Shown here: positions 1-64,000 of the stretch, piece by piece | How positions within the stretch are numbered: position 1 is the stretch's first letter | Layout: each line of letters starts with the position of its first letter | DNA from: Dictyostelium discoideum | Lineage: Eukaryota | Assembly: GCA_000004695.1 (NCBI GenBank) | Contig: CM000151.3 | Coordinates: 4,512,001 to 4,576,000, forward strand | Direction of reading: 5' to 3' | DNA length: 64,000 nt | Position numbers and translations under genes: made by a program | Notes under the pieces: model-generated | What the model saw: the letters and a program-made list of their open reading frames with translations, nothing else | Database searches by the model: none | What the model was told of the DNA's origin: nothing

Positions 1-1139
1 GTGCTTTCACTCGTTTAGGTATTGATCATGGTTACACAATGTATGGTTGCTTCAATGGATTTGGTGGTTTAGCATTGGGTGAAATTGAACAATTACATTG
101 GATGACTGTAAATGGTTGGTCTGTTATGGGTGGTGCAGAATTGGGTACCAATCGTTCCATTCCAAATGATAGTAACATAGAGGCTATCATTGCAACTCTT
201 GAACGTTTTAAAATCAATGCAATTCTAATGTTTGGTGGATTCAATGGTTATTTGGGCATAGCAAAACTCTACGAATATAGAGAGAAATATCAACAACTTA
301 AACGTATCTCAATCATTGGTGCACCTGGTACCATTGCAAACAACGTACCAGGTACAAATATCTCAATTGGAAGTGATACCTCTTTGAATAACACATTGGA
401 TGCATTAGATAAAATCAAACAATCAGCAGTGGCATCACGTCGTTTATTCGTCGTGGAGGTCATGGGTGCCCATTGTGGTTATTTGGCTGCAATGAGTTCT
501 TTAACCTCAGGTGCTGAACGTTCATATATAATGGAAAGAGGTATCACATTGAATACACTAACCAAGGATTTGGAAATGTTTGTTGAACGTTTCAAACGTG
601 AACATAGAATTGGTCTAATTATTAAGAGTGAACTTGCTAGCAACACCTACTCAACTCATTTCATTTATTCACTCTTCAAAGAAGAAGGTAAACATTTATT
701 CGATGTCCGTGAATCTATACTCGGTCATTTACAACAAGGTGGTACTCCTTCTGCAATTGATCGTATCTTTTCAACTCGTTTAATGAATCATTATTATCAA
801 TTCTTGGAAAACGATCTCAAAGAACATGGTCATCTTCAAATGAATGGTTGTATTGGTTTCATTGATGGTGGTATTCATTACACTCCAATGCAAGAAATGA
901 TCGAAGAAATGTCTGATAAATTTAGACGTCCTCGTTCCCAATGGTGGATGGATTTGGTTGAAACCTCTCAAAATATCTCTGTTTTCCCTTTAGATGACCC
1001 TTCCTCTACTAATTTCGAAGGTTGTAATTCAAATTTATCGGAACAAGATAGACCTATTAAAAAATCTGATATTTCTTCTCCAACCTCTTATTCTCAAAAA
1101 ACTTTTGACCCAAATGTTAATCCACAATTTACTCTATAA
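1..1139 (+). CDS. pfkA: 6-phosphofructokinase, C-terminal half (5'-partial; the reading frame is open from the window edge)
   Basis: The ORF reads through from position 3 with no stop. The translation (AFTRLGIDHGYTMYGCFNGFGG...IGAPGTIANNVPGTNISIGSDTSLN...VVEVMGAHCGYLA...LGHLQQGGTPSAIDR) aligns along its length with the C-terminal half of eukaryotic PFK, for example human PFK ...IGADTALNTI...IIETMGGYCGYLA...VLGHMQQGGAPSPFDR. It ends in a roughly 70-aa serine/proline-rich tail before the stop at 1137-1139. Confidence 0.9.
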   Translation, partial: AFTRLGIDHGYTMYGCFNGFGGLALGEIEQLHWMTVNGWSVMGGAELGTNRSIPNDSNIEAIIATLERFKINAILMFGGFNGYLGIAKLYEYREKYQQLKRISIIGAPGTIANNVPGTNISIGSDTSLNNTLDALDKIKQSAVASRRLFVVEVMGAHCGYLAAMSSLTSGAERSYIMERGITLNTLTKDLEMFVERFKREHRIGLIIKSELASNTYSTHFIYSLFKEEGKHLFDVRESILGHLQQGGTPSAIDRIFSTRLMNHYYQFLENDLKEHGHLQMNGCIGFIDGGIHYTPMQEMIEEMSDKFRRPRSQWWMDLVETSQNISVFPLDDPSSTNFEGCNSNLSEQDRPIKKSDISSPTSYSQKTFDPNVNPQFTL

Positions 1140-1163
1140 ATAAATAAAAAAAATAAAAATTAA

Positions 1164-1200
<37 letters not shown>

Positions 1201-1888
1201 AATAATAGCCAATATATTTTCCATTTTATTATTTATTACTTTTTTAAAATTTATTTTTCCTTTTTTTTTCTATTAAAATAAAAAATATTTATTTTCCAAT
1301 TAAAAAAAACTTTAATTTTTCAAACCAAAAATATCAATAAATAAAAAAAAAAGACAAAAAAATAGAAAATTAAGGGAGTTTTCTTAAAATTTGGTAAATA
1401 TTATTTAAGATTTAAAAGATCAACAACTATAGCAAACCAATAGTAATATCTTAAAAATTTACCATTTAAATAAGTGACATAATTTAATCGGGTTTGTAAT
1501 ATTTATAGATTCTGAATAATAATAATTTTAAAAAACTAATTAGATATTTAAGTAAAATTAATTTTTTTTTTTTAAATAGAGAATTCAAAATAAATAAAAA
1601 TAAAAAAATAAAATTAAAATTTTTTTTCAATATCGATTTCAATCCTCCCAAATAATTTTTATTTGAAAAGAAAATATCTTTTTTTTTTTTTTTTGATTTT
1701 TTTTTTGATCTTTTCCACTGCTTTTTACTTTTTTTTTTTTATTTTTTTATTTTTATTTTTTTTACTTTATTTTTTTAAACATATTACAGTGTTATTATTT
1801 TTATCATTATTTTTTTTTTTTTTTTTTTTTTTGATTTGTATATATATTTATTTTCAAAAAAAAAAAAAAAAAAAAAAAAAAATAAAGA

Positions 1889-4195
<2,307 letters not shown>

Positions 4196-4375
4196 ATTTC
4201 ACTACAGTAGCGTAGTGAATTTTATTATTTAATTTCACTACAGTAGCGTAGTGAAAAAAAAAAATCACTGACCTTAAATTTTTTTTTTTTTCAAAAAACA
4301 AATAAAGTTTATTAAATTGAAATTTTATTTTTTGTTTTAATTATTATTTTATTTATTTTTATTATAATTATTGTT

Positions 4376-4414
<39 letters not shown>

Positions 4415-6671
4415 CAATTTTTTTTTTTAAATTTTTTTCAATTTTTATTTGTTTATTAAATTGTAATTTTATTTTTTGTTTTAATTATTATTTTATTTAT
4501 TATTATTGTTAATTTTTTTTTTTTTTCAATTTTTTTTTTTTTAATTTATTTTTATTAATTTATTTTTATTAACTCCCTGAGTTGTTCAATTGCTTGATTT
4601 ACCATATCACTGTAAACACTGCACACAATTGAATTTTTTCTAGCTTTGTTACCTCTGGTGCATTTGATGTTTTTGCATTTTCCTTTGTATACAAAAAAGT
4701 CCAAATATAATTCGTTTTCTATTACAGTTTTTACACAATGTTGGTGAAATTGTTTTGATTTTAATTCTAATGCTTCTAACATCATATTTGGATTTTTAAC
4801 GATTAAAGCATCACCACTATTTACATATAGTACTTTGGCTGCTTTTTCGAGGAATTTAGTCAAATTTTCCTCTGAATCTAACTATTCTTCATTGCCATAT
4901 TCAATGGCTAAATTTCTTAAGAGTTTTATCGAATCTATTAATTCTTCGATCATTCTTTTTTTTTGAAATTTTTTTTTATTTTGTTTTTTCAATTTTTTTT
5001 TTTTATTTTGTTTTTTCAATTTTTTTTAAGTTTTATTTTTTTTTATTTTTTTTTGAAGGCTATTGATTCCATCTTCCAAAAATTCAAGTTTATAAAGTTG
5101 TTTAGTGTCTTCCTGTATTACCTTATGAATTTTACACAAAATCAATATTTTCTATTAGAATTAAATATAAAATTTGTTAATTATTACTGTTTCATATATT
5201 ATTAATCTTTATGTTTTAATTACTTACATTATTTTTTTTAATTTCTAGAAAGAGTACAGTATCACCAACTTTCAATCCCTTTGGTGGTTTTGAATTCCAT
5301 TGATTTTGGTAACTTGTGAGATTTTCAAGAATAATAGCTGTTCTTTCTTCTTTTGAAACATCTGAAACACCAATTGATTGAGAGTCTTGTTCTGATTGAA
5401 CATTAATAAACAAAGGAACAATACCAACAGCTTGAGATGGTGTCATTTTAATTGTTCTTGTTTTTGTATTATTGTAATCATACAAAGCTTGTTTTAATAG
5501 TTCAGAAAGAGACCTAGAAGTACCATCAAGAAAACTAAAATTTATTTATAAATGATTAATTAATAAACATATCGATAATTTATATTGTTCACAATATCAT
5601 ACTCTTGTTGTTTTAATTTTGAGATCCTCTCCTTGATAGTTCGATTCAATCTTTCTACCATACCTTGAGTTGTTGGTGTACGAGGAGCTCCATGTGCTGA
5701 CTTGGAGCCTGGAAAAAGTTTTAGGAATTCTTTTTGGACTTTGTTTTTAAATTCACGTCCATTATCGCAGTGCCATACTTTCACAGGTTTGCCAAAGTAC
5801 GTGAGAGCCAAAAAATTGTATATGGGAACTGTTCTCTTTGTTGTCAAACATCTAAAAAATAAATGATAATTAAAATAAAAAAAGAAAACTAATAAATTAA
5901 TAAATAAAAAATAAATACCTTCCAGTAGCAAATTTTGTAAAAGAATCTATGCATAGAATAATGTAAACAACATCGGTGTCGTACGGTTGTACAGAGTCAT
6001 ATTGGATAAGATCATCTAGTTTAGTTAGTATCTTTTCATTATCATCATCGTATGTAACTTTTTCTTTATGTTCACCTTTAATTGATGTTAAATCATAAAC
6101 CAATCTTGAGTATTCCTCGGTATCTACAATTGGAGCAAAATCCTTTGTTATACCTATTAATTTATTTAAATTATTAAAAGAGTTTTAATATAAAAGTTAC
6201 AAAACATCATATAAAAATGATTGATACCAAACCTTTTATTCTATTTCGTTGGCAAATGTCACACGTATCTACTGCATCAGATACAAAAGAATACAATCCC
6301 ATATTATAATATTTAGTCTTGTAGTTCCCATAGGTTGCATCTCTTCCTATATGACCTTTATGCATTTCTTCCCAGAGTGATACCATTCTATAATCATTAA
6401 TTACTTCTAAACACACTTCTTTTGATATATTTCTATCTCCGCCACAATTCATGACTTTTTTTTCAATTCTAAATAATTTTTCTTTTCTGTTTCTGTTTTT
6501 TATTGGTCAGAATTTAAAAAATGATTGTGTTATTGTAAGGAAAAATATTTACTCATCATGTAAAAATTTATAATTTTTATGTTTAGTATTTTCAAAATTA
6601 TTATCTTCAATAAATTTTAAATAATTTATAATTTCATTTATTTTATCTTGTTTCATTTTGGGAAAATGAAA

Positions 6672-6706
<35 letters not shown>

Positions 6707-6983
6707 TGTTGGGGAAAAAAAAAAAAAGTTTTGGCCCAAAAAAAAAAAAAAAAATAAAATAAAAAAAAAAAAAAATAAAATAAAAAAAAAAAAAAATAAA
6801 AAAACTTATATAGAACTAATAATCAAATAAAAGATAATAATTTAATAAACTTTATTTGTTTTTTGAAAAAAAAAAAATTTAGGGTCAGTGATTTTTTTTT
6901 TTCACTACGCTACTGTAGTGAAATTAAATAATAAAATTCACTACGCTACTGTAGTGAAATTTTATTGAAAATTCCCTACAACA
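4196..6983. mobile_element. TIR DNA transposon of about 2.8 kb encoding a retroviral-type DDE integrase, resembling the Dictyostelium Tdd-4/DDT class; inserted in a coding exon
   Basis: Terminal inverted repeats: 4196-4281 (aatttcactacagtagcgtagtgaattttattatttaatttcactacagtagcgtagtgaaaaaaaaaaatcactgaccttaaattt) is the reverse complement of 6877-6961. Each arm holds two copies of the near-palindrome ttcactacagtagcgtagtgaa. The right end extends to ...gaaaattccctacaacaa, which is the same terminus as the second element at 11607-11622. Inside are minus-strand ORFs with an integrase HHCC zinc finger and a DDE catalytic core. Confidence 0.8.
4555..6452 (-). CDS. Transposon integrase (HHCC zinc-binding domain, DDE core, GDTV C-terminal region); fragmented across several frames (introns and/or decay)
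   Basis: Minus-strand ORFs: 6207..6452 (HKGH...CDICQRN, an HHCC motif); 5897..6103 and 5560..5931 (VWHCDNGREF...HGAPRTPTTQGMVERLNRTIKE, the D,D(35)E signature of retroviral/retrotransposon integrases); 5216..5485 (KVGDTVLF, C-terminal region); and 4555..4863. The frames differ between segments, as expected for the intron-interrupted integrase ORFs reported for Tdd-4. Confidence 0.55.
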
Positions 6984-9351
6984 ATCATTATTCATGGTAA
7001 ACAATTTAGAAATGATTACTTTTATTCAAAATTTGGTGATCAAGCAAATTTAAATGTATTTTCAAATGGTATGTTTAAAAAACTATTTAAATTTAATTTT
7101 TTATATTATTTTTTTAAACTATTAAATTAATATTCTGGTTCTAATTTTTTTTTTTTTTTTTACTTAATTTTTTATAGATTGTTTTGAATTTCCACCAAGA
7201 GTTTCAAATTTAACTTTATTATCTAGTAATAGCGTTACATTAAACTCTAATCAAACTATTGGATGGGAAATTGTAATTGATAGTGGTGGTGGTATTAAAA
7301 TTAGTTATGTATTTATACATGTAATTTCAAATTTAGATAAAAAAGGATACACATTTGAATTCTATCCAAACTCTACCTCATGGGAAACCACAATTGGAAT
7401 TGCTCTATCACCAGAAACAACACCATCACAAATATTTAAAATTTATAATGCAACTATTATTGACGAAAGAGGAATTAGATCGGACCATATTGATAGTTTT
7501 AAAGTTGATGAAATTTTTTCAAATCAAAGTCCAATTTATCCAATTTCAATTTCACCATTTTATTTATTTGATCTTAGTTTATTTAGCATAACAGTTAATT
7601 CACCATTCATTACTGAATCTGTTCCACCAACAATTACACTTGTAACCCTACCATTTGAAAATGTAGATGATTTTTTACAATATTCAATTTTCTTTCAATT
7701 AGTGTCAACTGATAATGTTGGTATATTAAAAAGCCATATACCACAAGTTTATTTATCGCATTCATCAAACTATGGAGATTTACAAATTTTCCAATGTAAT
7801 ACAGCTATTAATGATACGTCTGAAACAACTTGTAATTATTATGTTACTTGTAAAGTTGAATATGGTTATGGTATTCAAAACCCTGTATCTGTTTTAGTTT
7901 ATGGTGTTGTTGATACTAGTTTCAATGTTGCAAGCTATAGTAGTTTAAGTGAATCCCAAACCTTTGATTTTAATGGTCTTTCCAATAAAAAAACACCTTC
8001 AATTTCAAGTTGGACACCATTAACACCATATAATAATAAATTAACAATTTTTGGTAGAAATTTCCCAACATCAGGTGGAAGTGCTTATTTATATTATACA
8101 GATAGTGATATTGATAATTTAGTAACTTTGAAATTTATTCATTCATCATCTGTAATGGCAGTTTTAGAAATTGGACAAGGTTTAAAACCATTTGTAGTTT
8201 ATACTCAAAATTCAAATAATGAAAAATCTAATAAAGTTGAAATTCATTATTTAGGAATTCCAACATCTTCTTCATCCTCATCTTCATCATCAGATGATGA
8301 TTCAACATTACCACCAGTTTTATGTTTTGATAATTGTGGTGGAACATCAAGAGGTACTTGTATTCCAAATGTTGGATGTAATTGTAAATCACCATATAGT
8401 GGTATAAATTGTCTTTCTGAAACAATTAAAATTCCAAAACCTCAAACAAATACAACATCACCAGATTCAAGAAATGAATTCCCTATTAGTGGTTCAGATA
8501 TTAAACTAAATACAATCATTTCAATTGTAGCATTAAGAGAATTAGATTTTCAAGGTAAACAGGTTAATATTCATTATTTTGATAGTTGGAATTTTACAAC
8601 AATATCTCAAACCAATTTCACATATAGATCACCAATTTTAAAAAACAATCAACATGTTTCAAATATATCAGTAGCAATGGAATGGCATGAACAATCTACA
8701 ACTATTACATTTGCAAAACAAAATCTCACAATTAATCCATCAACTTTGAAATATTATATTTCATTAGATAAATACCCATTTGCATCATCATTAAATACAC
8801 TTGATTTAATCATTAAATCAATGTTTAAAAGTTCACAAACTGATGATGTATGTGGCAGTAAAGGATTTTCATTAAATGATGGAAATGATTATATGACATT
8901 ACAAATTGGAACATACTCATTTGAAGGTAAATTTATAAAAAAAGCAATTATCAATGGCAATAGAATTGTAACAATAAATAATAAATTATTAAATGAAAAT
9001 CAACTAAATAGTAATTCAACTATAACTAAAGAAAAAGATTCATCAAATCAACTTTCATCCTTTATCTCAATTGAAATACCTCATTATGATTCAAATGTAT
9101 TATTAGATCCAAGTTTTTCAGTTTTATTAGATTCAAATGAATCATATAAAAACTCTGAAAATTCAATTTGTACTTCAAAAAAATCCTCAAAACTTACTAC
9201 CGCTCAAATAATTGCTATTGTTATTGTTTCTGTAGTTTTTGTAATAATTCTAGCTCTCTTTATAATCGTTAAATTTTCAAAATCTGATAAATTTTTATCT
9301 ATAAGAATTTTCTATTATAAATTATTTAAACGATTTAAGAAAAAGTATTAA
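6984..9351 (+). CDS. 3' part of the same membrane protein gene (exons 6984..7068 and 7178..9351), with an EGF-like Cys-rich module, a transmembrane helix and a short basic tail
   Basis: The frame is open from the transposon end (IIIHGKQFRNDYFYSKFGDQANLNVFSNG, then a GTATGT donor at 7069). An acceptor at 7176-7177 leads into the long ORF 7702..9351 (CFDNCGGTSRGTCIPNVGCNCKSPYSGINC; ALRELDF...TMNPSTLKYYISLDKYPF; IIAIVIVSVVFVIILALFIIV as the TM helix). A TIG-like motif is present (KLTIFGRNFPTSGGSAYLYY). The region is co-linear with the paralog. Confidence 0.65.
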
Positions 9352-9959
9352 ATTTATTTTTTAAAAAATAATATTAATTGTAAAATAAAGTTTAAAAAAT
9401 AGTTTTTATTAAATAGTTAAAGATTAATGTTTTTTTTTATACCTTTATTTTAATTTTTATTTATTATTTTTATTATAATAATCAGTAAATTTTTGAAAAC
9501 TATTGAATTTTTGGAATATAAATCCACCATTTAATTAATTACTACCAAGTGGTTAAACTTGGATGAAAATCCATTAGTAATTTTATTAATTAAATAATCT
9601 TTCAAAACTGGTAATTTTGAAATAGATAATTTTTTCCCAATCGTATTCGTTGTATGGGCTATCTGTTGATAATAACCAATGAAAAAGATGAAAGCAATCT
9701 TCTTTGATAGCACACGCTAATAATTCTTGTAATAATGTTTTTAAAAAACTCTTTACCCAATTCCTTAATGATTCTATGTGAAAGAAGATATTTAAAAGTT
9801 ATTAAATCAACACCATCATCATTATTAATAATTCTTTTTAAAAAAACTGAATAAATTAAATTTGCATGATTATCTGTAAACTTTTCACAGGTTATTATTT
9901 TTTCAAGCATATCAATTCTTCTATTCTTAATTGAATGATATATTAAACTTTCAAAAAAA

Positions 9960-10176
9960 TTGTTGAAGGGAATTTTTTTTGAAATTTCGCTTTTTAAACG
10001 GCAGTGAATTTTTACACTAAAATACACTGTTTATGCATGGTGTAAAAATTCACTAAATTTTTTTTTTTTTATAATTAAATTAAAAAACAATTTATTTAAT
10101 CAGAAAAATAAAAAACCAATTTTATTCAGTTATTTGCTTGTTATTTATTTTTTTATAACAAAAAAATTTAGTTTGC

Positions 10177-10235
<59 letters not shown>

Positions 10236-10327
10236 CAATTATTTTTTTCAATTTTTTTTTTTATCGATTGTTTTCATTTTTGGGGAATAAAATAAAATTG
10301 TTCGATAAAAAAAAAATTGAAAAAAAT

Positions 10328-10370
<43 letters not shown>

Positions 10371-10569
10371 GGTTTATATTTTAATTATGGTATTCATTAT
10401 TGTTTATATAATTATTTTTAGTATTTATATTATTTATAATTATAAACTCGAGTTAATAGAATTATTATTATTATTATTATTTAAATGTGGGTCAACTATA
10501 ATTAGTGTCTTAGTTCACTTATTTAATATTAACTTATTTTTGTGTCTTCGTTACATAAAAAAAAAAATG

Positions 10570-10603
<34 letters not shown>

Positions 10604-11622
10604 AAAAAAAAAATAAAAAAAAAAAGAAAAATAAAAAAAAAAAGAAAAATAAAAAATAAAAAAAAAAATAAAAAAAATAAAAAAAAAATAAAAAAAAAAG
10701 AGGGGTACCCCCTAAAAAAAAAGAGGGTACCCCCCTAAAAAAAATAATAATTTTAATAATAATAATAATAATAATAATAAAAATGAAAATTAATATTTAA
10801 ATAAAAAAAAGAGGGTACCCCCCTAAAAAATGTTGGAATTTAATTAAATTTATTTTTTATTTTTTTTATTTTTTAATTTTATTTTTTTTATTTTTTAATT
10901 TAAAAAATGTTGATATAAAACAAAAAAATTTTTTCAAAAAAAACATTTCAAATTATTAACAAATTATATTATTATACTTTAATGTATGTGTACAATTTTA
11001 AAAATTTAAAATTTGTTCTATTTTTATCAATCATATCATGTATATTTATTAATTAAATCTCATATATTCTTATTCCCAGCAAATGACATCAGGTGGAATC
11101 GTACAACCAGGCCAAAATCTCTCACAACGTCCAATAAACGGCCAATATGGCTGGGGACCAGCAGCAGGAAGTGCCGCAAATCCACGTGGCGATCTCCGTG
11201 GTTACACTTACAATATTAGATAGTTTCGCTGTCTATTTCTGAATATTCAGAAATCTTTGTTTAATGCCAAAAATAGTAGATATCTATTATATTTTCTCAT
11301 TTTATAAATCTGATAAGATCTGTCTTAAATAAAAAAAATCAAATTTTTTTATAAATTAAAAAAAATCATTTCCGCAAATCCGCAAAAAATAGCGGGAATT
11401 AAATTATTTATTGTTTTTTAAATTGTTTTTTTTGCGTGATATGAAATGAACAGCAAATGAACAACGTGTGAGTTGTATTAGCTGATGGTAAATTGTTGTT
11501 AATTTATAAAAAAAAAAAAAAAATTTTAGTGAATTTTTACACTACGCATAAACAGTGTATTTTAGTGTAAAAATTCACTGCCGTTTAGAAAGCGAAATTT
11601 CAAAAAAAATTCCCTACAACAA
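9960..11622. mobile_element. Non-autonomous TIR element of about 1.66 kb from the same family as the integrase-bearing element (identical 16-nt terminus, different subterminal hairpin repeats)
   Basis: 9960-10050 (ttgttgaagggaattttttttgaaatttcgctttttaaacggcagtgaatttttacactaaaatacactgtttatgcatggtgtaaaaattcacta) is the reverse complement of 11527-11622 (...aaaaaaaattccctacaacaa). Each TIR contains an internal hairpin (agtgaatttttacac...gtgtaaaaattcact). The interior is homopolymer and low-complexity DNA with no credible ORF. Confidence 0.75.
10685..10835. repeat. Three dispersed copies of an aaaaagagggtacccccctaaaaaa motif, with a palindromic GGGTACCC core, inside the non-autonomous element
   Basis: Copies lie at about 10689-10706, 10717-10737 and 10808-10826. 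They are the only G/C-rich islands in an otherwise A/T homopolymer interior. Confidence 0.6.
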
Positions 11623-11791
11623 AATCATTTAATTGCTTTTGGTTGTATTCTGGGAATAAACAACCAATTGTTTCAATGATTGTTTGGGATTTATTGGTTT
11701 TAAATATATCAATTAATAAATAAGATTTGTGTAAATTTAATTGATAAATTGGGTTTGTATGGATTTAATTTTTTTTCAAAAATACTATCAA

Positions 11792-12301
11792 TCATACTAT
11801 TATTAAAGGTATTGATACCAATACCAACCATACTATTATTAAAGATATTGATACCAATCGTACTATGGTTAAACGTATTGATACATTAATATTATTACCA
11901 ATTGTATTTAATAATAATTCTAAAAATTCTAAATCATTGGAACTTAAAACTTTTTCAATGAGATATTTAATTGTTTTAGTTTCAATATTAATGAGTTTAA
12001 TGAATGATGTTAAATTTGATTTAAAATTATTCTTTTCTGAAAAGAAATCATATAATGTTTCATCTAAATCTCTAATGAATACTAATATTTGTTTTTGTGA
12101 TGTTTCTTTAAATTTTAATAAACTTGAAATATATAATTCACTGGAAATTGGTAAAAGTTTTAATTTTAAACAATTTAAAAATGATTTTGAATTTGGATTG
12201 AATTCATTTACACTTGATAGTTTATCAATGAATTTTGATATCTTTTCACTATCTTGAATTGTTGTTGAACAATCTTGGAAACAATCTTTTTTTTTGATCA
12301 C
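11792..12301 (-). CDS. Hypothetical protein, 5' exon; its putative 3' exon lies beyond the non-autonomous element, at about 9659..9950 (minus strand)
   Basis: The ORF starts MIKKKDCFQDCSTTIQDSEKISKFIDKLSSVNEFNPNSKSFLNCLKLKLL.... Its C-terminal 25-30 codons read through 33-bp tandem repeats (11795-11895), so they are probably intronic; a GTAATA donor lies near 11893. A second open frame (..DNHANLIYSVFLKRIINNDDGVDLITFKYLLSHRIIKELGKEFFKNIITRIISVCYQRRL..) follows the element and has similar composition. No homolog was recognised. Confidence 0.3.
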   Translation of the reverse strand: MIKKKDCFQDCSTTIQDSEKISKFIDKLSSVNEFNPNSKSFLNCLKLKLLPISSELYISSLLKFKETSQKQILVFIRDLDETLYDFFSEKNNFKSNLTSFIKLINIETKTIKYLIEKVLSSNDLEFLELLLNTIGNNINVSIRLTIVRLVSISLIIVWLVLVSIPLIIV

Positions 12302-12794
12302 CTATTTCTTAAAAAGTTTTTTTTTTTTTTTTTTTTATCCCTAATACTAAAATTATAATTTGATGGTCAAATTATAATTTTTACGAGTTCATTTTTTTTT
12401 TTTAGATATTTATTTAATAATTGATTATTTGATTTATTTATTTTTTTAAATTTATTATTTAGTTTTTAATAAAAAAAAAAAATAAAAAATAATTAGAAAC
12501 CAAATAATCAAATATTTATTTAATAAAAAAGAACTTAATTTATAAAACTTGTGCCAATAAAAAAAAAAAAAAAAAAAAAAAAAATAGGCACATAAAAAAA
12601 ATGCACTAAAAATAAAAAAAAAAAAAAAAAAATTAAAAAAACGAAAAAAAAAAAAACGAAGAAAAGTCCCACAAACTAGACCAATGATTGTTTTGTACTT
12701 TAGAACGAATCATAACAACCAAACAATTCGACAATAAGTAGGTAATTCTTATCTATAGAATGTTTTCTACGGAATCATTCAATACATAAAATTA

Positions 12795-12890
12795 CAACTT
12801 TATGATGACCCAATACTTTAAGAACATCCAATCATGTTTAAAAGTGTCATGCAAAGGGTAGCACCTTTGTCATGACTGTCTGATTTCCTA
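12795..12890 (+). ncRNA. Candidate box C/D snoRNA
   Basis: There is a 240-bp island (12661-12900) of ordinary base composition with no ORF in a roughly 90% AT intergenic region. It contains tatgatga (a box C RUGAUGA) at 12801-12808 and ctga (box D) at 12880-12883, about 75 nt apart. An internal tgac/ctga could serve as C'/D'. Confidence 0.25.
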
Positions 12891-13162
12891 ATGTCCACCA
12901 TTTTTTAAAATAATTAAAGAAAAAAAAAATAATAAATTAAATTAAAGTAGTAAATAATTTTTAATGTTTTTATAACAAATGAAGAAATAAATAATAATAG
13001 TAATAAGGTTTTTTTTTAATAATAATAAAAACAAAAAAAATAAAAAAATAAGGCTATGTTTTAATGAAAAAAAAAAAAAAATTAAAGGTGTAAATTTATT
13101 TTATTATTTTGGAGAAAAAAAAAAAATTAAAAATAAAAACAAAGTTTTAATTAAATAATATC

Positions 13163-14298
13163 TTATTTTTTAATTTTTTGAAGAAATGTGTTTAATGTAA
13201 TTCCAACAGTTTCTTCAATCTTTTTTTTTTTTTTTAAAAAAAAAAATTAAGGTATTAGTGTGATTGTTGGTTGGTTAGTCATAATAATAATAAAAAATTA
13301 AATTAAATTAAATTAAATTTAATACATACATCGTTCTTGAATTTAATAGTTTTAATTAGATCATCAACACGATCATCTACGAATCTCCAAGTGTTGGAAT
13401 GATCAACTGATGTATCTGATAACATAAATAATTCTGCTGAAGTGTATAATGCAATTAAAAGTCCACGTTTGGCATACCAATCAAACTTTTTTTTTTTTTT
13501 TTTTTTTTTTGATTATAAAAATAAAAATAATAAATTAGTGACAATGTTTTTTTTTTTTTTTTTTTTTAAAAAAAATATTCAACATACATCAGAAGATTTA
13601 TCACCAACTAAATACCAAATATTATCAACTAAAGTTAACATTGAAGGAGAACTATTTACGATATTTTTTGGATTTGCTAAAAGTTGCATTGCTTCAGACC
13701 ATCTTCCAATAAAAGGTTTGATCATTGATAATCTTAATTTCAAAGCTAATTTCACTTTTTCTTTTTTTGATAAACCTGATAATAATTGTTGTTCACTATT
13801 TTCAGCATCACTTAATTTAATCATTAAATCTGTATTACATTTAGTAACAAAGTATAATGCCAATTCATATGCTGAATCTTCACCCAAAATACCTTGAGTA
13901 ATTGGTGGATATCCCATTTCAATACATGCTTTACTAACTGCTTCTGATGTCCATCCATATGAATTTACATATTTTAATGAATTTTCTAAAATTTTAATTT
14001 TTAATTCAATTTCATTATTTATTTTATTAGTTTGTTGTTCTGGTTGTTGTTCTGGTTGTTGTTGTTGTTCTTGTTTTATTTGTTCTTGTTTTAATTCTAT
14101 TTTTTCATTTTGATTTGGTACTGTAGTTGAAAAGAAATTTATTTTATTATATGTTTGTTTAATATTTGTATTATTATCATTATTATTATTATTTAAAAAT
14201 AATGAATTTCTTAAAATTGTAACATTTGTAAATTTATTTGAAGATAAAGTGCTTCTTAAAAAAAGACTATTGCTTTTTTTTAATATGTTGGAAATCAT
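13163..14298 (-). CDS. coq9: Ubiquinone biosynthesis protein COQ9, mitochondrial (3 exons)
   Basis: Exon model: complement(13588..14298, 13330..13485, 13163..13219). Exon 1 has an N-terminal presequence (MISNILKKSNSLFLRSTLSS) followed by ...NIWYLVGDKSSD and a GTATGT donor. Exon 2 encodes FDWYAKRGLLIALYTSAELFMLSDTSVDHSNTWRFVDDRVDDL, which matches the human COQ9 C-terminal region ([51 protein letters not shown]). Both introns are about 100-110 bp. Confidence 0.8.
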
Positions 14299-14346
14299 GA
14301 TTTCTCTTTTCTTTCGTTTTGTTTTTTTTTTTTGAAAACAATAAAA

Positions 14347-14377
<31 letters not shown>

Positions 14378-14611
14378 AAAAAATAAAAAATAAAAAAAAA
14401 ATAAAAAAATAAAAAATTAAAAAAATAAAATAAAATTTAATATCAAAATCATAGTTAAGATGAATTGGCATTGATTATTTTAATAATAAAATTAAAACAC
14501 TTTTTTTGGAGTTGTTTAAAATTTTTATTTTTTATTTTTTTTTTCCTTTATCGTTTATTAATTCTTTTTTAATATTTTTTAAAATTATTAACTTTTTTTT
14601 TTTTTTTTTTT

Positions 14612-14663
<52 letters not shown>

Positions 14664-14719
14664 ATAAATCATAGCGCCAATCTTTAAAATTATATTTAAA
14701 ATCATATTTAAAATCATAT

Positions 14720-16613
14720 TTAAAGTTCATTAGTTTTCATATATAAATATTTATGATATAATAAATCAGTTTCATTTTTTTCATCATATTTATCAAATAG
14801 TTGCATTAAATCATATTTTGTATCATTGAAAAGTTGATATAGTTGTTTTGCTTTTTCAAGATCACTAACACCATTTGGTACATCACCATTATAATACATA
14901 TCTGATAAAATAAAAGGTGATAAACATTGATAGCCAGAAATATGTAAATATTTTACTTGAATTCCATCTGCATTTTCAATTGATTTATTAAAATAGTAAA
15001 TTGATTTCTCTAAATCAATATCTTCACCAAAAAGACCAGAACGATAAACATATCCTAAAAATTCTTGAGCTCTAATTACACCACCATTAATTTTATGTAT
15101 ATTAAATAATTCGTCATCGTTATCACTATTACCATTATTTATTAAATCAAAATTAGGTGGTAATGTTGATGCGTGTAACATTAAACCAATTATTAATTGA
15201 TTATTTCTAATATCAAAGTCTTTTGGGTTACTAGGTATTAATGAATTTGCAAATTCAAAATAAGGTTGAGCATATTTAGTTTGGTTACCTATACATCTAC
15301 TGAAAGCTTCTGCCTGTAAATCTAAATTTGGAAAAGTTCTTAATCTAACAACATCTGAAATGAATCTTTCAATTAAATGTTTTTCAGATAGTCCGAATGT
15401 AATCGAAGAATTAAAATACTTTTCATAACTTTTCCCAGTTTGTTTCTTTATTAATATTTTAAATTTATCAGTTAATACTTCTTTAAATTGATTTAAATGA
15501 AGGTTACCAAGTTTTTCAATTCTCAATTTACATTCTTTTTCAAAATCCCTTTCTTTATCAGACAATTTACATTGATTTGATAATTTTAATTTTTCATTAG
15601 TTTCAAATTTAAATTTATTAGTTTCTTCAATTGATGATTTATCATTTTGATTTTCATTATTATTAGATAATAATGATAATGAACAATCAGAAAATTGAAT
15701 TGATCTTTCAAATTTTGAGAATTTACTGAAAATTTGAGCGATTCTATAATATGGTTTAAACCAGTTTGGTCTTTTTGATAATGATAGGATTGAATAACGT
15801 AATGATTCGTGAATTGGTAATGGATATTGTTCGACAAGATTAATGATTCTCTTTGGATCATTCACTTTTGCTAAAAAACAAGTACTGATATTTAAATATA
15901 GTATACCTTTAATACTATCTGATAAACCTCCTAATGTGAATGCTCCTAAATAACTCTCAATCGCTTTATCAAATTCACCTCTACTAAATAATTTATTACC
16001 ATTATCTTTAAATGTATTAACTTGATTTTTATTATGTGGTAAAAGCCAATAATCATCCACACTATTTGAATTCATCGGTTGAATAATCTGTTCATCAACA
16101 CAAACCACTCCACTGAGCCTAATTTTTTTTAGAAATTTAACTGTCATTTCTATAATTTCTTTAAATTTTTCAATACTAATTTTAAAATCTTTTATATTAT
16201 CAACTAGAATATCATATAATTTAAAATTAATATTTAATTTTGAAAATGATTTATTATAAAAAAAAGAGTTAAGACTTACAATTTAAATTTAAATATTGTT
16301 TAAATTCTTTAATAGAGTCAACAACATTTTTAACTTCTTTTTTAACTTGTAAAATTGAAATGATATTTGTAATTAGTTTAAATGAAAAATTTTCATGGTT
16401 ACCAATTTGTAATAATAATTTTTCTGCTATTGTTAAAGCTCTATAACCTTGTAGATCATTTTGTCTATACAATGTTTCATACTTTTTTGGTGAACGTATA
16501 TCCAATGTTTTTGGAGTATTTGTTAAAATTAATTCAAATAATTTATCTTTTAATTCTGATACTAAAAGTGATTCAATCAAATATTTAATTTTAAAATAAT
16601 TATTTGTTTCCAT
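14720..16613 (-). CDS. TPR/Sel1-like repeat protein (2 exons)
   Basis: Exon model: complement(16280..16613, 14720..16203). Exon 1 (METNNYFKIKYLIESLL...YLNLN) ends at a GTAAGT donor in phase 1. An acceptor at ttctag feeds in frame into ORF 14720..16147, which contains a TPR (FKDNGNKLFSRGEFDKAIESYLGAF) and Sel1-like repeats (GYVYRSGLFGEDIDLEKSIYYFNKS; MYYNGDVPNGVSDLEKAKQLYQ). Confidence 0.55.
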
Positions 16614-16670
16614 TTTATATTTCTATATTTATAAAAAATAAAAACATAAAATCAAAAAATGGTTATTTTT

Positions 16671-16706
<36 letters not shown>

Positions 16707-17283
16707 AAAAAAAACGTTCAAATGGTAAAATGTTACCTAAAAACAACTATACCGATTTTTATTTGATACTTCACTATTTATTTATTCTATTAAATATTTA
16801 TTAATTTATTTATTATTATTATTAACTTTTTTTTATTATGTACAAAATTTATTTTTTATTAACTTTTTTTTTTTTTTTTTTTTTGATAAGGAATAAACTG
16901 TATAAAATATAATTAATAAAATTAATAATGTTCTCAAACATTATAAATTATTATTAAAAAATAAGATTTATTATAAAAAAATAATAATATTAATAAAAAA
17001 ATAATAATATTAATAAAAAAATAATAAAAATAAAAAAAAATAAAAAAAACCAATAATAATAATAATAATTTTTATTTATTTATTTATTTTTTAATTTAAT
17101 TTTCAATAAAGAAGTTTAAAAAAATTAAGAAAAGTTATTTTAATAAATTAATAAATATAAATAAAAAAATTATCAAAATAAATCTAAATAATTTAAAACA
17201 GTATTTTTTATTTTTTTTTATTTTTTTTTATTTTTTTTTTATTCATTTTATTTTTTTTTTCTAATTAATTAAAATAAATTTTA

Positions 17284-17751
17284 TCAGTAATTAATTTTAT
17301 CAGTAATTAATTTATCTGTGTTTGAGGTACAATATTTCCCTATTCGTTCCATTTCTTTCTCATGTCTTTCCAACATTCTTGCATGATTTTCCATTTCAAT
17401 CATATTACTCTTTTGGATTTTAAAATTCTTTAACCTATTATTTTCCCTTTTTTTTGATAGCAATCGGTTACATGTACTACAAATAAAACTATCATTTAAA
17501 AATTTACCATCAATTGGTATTTCAAGAAAATGGAGTTCACATAAAAAATCTGGAATTTGTTCCAATAATTCTTTCATAACCTCTTCATTATCAATAATAT
17601 TTTCATTATTTAATAAAAAATTTCATATTATTCATTCAACAATTTTATTTTCTTCAGACAATACACTTTTTTTTTTTTTTTGGAATTGGATCTTCAGATT
17701 TTTCAACTCTTTTTTTCTCTTTCTTATCTTTATTTATTTTACTCTTTTTCA
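17284..17751 (-). CDS. Small hypothetical protein with a lysine-rich N-terminus and a C-x16-C-x2-C segment
   Basis: ORF 17284..17577 (MKELLEQIPDFLCELHFLEIPIDGKFLNDSFICSTCNRLL...). It is preceded by MKKSKINKDKKEKKRVEKSEDPIPKKKKKSVLSEENKI in another frame, starting at 17751. The two could be joined by a 60-nt AT-rich GT..AG intron (GTTGAA...GAAGAG) in phase 0. That model is weak. Confidence 0.3.
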
Positions 17752-17813
17752 TTTTTTATATTACTTTATGATTTTAAATAAAACTAAAAAAAAAAAAAAT
17801 TAAAAACTTTTGT

Positions 17814-17856
<43 letters not shown>

Positions 17857-18099
17857 ATAAAAAAGAATAAAAGAAAATTCTTTTAAACCCTTTTTGGGAA
17901 AAAAATAAAAGGGGTTTTTTTTTAATTATTATTCTTTTTAAGATTCAATGGTTTTTTATTTATTTTGTTGAGGGCTCATTTTTTATTTTTTTTATTTTTT
18001 TTATTAATTACTCAGGGTGATCATTTTTTTTTTTTTTTTTTTTTTTATTAATTGCTCAGGGTGTTTATTTTTTATTTTTATTTTTATTTTTATTTTTTT

Positions 18100-18330
18100 T
18101 ATTTTTTTTGGAGACTCCTTCAATCAAGCATTGGATGGAAATTGGCCACCAAGAAATTTAGTGGAACTATCATTTGGAAGGGGATTTGAACAACCAATTA
18201 AAGTCTCATAAACTACCTCAATCGTTAACTAGTATTATTCTTCACGATGGCTATGATGAAGTTATTGAGCCAAATTCAATTCCTCAATCAGTAACAACAC
18301 AAGATTGTGAAATTAACCTATAAAAAACAT
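18100..18330 (+). pseudogene. FNIP-repeat gene fragment with a frameshift and no start codon
   Basis: GDSFNQALDGNWPPRNLVELSFGRGFEQPIKVS stops, then continues in the +1 frame as LPQSLTSIILHDGYDEVIEPNSIPQSVTTQDCEINL. This is the LP.SLT.L.FG..FNQPI periodicity of Dictyostelium FNIP repeats. There is no initiator and it is embedded in low-complexity DNA. Confidence 0.35.
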
Positions 18331-19330
18331 TCATCAATTAGTAGTAGTGTTTTAAACTCTGTAACTAGATTATATATTACAAGTGCTTCAGCTGATCATC
18401 TAGATCCCAAATCATTTACTTCTAAAGATATATTATACCATTGATCTAAATTTGAATCAGTTATATTCTCAATTGGTGCACACCAATTGATTTCATCATG
18501 ATAATCATAATCTGCTTGTTTTCTTTTATTTGATAAATCTATATTTTGTTTAAATAACCATGGTACCCAATTATGATTTGGAAATAGTGAATAACATATT
18601 TTAATAACTGATCTACCTTAATAATTAACTAAACTTGTACCTTCAGCTATATTATTAAAATCACTTAAACCAAGTTTATAACATCATCAATTTTAGATTG
18701 ATCACATGAATTTAAAACTATATTAAATTGGTTTATGTTTTTCAATTAATTCAAAAGTACTGTACCATGTGGTGTACCATATGGTGCACCGTGAACATTA
18801 TATCCCAAACACTGGACCCCTAATGCTATATAAAATATAGATGATTCATTATAATTAATTGGTCTATCTATAATTGTTTTATTAGTTAATATTTTAGTGC
18901 TATTGCTTTTATTGAATCTTTTTAAATGTCAAGAGAAATTTAAATATTTTTTATAAAATTTATTTTGAATTAAAAAAAAAAAAAAATAAAAAAAAAATAA
19001 AAAATGGAAATAAAAAAAAAAAAAAAATTAAACAGAACAAAAGTTAAATTAAAAAAAGAAAATTATGTTTTTTTTTTTTTTTTGGTCAAGATTTTTCCCA
19101 ATAAGTGGATTCTTAATTTCATAAAAAAAAAATAAAAAAATAAAAAATAATAATTATAATAATAATACTATTTCAACATGTAATTTGAAAAAGTTTTGAT
19201 AGATTCAACAATTCAAATAAAAAGACAATACAACATAATAATGGATAAAGATGAAACAAAATAAAATTAAAAATAGATTTAATATTATTTTTTTTTTTTA
19301 TTTAAATTTTTTTTATTCCAAAAAAGGAAT

Positions 19331-19362
<32 letters not shown>

Positions 19363-19499
19363 AAAAATAAAAAAAATAAAAAAAAAAATAAATTAAAAAT
19401 TAAAAAAAATAAAAAAATAAAACAGTTTTAAAAAAAATTTTTTTTTATTGTTTTTAAAAAATATCAAGCGAGCGATACTTTTTATTGTTTTTTTTTTTA

Positions 19500-19540
<41 letters not shown>

Positions 19541-19582
19541 CCCACAATTCATAAAATTCCTCCCCCTTATAAATAAATTAAA

Positions 19583-20438
19583 ATGAGTGCACCAAACAAT
19601 AATAATAATAATAATAATACATCACCAAGACAAACAACAACATCACCAACAACAACAGCAGCAGTAACAACAAAAGCTCCTGGACCATTTCATTCACATT
19701 CCACACCTCAATATTTAAATTGTGCACCAAATTGTAATACATGTACATCACCAAATGTAAATTCAATAGAGATAGATCAATTGATAGCTAATAATCATGC
19801 CTGGTCAACTAGAATCAAACAAGAGGATCCAGGATTTTTCACACATTTAGCAGAGGCACAAAAACCACGTTTCCTTTGGATCGGTTGTTCCGATAGTCGT
19901 GTTCCAGCTGAGCGTTTAACTGGTCTTGAAAGTGGTCAACTATTTGTTCACCGTAATGTAGCCAATTTGGTAATTCACACCGATTTAAATTGTTTATCGG
20001 TTGTCCAATACGCTGTGGAAGTATTACAAGTTGAACATATCATCATTTGTGGTCATTATGGTTGTGGTGGGTGTTGCAGCCGCTTACGATAATCCAGAGT
20101 TGGGTTTAATCAATAATTGGTTACTTCACATTAGAGATCTCACCTTCAAACACGCCACTATGATCTCAATGTTGGAGGGCAATAGAAAACGTCTCTTGGA
20201 TACCTTGTGTGAATTAAATGTAGTAGAACAATGTTTCAATTTAGGTAATTCAACAGTTATGCAATCCGCCTGGAAAAGAGGTCAAGATGTTAAAATTCAT
20301 GGTTGGATTTACGGTATTCAAGATGGTTATCTTCGTGATTTAGGTATCACTGCTTCATCTCGTGATACTTTAGAATCAAATTATAAAAATTCAATTCAAA
20401 AATTAAAAGAAAATATTTCATTAAGTACAAGTAACTAA
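19583..20438 (+). CDS. Beta-class carbonic anhydrase; the reading frame is broken by a single-nucleotide (+1) shift inside the conserved CGHYGCGG motif
   Basis: ORF 19583..20092 gives ...[59 protein letters not shown]...[14 protein letters not shown]. Beta-CA homology then continues in the +1 frame (ORF 20001..20438: [22 protein letters not shown]...[16 protein letters not shown]). The junction is at ggtggg|tgttgcagcc around 20066-20075. Confidence 0.65.
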
Positions 20439-20647
20439 AATTAAATTAAGTTAAATAAAAAAAAAAAAACAAATGTAAAAAAAAAAAAAAAAAAAAAAAA
20501 AAAGACCATCATTTTTTTTTTTTTATATTTACAAAAATCTTTTTTTTATTTCGGTTTTTTTTTCATTTTTTTTTTTTAGAGTTTCCGAAATTTTCAAAAA
20601 TAAATTAATCTAACTTTTAATTAATATAACTTTTAATTAATTAATTT

Positions 20648-20688
<41 letters not shown>

Positions 20689-21605
20689 AAAACCAACATC
20701 AATACAAACCTCAACATTATATCATATTAATAAAAAATTTATTCTATAAATTAAAATTAAAAAAAGGATTAAAAAAAAAAAATGAATAAAAAAAAAAAAA
20801 ATGAATAAAAAAAAAAAATGGGTTGTTTAAATTCCGATGCCATCTGTTTTATTATCAATGATTGTTGTTGAAATTTTGTTTACAAATTATGATTGTTAAA
20901 TTAGAAACAAAAAAAAAAAAAAAACAATAATATTTCCATTTTAAAAATCAATTACAAAAAAAAAAATATAAGCCATCCCTCTTATAATATGCTTTTATAA
21001 TGAAAATGACGATGAGAATGATGAGGAAGAGAAGTCAAAGATTAAGGGGATACAATTTTTTAAAAAAATGAAAAAAATAAAAAAATTAAAAAAATAAAAA
21101 TAATAAAAAAACATATTATTTTGTTGTATGAATAATGGAATCTTTACTTTATTTGTTTTTTTTTTTTTTTTTTTTTCATCTTTTTCTTCTTTTTCTGAGT
21201 TTTTTTAATCACACAAACCCAAAAAAAAAAAAAATTGATTTTTTTTTTTTTTTTTTTTAAAAAATAATAATATACAATAAAAATAAATAAAACTTAAGTT
21301 GTAGGGTTAAAAATATGTTTTTTTTTTTTTTTTTTTTTTTTTTTCCTTTTTTTTTTTTTTTTTTTTTTTTGAAGTTCTTTTTTTTTTTTTTTTTTATTTC
21401 TCATAATTACTACCACCCATGTTTAATTCTATCCTCTGCAAATATAAGGTTAATCTAGATAGAATGAAAAATAAAATTGAAAATATCTATTAAATTTATT
21501 TTTTAATCGAGATTGGCCCATGAAAATTTTTTTTTATTTTTTTTTTTATTTTTTTAAATTTTTTTTTTACCATTTTTTTTTTATTTTTTTTCTTTTTTTT
21601 CATCA

Positions 21606-21636
<31 letters not shown>

Positions 21637-22300
21637 TACTGCAACTGGTGTCATATTATATACATTTTAAATTAATTATCAACGCGCACCATCTCCTTAA
21701 ATAATTAATAGCAGTATTATTATTATTTTTATTATAATAACTATTATTTCTGTAAAAATAAACCTTGTACAAATTGTATTTAATAAAATTTTAAAAATAA
21801 AAAAAGAAGTATAATTAAAAAAAAAAAAAAAAAAAAAAGTAAAATTAAAATTAAAAAAAAAAAAAAAAAACCATATAATAATTAAAAAAAAAGGTATGTA
21901 ATGCTAGGTCCAACTTTTTTTATTTTTGTTTCATTTTTTATTTATTTTGCCTTCTTTGTTTTGAGACAAAAAATAAAAAAAATAAAATAAAATAAAAAAA
22001 AATAAAAAAAAAAAAAGGAAATTTTTTTTTTCAATTAAAAATCTTTTTTTCAACTGCATTACAACCAACTAACTTTTTTTTTCTTTTTTTTTTTTATTTT
22101 TTATTTTTTTTTTTTTTTTTATTTTCTATTGTTTATTTATTCTTGTATTATTTCCATCAATAATATAGATTTTATTAATTTTTTTTAAATATCTAATTAT
22201 TTTTTTAATTTTTTTTTTTTTATTAAAATTATTACATTTGTATTATTATCTATTTATTAAAATTTTTTTTTTTTTTTTTTTTTAATTAATTAATCTTTAT

Positions 22301-22335
<35 letters not shown>

Positions 22336-22414
22336 AACACACATATATAATTTATTTATTTATTTATTTTCAAAAAAAAGAAAATAATAATAATAAAAAA
22401 AAAATTAATAAAAA

Positions 22415-22974
22415 ATGGAAGACGATGATACCTTAAATGGTGAATACTTTCAACCAGTAGAGGATATGATTACTCTACCAATTTTAACAGAAGAATCTTT
22501 ATTACTCAATTTAAAGATGAGATATAAAAAGAAGGAGATTTACACTTACACTGGTTCAATTTTGGTAGCAGTCAATCCGTACGAAATTCTACCAATTTAT
22601 ACAGCAGACATTGTGAAAAGCTATTTCGCCAAATCACGTAATCTCATGTTACCTCATATTTTCGCTGTTTCCGATGCAGCATTTACAAATATGATCGAAG
22701 AGGGTAAAAATCAATCAATTATTATTTCTGGTGAATCTGGTGCTGGTAAAACTGAATCAACAAAACTTATCATTCAATATCTCGCCGCAAGAACAAATCG
22801 TCATTCCCAAGTCGAACAAATGATTGTTGAATCTTCTCCAATCTTGGAAGCTTTTGGTAATGCAAAAACAATTAGAAATAATAACTCTTCTAGATTTGGT
22901 AAATTTATTGAAATTCAATTTAATAGAGAAGGTCATATTTCTGGTGCTAGAATTATAAATTGTAAGTTTTCCAG

Positions 22975-23014
<40 letters not shown>

Positions 23015-23550
23015 GTATTAATATTTTTTTATTTCACTTTTTTTTTCATCAACCCTCTTGTCAAAATTTTTTATTTTTTTTATTTCTCAATTCTATCAAA
23101 CCATACCAAAAAAAAAAAAAGACTTATTAGAAAAATCTAGAATTTCACATCAAGCTAGTTCAGAAAGAAATTATCATATTTTTTATCAATTATTAGCAGG
23201 TGCATCAGATGAATTAAAAGAGAAATTAAAATTGGGTGAACCAGAAGATTATCACTATTTAAGTCAAAGTGGTTGTATTAGAATTGAAAATATTAATGAT
23301 GTTGAAGATTTTGAACATGTCAAATATGCAATGAATGTTTTAGGTCTCCCAGAAGATAAACAATTTACAATCTTTTCAATTGTTTCAGCAGTTTTACATA
23401 TTGGTAATTTAAAATTTGAAAAATCTGAAAAAACTCAAGGTGCTGAAGGTTCTGAAGTTTCAAATAAAGATAGTAAGTTATTTAATTTTTTTTTTTATTT
23501 TTTTTTTTTTTTTTTTCATTTTTCAAAATTTATTTAAGCATATATACTAA

Positions 23551-23581
<31 letters not shown>

Positions 23582-26500
23582 TTTAGCATTAAAAATTATT
23601 GCACAATTATTAAGTGTTGATCCAGTTAAATTGGAAACTTGTTTAACAATTCGTCATGTTTTAATTCGTGGTCAAAATTTCGTAATTCCATTAAAAGTTA
23701 ATGAAGCAGAAGATACTAGAGATTCTTTAGCAAAAGCATTATATGGTAATGTTTTCAATTGGCTCGTAGTTTTCATCAATTCTAAAATTCATAAACCACA
23801 AAAAAATTCAACATTTATTGGTGTATTGGATATTTTTGGTTTTGAAAATTTTAAAAAGAATAGTTTTGAACAATTTTGGTAAGTTTTTTTTTTTTTAAAA
23901 ATATATATATAAAAAAAAAAAAATAATTTCTAATATATTTTATTTATTTTTTTTAAAAAAAAAGTATTAATTTTGCAAATGAAAAATTACAACAACATTT
24001 TAATCAACATATTTTTAAATTAGAACAAGAAGAATATGAAAAAGAAAAAATTAATTGGAGTAAGATCGTATATAATGATAATCAAGAATGTTTAGATTTA
24101 ATTGAAAAGAGACCATTAGGTATTTTAAGTTTATTGGATGAGGAGAGTAGATTCCCACAAGCAACAGATTTAACCTATTTGGATAAATTACATACCAATC
24201 ACGAGAAACATCCATACTATGAAAAACCAAGACGTTCAAAGAATACATTTGTTGTGAAACATTATGCTGGTGAAGTACATTATGATACTCAAGGTTTCTT
24301 GGATAAGAATAAGGATACCGTTAGTGATGATCTTTCAAGCTTACTTCAAGGAAGTAAGAGTAAATTCATCATTGAATTATTTACACCACCAAGAGAAGAG
24401 GGTGATGACAGTGATAAGGGCAGAGAGAAGAAAAAGACAACAGCAGGTCAAACATTCAAGACACAATTACAATCGTTGATTAATATTTTATCATCAACTC
24501 AACCACATTACGTTCGTTGTATTAAACCAAACACAACCAAAGAACCAGCAGTATACGATCGTGAATTGATTCAAGCTCAATTAAGATATGCAGGTATGAT
24601 GGAAACCATTAGAATTAGAAAATTGGGTTACCCAATCCGTCATACACACAAAGAGTTTAGAGATCGTTATTTGATTTTAGATTATCGTGCTCGTTCCACC
24701 GATCATAAACAAACTTGTGCAGGTTTAATCAATTTACTCTCTGGTACAGGTGGTCTCGAAAGGGATGAATGGCAATTGGGTAATACTAAAGTTTTTATTA
24801 GAGATCATCAATATTTGAAACTTGAGGAACTTAGAAAATTAAAACTCCTCAAAAAAGTTACACTCATTCAATCAGTTTGGAGAATGTATCGTTGTAAGAA
24901 ACGTTATCAACAAATACGTGCCTCTGCAAAGATCTTGGGTGCCGCCATGTTATCCCATTCTTCAAGAAGAGACTTCCAAGAACAACGTCAAGCCGTTCAA
25001 AGAATTAAAGGTTTCTTTAAGATGCTTACCTATCAAAAACAATTTAAAATCATTCAAATCAACCTTAGAATCGTTCAAAATAATATTCGTTCATTCATTG
25101 CTCGTCGTCATTCAAGAAATGCAGTTTTACTAAAAAGAGATAGAAATGCAAGAATGTTGGAAATTCAAAGAGAAAAAGATGAGGAAGAACGTAATCGTCA
25201 AGAAAAAGAAGAACGTGATCGTCAAGAAAAAGAAGATAAAGAGAAAGAAACCGCTGATAGAAGACAACTCCAAGAAGAACAAAAACGTCGTGAAGAAGAG
25301 TTGCGTGCTAAACGTGAAGAAGAAGAATTGAAGAAATTGGAAGAAAAGAAATCACAATTAAAAGAGTTGAATCAAATCGATGAATTATCATCACTCGAAA
25401 GAATGCTCAAAGAACAACAAGATAAAAATATTAACGAACTCGATGATTTTGTTAATTCTTTAGAGGCTTTCTCATTCGAAGGTGGTGTAGACGATTCTCA
25501 ACCATACTCTTTCAATCATAAAATGTATGAAATGTCCCCAGAAGCACTCGATAAAATTTCAATCACTGATTTACTTCAAGGTTTAAAACAAACCGTTAGA
25601 TCCGTTACTAAATTTGAAGTTGATGAATCTAAATTTGAATTACCACCAGGTATTGAAAATGTACTTAAAAGAGCACCAGGTATTAAAAGACAAGCTTCTT
25701 CTTTCTTACCAGGTCAACCAATCCCAGATGTTTATTCTTCACCACAATATCCAGTTGATGAAGCTGATGATGATGATAGTAATAATAATTACATAAATAG
25801 TAATAATGGTGATTTACCACTTCCAACATCACAATCCTCCGATTTCTCATTACCACCACCACCATCATCATCTTCAATGGACTTTGGTTTACCACCACCA
25901 CCACCATCATCATCATCAGGTGGTACATATTCATTACCACCAATGCCAGTATTTGATTTCGGTATGATTGATCCAATTTTAGGTGCACCACCACCACCAC
26001 CATCAACATCAGATTCAACATCACCATCAGCAACAGCAACAGGTAATAATACACCAAATTCATCATCGGCATCAGCAAGTCAATCAACTAATCAAGTAAA
26101 TCCACAACCAACTGTTTCAGTTGTTGAATTACCACAAATTTTAAATGATGAAGAGATTTCATTATATTCATTCTATGATTATGCAAATAAGAATTTCAAT
26201 ATTGAAAAATTAAAACAAAAAGATGATATTTTCAGTTATCAAAAATCTCATATCAAATCATCATTATTGGTACACAGTGATGCAGAACAAACTAAAGTTG
26301 CAGTTGAAATCTTTAGTAAGGTTCTTCATTATATGAATAGCAATCCATTGGTTTCAAAGAAAGATCCAGCCGATTTCTATTCACCAGTTAAATTCATCTT
26401 AACCAAAGGTTTAGCCATTGAGAGTTTAAGAGATGAAATCTATTGTCAATTGATTAAACAATCCACTAGTAATCCAATTCAAGATTTAAATATTCGTGTT

Positions 26501-29500
26501 TGGGAATTAATTCATTTCACTTGTTCAACATTCCCACCAACTAGAAAATTAATTAAATATTTTGCAGCTTATCTTAAAACTACCATTCAACAAAGTGATG
26601 TTTCAAAATCTGTAAAGGATTCAGCACAAGCCTCCTATTTCATTCTTCAAAGATTCACATTAAATGGTGCACGTAAACAAGTACCATCTGTAACTGAATT
26701 AGAATCAATTAAAGAGAATCGTCCAATTTTCGTTCGTATTACCGCCACCGATGGTTCATTGAAGGGTTTACATATTGATAGTGCCACTACTTGTCAAGAG
26801 TCTTCAAATGATTTATCACAACGTTCGAGAATGCGTGTAAATTCAAAAGAGAATGGTTTCACTATCATTGAATCATTCAATGGCATTGAAAGAGATATCG
26901 CACCAACCGATAAGTTATGTGATGTATTGAGTAAGGTTGAGAATTTACAAGCAACCCTCTCAAGTAAGATTCAAGTTAATTTCAAATTTGTTTTCAAAAA
27001 GAAATTATTCTTTGATAATATCACCAATAATGTACCAACCACTTCAATCAATGTTGAAAATGAATTTTATTATCATCAATTGTTTAATGATTTATTCAAT
27101 TCCAATTATTGTAAGGATCAAGATTATCAAATTTCAATTGGTTCTTTGAAATTACAATTTGAGTCTTCTGATTACACCGATGAGATAAGAGCTTGGCTAC
27201 CAGGTAATGGTCGTGGTAAATATTTCACTACTGATATCGAAAAGAATAGATTCGATGATTTCATCAATAAATATAAATCACACAAAGGTTTATCACCAGA
27301 GGATGCAAAGAAACAAATGGTTCAATTGTTAGAGAAACATCCATTGGCAAATTGTTCATTGGTTGTATGTGAACATCAATCTGAATCACTCCCATACCCA
27401 AAGAATTTCGTTTTAGCATTGAATGTCAATGGTATTAATATCTATGATCCTGCCACTAGTAAAATGTTAGAGTCTGTCAAATACTCAAATCAATCTCAAC
27501 AAAATTTAAAGAGTGATGATAAATCAGTTTCGATCATTTTAGAGAATAAGAGTACTTTACAAGCATTCACTGGTGATGTTCAAAAATTGGTTTCATTAAT
27601 TAAAGAGTATTCATTATATTTAAGAAACAATGCTAAATATGCCAGAGCCTTAAAGGATTACAATGTTTCAGATACTTCATTGCTACCATTCAAGAGAAAT
27701 GATATCATAACTATCACATTTAAAGATCAAGAGAATAAATGGTTCATGGGTCAACTCAATGGTAAAGAAGGTTCATTCCCAGTTGATCATGTTGAAATTT
27801 TATTATCTGATGTACCACCACCACAACCAGTTCATCCAGTTGCTACTTTATCACCCCCAATGTCACCAACTATTCCAAACATTACAAATACTCCACCACC
27901 ACCACCATCAATTAGTGATTCAATGTCACCACCACCACAAGTTGGTATGTTACCACCACCACCTCCACCATCAGTTATGGGTTCGACCAAACCAATTGAA
28001 ATTCCATCATTAGGTATTCCACCACCACCACCATCATCATCAAATTCATCAGTACCAAATTCACCAATTGGTTCACCAATGATGGGTATTCCACCACCAC
28101 CACCAACTATTTCAGTTCATTCATTGTCAAACAGTGGTAATAGTACTCCTCCACCACCACTACCATCACTTTCAACTCCACCAACACTTTCAACTCCACC
28201 ACCAATTTCATCACCACCAAACTTTAGATCATCATTAAGAGTATCAATGCTTAATACATCAAATGATGGTGGTGATAATAGTTCTGATGATCCATCAAAG
28301 AGATTAACAGTTTCGCCAGCCATTGGTACCGATAGTCAATTGGCACAATGGGCATCAACTCGTTTCCGTTCATTCAAGAGAGCATCAACATTGAATCAAC
28401 AACAAGCAACCTTAAAGAGAAAAGCACCAGTCGATCCAAATACAGCATTCTACTTTAACAAGGATCCAATTAAAGAGTCATTGATTGAAATGGAAGCAAA
28501 ATTATCAAAGAAAGCCATTAAAAACTTTTCAGAGATTATGATGTGGATGGGTGATTATCCAATTCCAAAGGGTCAAACAGCATCATTGGTAATTCAATCA
28601 ATTATTTCACGTGGTATTGAAAATCATGAATTACGTGATGAAATCTATTGTCAAGCCTATCGTCAAACCAATAAGAATCCAAAGGTTGAATCAGCCAAGA
28701 AAGGTTTCGAATTAATCTATTTCCTTAGTATCACATTCTCACCATCAGACTCATTGTTACAACCATTCATGGAACAATTAATGTCAAGAAATATTGCAAT
28801 TCAATCAAGTTCACCACAATTGGCTTCATTGATTGCAGTTTGTATTGAGAAATTAGAATCTCATCCAATTCCATCCTATCAACAACGTAAGATGGGTCCA
28901 TCAGCCACTGAAATTCAATCATTCCGTTCAAATCTTGAGAATGGTGATATTAGCACATGTAAAATTCGTTTCATTGATCAATCTACTAAACTCGCTAAAA
29001 TCAACACCTATACAACCATCAGAGAGATCACCGATACCGTTTGTCGTCAATATGGTATCTCACAACAATCGATTAAAATGTTTGGCATTAGTGCAGTCAA
29101 TGAAACCGCAGGTATTAGTAAAGTGGTATCCGAGACCGATATGATTTACGATGTTTTGGCTCGTTGGGAACAAAGTGAAGAAAAGGGTGAATTCTATTTC
29201 CAAGTTCGTCGTAGATTCTTCTTGGATGATGTAAATAAAATTTTGGATCAAGAGCATCTTTGGACTGATGATGATATTTGTTTCGAGTTAACCTATTGTC
29301 AAATTCGTGATGAATGGATGAAAGGTTTATACACAAATGTCAATGAGAAAGATTCATCGATTATTGCCGCAATCTTAATTCAATTGTTATATCCAAATCA
29401 ATCCAAATTGGTTTTAACCAAAGAGGTTGTTCGTCAAGTTTTACCTGATCAAATTTTGAACTCTCAAAATATAAAGGTTTGGATCTCAATGATTGAATCT

Positions 29501-29848
29501 CAAATCTTTGAATTGGTCTCTCAAACCCCAGAATACTTGAAATTGATGTTTATCAATTTAATTGGTTCAAAATCACCATTATTCGGTTGTACATTATTTA
29601 ACATTCAACAAAAAGAAAATCCACCAAAAGCTTGGTTGGCCATCAACAAAAAAGGTGTTTCCATTTTCGATCCACACACTAAAGAATCTAAAAACTTTTG
29701 GACTTTCCAATCAATCTCAAATGTCGCTTTCACTGATGACACTTTTTGTATTATGACTGGTAATTTAATGAAACCAATTAAACAAACCTTTACAACTGAT
29801 GAACATTCTTCAATTGCTTCAGTTTATCAATTTTATTCTTCTCAATAA
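22415..29848 (+). CDS. myoI: Class VII unconventional myosin (motor, IQ motifs, charged repeat region, MyTH4-FERM, SH3, MyTH4-FERM); 4 exons
   Basis: Exon model: join(22415..22961, 23122..23472, 23587..23878, 23965..29848). This gives contiguous motor-domain motifs across junctions: GESGAGKT; ...ARIIN/YLLEKSRI; ...[16 protein letters not shown]; [35 protein letters not shown]. Donors are GTAAGT and introns are poly-A/T rich. The assembled protein is about 2357 aa, the length I recall for DdMVII (MyoI). Confidence 0.92.
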
Positions 29849-30145
29849 AAAAATTAAAATAAAATAAAATAAATAAATAAAAAAAAAAAACAAATAAATA
29901 AATAAATAAAAAAAAAAATTAAAAAAATTAAAAAAATTAAAAATACATATTAAATTTTTGTTGTTAAAAATGGAAATTTTGGTTATTTGGGCTCCCTTTT
30001 TTTCAGATAAATAATTGAAATCAAAAAAATGAGTTTTGGGATATTTTAATTTATTTTCGTAAAAAAAAAGTTGTGGTGTGAAAAAAAAATAAAATTTTGT
30101 TGGTGTTTAAAATTTAAAAAAAAAAATTTTAAAAATAAAGAATAA

Positions 30146-31714
30146 ATGATTTTAAAGTTTTTAATTTTTATTTGTTTTGTGAGTATACTTTTTTTATGTG
30201 AAAAAGCTTTAGGGGAATTAATCATTAAAGATGTAACAATTGATAAAAATGCAAGTACTAAATATAAGTTTCAAGGGAGCTGCTCATATTCACTATTTGC
30301 TTTAGTAATTGATGATAGTTCTCCCTCTTCACTTACAATATATACCGACTCCAACAAAGGTATGGGATTCGATGCTTATGCATTTGTTGCGCAATCATAC
30401 AAAAATTCCACTTATTCATCTACTCTTTTCACCATTTCAGTTTTTTCTTATAATGGAGAAGGTGAACCTGTTCTTATTGCTTCTAATGATATTGTAAATT
30501 CAACTTTATATTTACCCTTAAAATGTTTAGGTAAAGATTAAAAAAAAAAAAAAAAAAAAAATTAAACAATAAAAAAAAAAGATTAATTAACACTAATTTA
30601 ATTAAACAAACAAATAAAAAAAAAAAAAAAAAATTAAAAATTTAAAATCAATTTAAAGAAATTCAAACTGGCCAAATGACACTATTAAAAAAAACAGACA
30701 TGCAACCAGATATTTTTGGATTATTATCATATCAGTTTCAAGTTGGTGGATTAATATCAAATTATCCATCAGGTGGAATTACGGGTTATAACTCTTTTAA
30801 TTCTTTAATGACTAATTATGTATATATAAGTTTTTCTTCTGGGCCAAAAGGAGATACTCCAAAATCACCATCAACACATTTTGTGTTTAGTGATTTTACT
30901 GTTTCTTTGGGTGAATATTATAATAATACAAGTAAGTTTTATTTTTATTTAATTAATTTTAATTTCAAAATCCTTATTAATATAAATTCTTTTTTTAATG
31001 ATAATAATTATAATAGATGTGGATTCTGTAACCAATATTAAGAGATTCCCAAACGTTCAAGATGTTCAATTAATGGGCAAATCTTTTGTACCACTGTTCA
31101 CATTCGAGTCTGACACACCATATTTAATTCCAAGTTTTTCATTAATGGTTATTTCTTCCTTTCTTAATTTTTATTTTAGACCAATTTCAAAAAAAAACAA
31201 TATAACAACATTTATTGGTGCCTATGGTTATATGGATAGTGGATTATTAACTAATTATACTTTTTATGCACAACATCAATCAATTTCAACAATAAGAGAT
31301 ACATTTAGTTTTAATATTAAAGGTAAAAATTTATAATTTATTAATTAATATTAACTCGATAATTAATTAATTAATTAATTAATTTATTTATTTATTGAAA
31401 AGAATTTGAAAAGAATTTAATACCTATAAATACAAATAATATTACTCAAATCAATAGTTGGTTGATTATAGATTTTAGTTCTACTAGTCCATATGATTTC
31501 ACACCATTCTATATCACTCATTTATCAACAAAATATTATAAATTTCCATTTGGTTTCAAAAAAGGTGGGTTAGGAGGTTATCAATATTCTGCAACATTTT
31601 TATTACCAGACGTCATCTCAAATCCAGAAAATATTTCATTTTCAACAAACAGTTTTTTTAAAAGTTCTGATAGCGATGGTTTTACATCATTTGTTAAATC
31701 TCCAAATCAAGGTA

Positions 31715-31755
<41 letters not shown>

Positions 31756-34700
31756 GTCCTAAAGGAATATATAATAACATTTTTTTTATTTACGAAAAAA
31801 AGCTCCTTATAGTGCGCCTGTATATGTTGATCACAAATTTTATCATATATATGATTCATTTTATTTATTACTATTTAATATCAAACATGAAAGTCCAATT
31901 TATAAAATATCAAATAATTATAGAGATTATTTCATAACTACGCTATCTTCTGGAACCGACATGGATGGTTGGTTTGAAATGATAGTCGATACAAGAAGAA
32001 AGGTTACACATATTCTTACAAATCAATTCAGATATTTTGTTCCCTCTATTGATCGTTATTATTCTTCAATTAATTTAAAACCTTTTAAAATACCTCCAAT
32101 ATTAGATAGTAAGTTATTTTTTTTCAATTCCTTTTTTTTTTTTTTTTTTTTTATATATAGAATTTACTAATTTTAAATTATTAGATATAGATTTTTTTAA
32201 TGAAATTAGAGATGTATCAATATTATATAAAACTATGAATGTTACAAATTCTAAAGCTGGAAATATATTATATTTTAATTATACAAATTTAGATATTGAA
32301 ACACCAATTAATTTATTAGTAAATCTTCCAGAATATTTTGCAAACCAAATTCAATCCACTGTAATTTTACCAGAGGTATATTTAGATAATTCAGTACCAG
32401 CAATTTGGAATAGTACAATAAATATGTTTCAAGTTGAATTTTTTTTACCAAAAAATTCTCTACCTGGTAAAATTCCATTTGCTTTATTCTTTAAAAATGA
32501 TTTATTTATATTAGGTCAATCATTAGGTCCAAATGCTGAATTTAATGTAATTTCTGAAAGTAAGTTTTTACAATATTGTAAAAAAAAAAAAAAAAAAAAA
32601 AAGAAATTCTAATAGTTTTTTTTTTGTTTTTTGTTTTATAGATTGTGATTTATATGGCCCAATTTTTGAAAATATTATAAAAATATCAAATACAATTAGT
32701 GGTGATTTTCTTTTAGTTGGTTGGAATTTAACTATCAGTGATCCAATTAATGGATTTGCAGGTGGTTATATAGTTATAAAAGGTACAGATGGTTCAATAT
32801 ATAATAAAACTATCATACCAACAGAAAACATTTATAGTGATACATATTTTGTTTCAGTAAATATAAGTTCACCATGTGCAAAACATAATTTAATAATTAC
32901 TGATGTAGCACTATTTGATACTGAAAATAATAATTCAACATTTTCAATATTTAATGAATATGAAGGATTTTATAGGTCACTCTTTAATCCATTTATAAAT
33001 TTTATTGGTGATAATTCAATTAATAAGATTTCAGTTAACTGTATTACAGAAGCTATCGATGATACTCCACCTAAAATAATTAGTGTATATGTGGATCCAA
33101 AAGAAATTGATATTTCCAGTAATTTAAGAGATGTAGTAATAGGTTTTAATGCTGTTGATTCAGAAAGTGGTTTAAAGAAGGACGCATTACCAATGGTTTA
33201 TTTATCAAGTGTAGATCTCGATAAAATTGAATGTCCAATTATTAATGTTACTGTTATAGATAAATTCAATTCCCTATATCGATGCACAGTAAATGTACCA
33301 CTTGGTTTTGGTTACCCATATGGACTTTTAATATCAATATATGGATTGGTTAATAATGGTGGTACTTTTGGTGGTTACAGTACAGCTGATTTGAAAGAAA
33401 ATGGTTTTCCTCACTCCATCAATACCACATTTGCATTGGGTTATCCAATTATTGAGGGAGTTGGTAGAATTTCGACACTAGGTGGTGAAATTTGGATTAC
33501 AGGTAAAGGTTTATTGGGTGTAGATTATGCTATTTTAGAATCTAATAAACTTTTGGTCTCTAAAACTATTGGAAACTCAGCCATTTTATTAACAGGTATA
33601 CCATCATTGACTCCAAATACAAAATATTCTATTTTCGTTGTCAAAGGAGCATATATTTCGAATCGAATTGATTTCATACCATATGAAAAGGTTATTGGTT
33701 CTCCCTCTCCGACAGAAACTCCTTCAACAACTCCTTCAACAACTCCTTCAACAACTCCTTCAACAACACCAACTATTAAATGTTCTGGTACACCAGAATG
33801 TGGTGGTTCATTAAAAGGTTATTGTAATTCTGGAAATTGTGTTTGTTTTTCACCATGGATTGGTGTTGATTGTACATCAAAAATAATTTTAGTTGAACCA
33901 CCACGAGTTAATACAAGTGACCCATCAAGTGAAATTGAAACACCCATTTCAAATAGTTCGAATATTAAAGAAGCAGCAGTTTATAAATCATTTGTAGCAT
34001 TAATAGCACTAAGAGAACTTGATTTTAATGATGTAGTAATTAATCAATATTATTTTAGTAAATGGTTATTCAGTGAAATTAGTCCACTATCTTCAAAATA
34101 TATAACAAACATTACAAATAATGATGGTAAATCAATTTCACAAGTTACAGCTATAACTGAATGGTTCACTAAAGAAACAAACATATCATTTGGAGGTAGT
34201 GATTTAACAATGAATCCGTCATCATTAAAATATACTATTTCAATTGATTCTTATCCATTTAGAGATAAGCTTTGTAGATTAGAATTATTAATGTCTGCTT
34301 CTTTTACATCTTCAAAAACTGATGATATTTGTTCATCGCAAGAATTTACAACAACAGCAGCAGCAGCAAACTCAAAGGATGACAATGAAATTAGTGGTGG
34401 TAATAACTATTTAAAGATTCAAATTGGTGATCACTCAATGTTTGCAAGATTTTTAAAAAGAGGAATTATTGATGATAAAACTATCACTGTAGATAATAGA
34501 CAAATCATTAATGATGATAAAACTACTTCAACAATCGAAAACTCTGGATATCATTCAAGCGCATTAATTGGTATCCTTATACCATATTTTAGAAATTATT
34601 CTACAATAGATCCAGATTTCTCTGTAATAATAGATAATCAATCATCTTCACCCTCATCACCAAATTCAATTTGTTCACAAACTTCAAACTCTGGACTTAG

Positions 34701-34869
34701 TAAATCTTCTCTTGCTGGTATTATAATTGGTGGTGTTGCATTTTTCTTGGTAATTGTCATTTGTATTATATACTTCCTTTATAAGACTAACCCAGTTCCA
34801 TTTAAATTAATTAAACAAAGAATTTTCCTTGGTTGTTTTATTTCCAAAAATTTTAAATCGAAATATTAA
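30146..34869 (+). CDS. Intact paralog of the transposon-interrupted membrane protein gene: signal peptide, TIG-like repeats, EGF-like Cys-rich module, TM helix (7 exons, about 1370 aa)
   Basis: Approximate exons (+/-1-2 nt): 30146..30530, 30659..30931, 31017..31322, 31472..31711, 31803..32108, 32185..32559, 32642..34869. All junctions are phase 1 and the total is divisible by 3. The C-terminal ORF carries CSGTPECGGSLKGYCNSGNCVCFSPWIGVDC, ALRELDF, TMNPSSLKYTISIDSYPF and a TM helix (IIIGGVAFFLVIVICIIYFLY). These are co-linear with 7702..9351. The exon ending ...LPGKIPFALFFKNDLFILGQSLGPNAEFNVISE aligns across the transposon insertion point of the paralog. Confidence 0.7.
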
Positions 34870-35443
34870 AAAAAAAAAATAATAAAATAAAAACTATTAA
34901 TTAAAATAGTTTAAATAAAATGTTGTAATTTGATAAATAAATATAACCTATTAAATTTATTTTTTACTTCATTTTTGTTTTTTCTATTATATAAGTCGAA
35001 CATTCTGAAAAGTCTGTTTGAGAGCAAATTGAGTAGTCTGAATTGTCAACATTTTTATTTTCATCTTTAATATCTATAAAATTTAAGAAATTAATATTTT
35101 TAAAAAAAAAATACAAAATGAATTACTTTTATTTTTTTCAATAAAATGTTCAAACGATTAAGGATAAAAAGAATTCTTTTATTTTTTTTTTTTCTTTTTT
35201 TTTTTTTAATTTTTTTTCTTTTACCGATAAAGAGAAACTTTTAATAAATTTTTTAATATTTTCTTAAAAATAAATTATATTTATTTGTTTTTTTTTCATT
35301 CTATGAGAATAATTAATTAATTAGGTTACCAGTAAAAATAATCAGTTTTAAGAGGAACTCCAAATTTATACTTTTTGTTAGAAGTTGATTTAATATTTTT
35401 TACACCATTTACTTTGGTAATTGATTTAGTGAATAGTTTTAAT

Positions 35444-36290
35444 TTATTGTGGAATAGTAGTTTTATTCAATGGGAGTTTAATATCGAAAACAAATAACTT
35501 TTTACAAGTAGATTGGAATGTTGGGAAAGGTTCGCTGTAACCATCTGGTAATAATATACCATCAACAAATGAAGGAATAGCTGCTGGTATACTATGTCCA
35601 AAAGCAATTGCAATATTTTCAATACCATTTGGAATAATATCACCATTTCCATAAATTAAAAATTCTTTATTTGCGAAATGACAAAGAGTTGATTGTCTAT
35701 CATCTTTTGGATAGATTTTCTCTGATACATTTTGTTGTTGTTTTTGAGATTGAACCTTTGCAGTGGTTGCCTCTTGTGATGATGATTTTGATGATGTATT
35801 TCCATAGGTACCAGAATTTCCAGTTCCTTTTGTAAATTCAGAAACAAAAATCATTTTTTGGAATGATTTTGGAATTTCTTCAATCAAATCCTCATTAATG
35901 GTTATTAAATCATCTTTATATTGAGGAGTTTCAATTCCTGAAGAAGATCCAGATTCCAATTTTGAAATATAAGATGAATGGATTTTCTTGGTGAATAACT
36001 TTGATTTTATTAATTTCATTCTCTTCACATTTTTTCAATTCTTTTTTTATTGAACTATAAATATCTTGAACTGTTTTCAATTCTTTTTCAAATTCTTTTT
36101 TCTTTTCATTAAACTTTTTATTTGATTCTTCAATTAAAGTTGAACTAGGTATATCATCTCCAATTTCAATGATTTGATGACCACTATGGAAATCTTTTGA
36201 AGTATCACATTTTGTACAGATTTGAACATTATTACATTGAGTACAAATAAAAAGTACATCATTATTTTGAAGTGATAAAATTTTTTACTA
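35444..36290 (-). CDS. B-box zinc finger / coiled-coil protein with a C-terminal domain; the reading frame changes near 36030
   Basis: Minus strand, upstream frame: ...FICTQCNNVQICTKCDTSKDFHSGHQIIEIGDD (B-box-like C-x2-C...C-x2-C...H-x2-H) plus KKFNEKKKEFEKELKTVQDIYSSIKKELKK. This continues in another frame as ORF 35444..36028 (...SGSSSGIETPQYKDDLITINEDLIEEIPK...). No intron can be fitted between the frames, and no ATG lies upstream in the B-box frame. Confidence 0.35.
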
Positions 36291-36950
36291 TTATTAATAA
36301 TTGTCATTTTATTTATTTTAGTTTAAAAAAAAAAAAAAAAATTTAATTTATAGTTTTTTGAATAATAGTAAATAATAGTAATGATAAATGATACTTGAAT
36401 ATTCAAAATTTTAAATATTTATAAAATATCTAGATTTTGATTTAAATTTAAAATATTATATAATTTTTATTTAAATTTAACTTTGTTCAATAGGATAATG
36501 ATGTCATTAAAATCTAGATTTTTTTTTTTTTTTTTTTTTTGTAAAAAGCTTGTGCTTTTTCATACACAAACCCAAAATAAGTTGAAAATGGTTGAATTTA
36601 ATTTTTCTGATAATCTACATGACGTGTTACATAAAAAAAATATCTTTTTTTTAAAAAAAAAAAATAAGAAATATCTAAAATTAAAAAAAAATTTGAAATT
36701 GGTTTGAGGGGAACTTATTTTGAGATTAAAAATAAACAAAATTAAAAAATAAAAAAGGATTGAAAAAATTGAAGGAAATTCTTGTATTATATAAAGAAAA
36801 AAAAAAATTAAAAAAAAATGAAATTAGGTTTGAGATTAAAAAAAGGTTTGAAAAAATAAAGGGGTAAAAAAAAAAAAATTTTTTTTTTTTTTTTAAAACA
36901 ATTTTAGTTTTCATTGTTGTAAAAAAAAAAAAAAAAAAAAAAAACCGATT

Positions 36951-37169
36951 ATGACAAAAAAGATAGATAAAAATTCATTCATCCAAAGATATTTAGAGAA
37001 AACAAATTGTTCGAATTGGAAATTGGATGAAAACAATGATGATAAAGACAACGTTATTGGATTACCTTCATTAGAATTCCTTAATGAAATTCAAAAATCA
37101 ATTTCTTTTAAACTTGCAAATAAATATAAATATGTTTCGATAAATAATTATGAAACGGAACACAACGAA

Positions 37170-37211
<42 letters not shown>

Positions 37212-37481
37212 AGTGAAAGTAATGCTGAAGAAGAGGATGATGAAGAAGTAAACCATGACGATACCACAGATGAAGAAACAGAAAAAAGAAAAAGAAAAAA
37301 AGTTTCAAAAAGTAAAACACACTCAAAACCAAATATAAGGTCAACTAACTCTGGTTTATTAAAAATGAATAGTAAAAACTCAATAAATAGGTTCCCATTA
37401 AGTCAACCATGTTTAAAACCTGAAATTTATAATGAAAGATGTGGTCCTGAAGTTTTAATGTCATTAGGTAAATATTTATAA
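36951..37481 (+). CDS. Hypothetical acidic protein (Asp/Glu tract, lysine-rich NLS-like segment)
   Basis: A 176-aa ORF with ordinary codon composition outside the GAT repeat. It has an upstream A-tract and an AT-rich downstream region. No homolog was recognised. Confidence 0.4.
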
Positions 37482-37564
37482 AAAAAAAAAGAAAAAAAAA
37501 AAAATCATTTTTATTATTTAAATCGATGCCAACACTTTGAACAATAATTAACTGTTTCGGATAG

Positions 37565-37600
<36 letters not shown>

Positions 37601-38483
37601 TTACCCTAAAAACAAATACAAAAATTAACAATTTATTTTATTTTTAAAAAAAATATAAAAATAAAGGTATTTTATATCAACAAATTTTAATATCTCAAAT
37701 TAAATCTTTAAACTCTTTTCAAAAATAAAATTCTTCAAAACAAACAAACAACATAAAATAAAAATAATAATAATAATAATACAACTCTTATCGTTTAGGG
37801 ATTGACCCCCTATATACAACGAAGAACCAAAAGAAAGAAAAAAAGAAAAAGAAAAACATTGCCAATATTTTCCATTTTTTTTTTATTTTATAGTGGAACA
37901 CACGTGTGCTTAAATGGAAAAAAAAAAAAAAAAAAAAAAAAATCTAAAAAAAAAAAAATCTTAGATCCTTTCATGTGGGGGGTAAATTTCAAAATTTTAA
38001 AATGGTTTTTTTCAATAATTTTATTATTATTATAATATTAATACTACATTATTAATGTAGCTAGAATACACTCTTATTTTTTTAATTATTTCCTTTTTTT
38101 CATATTCCCATTTTAAATAAAAAAAAAAAACATATGCCAAATCAAATGATATCATCGGTTAAAAAATAAATAAAAAATAAATTTAGTAATATTAAAAACA
38201 ACAATAATATTTATTTTATTTTATTTTATTTTATTTAATTTATTTAATTTATTTTATTTTTTTTTATTAGTGTGGCATTATACTAAATTAATTAATTTAA
38301 TGTTAGTGTTTCTGTTAACTTAAAATAAATAAAATAAAAAATAAAATAAAACATAAATAAAAACAAAAGTAAAAATAAATTAAAATTAATTGTTTTTTTT
38401 TTACTATTGCTTTTTTTTTTTTTCACTATTGCTTTTTTTAATTAATTATTTTCCTTATTATTATTTTATTTTTTTCAATTTTG

Positions 38484-38538
<55 letters not shown>

Positions 38539-38783
38539 CATTTAGATTATTGCGAAAAAAAAAAAAAAAACCAAAAATTTCAATCATAATATCCATAATT
38601 ATTATAATATTAATTTGGATTTATTTTCCAAAACCAATATCCATTGATTTAATACCCAATCAATAATCCAATCATTGAACCAAATAATCCAATCCACAAG
38701 ATTGGCAAACATTATTTACTACTATTCAACAATTTCGCATTTCACTAAAATGTAAGTATTTTATATATTTATTTTTTTTATTT

Positions 38784-38821
<38 letters not shown>

Positions 38822-39138
38822 TTTTTTAAAAAATAAAAAAATAAAAAAAAAATTAAATGATAATAATAATAATAAAATAAAATTTAATAAATTATTAAAT
38901 TTTTTTGGTACTTTTACAAAACAATTGTTTATTTAAAGTATTTAAATTCCACCAAGCACAGTGTTGTTCATTTCTTTGTGAATTAAGAATTTTTGTAAAT
39001 TTTGTATCATCAGTGATGTTTTCTTTTTTTTTTTTTTTTTTATTTTTTTTTTTTCAATTTAAAATTTACTCTCAATGGTTTGTGATTGTTTTAAAATATC
39101 GAAAGTGTTTAAAAAAAATATCAGTTGATTTAATTTTG

Positions 39139-39171
<33 letters not shown>

Positions 39172-39490
39172 TGAAAAAAAAAAAAATAAAATAAAATAAA
39201 ATGGGCTTCTCAAATTAAACCACCTACCACCAAAGATGTGGGTTATTTATTATTATTATTTCAAAAATAACAAAAAATAAAAGAATAGTTCATTTTATAT
39301 ATGAATTAATTATATCCAACACTACTATTTTCTTTTAAATCATAAAGCCGCTCTTAATTTATTGTTTTTATTCTAATTTTAACACTCCACTTTTTTTTTT
39401 TTTCCTTTTTTTTTTTTTTCTTTTTTTTTTTATTTTTTTATTTTATTTTTTTTTTATTCTTTTTTGATAAATTTAAAAAAAAACTTAGAA

Positions 39491-39521
<31 letters not shown>

Positions 39522-39926
39522 AGAAAAAAAAAAAAAATAAAAGAATCACACACACCTTAACTTAATTTAAATTATATATTAATCCCTCGATAAAATAAAT
39601 ATATAATATTTTAAAAAATAATTTTAACAATAAGGTAAATATAAAAAGTTAAATTTTTTTATTTTTAATTTTTTATTTTTAATTTTTATTTTTTAATTTT
39701 TATTATTATTTTTTTTCAAACTTAATTTGTTCAATCATGTGATTTCTTAAATCTTCTGAATTGTCATTATTATTTTTCATATTCATATAATTATTTAAAA
39801 AAAAAAAACATTATCTACACCTTCATTTTAATTGTTGTGTTAAATTTCAAAAAAAAAAAAAAAAATAAGATTAGATGAAGGGTGGATTAAAAAAAAAAGA
39901 TAAAAACAACATTAATAACACCACTT

Positions 39927-39972
<46 letters not shown>

Positions 39973-40233
39973 ACACCCTTGTGCACATCCTAACTTATAA
40001 AGTCGTTAATTTATTTGATTTGATAAATTATAATAAATTTAAAATTTCACAAGTCTTGTTCAAAGTTTATTATTAAACAATACCAACCCACCAACCAAAA
40101 ATTATTTTTATTTTTATTTTTTTTTTTATTTTTAATTTTATTTTTTTTTTTTGGGTTTTTTTTTGGATTTTTTGGGCCACTTATCAAAAAAGGTTTCAAA
40201 AAAACATGCTTTTGATTTTAAACAAATCATTTT

Positions 40234-40268
<35 letters not shown>

Positions 40269-41278
40269 CACAAGTGATTATTTTTTTTTGTTGCATATGA
40301 AAAAAAAAAGAAAATTAAAAAAAAAAAAAAGAAAAAATTAAAAATTAAAAATAAAATTTTTTTTTTTTTTTTAAAATAATAAGAAAAAAAAAATAATTAA
40401 AAATAGTAATCAATTATATAATTTGTGTAGGTGTTTTTTTCTTTTTTTTTTTTTTTATTTTCTAATTCCTTTTTATTGTTAATTTTATTGTTTTACTTGC
40501 TTTTTTTTTTTTTTTTATTTTTATTTTTTTTTTTTTTTTTTTTTCTGTACAAAATTTATTATACACCCACCCACACACATACACCCATTAAGTGATTGGA
40601 AATATCAAAATTTTGGTGGTAAAAATGATATCATATTCTCAATTTTAAAGTCATTAATTTATTAATAAATATATTACTCATATGATTTTATCTCAAAAAA
40701 GGAAATAAACTAAAACATATATTAATAATTTACAAAAATTACCATAATAACCATATCCACTTTATTCCCCAAAACACTACATTAAAATATTCATTATTCT
40801 TCTATTTATAATAAAATATCATCAAAAAACCACACACACATATATTCACCCAAAAAACAATATTAAAAAAAAAAAATATTCACCCCACAGAATTTAATTT
40901 TTTCACACACTTACATACTACTACCCAAACTCAACAGATAAAAATTAATTTTACACACAAACAAACACACAGACACACACAGACACACAATGTGAAATAT
41001 AACATCACAAATATACAATCTATTATCAACTATTTTTTTGGTTTTTTTCTTTAAATAAATAAATAAAAAAAAAAAAATAAAAAAAAAAAAATAAAAAATA
41101 AAAAAATAAAAATCTAATATCGCCTCACCTACAACCAACCCCCCAACACAACACCAATTCGCGTTGATATTATTATTATTATTATTTTAATTGTTTTGTT
41201 TTTCTTATTTATAAAAGAAAAATAATAATAAAAATAATAATAAATAAAAAAAATAAATAAATAAATTAAATAGCTTTG

Positions 41279-41309
<31 letters not shown>

Positions 41310-41620
41310 GAAATGAACAATTTTTTAGTTTTAAAACAATTCCATTTATTTATTTATTTATATTTATTTATTTATTTATTTATTTATTTTGGCCGAAACA
41401 CCAAAAAAAAAAAAGTACAGATGCCTTGTTTTATTTGCAGTTTTTTTTTCTATTTTTTTTTTTTTTTTTTTTATTAATTTTACATTTTTTTTTTTTTTCA
41501 CCTTTTTTCCTTAAATCCTAAAACTCATAAGTTTTAATCATTTACATAAAAAAAAAAAAAAAAAACATTCCAATTTGCAATGACCCCAGTAATTAAAATT
41601 TTCTTAAAAAAAAAAAAAAG

Positions 41621-41665
<45 letters not shown>

Positions 41666-42097
41666 ATACATTCATTTAAATAATTAATCTTACAATATAT
41701 TACTACTATTTTCTGTTGGTATTAAAATAGGTTTGTTTTTTTTTATTTTTATTTTTTTAATTTTTTTTTATTTTTTTTTATTTTAAGACACAAATTAATA
41801 ATAATACATTTCTTGATTAGAATGGTACAATTTACTTTTTTTAATTTTTTTTTTATTTTTATTTTTCATTTTTTTTTATTATGATTACAATCTTGTAAAA
41901 AAGTAGCAGGTACTGTTACTTTAATTTTTTTTCTTTTTTGTTATTTTTTCTCACATATTAAAAAAAAAAAAAAAAAAAACTTCCCTTTTTAATTAAAATA
42001 ATTGAATTTGACTCTTCAATATACTAATGATCATTCTTTTTATTTTTTTACTTTCTTTTATTTTTTTTATTTTCTCTTTATTTTATCCTAATACATA

Positions 42098-42199
<102 letters not shown>

Positions 42200-43033
42200 T
42201 TTAATAACCATATTTATACTGTTGTTGTTGTTGTTATCTTATTGTTTTTTTTAATATTTTTTTTTTTTTTTCCAATTGCACCATCTCTCACCTATTTTCT
42301 TTTTGTTAATTCAATTTTTGCATATTTTATGAAATTTCAAAAAAAAAAATAAAAAAAAAAAAAAACCACACCAAAAAAAAAAAAAAAAAAAAAAAACAGA
42401 TTTTATAATTTTAAATCACGCACATATTTAAAAGATTAATTAATTAAATCTCAATTCCTATATTTATATATATATTATTACAAAAAATCAAATAACCACA
42501 TATTATATACATATTAATATATACATAAAAACATATTTAACATATTCAAAAAAGAATAGTCGACATATAGATTCAAAAGTCCTTTCCCACTTTAACCAAT
42601 ACAAATTTCAAAAATATTCAAATTTAATTTCTTTGTTTTAGATTTCTGAAAACATATTTATTTATTCCATCAAAAAAAAAAAAAAAAAAAAATCAAAAAA
42701 AAAAAAAAAAAAAAATTATCTGTTTTGGAAAACCACAAAAATAATTTTTTCACCCCCACACATTCACAATTTTAATTTATAAATTAATCAACCAACACTT
42801 TTTTTATTATTATTATTATTATTTTTTATTCACACACTTACTTTTATATAAAATTACTTTTGTATATATACCCTTATATAATATATTTCCCACCCCATCA
42901 TAATTAATTATCTCACTTTTTTTTTTTTTAAAAAATTCTCACAAAATTTATAAATCAATACAAATATTTTATTCAAATTAAAAAATAATAAAAAATTACC
43001 ACAAAAAATCAACAATATAAGTTCAACAATAAG

Positions 43034-43070
<37 letters not shown>

Positions 43071-43670
43071 AATAATAAGAAACAATTCAATCTTTATCTT
43101 TTATCAAATACATTGATTTTTAACAACACACTCACACACGCACTCACTCACAAAAAACATAAACATAAACATAAGCATAAACATAAACACACACACACAC
43201 ACCGAATTATTTAATTTAATATTCCTTTGGCCAAAAAATCCACCTTTTAAATAATAATAATATGAAAATTAATTTTAAATTTTTTTATATTTTTTTTTAT
43301 TTTTTTTTTTTACCTATTTAAATAAATTATCAATTCCAAAATATATTTTTTTTTTTTTGTTTTTTGTACATAAAACTAAAATAAAATTAATTTTATAAAA
43401 ATAAATATTTTATAAATTAATCCAAAAACACACACACATATATAAAATATAATTAATAAAATCAACCACACATACACAATAAGATCTTTTTTTTTTTTGT
43501 TTTATTTTTTATTTTTATATTTCATTCAACAATAATAATAATAAACTTTTTTTTTTCCATAAAATCATAACAACATATATAATAATAATAAAAAAAAATT
43601 AAAATTAGTTTTGTAAATAATAATCTACTCCAAAAAATATATATATATATTTAATATAAAATCTTTTAAA

Positions 43671-43812
43671 ATGAATCAACATCAACTACATCAACAATTA
43701 CAACAACAATTATTACAACAACAACAACAACAATTACAATACCAACAACAACAACATAATATGCAACAACAACAACAATTATTACAACAACAACAATTAA
43801 AAATGAATATCC

Positions 43813-43890
<78 letters not shown>

Positions 43891-44406
43891 TACAACAACA
43901 ACAATCACCAAAGAAAACAATAATTCAAAAATATAATGAAGATTTAGATGATATGGTAATTAAAACATATACAACCAGATTGGTATTGACATGGATTTAT
44001 AATAATCCAACACCACCAATTTTATCACCATTACCAAAATTAAAAGTTATACCAAATTCTAGTTCATCTAAACAATTTTCCAATAAAACATTACATACAT
44101 CAACTCATACATTCCAAGATATTGAATCATACGTTAAGGAGGTATTCGACCTTTGGGATACAGTTTTATCATTTTTTTATTCTCAACATATTAAACGTTC
44201 AAAAGCATACTATCAAAATGTAAAACAATCACCACAAAATGTTGAATCTGATCACACTGTAAAATTAACTTTAAAATCAATTTTAATTGGTTCAATTTAT
44301 TATTCCGATATATTTTTTAGAAAATCTTCTGTTTTAAAACCAAAATCAAATTTTACAATTTTAGATATTGTAATTTCAAGGTAAACTTTAAAAATTATTT
44401 ATAATC

Positions 44407-44458
<52 letters not shown>

Positions 44459-44464
44459 CTAAAC

Positions 44465-44505
<41 letters not shown>

Positions 44506-44918
44506 CCTCTCCTCCCCTCACTCCTCTCTCTTACTATAGTATTAATCTTTCAATTAAAATGTGGTTAGAAGAAAAAATGTCAGTTAATAAATATCTATCA
44601 GAAATATTTGGAGTATCTCTGGTTCATGTAAATAGTTTAGAAAGATATTTTTTAACTTTAATTGACTATCAATTATATCTTCACGAGAAGGATATTCAAT
44701 CATTTGCAAATATCATTCATAAATCCTATGTAAATAAATCATCATCATCATCATCCTCATCCTCATCCTCATCATCATCCTCACCATCACCATCACCATC
44801 ATCAATAACTGTTTGTCAAAATAAATCCATTGAATCCGAAAATAATAATATCAATAATAATATCAATAATAATATCAATAATAATATCAATAATATCAAT
44901 AATAATATCAATAATATC

Positions 44919-44960
<42 letters not shown>

Positions 44961-45401
44961 TGCGCCAATAAGATATCAATTCAAGTGTATAGTTGTAATA
45001 ATAATGATAGTGTAAATAGTTCACCATTACCATGTTCGGTTAGTGGGGCAAGTAGTAATCATTATAATATCAATCATGGATATATTAGTGGTGGTGAATC
45101 ATCATCATCTTCATCATCATCTTCATCATCAAATTCTTCACCCTCTGTATTAGTAGTACCTTCATCACCAATTAAATCATTTATACAATCTTCTTCATCA
45201 TCGTCCGCTTCTTCTGCATCACCATCATCAATTTCACCAAAGAAAAGATACCTTTCAATATCAAGATCTTCATCTTGTTCGTCAAATATAAATACACCAA
45301 TTGCAACCTCCTCACCTTCAACTTGTACAGTACCAAATTCAATTCATCATGATGACTATCAAGATCAACCAAAGAAAAGAATAAAGGCAATCGTGGCCTA
45401 A
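43671..45401 (+). CDS. PHO85/PCL-type cyclin-like protein with an N-terminal poly-Q and a C-terminal poly-Ser/Asn (2 exons)
   Basis: Exon model: join(43671..44380, 44540..45401). Exon 1 ends ..ILDIVIS at an AG|GTAAAC donor in phase 2. The acceptor ctatag at 44538-44539 continues in frame (S)INLSIKMWLEEKMSVNKYLSEIFGVSLVHVNSLERYFLTLIDYQLYLHEKD. The cyclin-box-like core (LVLTWIYN...KLTLKSILIGSIYYSDIFF...) spans both exons. Confidence 0.6.
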
Positions 45402-45934
45402 AAAAATAATATAAAAATAAAAAAAAATAAAAAAAAAATTTAAAAATATATTAAAAAAAAAAAGAGTTTTTGATTTTAATATTTTAATATTAATATTTTG
45501 GTAAAAGGGTATTTATTTGAAAATAAATAAAAAAAAAAAAATAAAAAAAAATAAAAAAAATATAAAAATGACGCCACTCGACCGGAAATTTGGAAATTTC
45601 AAAAGTTTTTTTGTAATAAAATAATTTTCAAAACAAAACAGTTTTAATCTGGATTTTCATTTTTATTTTTTTATTTTTTTTTTTTTTGTGTGAAAATAAT
45701 ATCTTTTTTTTAAAAATTTTTTTAAAATTTTTAATTTTTTATCCACTTTTTTTTTTTTTTTTTTTTTCAAAAACATTTCCACTTTTAAATTTCTTTTTTT
45801 TTATTTTTTTTATTTTTTTTTTTGTATCTATAAACAATTCAAAAAATTAAGAAATAATTTTGTATTATATAAATTCTCACACAAGCGCCACACACACACA
45901 AGTAACACACACAAATAAAAAAAATAAAAAAAAA

Positions 45935-48049
45935 ATGTTTAGTAATGGATTATCAAAATTAATAAAATCCAAAATAGCATCTACATCAATAATTACCACT
46001 AAAAATAATTATTCAATTTCAAAACTATCATTTTCATCAACATCAATTTTATTAAATAAAAAATATAAATTAAGTGAACCATTTAATTATGAACAAGATT
46101 GTGAATATGCATTAAAAGAGCCAATACAATTTTGGGATGAAGTAGCTTCAAAATATGTACATTGGTAAATATATATATTTTTTTATTATTTATTTTTGAA
46201 TAATATATATTTATTTATTTGTTTTTTTTATTATTTTTTTTTTTTATTTTTTATAGGAATAAAAGATATGAAAAAGTTTATAGTGGTGATGAGTATAATC
46301 CAGAATGGTTTAAAGGTGGTGTATTGAATGCATGTTATAATGCATTAGATGTTCATGCAAAGGATCCAATTACAAAGAATAGAATTGCAATCATTCATGA
46401 AACACCATCAAAGAATAATACAAATAAATTGACCTATGGTGAACTTTGGGATGAGGTTTGTATATTTGCAAGGGGATTACATAATTTAGGTGTTGAAAAG
46501 GGTGATAGAGTAGTCATTTATATGCCAATGATTAATCAGGCGTTGATTGCAATGTTGGCATGCGCAAGATTGGGTGCGACACATAGTGTGGTATTTGGTG
46601 GTTTTGCATCACCCCAATTGGCTCAACGTATTGAGCATTTCAAGCCAAAGGTAGTGATATCTGCAAATTTCGGTGTTGAAGGCCACAAGATCAATTGCTA
46701 CACACCACTACTTTCAAAGGCATTAGAACTATCATCACATAAACCAAATCATACCATTGTTTACAATCGTTTGGATGTAAAGTTAGACGCAGGTGAAGTT
46801 TTACCACCAAGAGTTGAGGGATCGTTGGATTGGAGTGAACTAATTAAAAATATTGCACCGTATAGGGACTATGCATTGGTAGATTCGACACACCCATTAT
46901 ACATTCTTTACACCAGTGGTACCACTGGCATGCCAAAAGGTGTCGTTAGGGACACCGGTGGCTACTCAGTGGCTTTGAATTACTCCATTAGAAATTGTTA
47001 TGGTATGAAGAGTGGTGATACATTTTTCGCAGGTTCCGACGTAGGTTGGGTAGTTGGTCATACTTTATCAGTCTACGGTCCATTGATGGTAGGTTTAACA
47101 TCGATCATATTCGAAGGTAAACCAACAGTTCCAGACGCCTCAACCTATTGGAAATTGATTGAAAAGCATCGTGTAAATGCACTATTCTCTGCACCAACAG
47201 CAATTCGTGCAATTCATAGAGATGATGCTGATGGTAAGTTGGCATCAAAATGTGATCTCTCCTCATTGAGATCCATTTGGTTGGGTGGTGAACGTTTGGA
47301 TAGTTCAACATTCAATTTCTTAAGAAACATCACCAACAACAAACCAATCTTGGACAACTATTGGAATACCGAGAGTGGTTCACCATTAATCACCAACCCA
47401 TCATGTCAAGTACCAATCAAAGCAAACGCCACTGGTAAGCCAATGCCAGGTTACCAATTCCATGTACTCTCTCCAACCTCTGAAAGATTGGGTGCCGATA
47501 AAATCGGTGAGGTTTGTATAAAGTTACCAGTTGCACCAGGTTTTACAAATACCCTATACCTAAATCCAGAAGGTTACAAGAATGCTTATCTCAACGAGTA
47601 TCCAGGTTACCTTAGAACCGCCGATTCAGGCTACTACGATGAAAATGGTTATTATCATATCATTTCTAGAGTTGATGATATTATCAATGTTAGTGGTCAC
47701 CGTTTATCAACTGGTTCAATCGAAGAAATCTTAGTTAAACATCCAAAAATAGTAGAATGCGCAGTAATTGGTGTCCACGATGAATTAAAAGGTGAAATAC
47801 CATTTGGTTTGGTAGTTTTAAAACCTCAATATAAAGATTGTGCTGAAGAAGTTGAAAATGAATTAATTAAAGAAGTTAGAGAAAATATTGGTCCTGTCGC
47901 AACCTTTAAAAAAGTTTTATCTGTAAATCGTTTACCAAAAACTCGTAGTGGTAAAATTTTAAGAAATATTTTAAGAAAAATGTATAATAGTAAGTTTTTA
48001 TTTTTTTAATAATTTTTTTATAATTTTTATTTATTTTTTATTAATTAAT

Positions 48050-48090
<41 letters not shown>

Positions 48091-48218
48091 CCTCTCTCTC
48101 TTTGAATCAAACAGAGGAAGAATATACTGTTCCACCAACAATTGAGGATATGGAGGTCCTTAAAGAAATTGATATCGAATTTGAAAAGTATAAACTTTCA
48201 CACCCACCAAAAAAATAG
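45935..48218 (+). CDS. Short-chain acyl-CoA synthetase, ACSS3/propionyl-CoA synthetase-like, probably mitochondrial (3 exons)
   Basis: Exon model: join(45935..46164, 46257..47989, 48115..48218). Exon 1 has an N-terminal targeting-like sequence and ...PIQFWDEVASKYVHW at a GTAAAT donor. Exon 2 has WFKGGVLNACYNALDVH and the AMP-binding signature YTSGTTGMPKGV. The small last exon KEEYTVPPTIEDMEVLKEIDIEFEKYKLSHPPKK* matches the ACSS3 C-terminus (..KITPTIEDP..). Confidence 0.85.
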
Positions 48219-49298
48219 TTAAATAAAAAAAAATAAAAAAATGATAAAATAAAAAATAATAAAATTAATAATAGTAATAATTTGGTTTTATTTTTATTTC
48301 TTTTCTTTTTAATTTCTCTTTTTAGTGTCATGCTTAATTAAATAATTTTTAAATAATATTTAATTTTGTTTTTTTTTTATTTTACTATTTTTTTAGAAAA
48401 TTAACCACTGATATTTTTTCCTAAAAATAAATATCTATGATATAAAAAATTATTTTGATCAAATTAGAAAAAAAAAAATAAATAAATACAATAAAAAATA
48501 AAAATAAAAAAAAAAAAAATTAATAAAAAAAAAAATAATAAATAATAAATAAAAAAAAAAAATGGAAAAAAAAAACAATAATAATGAATTTTAAATTTAG
48601 AATTTATTTTTTTAAAAAAAAAAAAAAAAAAAGTTAAAAATATTTTAAATTAGAAAGGGGAATTTTAAAATATTAATTTTAATATTTTTTTAAAAATTAA
48701 AAAAAAAAAAAAAAAAAATTTCTAATTTTAATTTCCATTTTTAGACAACTTTTTTTTTAAAAATAAATTCTAATAGGGTCTTGTCTTTTATTTTAAGAAC
48801 TTAAACAAACAAAGCTATTAAATCAAAAAGAATAATTAAAAAAAAAAAAAAAAACTTCAAAACAAAAGGTTTGTTTATTTTTTTCATTTACAAAAAAATA
48901 ACTTATCAATTTTATTTATTTAATTCTTTTTTTTATTTTTTTTATTTTTTATAAAAAAAAAAAAAAAAAAAAAAATCACAAACAAAATTAAAAAACTACA
49001 ACAAAAAAAAAAAATAATAATTTTAAAACACTTTATTAAAATTATTTTGTTTTTGTTTTATTTATTTAAAAAAAAAAAAAAAATAGAAAAATAAATATGT
49101 AAAATAAAAAAAGAAAAAAAAAAAATACCATATAAAATAAAAAAAAAATATTTTTAAAAGAAAAAGAAAAAAAAAAGTTCATCCCTTTATTCTGTAAATA
49201 TATTCAATTCATTTAAATCATTTTATTTTTTTGTTTTTTTTATTTCCAAATATTTTCAATTATTATTATTTATTTTTTTATTTTTTATTTTATATATT

Positions 49299-49336
<38 letters not shown>

Positions 49337-49760
49337 AAAAATTTAATATAAAATTGTAGTTAAACTATTTTACACAATAATGATAAATAAAGTTTGAAAC
49401 AAAAGTGTAATTATAAAAAAATAATTTTTAAACCATTTTTTTTTTTTTTTTTTGGTTTTTTTAAAATAAAATAATTTAATTTTAATCACCCACACATTTA
49501 TCTTCTTTATTAATTAAAGTTTCAGAATTTTAAATACCAAAAAACACACACTCTCAATTACCCCCACCTATCATACATATAACCCATCCTGTTAATTTAA
49601 GAATGTTTCAAATATCACAACATATGGTTTTTAGTCAATTTGATCTTTTCCCACTACCACAACCATAACTACAACTCCTATCTTATTGATTTCATTTTTT
49701 ATTTTAATAATTTTTTTTTTAATTTTTTTGTTAGGCTTTTACCTTTTCTTGCTATTGGTA

Positions 49761-49764
<4 letters not shown>

Positions 49765-49794
<30 letters not shown>
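49765..49794. repeat. (GT)15 dinucleotide microsatellite
   Basis: A perfect GT run between the acyl-CoA synthetase and histidine kinase genes. Confidence 0.85.
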
Positions 49795-49796
<2 letters not shown>

Positions 49797-50394
49797 GTGT
49801 ATGTATGTTTGTTGTCTCTATAATAATGCTCTATTTCATTATTTTTAATGGAATTTAATAAATTAATTAAATAAAATAAAATAAAAATAAAAAACGATCT
49901 TATCTTTAAATTTAAATAAAGATTCCTAATAAAAAAAATAAAAAAATAAAAAATAAAAAATAAAAAATGTGGTAAATATTGTTATAGTTGTTGGTGTATA
50001 CAATAACTTTATTTTATTTTATTTTTTTTATTATTTATTTAATTTATTTATTTAATTTATTTTCAAAAAAAAAAAAAAAAAAAAATTGTTTTATGGTTTT
50101 TTTTTTTTTTGTTTGTTGGTGTTATAATTATTATTATTATTATTATTATTATTATCAAAGAGGTAAATTAAATAAATTAAATAAAATCTTTAAAAATAAA
50201 AAAAAAAAAAAAATTTATTATTATTTGTTTATTTGATAAAATAAAAAAAAAAATTTATTTAACTGTCTCTTAATTTCATAAAGATATTTTTTTTTTTTTT
50301 TTTTTTAATTATTTTAATTTTTTTTTTTTAATTATTTTAATTTTTTTTTTTTTTTTAAAATTTTTTTTCAAATCAGATTCTTCGTCCGACTGTT

Positions 50395-50427
<33 letters not shown>

Positions 50428-50656
50428 ATTTTTATTATTTTTATTATTTTTTATTATTTTTATTATTTTGTTTTTTTTAATTTACCAATAAGGTAAATAA
50501 AATTTTATTGTATGACATGTTTCTTTTTAAAAGTTAAAAAAAAAATACCTTTTCATATGACAAGTTTATTCTTTTTTCTTTTTTTTTAAATTAGTTTAAT
50601 TATTAAAAAAATTATTTTTTTTATGATATCCAAAAATATCGACCCTATTTGCACCT

Positions 50657-50697
<41 letters not shown>

Positions 50698-51009
50698 CCC
50701 AATTCCTCTTTTTTATTTTGTTTTATTTTTTTTAATTTTTTTTTTTAAAAAATATCACCACCCCAAAACCAAAAAAGATTTTTATTAACACACTTTTATT
50801 TTATATATTTAGTTAGCAATAGTAATAATAGTAATAATAGTAAATTTTTTATTTTTTTATTTTTTTATTTTTTTATTTTTTTTTTTTTATTTAAATTATA
50901 GAAAATAAAAAAAAGTCAATATATATATTTAAAAAAAAACAAAAAAACAAAAAAAATAAAAAAAAATATCAGTAATAATCTTTATATACAATAATAATAA
51001 TAATAAAAA

Positions 51010-51085
<76 letters not shown>

Positions 51086-51184
51086 TTAAGGGATATTAAC
51101 CGTTTTTGTATCTATTGCAAATTCGTTTTTCCCAAATTCTAAAAAAAACAAAAAAAAAAAAAAAAAAAAAAAAAAACTAATAAA

Positions 51185-52306
51185 ATGAGTTCACCACACA
51201 TTGAACTTCACTCACAAAGAACATTATCTCCCCAACCAAGTTCAAATAATTTTGAATTGACAGGAAATAAAAGTTGTGCATTATCAGCTTCTTTAAATGG
51301 TTCCATAGATGATTTAAATAATAACAATAATAACAATAACAATAACAATAACAATAACAATAACAATAACAATAACAATAACAATAACAATAACAATAAC
51401 AATAATAATAACAATAACAATAACAATAATAATGACGGCGATAAAAACGATAAAAAATTACTTATTATAACAAATGCACCAACACCACCATTAACACCTC
51501 CACAACCCACAAAAACACAACAAACATTACTAGAATTAAACCAAAAATTTCAAGAGCAACAACAACAGCAACAACAACAACAACAATTACAAAAACAGAA
51601 TAAACAACAACAATCACAAAAACAACAAGAAGAACCACCATCATCACAACAAGAAGAACCACCATTATCACAACAACAACAAGAACAAGAACAAGAACAA
51701 GAACAAGAACAAGAACAAGAAGAACAATCAAAACAAAAAATAGAAGGAAAAGGAGGGGGAGGAGAGGAAGAGGAGTGTGAAGGAGGAGGAGGAGGAGAGG
51801 GAGAGGGAGAGGAGCAATTTAAAGAGGGTGATGAGGAAGAACACGAGGGTATTGAAATTGATCCAAATCTACCAACAACTGGATATACTGGTAAACGAAG
51901 ATCATCATTACAAATCAATGAAGCATCACCAAAATTAATACAAACACCATCAGTAGATAGAACATTATGTATATTAGATTCATTACCATGTCCAATCTTT
52001 CAAATTGGTATCATTGAGAATACAGAGAATGGTAATATTACATTGACTGGTTTTGCAAATGAAAGATTAACAACACTCTTATCATGTTCATCCAATCTAT
52101 TAGTAGACTCTTTAAAATCAATTCCATCACCACACTACAATACTGTACCATCATTAGAAAGTTGTAATTCAATCCCAATAAATAATTTAGCACCTGGTCT
52201 ATTACCAAATACTGATCCAACAAAAATATTAGATCCATATATTTCATTATATAATAAAAAACAATTAAAAGAACGTTATAGTAATAATAATAATAATACT
52301 AATACC

Positions 52307-52377
<71 letters not shown>

Positions 52378-52460
52378 TACCACTACTACCACCACCACTA
52401 CCACAACTACCACCACTACCACTACAACGACCACTACCACAACAACAACAAATGAGTCTG

Positions 52461-52533
<73 letters not shown>

Positions 52534-55500
52534 AGAAATTAAACAAAATACAAAAGAGGGTGAGGAAATATTACATGAATCAACAAATTCAACTGGTACA
52601 GGTAATTCAATATCAAGACCAAATTCAATATTACAATGTATATTGGATTCATTTCATGAACAAAAAACAATAACCGAGAAAGTATTATTAAGTAACTTTT
52701 TAATTAGACAACAATATAAGAGTAGAGCTACAATTAAACCATTCCCAGATGGTTGTATTTGTATATTTGAATATATTGAAAATATAAATTTAAATTATCA
52801 ACAACCACCAACTTCATTAAATGATAGAATTAATTCAACAAATAAATTAACAAATGAAATGGAGCTATTATCATTATCACCAGACTCTAATCATCAACAT
52901 GTTCAAAAATTACATAATCATAATCATAATCATCATAATCATAATCATAATAATACTACACAACGAGCATCATCAACTGATTCACCATTTATTCATTCTG
53001 TATCAGCAAATTCACTTTCATCAATGTCATCAAATTCATCTGTAACATCTGCATGTGCATCATTAAGTAGTAATAGTAGTAGTAATAGTAATAATAATAG
53101 TAATAATGCAAGTAGTAGTAATTGTAGTAGTAATGCAAATAGTAATAATACAAATAGTAGTAGTAGTAATTGTTGTTGTTGTTGTAATAATAATAATAAT
53201 AATAATACATCATCAACATCATCAACAATATCAAGTGCATCATCAACAAAATCAAAATCATATTTACATCAACAACATAAGAATTCAAAAGTTTATTCAA
53301 CTTTATTGAATAGTTTTGAGAATTTATCATTTTTATTAAAATCAACACCAATTATAATTTGGAGAGCTGATCATAATGGTGAGATGGTATTCTTTAAGAA
53401 ATCCGATGAGATTCCAATAGATGAAAAGAAAGTTGTTGGTAATAATTTTCAAGATTTCTTACAATGGGTACCCCAAACCTATCGTACCAATTTCCAAGAG
53501 ATGTTTCAAAACAGTTTAAAGTGTGGTAAGATTTTCGAATTCTTATTTTGGTTTCAAACACCTCAGAATTATGTTCAACTATTTAAAATCGCAGGTTATC
53601 CAATATTTCATATTGATGGTAAAGATTGTATTGCTTCAAAGAGATACCTAATCGGTTGGTTAGGTGTTACCTATAATTATCTAATTAATGATGGTGCTGA
53701 AATCTCAATTAAAGGTTCTGCAAATTTAGATAGTATGTATGAAAAATTTAAAATCATTTATGAAATGCCAAATATTGAACGTACAAAATTAACAAATAAT
53801 GGTATATCAAGTGGTGGTGATATAACTAACGCCAACAACAATGGTGGTTCAAGTGAATCTTCAAATAAAATATTGGAAAAGAAAAAACATTTAATTTCTG
53901 AGGCTGAAAAAGAATGTTTTTTAAAATGTAAAGAAACTTATAATATCCTATTTAAATTATCATTACTTGGTGTAATGTTTTCAACTTTTAAAGGTATAAT
54001 TTTAGATGCAAATGATATGTTATTACAGACAATTGGATATACTAGAGGTGATTTAGAGAATGGTAAAATCGATTGGATGTTATTGACTCCACCAGAACAT
54101 TTTGAAATTTCAGCTAGAGCATTACAAGAGTTGAAGGCAAAGAGATGGTGTCAACCAATTGAGAAGGCGTATATACATAAGAGTGGCAAGAGGGTACCAG
54201 TGTTGATTACATCCGCTATGATCGATGGTAGTACTGAACAGTGTATAACATTTGTGTTTGATTTAAGTAGATATAGACAAGCTGAGATGGCAGCGATTGA
54301 AGCAACCAGATTAAAGACTCAATTCATTACAAATATTTCCCACGAGTTACGTACACCCTGTCATGGTATAGTTGGTATGAGCCAATTGCTATTGGATTCA
54401 CAATTGACCAATACGCAACGTGATAATATAGATTCAATTAAACGGTCTACAGATTCATTGATATCGTTGATCAATGATATACTGGATTTCAGCAAGTTGG
54501 AGTATGGTAAAGTTACATTGGAGAATGAGTCATTCGAATTGTTGCCAATGATTGAGGAAGTGTTGGACTCTCAAGCCACAGCTGCCAATCGAAAAGGCAT
54601 AGATTTGATATTCGTCATGGGTCGTGACTATCCAGTGCCTCCGGTTATATTTGGTGATAGAAATTCATTGAAAAAGGTGTTATTGAATTTGGTTGGAAAT
54701 GCTGTGAAATTCACAGAGACCGGTTTCGTGCTATTGGAGATCTCTACCGATTATGAAAGTGGCGATCAAATCTCCTTGCGTTTCACAGTTAAAGACAGTG
54801 GTATTGGTATACCCGAGAATAAGATCGAGCAGATTTTCGTGCCATTTGGTCAAATTGACGGTTCATTCAGTAGGAAATACGGTGGCTCCGGATTGGGTCT
54901 ATCTTTCTGCAAAGAACTAGTCGCGTTGATGGGTGGCTATATTCGGGTGGAGAGCGGCGATCAAGAGGGTGGCAAAGGCACGACCTTTTGGTTCGCAATT
55001 AAAGTTTCCATCTCGTCACCTTCTTACCTACCAAATAGTGTTCCCGCAGCTAACCAATTCTTTTATCCTGAATATAGACCATCACATTATAACAATGTCA
55101 TTGGTAATGGTGATTCACCAAAGAATGTACTAATCATTGAATCCAATCAAATGGTAATCATGTCGATCCAATCGATCCTTCTCTCAATGAAATGTGAATG
55201 TATTAGTGCATCCAAAGCAATCACAGCATTAGATCTATTGGAATCATCAAAATCAACTGAAAATCAAATCGATATCATAGTTTGTTCAGATAAATCAACA
55301 TTTGTTCAACAAATTCTAGATTATGTAACCACTGAAAAAGTCATACTCTATGGTGTTGATCCAAATTCAAAATATAATGAAAATTCAAAAGTTTACTCTT
55401 ATTTAGTTACACCAATAACTCATTCAAAATTAATTTCTTCAATTTTACTTTCAAAAAATTTAAAATCAAAAAATTCATTTTTAACAACAACAAATAATAC

Positions 55501-56200
55501 AAATAATACAAATAATACAAATAATATTGAAAATAAATCATCAATTGATTCACCATTATCAATAACTTCAACTTCATCTTCAATTATAACTCCAATTTTA
55601 ACTTCAAATAATTTAGATTTAAATAATAATAATAATAATAATAATAATTCAATTTTAGTTTCAAATAATGGTGGTGTTGATGGTGGAAATAATGTTCCAT
55701 CAACATTAACAACAATTCAACAAAGTCAACCAAAGAAATATATTTTAGTTGCAGAAGATAATGATATTAATATTAAAGTTGTAGTTAGACAATTGGAAAA
55801 GTTAGGATATACTGCAATTGTTGGAATTAATGGATTGAAAGCTTTGGAAATAATTGGAAGTTTTCCAATTTGTTTAATACTTTTAGATTGTCAAATGCCT
55901 CAAATGGATGGTTTCACATGTTCCACTATTTTACGTCAAATTGAACCAACTGGTCAACGTATACCAATCATTGCAATGACTGCAAATGACTCAAAGGATA
56001 GATGTTTCGAAGTTGGTATGGATGATTATCTCTCAAAACCTGTCAGAGTTGATAGACTTCAAAAAACTTTATCCGATTGGATTAAAACTGATGAAAATGG
56101 TAATCCAACAAATTCTTATAATTTTTATCCATTATCTTATTCTTTGGTTTATAATAATTTTATTGATACTCAATTAAAAAAAGAAAAGAATGACGATTAA
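51185..56200 (+). CDS. Hybrid histidine kinase: about 900 aa of low-complexity N-terminus, then PAS/PAC, HisKA, HATPase_c and a C-terminal receiver domain
   Basis: A single 1671-aa ORF. It contains the H-box ISHELRTPCHGIVGMSQLLL; the N-box LLNLVGNAVKFT; the G-boxes VKDSGIGIP and GGSGLGLSFCKELVALMGG; a PAS-like segment (GYTRGDLENGKIDWMLLTPPEHFEI...KSGKRVPVLITSAMI); and a receiver domain (ILVAEDNDINIKVV...ILLDCQMPQMDGF...IIAMTANDSKDRCFEVGMDDYLSKPV). The N-terminal half is poly-N/Q/T/E encoded by AAT/CAA/ACC/GAA repeats. Confidence 0.88.
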
Positions 56201-56794
56201 AAAATAAATAAAAAAAAAAAAAGGAAACTATACTTATAAAAAATAATAATGCATTTGTAAATAAAAAAAAAAATAAAAAATAAAAATAAAAAAAACTATT
56301 TTTTTATTTGTATATATTCTTTAATAAATTGAATTAAATTTTATTTTATATTATTTACTTTATAAAAACAATAATTTCAATTAAACAAATTAATAATATC
56401 TCATGATTAATAATTAATTAAATAAAAAAAAAAAAAAATTTTTTTTAAACATCATTTAGTTTTTTAATTTTTTTTAAAAAAAAAAAAAAAAACCTAATTA
56501 TAATAATAATAAAAATAATAAAAAATATACCTATTTGAAAACAAAGTAATAATTTTAAGGGTTTTAATTTAAAAATCGATTTTTTTTTTTTTTTTATTTA
56601 TTATTTTAAATATGTTTAAAGAATTTTTAAAGATATTTTTAATATTAATTATTGTAATTTACAATTTTGAAAAAAAAAAATTAAATTCGGACTATATATG
56701 TCATAAATATATTATTTTTAGATTTTATTCTTGTTTTTGTTCTCTCCTCACATATGTACCCTCTATCAACATCTTTTTAAATCTCCCAATTATT

Positions 56795-56829
<35 letters not shown>

Positions 56830-57509
56830 TTTTTTTATTTTTTTATATCAATAAAAATTTTCAATTTGATTGTAACTATCACACATATTTTCGCACATGT
56901 TATTTATAACATTTTTACCTACCTAGTAAAACTTTATTTTTTTTTTTATTTTTTTTTATTTTTTTTTTTTATATTAATATTTTATTTAATATATATTTTT
57001 ATTTTATTTTTAACAGCACCAGTTTAAATAATCACACACACAAACACACTCACAAATTTTATTTTATTTTTATTTTTATTTTTATTTATTTTTATTTTTT
57101 TTTCTTATTTCAACACCACCCTTTTTTTTTTTTTTTTTTATTTTTTTTTTATTTTTTTTTTTTTCCTTTTGTTTTCAAAAAATTATTAATTATCTACAAA
57201 TAAAAAAAAAACTTATTTAAAAAAAAAAAAAAAAAACAACCAACAACAACTTATATTTCTATAAAGATATAATCATATAAAATTTTTTAATTTTAATTAA
57301 AAATTATAAAATAAATTAATATTTCAAATTAATTCGCCTCAATTTCAATTTCAGTTTTTTTTTTTTTAATCACTTTTTTTTAATTCTCCATTAAATTATT
57401 TATTTAATAATAAAAAAAAAAAAAAAAAAATAAAAAATAACGCACACATATTAAAAAAAAAAAAAAAAAAAGGATTAATCATCGATAAGGATTTAAAAAT
57501 TATAATAAA

Positions 57510-57828
57510 ATGGTTAAAGAATATGTATCAGCACTTAGTAAAGCATCAGTTTCAATATTGATGTTTTTATCATTTTTATTTATTTTAAAAATATCATATA
57601 TCTATATTTATGAAAAAAAGAAATCAACAGCAGCGACTGTCAAAAAACTTATACACTTTTTCGTGTTTATATATATTTTATTAATTATGATTTTAAATTA
57701 TATTCAATTTGAAATTTATTATTATAATCCCGCAATTTGGACCATTTTTTATAAAGTAATTTATAATATTTGTGGTTTCTTATTTACTTCATCATTTATT
57801 TTATTATTAACTTATTGGTATGTATTAT

Positions 57829-57863
<35 letters not shown>

Positions 57864-58952
57864 ACAATAAATTATAACCATATATAATAAATTTTAATTT
57901 TAATTTTAATTTCATTTTAATTTAATTTAATTTTATTTTATTTTATTTTATTATAAAAAAAAAGGATTGGTATGATAACAGATATTTTTCAAATTAGAAA
58001 AGGAGCAATTTTTACAAAATATACTGGACCTGTGTTTATGGTAGTTCAATTCACCAATTTTGTTATTAAACTATTAACAATTATTTCAAATGCACGTCTT
58101 TTTTATTTACAAACTCGTTTGGATTTAGAAAAAGCTTCAATTTATTATGATTTCTTTGTGAATATATTTGTATTAATAATTTTAGTAGTATTTATTGTGG
58201 TTAATTTATATATTTTCAATAAAAAAGTTAGAAGAAGAATTGTATGTATATTTCTAATAATAATATAATAATTAATTTTAAAATTCTAATAATTTTTTTT
58301 TTTTTTTTTATTAATTTATTTATTTATTTTTTTTTTTCAGAAAATATTTACAGTAATTGCAGCAATTGTTGGTTTAACATTCTTTGTGTTAACATTAATT
58401 CGTGTATTTATTTATTATGATAGTGATAGATACAGTTTTGCAACATTAATATTAGTATCTGCATTATGTTTAGAAGTTATCTTTGTTATTTATCCAATTA
58501 GAATAGATGTTATAAAGAATAAACATATTAATAAATTCTTTGGTTTATTCTATATTGGTTATTCAAAGGAAACCAAACAAGAGACCCATAGCTCTTATAA
58601 GAAATCACACCACCCAGGTGGTGCAGCTCATAATGATGCTGTTCATAATGAAAAAGAAACTGTAATTTCAATGGATGATCTAACATCACTTACAAGTACC
58701 ACCTGTACAAATACAAGTACAAATACAACTACAACAATAAATAATAATAATAACAATAATAATAACAACAACAATAATAATAATAAAGGTGCAGGAGATT
58801 ACACAAATACAACAAACACTGCAACCTCGCCACTTGAAAGTCAATCTTTAAATACAAATTCAACACCAAATACTTGCACTGATTCGATTGATAATAATAG
58901 TAATTTACAACCACACCATGAAATATCAATTAATCCTCCAAACGAATTGAAT

Positions 58953-58958
<6 letters not shown>
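57510..58958 (+). CDS. Hypothetical multi-pass membrane protein with a Thr/Asn-rich C-terminal tail (3 exons)
   Basis: Exon model: join(57510..57817, 57965..58241, 58341..58958). Donors are GTATGT (x2) and acceptors aaaaag|g and ttttcag|a, with phases 2 and 0 consistent with ORFs 57510, 57972 and 58386. There are at least six hydrophobic segments. Confidence 0.5.
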
Positions 58959-59032
<74 letters not shown>

Positions 59033-59158
59033 ACCTGTTTCCTAATCATTTTTTTTTTTAATGCGTATCCTTTTTTTAATAAATATAGGTAATTAAAAAA
59101 AATAAAAAAAAAAAAAATAAAATAAAAAAAAACAATGAAAAAAAATATCTTTCTTTTT

Positions 59159-59191
<33 letters not shown>

Positions 59192-59491
59192 AGAATTGTA
59201 ATATGATAAAAAAATGTCGATTAATTTTCAAATAAATAAATATCTAAAATTTTTAATTTTTTTTTTTTTAATTTAATTTCATTTCTGGTCAAATTTTGAT
59301 TTTAATTTTTTAATTTTTTAATTTTTTTTTTTTTTTTTTTGATTTTTTAATTTTTTGATTTTTCATTATAAAAAAAAAAAAAAAAAAAAATTAAATTTCT
59401 TTCATAATCTATTTAAATATTATACATATATATCTATAATTGTAATAATAAATAAATAATAAATAAATAAAATTTTTTTTTTTTTTTTAAA

Positions 59492-60853
59492 ATGAGTAAA
59501 CAATTTGAAAGCGTTCAAGCTACATTAGAAAAGTATATTCCAGCAGAGGAATTATCAGAAGTTAAAAGAATTCTTTATGGTTATAATAGAGGTCACCATG
59601 TCAAATCACTTCCAATTTGTCAAGAAGCTTTAGATTTAGCAAATAAAAATAATTTTGAAATTGTTGCTTCAAAGTAAATATATATATATTTTTTTTTTAA
59701 TTATAAAATTAAAATATTAAAATATTAAAATAATTAAAATGATTAAAATAATCTAGAGTTGAAGCAGATCCAGAACAATTAAGAAAACCAAGAATTGTTA
59801 GATTAGGTATTATTCAAAATTCAATTGGTGCTGAAACTACTGCACCAATCCAAGATCAATATTTAGCAATTGAAGCAAAGATTGAAAAAATGATCGATGC
59901 TGCTGGTGCTATGGGTGTAAATGTTTTATGTCTCCAAGAAACATGGCGTATGTAATTAATGTTTTTTTTTTTTTTTTTTTTATTTTTTTTTTTTTTATTT
60001 TTAATTTTTTTAAAAAAAAAATCTTTTATTAATTGATTTTTTTTAAATAGATATGCCATTTGCATTTTGTACAAGAGAGAAATATCCATGGGTTGAATTT
60101 GCAGAATCAGCAAGTACAGGACAATCAATTAAATTCATTCAAAGAATGGCTAGAAAATATAATATGGTAATTATTTCACCAATGTTAGAGAGAGATGATG
60201 TTCATGCAAGTACAATTCATAATACTGCCGTTGTAGTTGGTAATAATGGTAATATCATTGGAAAGAGTAGAAAGAATCATATCCCAAGAACTGGTGATTT
60301 CAATGAGTCAACCTATTATATGGAATCGACATTGGGTCATCCAGTGTTTGAGACTATTTATGGAAAGATTGCAATCAACATTTGTTATGGTCGTCATCAT
60401 AATTTGAATTGGTTAGCCTATGGTTTGAATGGTGCTGAAATCGTTTTTAATCCATCCGCTACCGTGGGTGAATTATCTGAACCAATGTGGGGTGTCGAAG
60501 CTAGAAATGCAGCAATGACCAATAACTATTTCGTTGGTTCAATCAATCGTGTTGGAACTGAACATTTCCCAAATGAATTCACCAGTGGTAATGGTAAACC
60601 TGCTCATAAAGATTTCGGTCATTTCTATGGTAGTTCTTATTTCAGTTCACCTGATAATTGTTGTACTCCTTCACTCTCTCGTGTCTCTGATGGTTTAAAT
60701 ATCTCTGAAGTCGACTTAAACCTTTGTCAACAAGTAAAAGATAAATGGAATTTCCAAATGACTGCTCGTTATGAATTATACGCAAAATTCTTAACAGATT
60801 ACATTAATCCAAATTATCAACCAAATATTATTAAAGATCCATCTATGAAATAA
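59492..60853 (+). CDS. pyd3: Beta-ureidopropionase / beta-alanine synthase (nitrilase superfamily); 3 exons
   Basis: Exon model: join(59492..59673, 59757..59947, 60051..60853). The translation aligns end-to-end with human UPB1: [19 protein letters not shown] vs LEKHLPLPDLQEVKRVLYG; EQLRKPRIV; CLQETW(H)[19 protein letters not shown] vs [26 protein letters not shown]; [15 protein letters not shown]; [17 protein letters not shown]; [13 protein letters not shown]. Donors are GTAAAT and GTATGT. The product is about 391 aa. Confidence 0.9.
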
Positions 60854-61545
60854 TTGTATTAAAATAAAAAATAAATAAATAAAATAATTATAATAAAATA
60901 TTATAAAATATATAATAAAATATATAAAAAAAAAGAATAACAAATATTAAAAAAAAAAAAAAAAAAAAATTAAGATTTCATAATTTTTAAATCTTCATTT
61001 TTTTTTTTTTTTTTTGAAGTCTTACCAAATATATAATAATTTGTATTATAATTTTTTAGGTAAAATATAATATTTTTATTATTTGAAAAAAAAAAAAAAT
61101 AAAATAATCTATAAATTTCATTTTTAATATTACTATAAGTTTAATTGTTGGGTATTACCTTTTTATCAAAGAAAGGAAATGAAAATGAAAAAAAAAAAAA
61201 AAAAAAAAAATATAGATTTAAAAAAAAAATAATTCATCATAATAGATATAAATTGTGTGGTTTATTTGTTTGTGTTATGATATTATTTTTTTTTTATTTT
61301 TTTTTTTTATTTTTTTTTTAAATTTTACAGTAATAAAGAATTCTTATAATAATTTTAAAAAAAATGTAAAAAAAAATTTTTAATATAAATAGTAGAAATA
61401 ATTAATTTTTTATTATTTAATTTAAATAAACAAGAAAATAATTAATTTTCCAGTTTCCTTTTTTTTTTTTTTTTAATTTATTTATTAAATATTTTTTAAC
61501 ATATATACAGAATAATAATTTTAAAAATTTAATATTATTGAAAAA

Positions 61546-62736
61546 ATGAATTTCGTAAAATCATCATTAACCAAAGTAAGAGATACAACTCATCAAATTG
61601 GTGCTAAATTAGATTCTTTTGAAAATAAACCAAGTAATGATACTAATATTATTACAGATGCATATGCAAAGAAAAATGAAGATGAAGATCTTAGTAATAG
61701 AGCCACAGAAGTTGCTTCAAACAGTTTACCAACAAATTCAAATTTAAATTCTTCATCATCAAATGTTCAAAGAAAAAGAGAGGGTGAGGGATTATTAAAT
61801 CGTATTGAAAATACTTTTTCAAGAAAAAATAATAATAATAATAACGAAGAAGAAGAAGAAGAAGAAAGAGTTGTACAATCTGATAGTGATTCAAGATTAT
61901 CAGAAAAAAAAGATGGACTTTCAAATAAATTCCAAAATTCAATGAGAATGAATGATAATGAACCACAACAAGAAGAAGATAAAGAATCTGATTCTCACAA
62001 TAATGCAAGCAACTCAATTAAAAGAAATAAAGGTGGTTTATTTGATAGAGTAGAAAATGAAGTTGAATCATTTGGAAGAAGAAATGAAAATGAAAATGAA
62101 GATGAACCAGAGGAACAAAACTCTTCTTTGTCAAAAAAAGGTGAATTATCAAATAAAGCGGAAAATGAATTTTCATCATTAGGTAAAAGAAATGAAAATC
62201 AACAACAAGATGATGATGAAGAAACCTCAAATAATAGATCACAATCAACTTCAAATAAAAATGAAGGATTTTTAAATAAAATTGAAAATAAATTTTCTTC
62301 GATTACTGGAAGAAATAAGAATAATGATAATAATAATAATGATAATGAAGAAACTGAAAATAAAACTCAAAACACCCATTCACAACAAAGTCCAACTACT
62401 AGAACAGATCAAGGTTTTTTAAATAAAATCCATAATTATAATCAACAAGTTGAAACAAATGCATCATCAGCTTTAAATTTCATTGATGGTAAGTCATCAT
62501 CGTCAAATCCAACACCAACTTCAACACCAAATATTACATCATCAAATGAAAATTCAAATTTAAATAATAGATCTACAACTTCATCATCAACATCAAATGA
62601 AAGAGGTTCCTTTGGTGATGTTGAAGAAAAAGTTGATGGATTTTTCAAAGGAAATCAATCAAAATCACATAACGATCAAACAAATCCTGAACCACACAGA
62701 AAAGAAGGTTTATTATCTAAAATTGGAAAATTCTAA
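61546..62736 (+). CDS. Hypothetical hydrophilic protein with six copies of a roughly 17-aa motif, G-[LF]-[LF]-[NDS]-[KR]-[IV]-E-N-x-[FV]-x-S-[FLI]-[GT]-[RK]
   Basis: A 396-aa ORF. Motif copies: EGLLNRIENTFSRK, GGLFDRVENEVESFGRR, GELSNKAENEFSSLGKR, EGFLNKIENKFSSITGR, QGFLNKIHNY and EGLLSKIGKF. They are separated by Asn/Glu/Ser-rich linkers. Confidence 0.5.
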   Translation: MNFVKSSLTKVRDTTHQIGAKLDSFENKPSNDTNIITDAYAKKNEDEDLSNRATEVASNSLPTNSNLNSSSSNVQRKREGEGLLNRIENTFSRKNNNNNNEEEEEEERVVQSDSDSRLSEKKDGLSNKFQNSMRMNDNEPQQEEDKESDSHNNASNSIKRNKGGLFDRVENEVESFGRRNENENEDEPEEQNSSLSKKGELSNKAENEFSSLGKRNENQQQDDDEETSNNRSQSTSNKNEGFLNKIENKFSSITGRNKNNDNNNNDNEETENKTQNTHSQQSPTTRTDQGFLNKIHNYNQQVETNASSALNFIDGKSSSSNPTPTSTPNITSSNENSNLNNRSTTSSSTSNERGSFGDVEEKVDGFFKGNQSKSHNDQTNPEPHRKEGLLSKIGKF

Positions 62737-62763
62737 ATTAATTTCATACCTTTTATAAATATA

Positions 62764-62845
62764 TTTTATATACCCATTTTATATACCCATTTTATATACC
62801 CATTTTATATACTTATTTTATATACCCATTTTATATACCTATTTT
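62764..62845. repeat. Tandem 15-bp minisatellite (ttttatataccca, about 6 units), immediately 3' of the repeat-protein gene
   Basis: tatatacccatttta is repeated with minor variants (acttat, acctat). Confidence 0.8.
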
Positions 62846-62976
62846 TTTCAATAAAAAAAATAATTAAATAAATAAAAAAAAATAAAGATTTAATAAATAA
62901 TAATAATTAACTATTGTAATTTATTACTACTTTTTTTTTTTTTTTTTTTTTTTATTATTATTTCTTTTTTATTTAA

Positions 62977-64000
62977 TTATTTTTTTAAACAATTAACAGC
63001 TTTAATAGCAGCATCATCTAAATCACTAGCAGAAGTAATATTTAAACCAGATTTTTCCAAGATTTCTTTACCAATGTTTACATTTGTACCTTCTAAACGT
63101 ACAACTAATGGAATTTTAAGACCAACTTGTTTTGAAGCATTTACGATACCAGAGGCAATGATATCACATTTCATGATACCACCGAAAATGTTTACGAGTA
63201 AACATTTAACTCTTGGATCTTTAGTGAGGATTTTGAAGGCTTCAGTGACGGCTTGTTCAGAGGCACTACCACCTACATCGAGGAAATTAGCAGGGATACC
63301 ACCCTTTAATTTAATGATATCCATGGTGGCCATAGCCAAACCAGCACCATTAACCATACAACCAATGTTACCATCGAGACCAATGTAATTGAGACCAAAT
63401 TTACCAGCTTCAACCTCACGTGGATCCTCTTCGGCGGTATCTCTCATTTCGAAAATCTCCTTTTGACGGAATGAGGCATTGTCATCGAAATTGATTTTAG
63501 CATCCATACAAATGACTTGACCATCGGTGGTTTCAGCGAATGGGTTAATCTCGACTTGAGTTGCATCACTCTTGATGAATAATTGATAGAGGTTTTCCAT
63601 TTGTTGTTGAGCGATCTTTGCTTTCTCACCGGTGAAACCTAATTTCTCAGCGAGGTTTTTAGTTTGTTCTGGACGAATACCTTTGACGATATCGATTGGT
63701 TCTTTGAAAATTAAATCTGGTGTTTCCTCTGCAACACTCTCAATGTCAACACCACCTTGTGGTGATGCAATCATAACTGGTCCACCATATTTACGATCCA
63801 TAACGATTGCAAAATACAATTCTCTCTTTGGGTCAACTGATTCTGCCAACATTACACTTTGAACTTTGGTACCTTCTTTGGTGGTTTGTTTGGTTACAAG
63901 ATGTTTACCCAACATTTCGTCACATAAACGTTCTGCTTCCTTACCAGTTTTACAGAGATGAACACCTCCTTTAAATCCTGTCTCTATGAATGAACCCTTA
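62977..64000 (-). CDS. Succinyl-CoA ligase beta subunit, ADP-forming type, mitochondrial (5'-partial; the N-terminus lies beyond the window end)
   Basis: The minus-strand ORF reads ...[53 protein letters not shown]..., matching SUCLA2 (..[50 protein letters not shown]). The frame stays open upstream of the first Met to position 64000 (..[26 protein letters not shown]). Confidence 0.9.
   Translation of the reverse strand, partial: [340 protein letters not shown]

Follow-up and report, generated by a model that had tools for sequence, protein, structure and literature searches.

Here, we propose that the DNA at 4196-6983 of a 64,000-nucleotide stretch of the Dictyostelium discoideum genome (the window) is a damaged transposon of the Tdd-4 type that inserted at the sequence ATCAT in coding exon 5 of a ComC-like gene and disrupted it, an explanation that we hold, taken as a whole, with high confidence. 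The transposon copy is 2788 bp long. Once it is removed, the exons of the host gene join into exactly 1380 codons with no stop, and the protein that they encode is identical to an intact protein of another D. discoideum strain, ACTFIT (KAM9945294.1, found by exact-sequence cluster look-up). Four other assemblies carry the empty site, which reads CCATTTTTAATCATTATTCATGG and is base for base the join of 4195 to 6984. Both results bear out a sequence-only reading of the window, which had claimed that deleting the element restores a 1380-codon frame and had suggested searching other strains for an empty site.

The host gene

Our gene model on the window places a six-exon gene for a ComC-like type I membrane protein at 1889-9351 on the forward strand. 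Exon 1 (1889-2564) encodes the signal peptide and is followed by exon 2 (2651-2980), exon 3 (3136-3329, which in the AX4 annotation starts at 3163, from a different acceptor) and exon 4 (3416-3830). Exon 5 lies in two pieces: 3927-4195, which reads ...IPPKLCTGTLPFL up to its last base (ending ...CTGTLPFL) and agrees with the empty-site alleles, and 6984-7068, whose frame reads IIIHGKQFRNDYFYSKFGDQANLNVFSN. Exon 6 (7178-9351) encodes an EGF-like domain, the ComC supersandwich domain and a transmembrane helix, and ends with the stop codon. All five introns are GT-AG, with lengths of 86-155 nt and donors of the form GTAAGT, GTAAAT or GTATGT. The sequence-only reading was right that the frame resumes after 6984, but the two further exons that it counted there are not found: what remains of the gene after the insertion-bearing exon is one intron (7069-7177) and one exon.

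The joined protein matches the Pfam families DUF7743, DUF7035, DUF7034, DUF7949 and ComC_SSD, all above cut-offs, and the intact orthologues in other strains have the same five families on record. These are the components of the ComC (communication mutant C) family, in which DUF7949 is the EGF-like part and ComC_SSD the supersandwich domain, and the signal peptide and single transmembrane helix are likewise shared with it. The host gene is distinct from comC: an uncharacterised paralogue whose annotation is limited to the hypothetical proteins DDB_G0274923 and DDB_G0274925. A distant paralogue lies in the window at 32166-34827 (forward strand), with one unbroken ORF over the equivalent point (32166-32567); as the earlier reading had it, this ORF is collinear with the host gene across the insertion point, although the match is weak, with 23% identity and an E value of 5e-4 when the window alone is searched. 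Elsewhere in the window there is a 475-aa ORF at 14720-16147, and a window-wide search for tRNA genes found none.

The transposase and its family

The element encodes on the minus strand a truncated transposase of 426 codons (5026-6656) in six exons (6656-6553, 6492 or 6486-6233, 6153-5919, 5851-5603, 5534-5228 and 5151-5026) separated by five GT-AG introns. It retains an H2C2 zinc finger, with the motif H-x2-H...C-x2-C in exon 2 and a match to PF17921 (Integrase_H2C2) at residues 76-119 (32.9 bits against a cut-off of 25.5), as well as a DDE core. The Pfam matches to rve (27.9 bits) and rve_3 (23.7 bits) are both below the curated cut-offs; the integrase cores of RSV, PFV and HIV match the transposase with E values of 4e-6 to 5e-5, and the segments HCDNGREF and QGMVERLNRTIK align with the catalytic D and E regions, matching the DNG..F and VER.N motifs. 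The sequence-only reading's call of a transposon with terminal inverted repeats (TIRs) stands, and the transposase that this transposon encodes is of the integrase-like DDE type. A further ORF within the element (4555-4881) gave no convincing match in a Pfam search.

Homologues of the transposase in D. discoideum are 90-99% identical to it, and the full-length ones (P0001-P0003) carry SPXX repeats. Membership in this family follows from the DNA: all parts that the present copy retains show 96-100% identity to a full-length one. Relative to such copies, about 1.15 kb is gone at 5046-5054 (minus strand), in an A-run just after ...SLQKK; the junction reads AGCCTTCAAAAAAAAATAAAAAAAAATAAAAC, where full-length copies continue with GGTTTATAC... 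(GLYSGFVGG...SPXX repeats). Because of this internal deletion the present copy lacks the C-terminal SPXX region (about 330 residues), and it therefore cannot supply a full-length transposase and is non-autonomous. Other homologues in D. discoideum (P0004-P0007) form a second group at 45-51% identity and may be Tdd-5, which Glöckner et al. reportedly described in 2001.

Tdd-4, as Wells is said to have described it in 1999, has 145-bp TIRs, TG..CA ends, five GT-AG introns, an HHCC zinc finger with a DDE core, and SPXX repeats, and reportedly has a deleted class of 3.4 kb. The present element has in common with Tdd-4 a TIR of about 145 bp (144 nt on the right; 123 nt, with 22 missing, on the left), which is within the roughly 50-300 bp of Tdd-4 and Ginger2/TDD transposons, the TG...CA terminus at its right end, the five GT-AG introns, and the HHCC zinc finger with an integrase-like DDE core. 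Its full-length relatives also have the C-terminal SPXX repeats, which are absent here, and a sister copy has the 5-bp target site duplication (TSD). It differs in length (2.79 kb, against 3.84 kb for Tdd-4), being shorter even than that deleted class, and in its losses: the SPXX-encoding part of about 1.15 kb, 23 nt at one end, and one of the two TSD copies. We thus classify it as a deletion derivative of a Tdd-4-type (Ginger2/TDD) cut-and-paste DNA transposon, a label that is drawn from the features ascribed to Wells (1999) and from PMC2836005, with the deposited Tdd-4 (AAFI02000006.1:352615-356458) compared by its description, and that leaves room for a very close sister family. TDD-4 and TDD-5 are integrase-like DNA transposons with 5-bp TSDs and belong to the Ginger2/TDD group (Bao, Kapitonov & Jurka 2010; PMC2836005). 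Tdd-5 of D. discoideum (AF298206), at 3,783 bp with 297-bp TIRs (PMC2836005), is of the same superfamily and likewise combines an integrase-like transposase with a TSD of 5 bp, but the TIR length found here suits Tdd-4 and not Tdd-5.

The two ends of the element

The inverted repeat arms, 4195-4317 and 6961-6840, pair over about 123 nt with one mismatch and one indel. The right TIR (6840-6983, 144 nt) is complete, ends ...CCCTACAACA and adjoins the target ATCAT; read inward it begins TGTTGTAGGG..., and its outer 35 nt match the terminus of a full-length sister copy (L001) without a mismatch. The 22 bp present only on the right (6962-6983) are true element sequence, as four other family termini, from three loci, start TGTTG(T/A)AG(G/T)GAATTTTC.ATAAAATTTCAC, and all four are complete. 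The left TIR (4195-4317), at the 3' end of the element, has lost its outermost 22-23 nt and with them the TG...CA terminus; the AAT at 4195-4197 is the microhomology of the deletion. Since the other family termini carry the outer 22 bp seen on the right, it is the left end that is truncated, as the sequence-only reading had suspected. That reading had also asked for the true termini and TSD of the family, and the sister copy provides them: it ends TGTTG...CAACA and is flanked by a perfect 5-bp TSD, TCATC.

In the present copy ATCAT stands on the right only (6984-6988, forward strand), and is single in the empty alleles too. The left end is short by 28 bp, namely the second ATCAT copy and 23 bp of terminus, with the AAT microhomology at the deletion. 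Bounds of 4195 and 6961 with a duplication of TTTTA or TTTA were also considered; they give joins that are out of frame or meet a TGA at 6966-6968, and they were abandoned, as the other copies place 6962-6983 inside the element. The 23-mer TTTCACTACAGTAGCGTAGTGAA occurs twice, without mismatch, in each arm, giving four matches in the window versus none expected from shuffles. These subterminal direct repeats, at 4197-4219 and 4233-4255 (forward strand) and mirrored at 6901-6923 and 6937-6959, are palindromes with an 8-bp stem and are presumed to be transposase-binding sites.

Proposed history of the insertion

In the history that we propose, a Tdd-4-type element integrated at the 5-bp target ATCAT of exon 5 in the line that led to the sequenced strain (AX4). 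An internal deletion of about 1.15 kb between A-runs, either before or after the element inserted, stripped the SPXX region from the transposase, and a 28-bp deletion with AAT microhomology, either at or after integration, removed the left ATCAT and the outer 23 nt, terminal TG/CA cleavage site included. The 28-bp loss may have arisen from a break at the element end (in abortive excision or imperfect integration) that was repaired by microhomology-mediated end joining; the missing interval spans the point where cleavage would be expected. Ds elements derived from Ac and deleted P elements likewise have internal deletions at short breakpoint homologies (an A-run here) and have lost coding capacity while keeping their ends; the present copy differs in having lost one of its ends as well. 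As a single intact end is left, excision by transposase supplied in trans is not expected, and the copy is very probably immobile.

It is possible, and we suggest it tentatively, that the 28-bp loss is a scar left when active Tdd-4 transposase tried to excise the copy and microhomology-mediated end joining repaired the site, that Tdd-4 was recently active in the NC4/AX4 laboratory lineage, and that the reference strain is a natural null for a ComC-like protein expressed in the wild. A variant of the proposed history, less likely than not, is that the left end was already damaged at integration, so that transposase joined the right end and host end joining the left. The AAT microhomology is consistent with end joining, and the single ATCAT with no host base lost or gained would be expected, although a later deletion predicts this equally. 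However, a transposase synaptic complex normally requires two intact ends, and the four other family termini examined are all complete.

Consequences for the gene product

With the element in place, translation enters the left inverted repeat by four codons and stops at a TAG at 4208-4210 (forward strand), the position given by the earlier reading. The product falls from 1380 to about 632 aa, ends ...LPFLISLQ, as AX4 DDB_G0274923 does, and lacks the EGF-like, supersandwich and transmembrane parts. Judging from this premature stop, the host gene is most probably null in the insertion strain.

The gene could still function if the element were ancient and removed by splicing like an intron, or if exon 5 were skipped, and two features of the locus would allow it: intact exon 5, with the element excluded, is 354 nt long and in phase 1 at either end, such that skipping preserves the frame, and a weak cryptic donor, GTAGCG at 4207, could pair in frame with an acceptor ending at 7009, which the AX4 model DDB_G0274925 also uses. 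We consider this very improbable. The terminal bases of the element, ATTTCA...ACAACA, neither start with GT nor end with AG; an intron of 2.8-3.3 kb would be required, against 86-155 nt for the gene's own; and GTAGCG is far from the donors of the other introns. The AX4 model with the acceptor at 7009 begins at an ATG of the transposon and has the look of an error by the gene predictor. An old feature is further contradicted by the position being empty in the paralogue, in the orthologue and in four other strains; together with the continuous ORF of the joined flanks, this is the reverse of what the sequence-only reading said would count against a recent insertion.

Empty sites and the polarity of the insertion

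The host gene spans 4675, 4601, 4617 and 4585 bp in the four empty-site assemblies, and none of these four loci contains the TIR motif. All four sites have a single ATCAT and no footprint; one (L005) belongs to a divergent haplotype at 94% identity and another to D. cf. discoideum. Without the element, the window is 99.8% identical over 7434 bp to the empty allele L006, with no coding changes. The D. purpureum orthologue is gapless and collinear residue for residue over the junction, and its next intron is conserved. As polarised by the empty sites and the orthologue, the insertion is derived, and as dated by flanks with 99.8% identity to an empty allele and no change in coding sequence, it is recent. 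The earlier proposal of a recent, strain-specific insertion thus holds, the identity of the ACTFIT protein being a second argument for it. The window reproduces the AX4 reference, and both DDB_G0274923 and DDB_G0274925 are rebuilt exactly from it. No D. discoideum protein came back when the host protein or the phosphofructokinase encoded next to it was used for homology searches; the exact-sequence cluster look-up did find such proteins.

Cut-and-paste elements are able to excise, and the L006 empty allele is otherwise near-identical to the window; it is nevertheless highly improbable that the insertion is ancestral and that the other strains lost it through precise excision. A DDE element that excises normally leaves behind a duplicated target or a footprint, whereas all four empty sites, including those of the 94% haplotype and of D. 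cf. discoideum, have a single ATCAT and none; the D. purpureum orthologue is collinear; and precise excision of the present copy, whose left end is without its cleavage site, would be impossible. Nor do we give real weight to an assembly artefact that misplaced a transposon copy into the gene: the missing left TSD and truncated left terminus are unusual for a clean insertion, but the left and right junctions coincide at one base of the empty site, a perfect family terminus directly meets ATCAT on the right (not expected from a collapse or chimera), and the same structure lies behind two independently annotated AX4 proteins.

Implications

The AX4 annotation treats the two halves of the gene as separate proteins, the N-terminal half as DDB_G0274923 and the C-terminal half as DDB_G0274925, and this split model appears to have been carried over into the annotation of D. 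purpureum, whose ORF is continuous. A literature search on DDB_G0274923, DDB_G0274925 and transposable element insertion polymorphism in Dictyostelium found nothing relevant. The two proteins are the halves of one transposon-broken, 1380-aa ComC-like gene, and the reference annotation needs correcting.

The element is of a known kind and the knockout an ordinary, strain-specific one; the locus leaves our knowledge of how such elements work unchanged, and its main value is for annotation and strain genetics. It provides a datable case of a Tdd-4-type insertion that is polymorphic, whose exact empty site is available, and in which one deletion has scarred a terminus and another has removed internal sequence between A-runs. 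It also means that the AX4 reference strain is without a surface protein that four other isolates keep intact. If the tentative reading of the scar, with its natural null in the reference strain, is true, this could matter wherever AX4 is compared with wild isolates for developmental or cell-communication phenotypes.

The interrupted host gene

The window is strongly AT-rich with short GT-AG introns, as is typical of Dictyostelium, and in our spliced model the host gene occupies 1889-2564, 2651-2980, 3136-3329, 3416-3830, 3927-4195 + 6984-7068 and 7178-9351 (+ strand), all five introns being GT...AG and 86-155 nt long. The sequence-only reading had held that a recent transposon insertion at 4196-6983 disrupts this gene and that its removal gives a 1380-codon frame, a figure which is exact (4143 nt, the sole stop terminal); the “two more exons” that it placed after the insertion are actually one intron and one exon. 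Exon 5 reads ...ITFYIPPKLCTGTLPFL as far as 4195, beyond which the frame enters the left repeat and, as had also been claimed, reaches a TAG stop at 4208-4210, leaving a 632-residue product that ends ...LPFLISLQ; from 6984 the host frame picks up again with IIIHGKQFRNDYFYSKFGDQANLNVFSN.

The joined protein has a signal peptide, a single C-terminal transmembrane helix and five Pfam matches, all over their cut-offs (DUF7743, DUF7035, DUF7034, DUF7949 and ComC_SSD), and is a ComC-like type I surface protein. The family is duplicated locally, with a distantly related second ComC-like gene at 30146-34869 (30% identity to the host protein, residues 769-1368). Most of intron 2 (2981-3135) is an extended (ATT)n/(TAT)n microsatellite without a stop in any of the three frames (poly-Y, poly-I, poly-L), and here the window and strain ACTFIT differ by shifts in repeat length.

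Empty sites and the ancestral state

Comparison with other strains is the decisive test of the insertion. All four assemblies carry the predicted empty site, ...GGTACCTTACCATTTTTAATCATTATTCATGGTAAACA..., which is 4195 joined to 6984, and a search of these loci for the terminal inverted repeat (TIR) motif found it in none (0/4). By exact-sequence look-up, the joined 1380-aa protein is KAM9945294.1 (ACTFIT_003550) of D. discoideum; its cluster also holds the 1379-aa proteins of strains ACTFIW and ACTFIR, the 1377-aa protein of D. cf. discoideum ACTFIY and, from the reference strain AX4, DDB_G0274923 (623 aa) and DDB_G0274925 (748 aa) on one 8.48-Mb contig. In the four assemblies the gene spans 4675, 4601, 4617 and 4585 bp, and in the window 7463 bp, or 4675 bp once the 2788-bp element is subtracted. 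With the element left out, window and ACTFIT share 99.8% identity over 7434 bp (7 mismatches, one gap); against ACTFIW the figure is ~94%.

The D. purpureum orthologue (locus L003, GL871116.1) is one unbroken ORF (...KITFYIPQKLCTGTLPYMFIIYGKKFTNDYFYSKFGEAANLNIVSN) that aligns with the joined D. discoideum sequence (...KITFYIPPKLCTGTLPFLIIIHGKQFRNDYFYSKFGDQANLNVFSN) with no gap at the insertion point, at 52% identity over 867 residues, and shares the position of the next intron. The window paralogue, which had been described as collinear here, is likewise unbroken (32166-32567), at an identity of only 23%. The gapless orthologue and unbroken paralogue thus make the insertion the derived state.

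A second structural polymorphism lies just 3' of the host gene, where a ~3-kb segment (~9578-12565) is present in the window and ACTFIT and missing from ACTFIW and ACTFIR, in which COQ9 lies within ~0.9 kb. The segment holds a 127-nt inverted repeat (9960-10086 / 11496-11622, 92% complementary) and a patch of raised G+C (~10950-11400).

A Tdd-4-type element

The inverted arms (4195-4317 / 6961-6840) are ~123 nt long with 1 mismatch and one 1-nt indel. Each contains two exact copies of the 23-mer TTTCACTACAGTAGCGTAGTGAA, a palindrome with an 8-bp stem that matches 4 times in the 64 kb and 0 times in 100 shuffles. The intron-split transposase gene (- strand, 426 codons) has exons at 6656-6553, 6492/6486-6233, 6153-5919, 5851-5603, 5534-5228 and 5151-5026, separated by five GT-AG introns. 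Its product matches the integrase H2C2 zinc finger (PF17921, 32.9 bits, over cut-off); the integrase core matches Pfam rve and rve_3 under their cut-offs and the RSV, PFV and HIV catalytic cores at E ~4e-6, with DNG..F and VER.N motifs aligned. Its nearest relatives are from D. discoideum (90-99% identity), P0001 (708 aa), P0002 (693 aa) and P0003 (DDB_G0292352), and past ...EDGINSLQKK the full-length ones continue with GLYSGFVGG... and a long SPXX-repeat run.

Tdd-4 reportedly has an HHCC-DDE integrase-like transposase with SPXX repeats, five GT-AG introns and ~145-bp inverted repeats with TG...CA termini. The window element resembles it in zinc finger and integrase-like core, repeats, right terminus and introns; the SPXX region is found only in the full-length relatives. 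Taken together, the element and its relatives appear to fit Tdd-4 by these published features (Wells 1999). TDD-4 and TDD-5 sit in the Ginger2/TDD group, each giving 5-bp target duplications (Bao et al.; PMC2836005).

The minus strand at 4555-4881 also holds an open frame of 108 codons (LDSEENLTKFLEKAAKVLYVNSGD...ELIKIN) that has no convincing Pfam match. It is further downstream than the natural stop that the AX4 model P0003 uses, and P0017, a model from another strain, takes in part of it as a terminal exon.

Two lesions in the element

We used the copies at loci L001 and L002 as full-length comparisons, and their homology to the window element begins at 6983 or 6984 and stops at 4195. The L001 copy reads TCATC|TGTTGTAGGGAATTTTCAATAAAATTTCAC......GTGAAATTTTATGGAAAATTCCCTACAACA|TCATC, with TG...CA termini and a perfect 5-bp target duplication. 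Since the outer sequence is common to four termini across L001, L002 and L004 and the window right end matches the 35-nt L001 terminus with 0 mismatches, 6962-6983 is element sequence, and the left end lacks the matching 22-23 nt, as had been suspected. The L001 copy (L001 1722-7790, from GCA_054883475.1 JBTAPE010000033.1, ~6.07 kb) lies in a transposon cluster among reverse-transcriptase and integrase genes. Compared with the window copy, it is longer by two stretches of ~0.76 kb each and by further sequence, over and above the 1.15-kb region discussed below, and nested insertions or internal duplications may be present in it.

At the left junction, CCATTTTTA-ATCAT-TGTTGTAGGGAATTTTCAATAAAATTTCAC is expected and CCATTTTTAATTTCAC observed. 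The 28 nt deleted, 5 from the target duplication and 23 from the element, span the expected transposase cleavage point and include no unique host base. Where exactly the deletion falls is ambiguous across AAT (4195-4197). Most economically, this end would have broken, perhaps in an aborted excision or an imperfect integration, and been mended through microhomology-mediated joining.

The second lesion is internal. At 5046-5054 the window passes from ...AGCCTTCAAAAAAAA directly to the downstream A/T-rich tract ATAAAAAAAAATAAAAC..., whereas the full-length copies carry on with GGTTTATACTCTGG... Relative to L002, ~1.15 kb is gone, with a breakpoint within an A8-9 run (microhomology), at a cost of ~330 transposase codons that include the SPXX region; the surviving ORF terminates at a TAA (5028-5026).

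Consequences for the gene and its annotation

With no full-length transposase possible and one cleavable end, this copy should be immobile. The host protein loses 748 of its 1380 residues, membrane anchor included, and the gene is therefore probably null. Two escapes exist only on paper: exon 5 (354 nt, symmetric) could be skipped, or the AG at 7009 could serve as acceptor for a weak donor, GTAGCG, at 4207. Either needs an intron of 2.8-3.3 kb, against the 86-155 nt of the gene's own introns.

The AX4 reference annotation enters the gene halves as two separate genes. Both can be rebuilt from the window, every residue, so the window is the AX4-type allele. DDB_G0274923 comprises exons 1-5 (+ strand), taking exon 3 from an alternative acceptor at 3163, and its frame ends at 4210 after crossing into the TIR. 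Only a start at the ATG at 6521, inside the transposon and antisense to its transposase gene, reproduces DDB_G0274925 (+ strand; 6521-6534 followed by 7010-9351, NDYFYSKF...); this start and the 475-nt “intron” (6535-7009) joining it to the host exon are very likely a gene-prediction artefact. In D. purpureum, the annotation divides the orthologue between two partial models (L003 6001-8323, 639 aa, and 8318-10621, 747 aa) whose 6-nt overlap falls exactly on the D. discoideum insertion position, where the ORF is unbroken. This looks like a homology-guided artefact of the split AX4 models.

The sequence-only reading was right in observation and interpretation. What it describes is an ordinary polymorphic insertion by a transposon of a known family. 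The result matters chiefly to annotation and as a record of what is missing from the reference strain.

Follow-up and report, generated by a model that had tools for sequence, protein, structure and literature searches.

Tdd-4 and Tdd-5, both described between 1999 and 2001, are known DNA transposon families of Dictyostelium discoideum, a species whose genome repeats were catalogued long ago; in that sense the finding reported here is an ordinary one. SPXX repeats were reportedly named by Wells in 1999 as a hallmark of Tdd-4, and terminal inverted repeats (TIRs) of 145 bp have reportedly been described as well. Both families make 5-bp target-site duplications (TSDs), and the termini of Ginger2 elements begin with TGTNR (PMC2836005). 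The Repbase TDD-5 entry is 3,783 bp long with TIRs of 297 bp (PMC2836005, Table 2), and DDB_G0290955 is the putative transposase gene of Tdd-5, a transposon recorded as ‘related to Tdd-4’ (PMC3386910 and its supplement, quoting dictyBase).

We analysed 64,000 nucleotides of AT-rich D. discoideum DNA (positions 4,512,001 to 4,576,000 of contig CM000151.3; this whole stretch is the window), in which two repeats lie 3 kb apart. The initial annotation paired them as an integrase-bearing autonomous element and a 1.66-kb satellite served by the same enzyme. On our analysis, the 1.66-kb element is very probably a non-autonomous, internally deleted member of Tdd-5 (Ginger2/Tdd group, with a retroviral-integrase-like DDE transposase), and its neighbour is a defective Tdd-4 copy. 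The features are listed below; copies in other assemblies are given by locus (L002 and so on) and their integrases by protein (P0002 and so on).

4195–6983, minus strand: defective copy of Tdd-4; its integrase, encoded on the minus strand, is 98% identical to DDB_G0292352
6968–6983, minus strand: Tdd-4 right terminus, 16 nt identical to the consensus Tdd-5 terminus TGTTGTAGGGAATTTT
9956–9960, no strand: left flank AAAAT, presumed copy of the target-site duplication, read from the sequence
9961–10365, plus strand: Tdd-5 left end, matching L002 and L006 and corresponding to Tdd-5 positions 1 to ~400
10003–10054, no strand: left subterminal palindrome AGTGAATTTTTACAC(22 nt)GTGTAAAAATTCACT, from arm count and DNA fold
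10366–10699, plus strand: Tdd-5 3' internal segment, 89% identical to L002 11500–11781 and L007 11529–11830
10700–11488, plus strand: extra segment of 789 nt, absent from canonical Tdd-5
11083–11223, plus strand: orphan open reading frame (ORF) of 46 codons, 100% identical to hypothetical protein DDB_G0269070 / DDB_G0294605
11489–11621, minus strand: Tdd-5 outer right TIR, ending ...AAAATTCCCTACAACA, 95–97% identical to the L002 and L007 right ends
11528–11579, no strand: right subterminal palindrome, mirror of 10003–10054, from arm count and DNA fold
11622–11626, no strand: right flank AAATC, read from the sequence

Boundaries and anatomy of the small element

The inverted repeats and the shared 16-mer that the initial annotation placed at 9960–11622 are present there, far beyond chance. 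The arms of the inverted repeat (9960–10086 and 11496–11622) are 127 nt long and 92% complementary, and a search for AAATTCCCTACAACAA with up to two mismatches found three sites in the window, at 6969–6984 (plus strand), 9960–9975 (minus strand, one mismatch) and 11607–11622 (plus strand), compared with 0.22 expected from shuffled sequences (0 of 100 shuffles reached three). Alignment of copies, which had been proposed as the way to the real termini and the duplication length, gave TG...CA ends and perfect 5-bp TSDs in all four complete sister copies: CCTTT for the Tdd-5 element of L002, ATTAG for that of L006, ATATA for a Tdd-4 element nested in L002 and GCAAC for a third family in L004. Because complete sister copies have these termini and duplications, we define the small element as 9961–11621 (1,661 bp, termini TG...CA). 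Its ends, TGTTGAAGGG... and ...CCCTACAACA, follow the TGTNR...CA rule. The outer 16 nt, TGTTGTAGGGAATTTT, equal the end of the integrase element at 6968–6983; the correspondence of 16–17 nt noted earlier therefore stands for the 16 nt, but the outermost T/A of the 17-mer is flanking DNA. At lower identity the TIR reaches ~260–300 nt, within the Ginger2/Tdd range of about 50–300 bp. The flanks AAAAT and AAATC can be read as a perfect 4-bp duplication, AAAT, or as a 5-bp duplication that lacks one A in the A-run. With the element taken out, the unoccupied site would read CTTTCAAAAAAATCATTTAATTG.

The left end consists of an outer 126 nt of high-identity TIR, starting TGTTGAAGGGAATTTT, and an inner palindromic part of T-runs and A-runs. 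Positions 1–300 of the element are 92% identical to positions 1–305 of the L002 Tdd-5 copy and positions 1–275 are 95% identical to L006, and the match runs on to about position 400. The segment that follows, 10366–10699, represents the ~300 nt directly upstream of the right TIR in full-length Tdd-5 copies, and everything between the left end and 10366 has been deleted, the entire transposase gene among it. The alignment to L002 and L007 is collinear up to 10699 and picks up again at 11489, so that the 789-nt extra segment stands in place of ~96 nt from the inner portion of the right TIR; this inner portion (about 11365–11488) is far more diverged than in canonical Tdd-5. The Tdd-5 sequence retained comprises ~400 nt of the left end and ~470 nt of the right end. 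No integrase-like transposase gene (H2C2 zinc finger plus DDE core) was found within the small element, which is therefore non-autonomous.

Each end of the small element carries a hairpin-like subterminal palindrome. Its arm, AGTGAATTTTTACAC, has four exact occurrences in the window (0.83 expected), two at either end of this element and none elsewhere, and the DNA fold of the ends is strong (z = −3.9, left; z = −4.2, right). Palindromes of this type are kept in all Tdd-5 ends, and we regard the one at 10003–10054 as a putative transposase-binding site. The 22-nt palindrome TTCACTACAGTAGCGTAGTGAA also has four exact copies, two per end of the integrase element; it occurs only at 4198–4255 and 6901–6958, and none was found in 9961–11621 even with three mismatches. 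The earlier observations that the two elements carry different subterminal palindromes and that both use GTGAA/TTCAC arms were accurate, the arms being paired half-sites in subterminal palindromes at equivalent positions.

The description of the small element as a MITE-like deletion derivative or relative of the integrase element is apt in part: the element is transposase-less, has long TIRs and falls in the same integrase-type group, but the parent would be Tdd-5 rather than the neighbour. MITEs also have TIRs, lack a transposase and need an enzyme in trans; they are, however, usually <800 bp, non-coding and high-copy, whereas this element has 1,661 bp, an ORF-bearing insert and, judged from the accessions of its ORF, apparently only ~3–4 copies. 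‘Deletion derivative’ is the better term. A comparable case is Ginger2-1N1_NV of Nematostella (PMC2836005, Table 2), in which the TIRs of a cut-and-paste element of integrase type likewise persist without a transposase, but which has 252 bp, >50 copies and 4-bp duplications, in contrast to the 1.66 kb, low copy number and extra sequence found here.

Relationship to Tdd-5 and to the neighbouring Tdd-4 copy

The assignment to Tdd-5 comes from other D. discoideum assemblies, in which Tdd-5 ends match both ends of the small element at 92–97% over 133–300 nt. At L002 (assembly GCA_054883475.1), both ends match at 92–95%, and between the matching ends an element (4200–12000, TSD CCTTT) encloses the integrase gene P0002. 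Ends of the small-element type also surround P0018 at L006 (3689–6596, TSD ATTAG), and single ends lie beside P0021 at L007 (right end, 12053) and beside P0004 at L003 (left end, 5667). The 90% identity cluster of P0002 includes DDB_G0290955, the Tdd-5 gene. Without its nested Tdd-4 fragment and three insertions of ~760 bp, the L002 copy measures about 3.77 kb; the Tdd-5 copies fit the Repbase figures in length and TIR length, a comparison made by length only. The Tdd-5 protein P0018 matches PF17921 (Integrase_H2C2) above the Pfam cut-off, with rve and rve_3 just below theirs. The rve_3 model passes its cut-off in P0007, a fourth type of integrase, and rve-type matches in Tdd-4, Tdd-5 and P0011, the integrase of the third family, fall just under the cut-offs.

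Compared with described Tdd-5 (Repbase TDD-5, AF298206; DDB_G0290955), the small element shares the terminal and subterminal sequence, the TG...CA termini, the start TGTTG and the internal 3' segment, and Tdd-5 sister copies have 5-bp duplications. It differs in lacking the transposase gene, with about 2.9 kb deleted, in having a foreign 789-nt segment for part of the inner right TIR and in its imperfect target duplication.

Sister copies of Tdd-5 show two further features. The ~760-bp insertions at L002 (4608–5369, 6067–6827 and 10677–11435) have the termini CACAGCAAAGAAAAA...TTTGCTGTG and 2-bp duplications (TA, TA and GC), and the corresponding sites are empty in sister Tdd-5 elements (~4093 and ~4790 at L006; ~11466 at L007). 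The inserted element resembles a Tc1/mariner-type MITE that was active recently, perhaps DDT-S. At L006, the Tdd-5 element has a right TIR cut to 57 nt, which leaves the palindrome incomplete, although the ATTAG duplication is perfect; either 57 nt of one end suffices to transpose, or the 1.65-kb deletion post-dates the insertion.

A multicopy unit of 1.66 kb may already have a curated name, given that a list of complex repeats claimed to be complete was reportedly compiled by Glockner et al. in 2001, and thug elements are likewise small and without a transposase. Even so, we consider it unlikely that the small element, instead of deriving from Tdd-5, belongs to another named family such as thug-T, thug-S or DDT-S. 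Its ends are plainly those of Tdd-5, and thug and DDT have been described as separate from Tdd (PMC5633606). The published microRNA pair of thug-S (hairpin miRNA_can_D3, 5p and 3p; PMC4894637 Table 2, S4), a proxy for the thug-S consensus, had no matches in the window with up to three mismatches. As for DDT-S, the ~760-bp element with 2-bp (TA) duplications at L002 has quite different termini, the name DDT-S being itself a guess. The small element may nevertheless carry another curated name, for example thug-T.

The neighbouring element encodes, at 4.5–6.7 kb, an integrase that is 98% identical to the AX4 protein DDB_G0292352. This full-length relative contains a run of tandem SPXX repeats, by which we take it to belong to Tdd-4. 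At 90% identity or more, the window integrase groups with many AX4 genes, which fits the 19 Tdd-4 elements reported (PMC3386910). Its Integrase_H2C2 match scores 33 bits against a Pfam cut-off of 25.5, with rve and rve_3 just under theirs. The copy is defective. Relative to DDB_G0292352, transposase amino acids 267–566 (about 300 codons) are missing and the last exon contains an in-frame stop, so this copy cannot supply transposase; in addition, the outermost 22 nt are absent from its left arm, leaving the 16-mer at the right end only. The role of autonomous partner is thus not one that this neighbour can fill, and the ends of the small element are in any case those of another family. The adjacency of Tdd-4 and Tdd-5, 3 kb apart, is probably a coincidence of transposon-rich DNA and not an autonomous–satellite pair.

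The Tdd-4 copy breaks a coding exon of a large plus-strand gene (about 1889–9351), with ...CTGTLPFL preceding the insertion in the host protein and IIIHGKQFRNDYFYSKFGDQ... following it; host bases may have been lost in the deletion that took the outer 22 nt from the left TIR. An intron of this plus-strand gene contains a long (ATT)n microsatellite of ~100 nt (2986–3087).

Tdd-4 (Wells 1999; Repbase TDD-4) shares with Tdd-5 the outer 16 nt, TG...CA termini, 5-bp duplications and paired GTGAA/TTCAC palindromes. Each Tdd-4 end has two 22-nt palindromes, whereas each Tdd-5 end has a single hairpin-like repeat, its 15-nt arms separated by a 22-nt spacer. The transposases (P0002 compared with the window integrase) are only 49% identical, and the SPXX repeats of the Tdd-4 protein (DDB_G0292352) contrast with PPTIVTQAPS-type repeats in the Tdd-5 protein.

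These similarities bear on the reading in which one integrase, from the neighbouring or another Tdd-4 copy, cross-mobilizes the small element through the shared terminus, making it a satellite of Tdd-4. The two families are identical in their outer 16 nt and conserve AAATTTC, GTAGTGAATTTT and GTGAA/TTCAC half-sites at equivalent positions; moreover, Tdd-4 is abundant and expressed in AX4 (19 elements), whereas Tdd-5 is listed once or twice (PMC3386910), and with the ORF marker in at least 3–4 copies a plentiful source of enzyme would be convenient. We judge this reading quite unlikely, because the ends are 92–97% identical to Tdd-5 compared with ~63% to Tdd-4, because three families share the tip yet keep their own integrases and palindromes, which argues for family-specific recognition, and because the defective neighbour could supply nothing. 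Cross-mobilization by the abundant Tdd-4 enzyme is possible but not indicated.

The extra segment, mobility and the insertion site

The 789-nt stretch that distinguishes the small element from canonical Tdd-5 gave no blastn match to loci L001–L007, and no TIR bounding the segment was found. It contains three AGAGGGTACCCCCCT palindromes and the G+C-rich 46-codon ORF. Palindromes of the form AGAGGG(G)TACCCCC(C)T, which is G+C-rich and contains GGTACC, lie amid A-rich DNA there at 10699–10713, 10722–10736 and 10810–10824. The ORF protein is represented by four identical AX4 accessions on three contigs. A HMMER search with it against 1.84 billion representatives returned only itself and low-complexity proteins, a Pfam search found no family, and a function for the ORF is doubtful. 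DDB_G0269070 and DDB_G0294605 are probably a transposon-borne ORF and not genuine host genes. We also considered the ORF as the last exon of the Tdd-5 transposase and rejected this, since none of the Tdd-5 loci examined contains it.

Other searches were negative within their scope. A 26-mer of the ORF and a Tdd-5 terminal 30-mer had no match in metagenome, GTDB genome and viral collections, which are non-eukaryotic and in which none was expected; exact-protein look-ups of P0017, P0001, the neighbouring 475-aa ORF and an alternative 68-aa ORF returned no record and thus yielded neither another copy of the small element nor an orthologous locus; and Rfam gave only sub-threshold chance matches over 9800–11800, so the hairpins correspond to no known RNA.

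Dispersal of the composite unit, or of the extra segment alone, is suggested by the identical ORF copies. They are also the one observation from which we infer that the 1.66-kb element has been mobile as a small unit. By analogy with other cut-and-paste elements, its movement would require a Tdd-5-type transposase supplied in trans. The predicted targets of this enzyme are the family-specific subterminal palindromes, for binding, and the conserved TG...CA termini, for cleavage; insertion would then produce a 5-bp target duplication.

Alternatively, a full-length Tdd-5 element could have inserted here and never moved as a small unit, local deletion and repair having later removed its interior and added filler. 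Rearranged Tdd-5 copies are common, as illustrated by the L006 element, which lacks most of its right TIR as well as 1.65 kb of sequence, and by the L002 element, which is riddled with nested insertions; furthermore, the small element may be old, judging from its imperfect duplication and diverged inner right TIR. Decay in place is nonetheless rather unlikely in view of the four identical AX4 accessions of the ORF on three contigs and its absence from the canonical Tdd-5 elements examined. Dispersal after the segment was gained is the simplest explanation of this distribution; otherwise, the segment would be a repeat in its own right. At the far end of the range, we consider it very unlikely that the 1.66-kb unit is a distinct, mobile non-autonomous subfamily that acquired the 0.8-kb orphan-ORF segment, outnumbers a nearly extinct Tdd-5 in AX4 and borrows the abundant Tdd-4 transposase through the 16-nt tip. 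If true, the borrowing of the Tdd-4 enzyme would be a natural case of cross-family mobilization among integrase-type DNA transposons.

The small element had been tentatively placed in the intron of a minus-strand gene, a location that our analysis does not support. Excising it with one copy of the duplication joins two minus-strand ORF pieces in frame, giving an ORF of 147 codons with the junction ...EYNQKQLND/FFESLIYH..., although agreement in frame has a chance level of one in three. No homologue of the reconstructed host protein emerged from a protein search, and no domain from Pfam. The upstream host sequence (about 11700–11890) needs frame changes, and the interrupted host is probably an unannotated or decayed gene. 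At 11790–11890, where the reading frame breaks, there are ~3 tandem copies of a 36-nt unit, GTATCAATAYNTTTAAYNATAGTAYGRTTG (minus strand).

The terminus shared among families

The shared 16-mer had been taken to imply a single transposase. Tdd-4, Tdd-5 and the third family all start TGTTGTAGGGAA(T/A)TTT, which fits the TGTNR rule for Ginger2. The third family is represented by a 4.03-kb element at L004 (3820–7850, TSD GCAAC), whose integrase P0011 is ~40% identical to that of Tdd-4. Each of the three families has its own integrase (40–50% identical) and its own subterminal palindromes, and the ends of all three fold as strong palindromes. Since at least three families with their own integrases carry the 16-mer, it does not point to a single enzyme. 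The third family and the fourth integrase type, P0007 (L005, 5001–9126), are both found in the D. discoideum assembly GCA_054859385.1; the integrase match list contained no AX4 proteins of either type, and no recognizable termini were found at the D. firmibasis locus L008 or at the fourth-family locus L005.

The subterminal repeats of the two elements in the window had been called unrelated. Over about 115 nt, however, the Tdd-4 and Tdd-5 ends form a collinear alignment of 63% identity, with the conserved blocks AAATTTC, GTAGTGAATTTT and TCACT half-sites, and positions 17–110 alone, beyond the 16-mer, score above shuffled sequences (z = 3.3; 0 of 500 shuffles reached the observed score). Judged by this alignment, the subterminal regions of the two families are diverged homologues, and the 16-nt terminus is a feature conserved across the group through common descent rather than by chance. 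It had also been foreseen that the two TIR sets might belong to distinct named families with unrelated termini: the families are distinct, Tdd-4 and Tdd-5, but their termini are related.

For annotation, the adjacent repeats become two named and related families, Tdd-4 and Tdd-5, instead of an autonomous element and its satellite. The boundaries of the elements are fixed at TG...CA, 46-codon ‘genes’ of the DDB_G0269070 type are flagged as transposon cargo, and a minus-strand ORF interrupted by the insertion of the small element is identified. For the biology of the group, at least three Tdd families of Dictyostelium have diverged in integrase and subterminal repeats but retain an identical 16-nt tip. 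The conserved tip would probably meet the needs of the integrase-type active site, and the diverged subterminal palindromes would probably give each family its specificity. Integrase-type enzymes would be expected to show just such a pattern, in which labour is divided between the tip, for catalysis, and the subterminal repeats, for recognition.

Follow-up and report, generated by a model that had tools for sequence, protein, structure and literature searches.

What is encoded by a short island of ordinary base composition that lies downstream of coq9 in the AT-rich intergenic DNA of Dictyostelium discoideum, and what might its product do? The island occupies positions 12661-12900 of the window (the whole 64,000-nt stretch of DNA that was analysed). 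As the original prediction had described, its G+C content is 27-38% versus 5-14% in the flanks (100-nt windows), and no ORF longer than 45 aa overlaps it. That prediction had also read a candidate box C/D snoRNA from two motifs, and both are where it placed them on the + strand: tATGATGA at 12801-12808, which includes box C, and CTGA (box D) at 12880-12883, with a gap of 71 nt between the boxes. RTGATGA followed by CTGA 50-100 nt on occurs four times in the whole window, both strands included, so that motif geometry alone is not beyond chance. We hold the element to be real because a published primer matches it exactly, because it shows sharp-edged conservation in two other species, and because it folds in a strand-specific manner. 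With the published primer, the parameters of a published snoRNA (OR1, below), conservation, and folding all in agreement, the candidate proved correct: the island carries a box C/D snoRNA gene that is read from the + strand and in convergent orientation to coq9, whose product as encoded in the window is 100% identical to the AX4 protein. The limits first given for the element were slightly off, since it comprises a promoter motif at 12667, a conserved block at 12722-12903, and a T-run at 12901-12906. There is one copy of it in the window. ARAGORN found no tRNA in the window, and Rfam gave no match at gathering thresholds across the whole window and none at E <= 10 for 12300-13200. The features of the locus, in order of position, are:

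12667-12674, + strand: putative promoter DUSE (Dictyostelium upstream sequence element), TCCCACAA, consensus [AT]CCCA[CT]AA
12675-12721, + strand: spacer from promoter to start
12722-12801, + strand: conserved 5' domain, with an imperfect long hairpin (12736-12800) and a U8/TtnuCD26-like motif (12734-12757)
12799-12900, + strand: published mature snoRNA OR1, 102 nt (PMC8817022, Tables S4/S5)
12802-12808, + strand: box C, ATGATGA, unchanged in D. discoideum, D. citrinum, and D. firmibasis
12815-12845, + strand: internal hairpin 3, predicted by both MFE folding and RNAalifold; its only substitution (T12832 to A, in D. citrinum) falls in the loop
12846-12876, + strand: internal hairpin 4, predicted by both MFE folding and RNAalifold; 12 bp with a one-base bulge
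12860-12880, - strand: primer-extension oligo no. 36 (PMC8817022, Table S2), GACAGTCATGACAAAGGTGCT, exact 21-nt match
12880-12883, + strand: box D, CTGA, unchanged in D. discoideum, D. citrinum, and D. firmibasis
12884-12900, + strand: 3' tail after box D, unusually long (17 nt), variable at 12884-12889 and conserved (TAATGTCCACCA) at 12889-12900
12901-12906, + strand: T-run, likely terminator, with TTTT kept in three species
12907-12930, + strand: conserved stretch AAATAATTAAAGAAAAAAAAAA after the T-run, 83-90% identical versus 37-40% further on

Is this gene a new one? A combination of snoScan and RNA-seq has brought the number of box C/D snoRNAs described in D. discoideum from 17 to 47 (Diesend et al. 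2022, Sci Rep 12:1952; PMC8817022). One of these, OR1, is given in Tables S4/S5 with boxes AUGAUGA and CUGA, a gap of 71, a length of 102 nt, a GC content of 37.25%, and the location chr2:4524799-4524900 on the + strand. If the window starts at chr2:4,512,001, one more than a multiple of 32,000, that location corresponds to 12799-12900, where 38 of the 102 nucleotides are G or C, the same 37.25%. No other entry in the tables of that paper fits the locus. The primer GACAGTCATGACAAAGGTGCT has its sole match in the window here (0 expected by chance), reaching the first base of box D; since it matches the - strand, the oligo is antisense to a + strand RNA. The snoRNA gene is thus almost certainly identical to OR1. 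The suggestion that this might be an unannotated small RNA gene has to be withdrawn: the locus was already described as an expressed box C/D snoRNA, and the earlier call from raw sequence was correct but not new. A small RNA from the locus is on record: OR1 passed the expression filter of PMC8817022, which asked for a distinct 5' end and over 100 RNA-seq reads, and that study reports primer extension products of the predicted size for most snoRNAs.

One inconsistency lies within the published tables. The Table S2 oligo that matches the locus is named 'CD37', and the locus has the parameters listed under 'OR1' in Tables S4/S5; this looks like a naming slip in PMC8817022. CD37 itself is tabulated there with AUGAUUA/AUGA, a gap of 66, 83 nt, 39.76% GC, and a position on chr1, 180 nt from CD3. 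CD37 was rejected as a match for the locus, which lacks its boxes and in which no stretch of 83 nt reaches 33 G+C; the CD3 oligo, too, has no match in the window.

What OR1 does is a separate question. The original prediction had named complementarity to rRNA and a terminal stem as features to look for, and the published analysis gave neither: OR1 is assigned to none of 49 mapped 2'-O-methyl sites, and its terminal stem is only 1 bp by snoScan (PMC8817022). In our folding of the element, no flanking complementarity was found beside boxes C and D. The lack of a terminal stem does not exclude membership of the C/D class; about half of D. discoideum snoRNAs are without one, and complementary stretches present only in the precursor flank some stem-less Dictyostelium snoRNAs (PMC8817022). 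The published account describes the 102-nt C/D part alone, with no target, promoter, conservation, or 5' domain. Its RNA-seq, on which the published 5' end of OR1 is based, used TruSeq small-RNA (18-40 nt) or poly(A) libraries, in which a capped or triphosphate 170-nt RNA would not show.

To see how far the unit extends, we compared the locus with those of other dictyostelids. The same element lies at the same place and in the same orientation downstream of coq9, convergent with it, in D. citrinum (L002) and D. firmibasis (L003). Fractional identity to D. discoideum changes along the locus as follows:

Upstream DNA: 0.68 in D. citrinum, 0.32 in D. firmibasis
DUSE region: 0.86 and 0.64, respectively, with the core GTCCCACAA invariant
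Spacer (45 gapless columns, 12677-12721; length kept): 0.56 and 0.51
5' domain: 0.99 and 0.95
Box C to box D: 0.95 and 0.93
Tail after box D: 0.76
T-run plus 25 nt: 0.90 and 0.83
Further downstream DNA: 0.40 and 0.37

The conserved block is thus 12722-12903, ~180 nt that are 93-99% identical in D. citrinum and D. firmibasis. It begins ~75 nt ahead of the published OR1 5' end, and its 5' domain (~70 nt) equals or exceeds the C/D body in conservation. The three species are closely related (four-fold sites of coq9 are 79-90% identical), yet the contrast between spacer and block indicates constraint despite this closeness. With three such close species, there is almost no covariation by which to judge the 5' domain. 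Conservation across dictyostelids, which the original prediction had raised as a check, was found in D. citrinum and D. firmibasis, and no homologue was seen in the coq9-syntenic loci of four distant species (Polysphondylium violaceum, Tieghemostelium lacteum, Cavenderia fasciculata, and Heterostelium album). Two metagenome pattern scans likewise gave no homologue, yielding either nothing or two chance matches in unrelated DNA. Gene order around coq9 is itself partly kept within the D. discoideum group and not in more distant dictyostelids: the window contains a myosin-type motor ORF at 24134-29848 (+), and the D. firmibasis coq9 locus (L003 1-1459) carries a gene with myosin head, MyTH4, and FERM domains.

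The conserved block is preceded by a promoter motif. In D. discoideum, a DUSE stands ~60 nt ahead of the starts of many non-coding RNA genes transcribed by Pol II and by Pol III, and a T-run is a Pol III stop (PMC7919456). At the OR1 locus, the DUSE lies 55-68 nt (~60) ahead of the block start, a spacing that is kept in the three species, and GTCCCACAA is unchanged in D. citrinum and D. firmibasis while the DNA around it diverges. A conserved TCCCACAA followed by a spacer fixed at 45 nt is what a DUSE-promoted non-coding RNA gene with a start near the block would have. The 8-mer is not rare in itself, with 6 occurrences in the window versus 10 expected from shuffles. Other matches, at 19540, 24153, and 51505, were set aside; they lie in coding or promoter contexts and have no RNA islands. 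The DUSE at 12667-12674 would drive transcription from a start near 12728-12735 to the T-run at 12901, yielding a primary transcript of ~170 nt in which a 70-nt 5' domain precedes box C, two hairpins separate box C from box D, and the 17-nt tail comes last. We consider it likely that the DUSE-driven unit includes the 5' domain. As for whether this domain is present in the mature RNA, the DUSE spacing and its 95-99% identity speak for it, and the published 5' end, 3 nt ahead of box C, speaks against it.

The locus shares with other DUSE-dependent non-coding RNA genes (Class I RNAs and snRNAs) a DUSE ~60 nt upstream and a T-run after the gene. It differs from Class I RNAs, which we take to be 42-65 nt long, in being far longer and in having C and D boxes. 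Class I RNA is ruled out on length and boxes, and no Rfam model matched at threshold. The stretch AAATAATTAAAGAAAAAAAAAA beyond the T-run might act in 3' processing or in termination, or its identity might be an artefact of aligning low-complexity sequence.

Folding of the RNA supports the assignment to the + strand and bears on a guide function. Compared with shuffled sequences, the island folds with z = -3.9 on the + strand and z = -1.1 on the - strand. The segment between the boxes (12809-12879) folds with z = -4.5 into hairpins 3 and 4. In hairpin 4, both D. citrinum and D. firmibasis have A-U in place of the G12851-C12871 pair, which is a compensatory change; with A12853 to G the pair becomes G-U, and the bulged base is variable. 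In this predicted structure, box C is followed by just 6 unpaired nt, and box D is preceded by 3. Because the inter-box space is fully paired, it would hold no antisense guide beside box D or a D' box, which agrees with the published orphan status of OR1. On this model, a role for OR1 as a methylation guide is unlikely. Boxes C and D together form a kink-turn that recruits core snoRNP proteins and stabilises the RNA, and those of OR1 would form a kink-turn recruiting these proteins. The published 102-nt RNA takes in the tail at 12884-12900. Upstream of box C, the 5' hairpin (12736-12800, 65 nt) has a predicted energy of -14.2 kcal/mol (z = -3.9; - strand, z = -3.4).

A C/D RNA with a 5' domain and no guide invites comparison with U8, a snoRNA that takes part in maturation of the large ribosomal RNA. 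In U8, box C stands in the middle of the RNA, after a 5' domain; two hairpins separate it from box D, and the gene has an snRNA-type promoter of its own. The OR1 unit as proposed here would resemble U8 (SNORD118, RF00096) and TtnuCD26 in its length, in having a 5' domain before box C and a pair of hairpins before box D, which itself lies close to the 3' end, in its own snRNA-type promoter, in the T-run after the gene (as in Tetrahymena), and in a 5'-terminal motif that may be shared. It differs from U8 in its longer 5' domain (~70 nt), which can fold into one hairpin, and in the 17-nt tail after box D. TtnuCD26 was proposed as the Tetrahymena U8, the first outside animals (Andersen & Nielsen 2012, PMC3273799). 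According to that study, TtnuCD26 equals U3 in abundance and pairs through its 5' end with the extreme 5' end of 26S rRNA, and the monocistronic snoRNA genes of Tetrahymena are followed by T-runs. The literature searched contained no mention of a Dictyostelium U8.

The 5' motif provides the most direct comparison. With a 196-nt query, Rfam returned a weak, partial match, which is not significant, between positions 1-30 of RF02302 (TtnuCD26) and 12733-12762 (16.9 bits, E = 3). Aligned directly, the 5' consensus of TtnuCD26 agrees with 12734-12757 at 21 of 24 bases, and none of 2000 shuffles did as well; this is the best local score for the motif on either strand of the window (36 versus 28.5 for the runner-up). 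The two differences from TtnuCD26 inside the motif core are C-to-U changes that would keep pairing with G. The human U8 5' end, whose sequence we confirmed from primers in PMC9104694, matches weakly, at 15 of 18 bases (GU.GG.UAAU.CUUA.CU), and 49 of 2000 shuffles were as good. The motif is 5'-terminal in both RNAs, given the probable 5' end at the OR1 locus. The U8 covariance model (RF00096) gave no match at E <= 10, the 196-nt query included.

We also asked how well the 5' segment would pair with the 5' end of the large subunit (LSU) rRNA. The LSU 5' ends came from contaminant eukaryotic rDNA contigs, none of them assignable to a dictyostelid. Against the LSU 5' site of 28 distinct foreign contigs of this kind, the duplex energies were -10.6 to -18.3 kcal/mol, and the site was top-ranked in only two. 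For fungal-type LSU 5' ends (CAGGTAGGATTACCCGCTG), the best duplex reached -16.6 kcal/mol, and the site ranked 1st and 6th of more than 1100 windows in two contigs. Two side observations arose from these contigs. There are 61 contigs filed under bacterial isolates or MAGs that carry eukaryotic LSU rDNA 5' ends, an instance of assembly contamination. In addition, a universally conserved LSU segment ~2.9 kb in, CAGGTTAGTTTTACCCTACTGATGA (L010:6608, L020:4482, L045:3750), pairs with the TtnuCD26 5' consensus at -23.8 kcal/mol; this duplex beats the proposed LSU 5' target in most contigs, and the Dictyostelium motif is weaker there.

Several readings of the extended unit can be set against one another. 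In the one that we favor, the conserved 5' domain would be the working part of the RNA, and its 5'-terminal motif, AAGUAGGUAAUUCUUAUCUAUA, would be the counterpart of the TtnuCD26 and human U8 5' ends. The RNA would act like U8, pairing transiently with pre-rRNA, most likely in the 5' region of 26S, through the stretch GUAGGUAAUUCUUAUCU of the 5' domain, and would assist folding and processing of the large subunit as a chaperone. On this reading, the 102-nt RNA of the publication would represent a 5'-trimmed C/D core, visible to small-RNA libraries that depend on a 5' phosphate. Alternatively, OR1 might be an ordinary 102-nt orphan C/D snoRNA with a target other than the mapped rRNA sites, or with none, and the 5' region a precursor leader, whose hairpin would be cut by a nuclear RNase III before 5'-3' trimming up to the snoRNP. 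Rnt1 cleaves the 5' leaders of yeast snoRNA precursors in this way. Such a leader fits the distinct published 5' end 3 nt before box C, the long hairpin at 12736-12800 directly upstream of that box, the ability of GACA at 12730 to pair with UGUC just ahead of box D, and the precursor-only complementary stretches known at some Dictyostelium snoRNAs (PMC8817022). A purely structural hairpin should drift, however, and the 5' domain has only 1-4 differences per 80 nt, fewer than hairpin 4, where D. firmibasis differs at 4 of 31 nt, and far fewer than the spacer. Moreover, the two substitutions at paired positions of the 5' domain are not compensatory (one gives G-U and one breaks a pair), there is no free guide sequence between the boxes, and the likeness between the 5' end and TtnuCD26 would be fortuitous. 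The leader is a serious possibility that we nevertheless doubt.

The 5' hairpin could instead release a second product, miRNA-like or other, from the transcript that also yields the C/D snoRNA. At 65 nt, imperfectly paired, with z = -3.9 and high sequence conservation in both arms, it has the form for this, and generic miRNA models in Rfam match it weakly (MIR6445, E = 0.38; mir-968, E = 4.3). Those matches are far under the gathering scores, though; the - strand hairpin folds equally well (z = -3.4), as any inverted repeat does, and none of six hairpin strings (three motifs in DNA and RNA spelling) occurs in a D. discoideum miRNA/DrnB supplement (PMC6161686). We regard a separate small RNA as improbable. 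Far less probable still is that the island belongs to a neighbouring mRNA, as the coq9 3' UTR or as a 5' exon of the gene on its left, which is read from the minus strand, or that it encodes a minus-strand ORF of 27 aa (12818-12901). The island is ~260 nt beyond the coq9 stop (near 13158 by our splice reading), and the ORF has a good AAAATG context and is open in three species; nonetheless, four of its five codon differences from D. citrinum alter the residue (R to I, K to E, D to N, and I to F), and the changes in hairpin 4 compensate at the RNA level. Folding, boxes C and D, and the antisense primer all indicate a + strand RNA, convergent with coq9, and its sharp conservation edges bear no relation to that gene. 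The possibility of an mRNA exon or 3' UTR, which the original prediction had itself raised, is thus not borne out.

Other snoRNA classes were rejected. The unit resembles U3 in having a 5' domain and a C/D 3' domain, and it contains the strings GAC and CUAUAG, which we take to recall the U3 GAC box and box A. The U3, Fungi_U3, and Plant_U3 models of Rfam gave no match at E <= 10, there is no B/C pair between box C and box D, and the element is single copy. Nor is it an H/ACA (hairpin-hinge-hairpin-ACA) RNA, as the hairpin lacks a pseudouridylation pocket and the ACA overlaps the stem.

Returning to the U8-like reading, we grade its parts separately. That the 5' domain functions beyond processing is somewhat more probable than that it does not. 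A U8-like role of the RNA is possible, and we lean slightly against it. The statement as a whole, which joins the OR1 gene, the DUSE unit, the 5' domain, and the U8-like role, falls a little below an even chance. Its most specific form is a tentative proposal that we think could well be wrong, namely that OR1 is the 3' core of a ~170-nt amoebozoan U8-type snoRNA whose conserved 5' end pairs with the 5' region of 26S pre-rRNA and chaperones 5.8S/26S maturation.

The comparison adds to the published description of OR1 a conserved unit that is ~70 nt longer at the 5' end, an snRNA-type promoter, and an RNA that in its predicted fold has no room for a methylation guide; the unit also has a 5' motif like that of TtnuCD26, the sole U8 candidate known from organisms other than animals. 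These features give it, tentatively, the look of a U8-type processing snoRNA rather than a methylation guide. If OR1 is U8-like, the absence of a methylation target would be explained, and Dictyostelium would offer a genetically tractable U8 system. Together with the Tetrahymena candidate, U8 would then be present in three eukaryotic supergroups, which would trace it back to, or close to, the last eukaryotic common ancestor instead of to an invention within the Metazoa, and would support an ancient origin of U8-dependent maturation of the large-subunit rRNA.

The DNA to the left of the gene differs in extent between the species. A ComC-like gene (DUF7034/ComC_SSD) lies at 7702-9351 on the + strand, and the gap from it to the snoRNA (9352-12660 in the window) measures ~3.3 kb in D. 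discoideum; the gap is only ~0.8 kb long in D. citrinum (L002 7472-8265) and 2.2 kb long in D. firmibasis (L003 7780-9950). The extra DNA in D. discoideum includes a 169-aa minus-strand ORF (11792-12301) that has no ATG start and no Pfam match. A second island in the AT-rich intergenic DNA, at 11083-11223 (+), has 47-55% G+C and contains a 46-aa ORF, MTSGGIVQPGQNLSQRPINGQYGWGPAAGSAANPRGDLRGYTYNIR; it gave no Pfam, Rfam, or tRNA match. Finally, a perfect 16-bp inverted repeat (AGTGAATTTTTACACT and AGTGTAAAAATTCACT, with 19 nt between them) at 11528-11578 may be a transposon end or a hairpin.

Follow-up and report, generated by a model that had tools for sequence, protein, structure and literature searches.

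The closest described system for the locus analysed here is the type II beta-carbonic anhydrase Can of Escherichia coli (YadF or ECCA; 1I6O, 1I6P and 2ESF). We take Cys42, Asp44, His98 and Cys101 of this enzyme to be its zinc ligands, and Trp39, Arg64 and Tyr181 to form its non-catalytic bicarbonate pocket. The product of the Dictyostelium discoideum gene DDB_G0274643 has the CSDSR and HYGCGG motifs in common with Can, and the pocket residues correspond to W99, R124 and Y243, which are invariant among its relatives. It differs from Can in having an additional N-terminal extension of ~60 residues, rich in N, T, S and P and containing a TSPR site, and a short phosphorylated C-terminal tail, ENISLSTSN; it is also found in mitochondrial fractions. 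A further difference is that, in the DNA described below, its open reading frame (ORF) is interrupted. D. discoideum has a paralog of the same family and architecture, Q55BU2 (Q94473; 276 aa), which is about 80–85% identical to the DDB_G0274643 product but has another N-terminal extension and a C-terminus ending in DNCSLGDSN, and whose reading frame runs unbroken in the AX4 reference. Across the D. discoideum species complex, both types of paralog have been retained.

We analysed a window of 64,000 nucleotides, the whole stretch from position 4,512,001 to 4,576,000 of the forward strand of contig CM000151.3 in the D. discoideum AX4 reference (GCA_000004695.1). In this window, the beta-carbonic-anhydrase reading frame of DDB_G0274643 is split by ggtGGGtgt at 20066–20074, where the sequence reads GGTGGGTGT (Table 1). 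The surrounding stretch, 20048–20092, reads tgt ggt cat tat ggt tgt ggt ggg tgt tgc agc cgc tta cga taa. The break lies two codons past the last zinc ligand (C161), where a surplus G causes GGT GGT GTT to be written as GGT GGG TGT T. The +1 frame is open from 20001 onwards and runs to a stop at 20436–20438, and deletion of any one base of 20068–20072 repairs the frame to 284 amino acids. A preliminary description of this DNA had reported a frameshift inside the CGHYGCGG motif that is crossed by skipping one base; direct reading of the sequence bears out its coordinates, the motif and the +1 direction.

Table 1 Features of the DDB_G0274643 locus, in coordinates of the window
Feature	Position	Strand	Remarks
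Whole gene DDB_G0274643, single-exon beta-carbonic anhydrase	19583..20438	+	284 codons plus stop with one G removed
Upstream ORF, 169 aa, with the lineage-specific N-terminal extension and the four Zn-ligand codons	19583..20092	+	
GGG run with one surplus G	20069..20071	+	GGTGGGTGT in the window; GGTGGTGT in L002 and L001
C-terminal half of the enzyme in the +1 frame, G163 V164 ... ENISLSTSN	20070..20438	+	Pro_CA 67-155
Pseudo-intron of the reference annotation, 31 nt, GT..AG, 55% GC	20067..20097	+	Removal reproduces Q555A3/XP_644170.1
Presumed Zn-ligand codons	C102 19886-19888; D104 19892-19894; H158 20054-20056; C161 20063-20065	+	Alignment to 1I6O and the ligands that we take for E. coli Can

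Profile searches placed complementary parts of one family on the two sides of the break. Pfam Pro_CA (PF00484) matched the first ORF over profile positions 2–69 with 108.5 bits, and the second, +1 ORF over positions 67–155 with 51.3 bits; thus, the two ORFs are abutting halves of one domain. The repaired protein matched positions 2–155 of the 156 with 173.1 bits (E = 6.5e-51; cutoff 25.7). The closest solved structure, that of E. coli Can (PDB 1I6O), aligned to residues 63–275 of the repaired protein with 363.8 bits (E = 4.4e-108). In this alignment, C102-S-D104-S-R106 and H158-Y-G-C161 fall on Cys42, Asp44, Arg46, His98 and Cys101 of Can, and they are invariant across relatives. The protein therefore clearly belongs to the beta-carbonic anhydrases of type II and is closest to the enterobacterial Can, with catalytic activity predicted from the sequence. 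Truncation at the break would remove the equivalent of Can residues ~104–220, including Y243, the counterpart of Tyr181 of the bicarbonate pocket, and the 169-aa product would presumably be inactive.

Across their entire catalytic domain, the dictyostelid beta-carbonic anhydrases share ~70% identity with Can of Enterobacterales, an unusually high value for proteins of a eukaryote and a bacterium. The similarity to gammaproteobacterial enzymes, together with an origin by horizontal transfer, had already been proposed from the faulty 274-aa model of this gene (PMC4793742).

We then compared the site with other D. discoideum records, this being the species that gave the best matches in a search with the repaired protein. 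The repaired 284-aa protein occurs verbatim as KAM9945295.1 (ACTFIT_003551) in the D. discoideum assembly GCA_054883475.1. The corresponding locus (L002) reads ggttgtggtggtgttgcagcc, with one G fewer, and the surplus G is the sole difference between its coding sequence and that of the window over the entire length. A second, more divergent D. discoideum strain is represented by GCA_054859355.1; its locus (L001) has 16 codons in this gene that are unlike those of the window, and it likewise reads GGTGGTGT. Both loci encode the full Pro_CA domain in a single uninterrupted frame, whereas the window does not. The preliminary description had named ggtggtgtt, one G fewer, as the form that independent reads would show if the break were not genuine, and it is this form that the two independent assemblies carry, although neither represents AX4 reads. 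We also aligned 17 dictyostelid proteins of both paralog types, covering D. discoideum, D. cf. discoideum, D. citrinum, D. dimigraforme, D. firmibasis and D. purpureum. The conserved stretch ending in [A/S]YDNPELGL was present in 16 of them, and the only gap was that of the AX4 model. Neither junction variant turned up in JGI metagenome contigs (0 matches). Protein searches with the C-terminal 134 aa and the lineage-specific N-terminal 89 aa, aimed at partial gene calls from RNA-seq contigs, returned not even the known orthologs and hence do not count as negative results.

The assembly GCA_054883475.1 proved to be very close to the window well beyond the gene. L002 aligned to window positions 9485–30473 with 99.5% identity, and a 1,671-aa ORF of the window is encoded verbatim on the same contig, where its locus (L010) is 99.3% identical to window positions 41107–64000. 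When all differences over the ~44 kb were listed, there were 64 substitutions and ~45 indels besides the surplus G. These lie in non-coding, mostly AT-rich DNA, with one uncertain case, G>C at 18637, which falls inside a 152-aa repeat-region gene model with unmapped exons. The two records agreed at every position in ~7.4 kb of myosin gene sequence and in a 5-kb ORF. Among ~27 kb of genic DNA, the surplus G (20069–20071) is therefore the only difference that we located in coding sequence with good support. GCA_054883475.1 and the window are near-isogenic, as would be expected if both belong, as we infer, to the NC4-derived laboratory lineage.

Comparison of the repaired window sequence with L001 revealed 14 synonymous and 2 non-synonymous differences, distributed 8:1 before the site and 6:1 after it. 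This 14:2 ratio, with a like bias on both sides of the site, argues that the whole ORF is under purifying selection. At the protein level, two 11-residue phosphopeptides of the extreme C-terminus were assigned to Q555A3, the database product of DDB_G0274643, in the mitochondrial phosphoproteome of Ax2 (PMC8584165). They map downstream of the frameshift and are paralog-specific, unlike the ...LKDNCSLGDSN of the paralog. DDB_G0274643 is also listed among the core chemotaxis phosphoproteins in Ax2, and its N-terminal TSPR would fit the [S/T]PR motif named in the chemotaxis study. The paralog Q55BU2 is found at full length in at least eight RNA-seq-like Logan runs (SRR268692xx and SRR285645xx; contigs L003–L009), and no full-length product of DDB_G0274643, be it intact or truncated, has been recorded for runs of this kind; lower expression of DDB_G0274643 may be the reason. 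The preliminary description had asked whether this locus still gives the organism a functional enzyme. For the species, the doubt is not supported: the gene is intact elsewhere and under purifying selection, and its C-terminus has been detected in Ax2.

An old or decaying pseudogene, for which several disabling lesions or a dN/dS near 1 would be expected, was considered and rejected, given the single lesion, the lack of any other difference from the intact allele and the synonymous bias that is kept downstream of the site. As to a protein product, the C-terminal peptides detected are those of Ax2.

The reference annotation accounts for the break by a 31-nt intron. Indeed, cutting out 20067–20097 and translating the remainder reproduces the 274-aa Q555A3/XP_644170.1 exactly, and this protein is identical to the repaired one except for ten missing residues, which are conserved in all relatives. 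If the annotation were right, the interval would be spliced out and the 274-aa protein would be the genuine product; consistent with this, it reads GTGGG...TCCAG, thus satisfying the GT..AG boundaries, and its removal restores the frame. However, it has neither the size nor the AT-richness typical of an intron (31 nt against a published D. discoideum mean of 146 nt; 55% GC in a window of 23% GC), and its removal does not leave the homologous protein intact, as it would take away the ten residues found in every relative. In the other assemblies, moreover, the corresponding stretch has 30 nt and is coding and in frame, and the other 16 dictyostelid gene models all lack a gap here. A real intron is thus scarcely credible, and the earlier statement that no intron of Dictyostelium size fits the site was right in substance, even though annotators had put one of 31 nt there. 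What the annotation resembles instead is the class of tiny spurious introns that automated eukaryotic annotation lays over single-base indels of a reference. As in those cases, a short run contains one base too many, the frame is repaired by taking out a very small GT..AG interval of coding-like composition with a length not divisible by three (here 31 nt), and conserved residues are lost; the only point on which this case might differ is whether the surplus base is in AX4 DNA or in the record alone. A programmed +1 ribosomal frameshift would, by contrast, accept the extra G as real and produce the full-length enzyme by a slip from GGG to GGU (G_GGU). The movement from GGG_U to G_GGU would allow the Gly-tRNA to re-pair at the first two codon positions and would yield exactly CGGVAAAY, and C-terminal peptides of the protein do exist. 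The site therefore offers re-pairing and, as in antizyme, bacterial prfB and yeast Ty1, ABP140 and EST3, a +1 shift is required; but, unlike those systems, it is not conserved, the shift site has neither a stop nor an evident hungry codon, and the RNA downstream shows no significant structure. Programmed frameshift sites are conserved, yet this one is absent from orthologs, paralogs and conspecific strains, with 16 of 16 dictyostelid models and the two conspecific assemblies being in frame. The A-site holds no stop, as the next 0-frame codon is UGU (GGG UGU UGC) and the 0-frame stop comes 7 codons downstream. The RNA fold of 20060–20180 is unremarkable (z = -1.19; 29 of 200 shuffles fold as well), although a stimulatory structure is optional in known +1 cases. 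As for the peptides, they are those of Ax2 and would be explained more simply by a gene that is in frame in that strain. Programmed frameshifting is thus without support and close to refuted, and the chance that a real lesion in AX4 is rescued by +1 slippage at G_GGU is negligible.

Given that a near-identical independent assembly lacks the extra G and encodes the intact enzyme, a sequencing error is the most likely explanation. We put at roughly 0.75 the probability that the surplus G is a base-calling or consensus error in the Sanger reference and not a lesion truly present in AX4 DNA, and the frameshift is very probably not a biological feature. Codon usage is in keeping with this: the 17 Gly codons of the gene outside the read-through 0-frame GGG comprise GGT (14), GGA (2) and GGC (1) with no GGG, and two large ORFs nearby use GGG for 1 of their 154 Gly codons. 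The GGG codon at the site hence looks like the result of an inserted base and not like an evolved signal. Three AX4 mutation-accumulation lines differed from the reference by 1,917 substitutions, 1,916 of which were common to the lines; the authors ascribed the shared differences to reference errors or clone differences, and they estimated the mutation rate of D. discoideum at 2.9e-11 per site per generation (PMC3466296). Discrepancies in the AX4 reference would therefore vastly outnumber true new mutations, and the low mutation rate together with the shared differences makes the prior odds favour a reference error. It is unlikely, though worth serious consideration, that the extra G is real in AX4 (or in the AX3/AX4 lineage, or in the sequenced clone), as a very recent loss-of-function insertion that truncates the protein after residue ~163. 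The base is, after all, present in the deposited sequence, and a very recent mutation would look just like this, with one lesion and no other departure from the intact allele. Such a lesion is proposed to be tolerated in AX4 because the paralog Q55BU2, so similar in sequence, intact in AX4 and fully assembled in the RNA-seq-like runs, remains. The positive evidence for an intact gene, furthermore, all comes from strains not shown to be AX4: the strain of GCA_054883475.1 could be NC4, the wild-type parent, or Ax2, and the protein evidence is from Ax2. Sanger consensus errors are also commoner in A/T tracts than at a site like this one, a short run of G in coding DNA that is comparatively rich in GC. 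Against a real mutation stand the rate cited above, set beside thousands of discrepancies between the reference and AX4 lines, and the fact that this is the only coding difference located in the genic DNA compared with the near-isogenic assembly. Exact look-up of the frameshift products (169 aa, 145 aa and a 126-aa product starting MVVVG) found none in independent assemblies or SRA-derived contigs; this carries little weight, as the SRA-derived set does not contain the intact 284-aa product either. The error could in principle lie with the other record, as every homopolymer discrepancy is longer in the window, which hints at systematic under-calling of runs in GCA_054883475.1; however, under-calling that happened to restore both the frame and perfect homology is very improbable. 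The preliminary description had offered an assembly or sequencing error, recent pseudogenisation and, as unlikely, translational frameshifting, and it is the first of these that is best supported.

A reference error would account for the locus as follows. DDB_G0274643 would be a normal single-exon gene with a Dictyostelium-specific N-terminal extension of ~60 residues. One surplus G would have entered the chromosome 2 record through the Sanger shotgun assembly of 2002–2005, and automated gene prediction would then have spanned the break by a spurious GT..AG intron of 31 nt, from which the 274-aa database protein results. The two competing GG and GGG forms of the site can be compared as CATTATGGTTGTGGTGGTGTTGCAGCC and CATTATGGTTGTGGTGGGTGTTGCAGCC; AX4 DNA would read GGTGGTGTT at the site if the reference is in error, and GGTGGGTGTT if the extra G is real.

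The main value of the analysis is a correction, namely a 284-aa gene model and a flagged position in the reference; it offers nothing new on frameshifting or carbonic anhydrases, and the biology is ordinary. The current model of DDB_G0274643 (Q555A3/XP_644170.1, 274 aa) is wrong in that it lacks ten conserved residues beside the active site and should be of 284 aa. This faulty model has been used both in phylogenetic work (PMC4793742) and for the numbering of phosphosites (PMC8584165), and the published Ser-273 and Thr-272 of Q555A3 (PMC8584165) are Ser-283 and Thr-282 on the 284-aa protein (codons within 20406–20435). Mass spectrometry against the reference proteome cannot identify peptides that span the 20066–20074 site, and the tryptic peptide across it, N125–R184, would be too long (~60 residues) to be seen. 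Should the base instead be real, AX4, the most widely used laboratory strain, and the source of the reference genome, would carry a natural null allele for one of its two beta-carbonic anhydrases. The enzyme lost would be the one found in Ax2 mitochondria, and AX4 and Ax2 would then differ in CO2/bicarbonate handling, a strain difference relevant to comparisons of AX4 and Ax2 physiology.

Several other features of the window were observed along the way. Nearly all of the ~45 indels relative to GCA_054883475.1 are changes in the length of A/T tracts, and the window is longer in every such case. The substitutions are strongly clustered, with 20 of them in 41278–41603 and others in 42581–43277, 49128–49250, 50485–50667, 56531–56563, 57472–57489 and 59088–59093. 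These clusters and tract lengths could stem from hypervariability of the AT-rich spacers or from a mistake in one of the two assemblies. A search of the whole window with ARAGORN found no tRNA genes, and no set of introns could be reconstructed for the neighbouring myosin gene on the assumption that it has two. The gene directly upstream of the carbonic anhydrase shows copy-number variation of a tandem unit: L001 carries the 480-nt unit in 2.9 copies at its positions 866–2229, compared with a single copy at 18421–18758 of the window, and the gene model at this unit is 542 aa in L001 versus 152 aa in L002. The substitution at 18637, in the region of the tandem unit, is among the few in 9485–30473 that do not adjoin an A/T tract. 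Finally, an inverted repeat of 127 nt with 92% complementarity lies at 9960–10086 and 11496–11622, its arms being separated by 1409 nt of spacer rich in A/T tracts.
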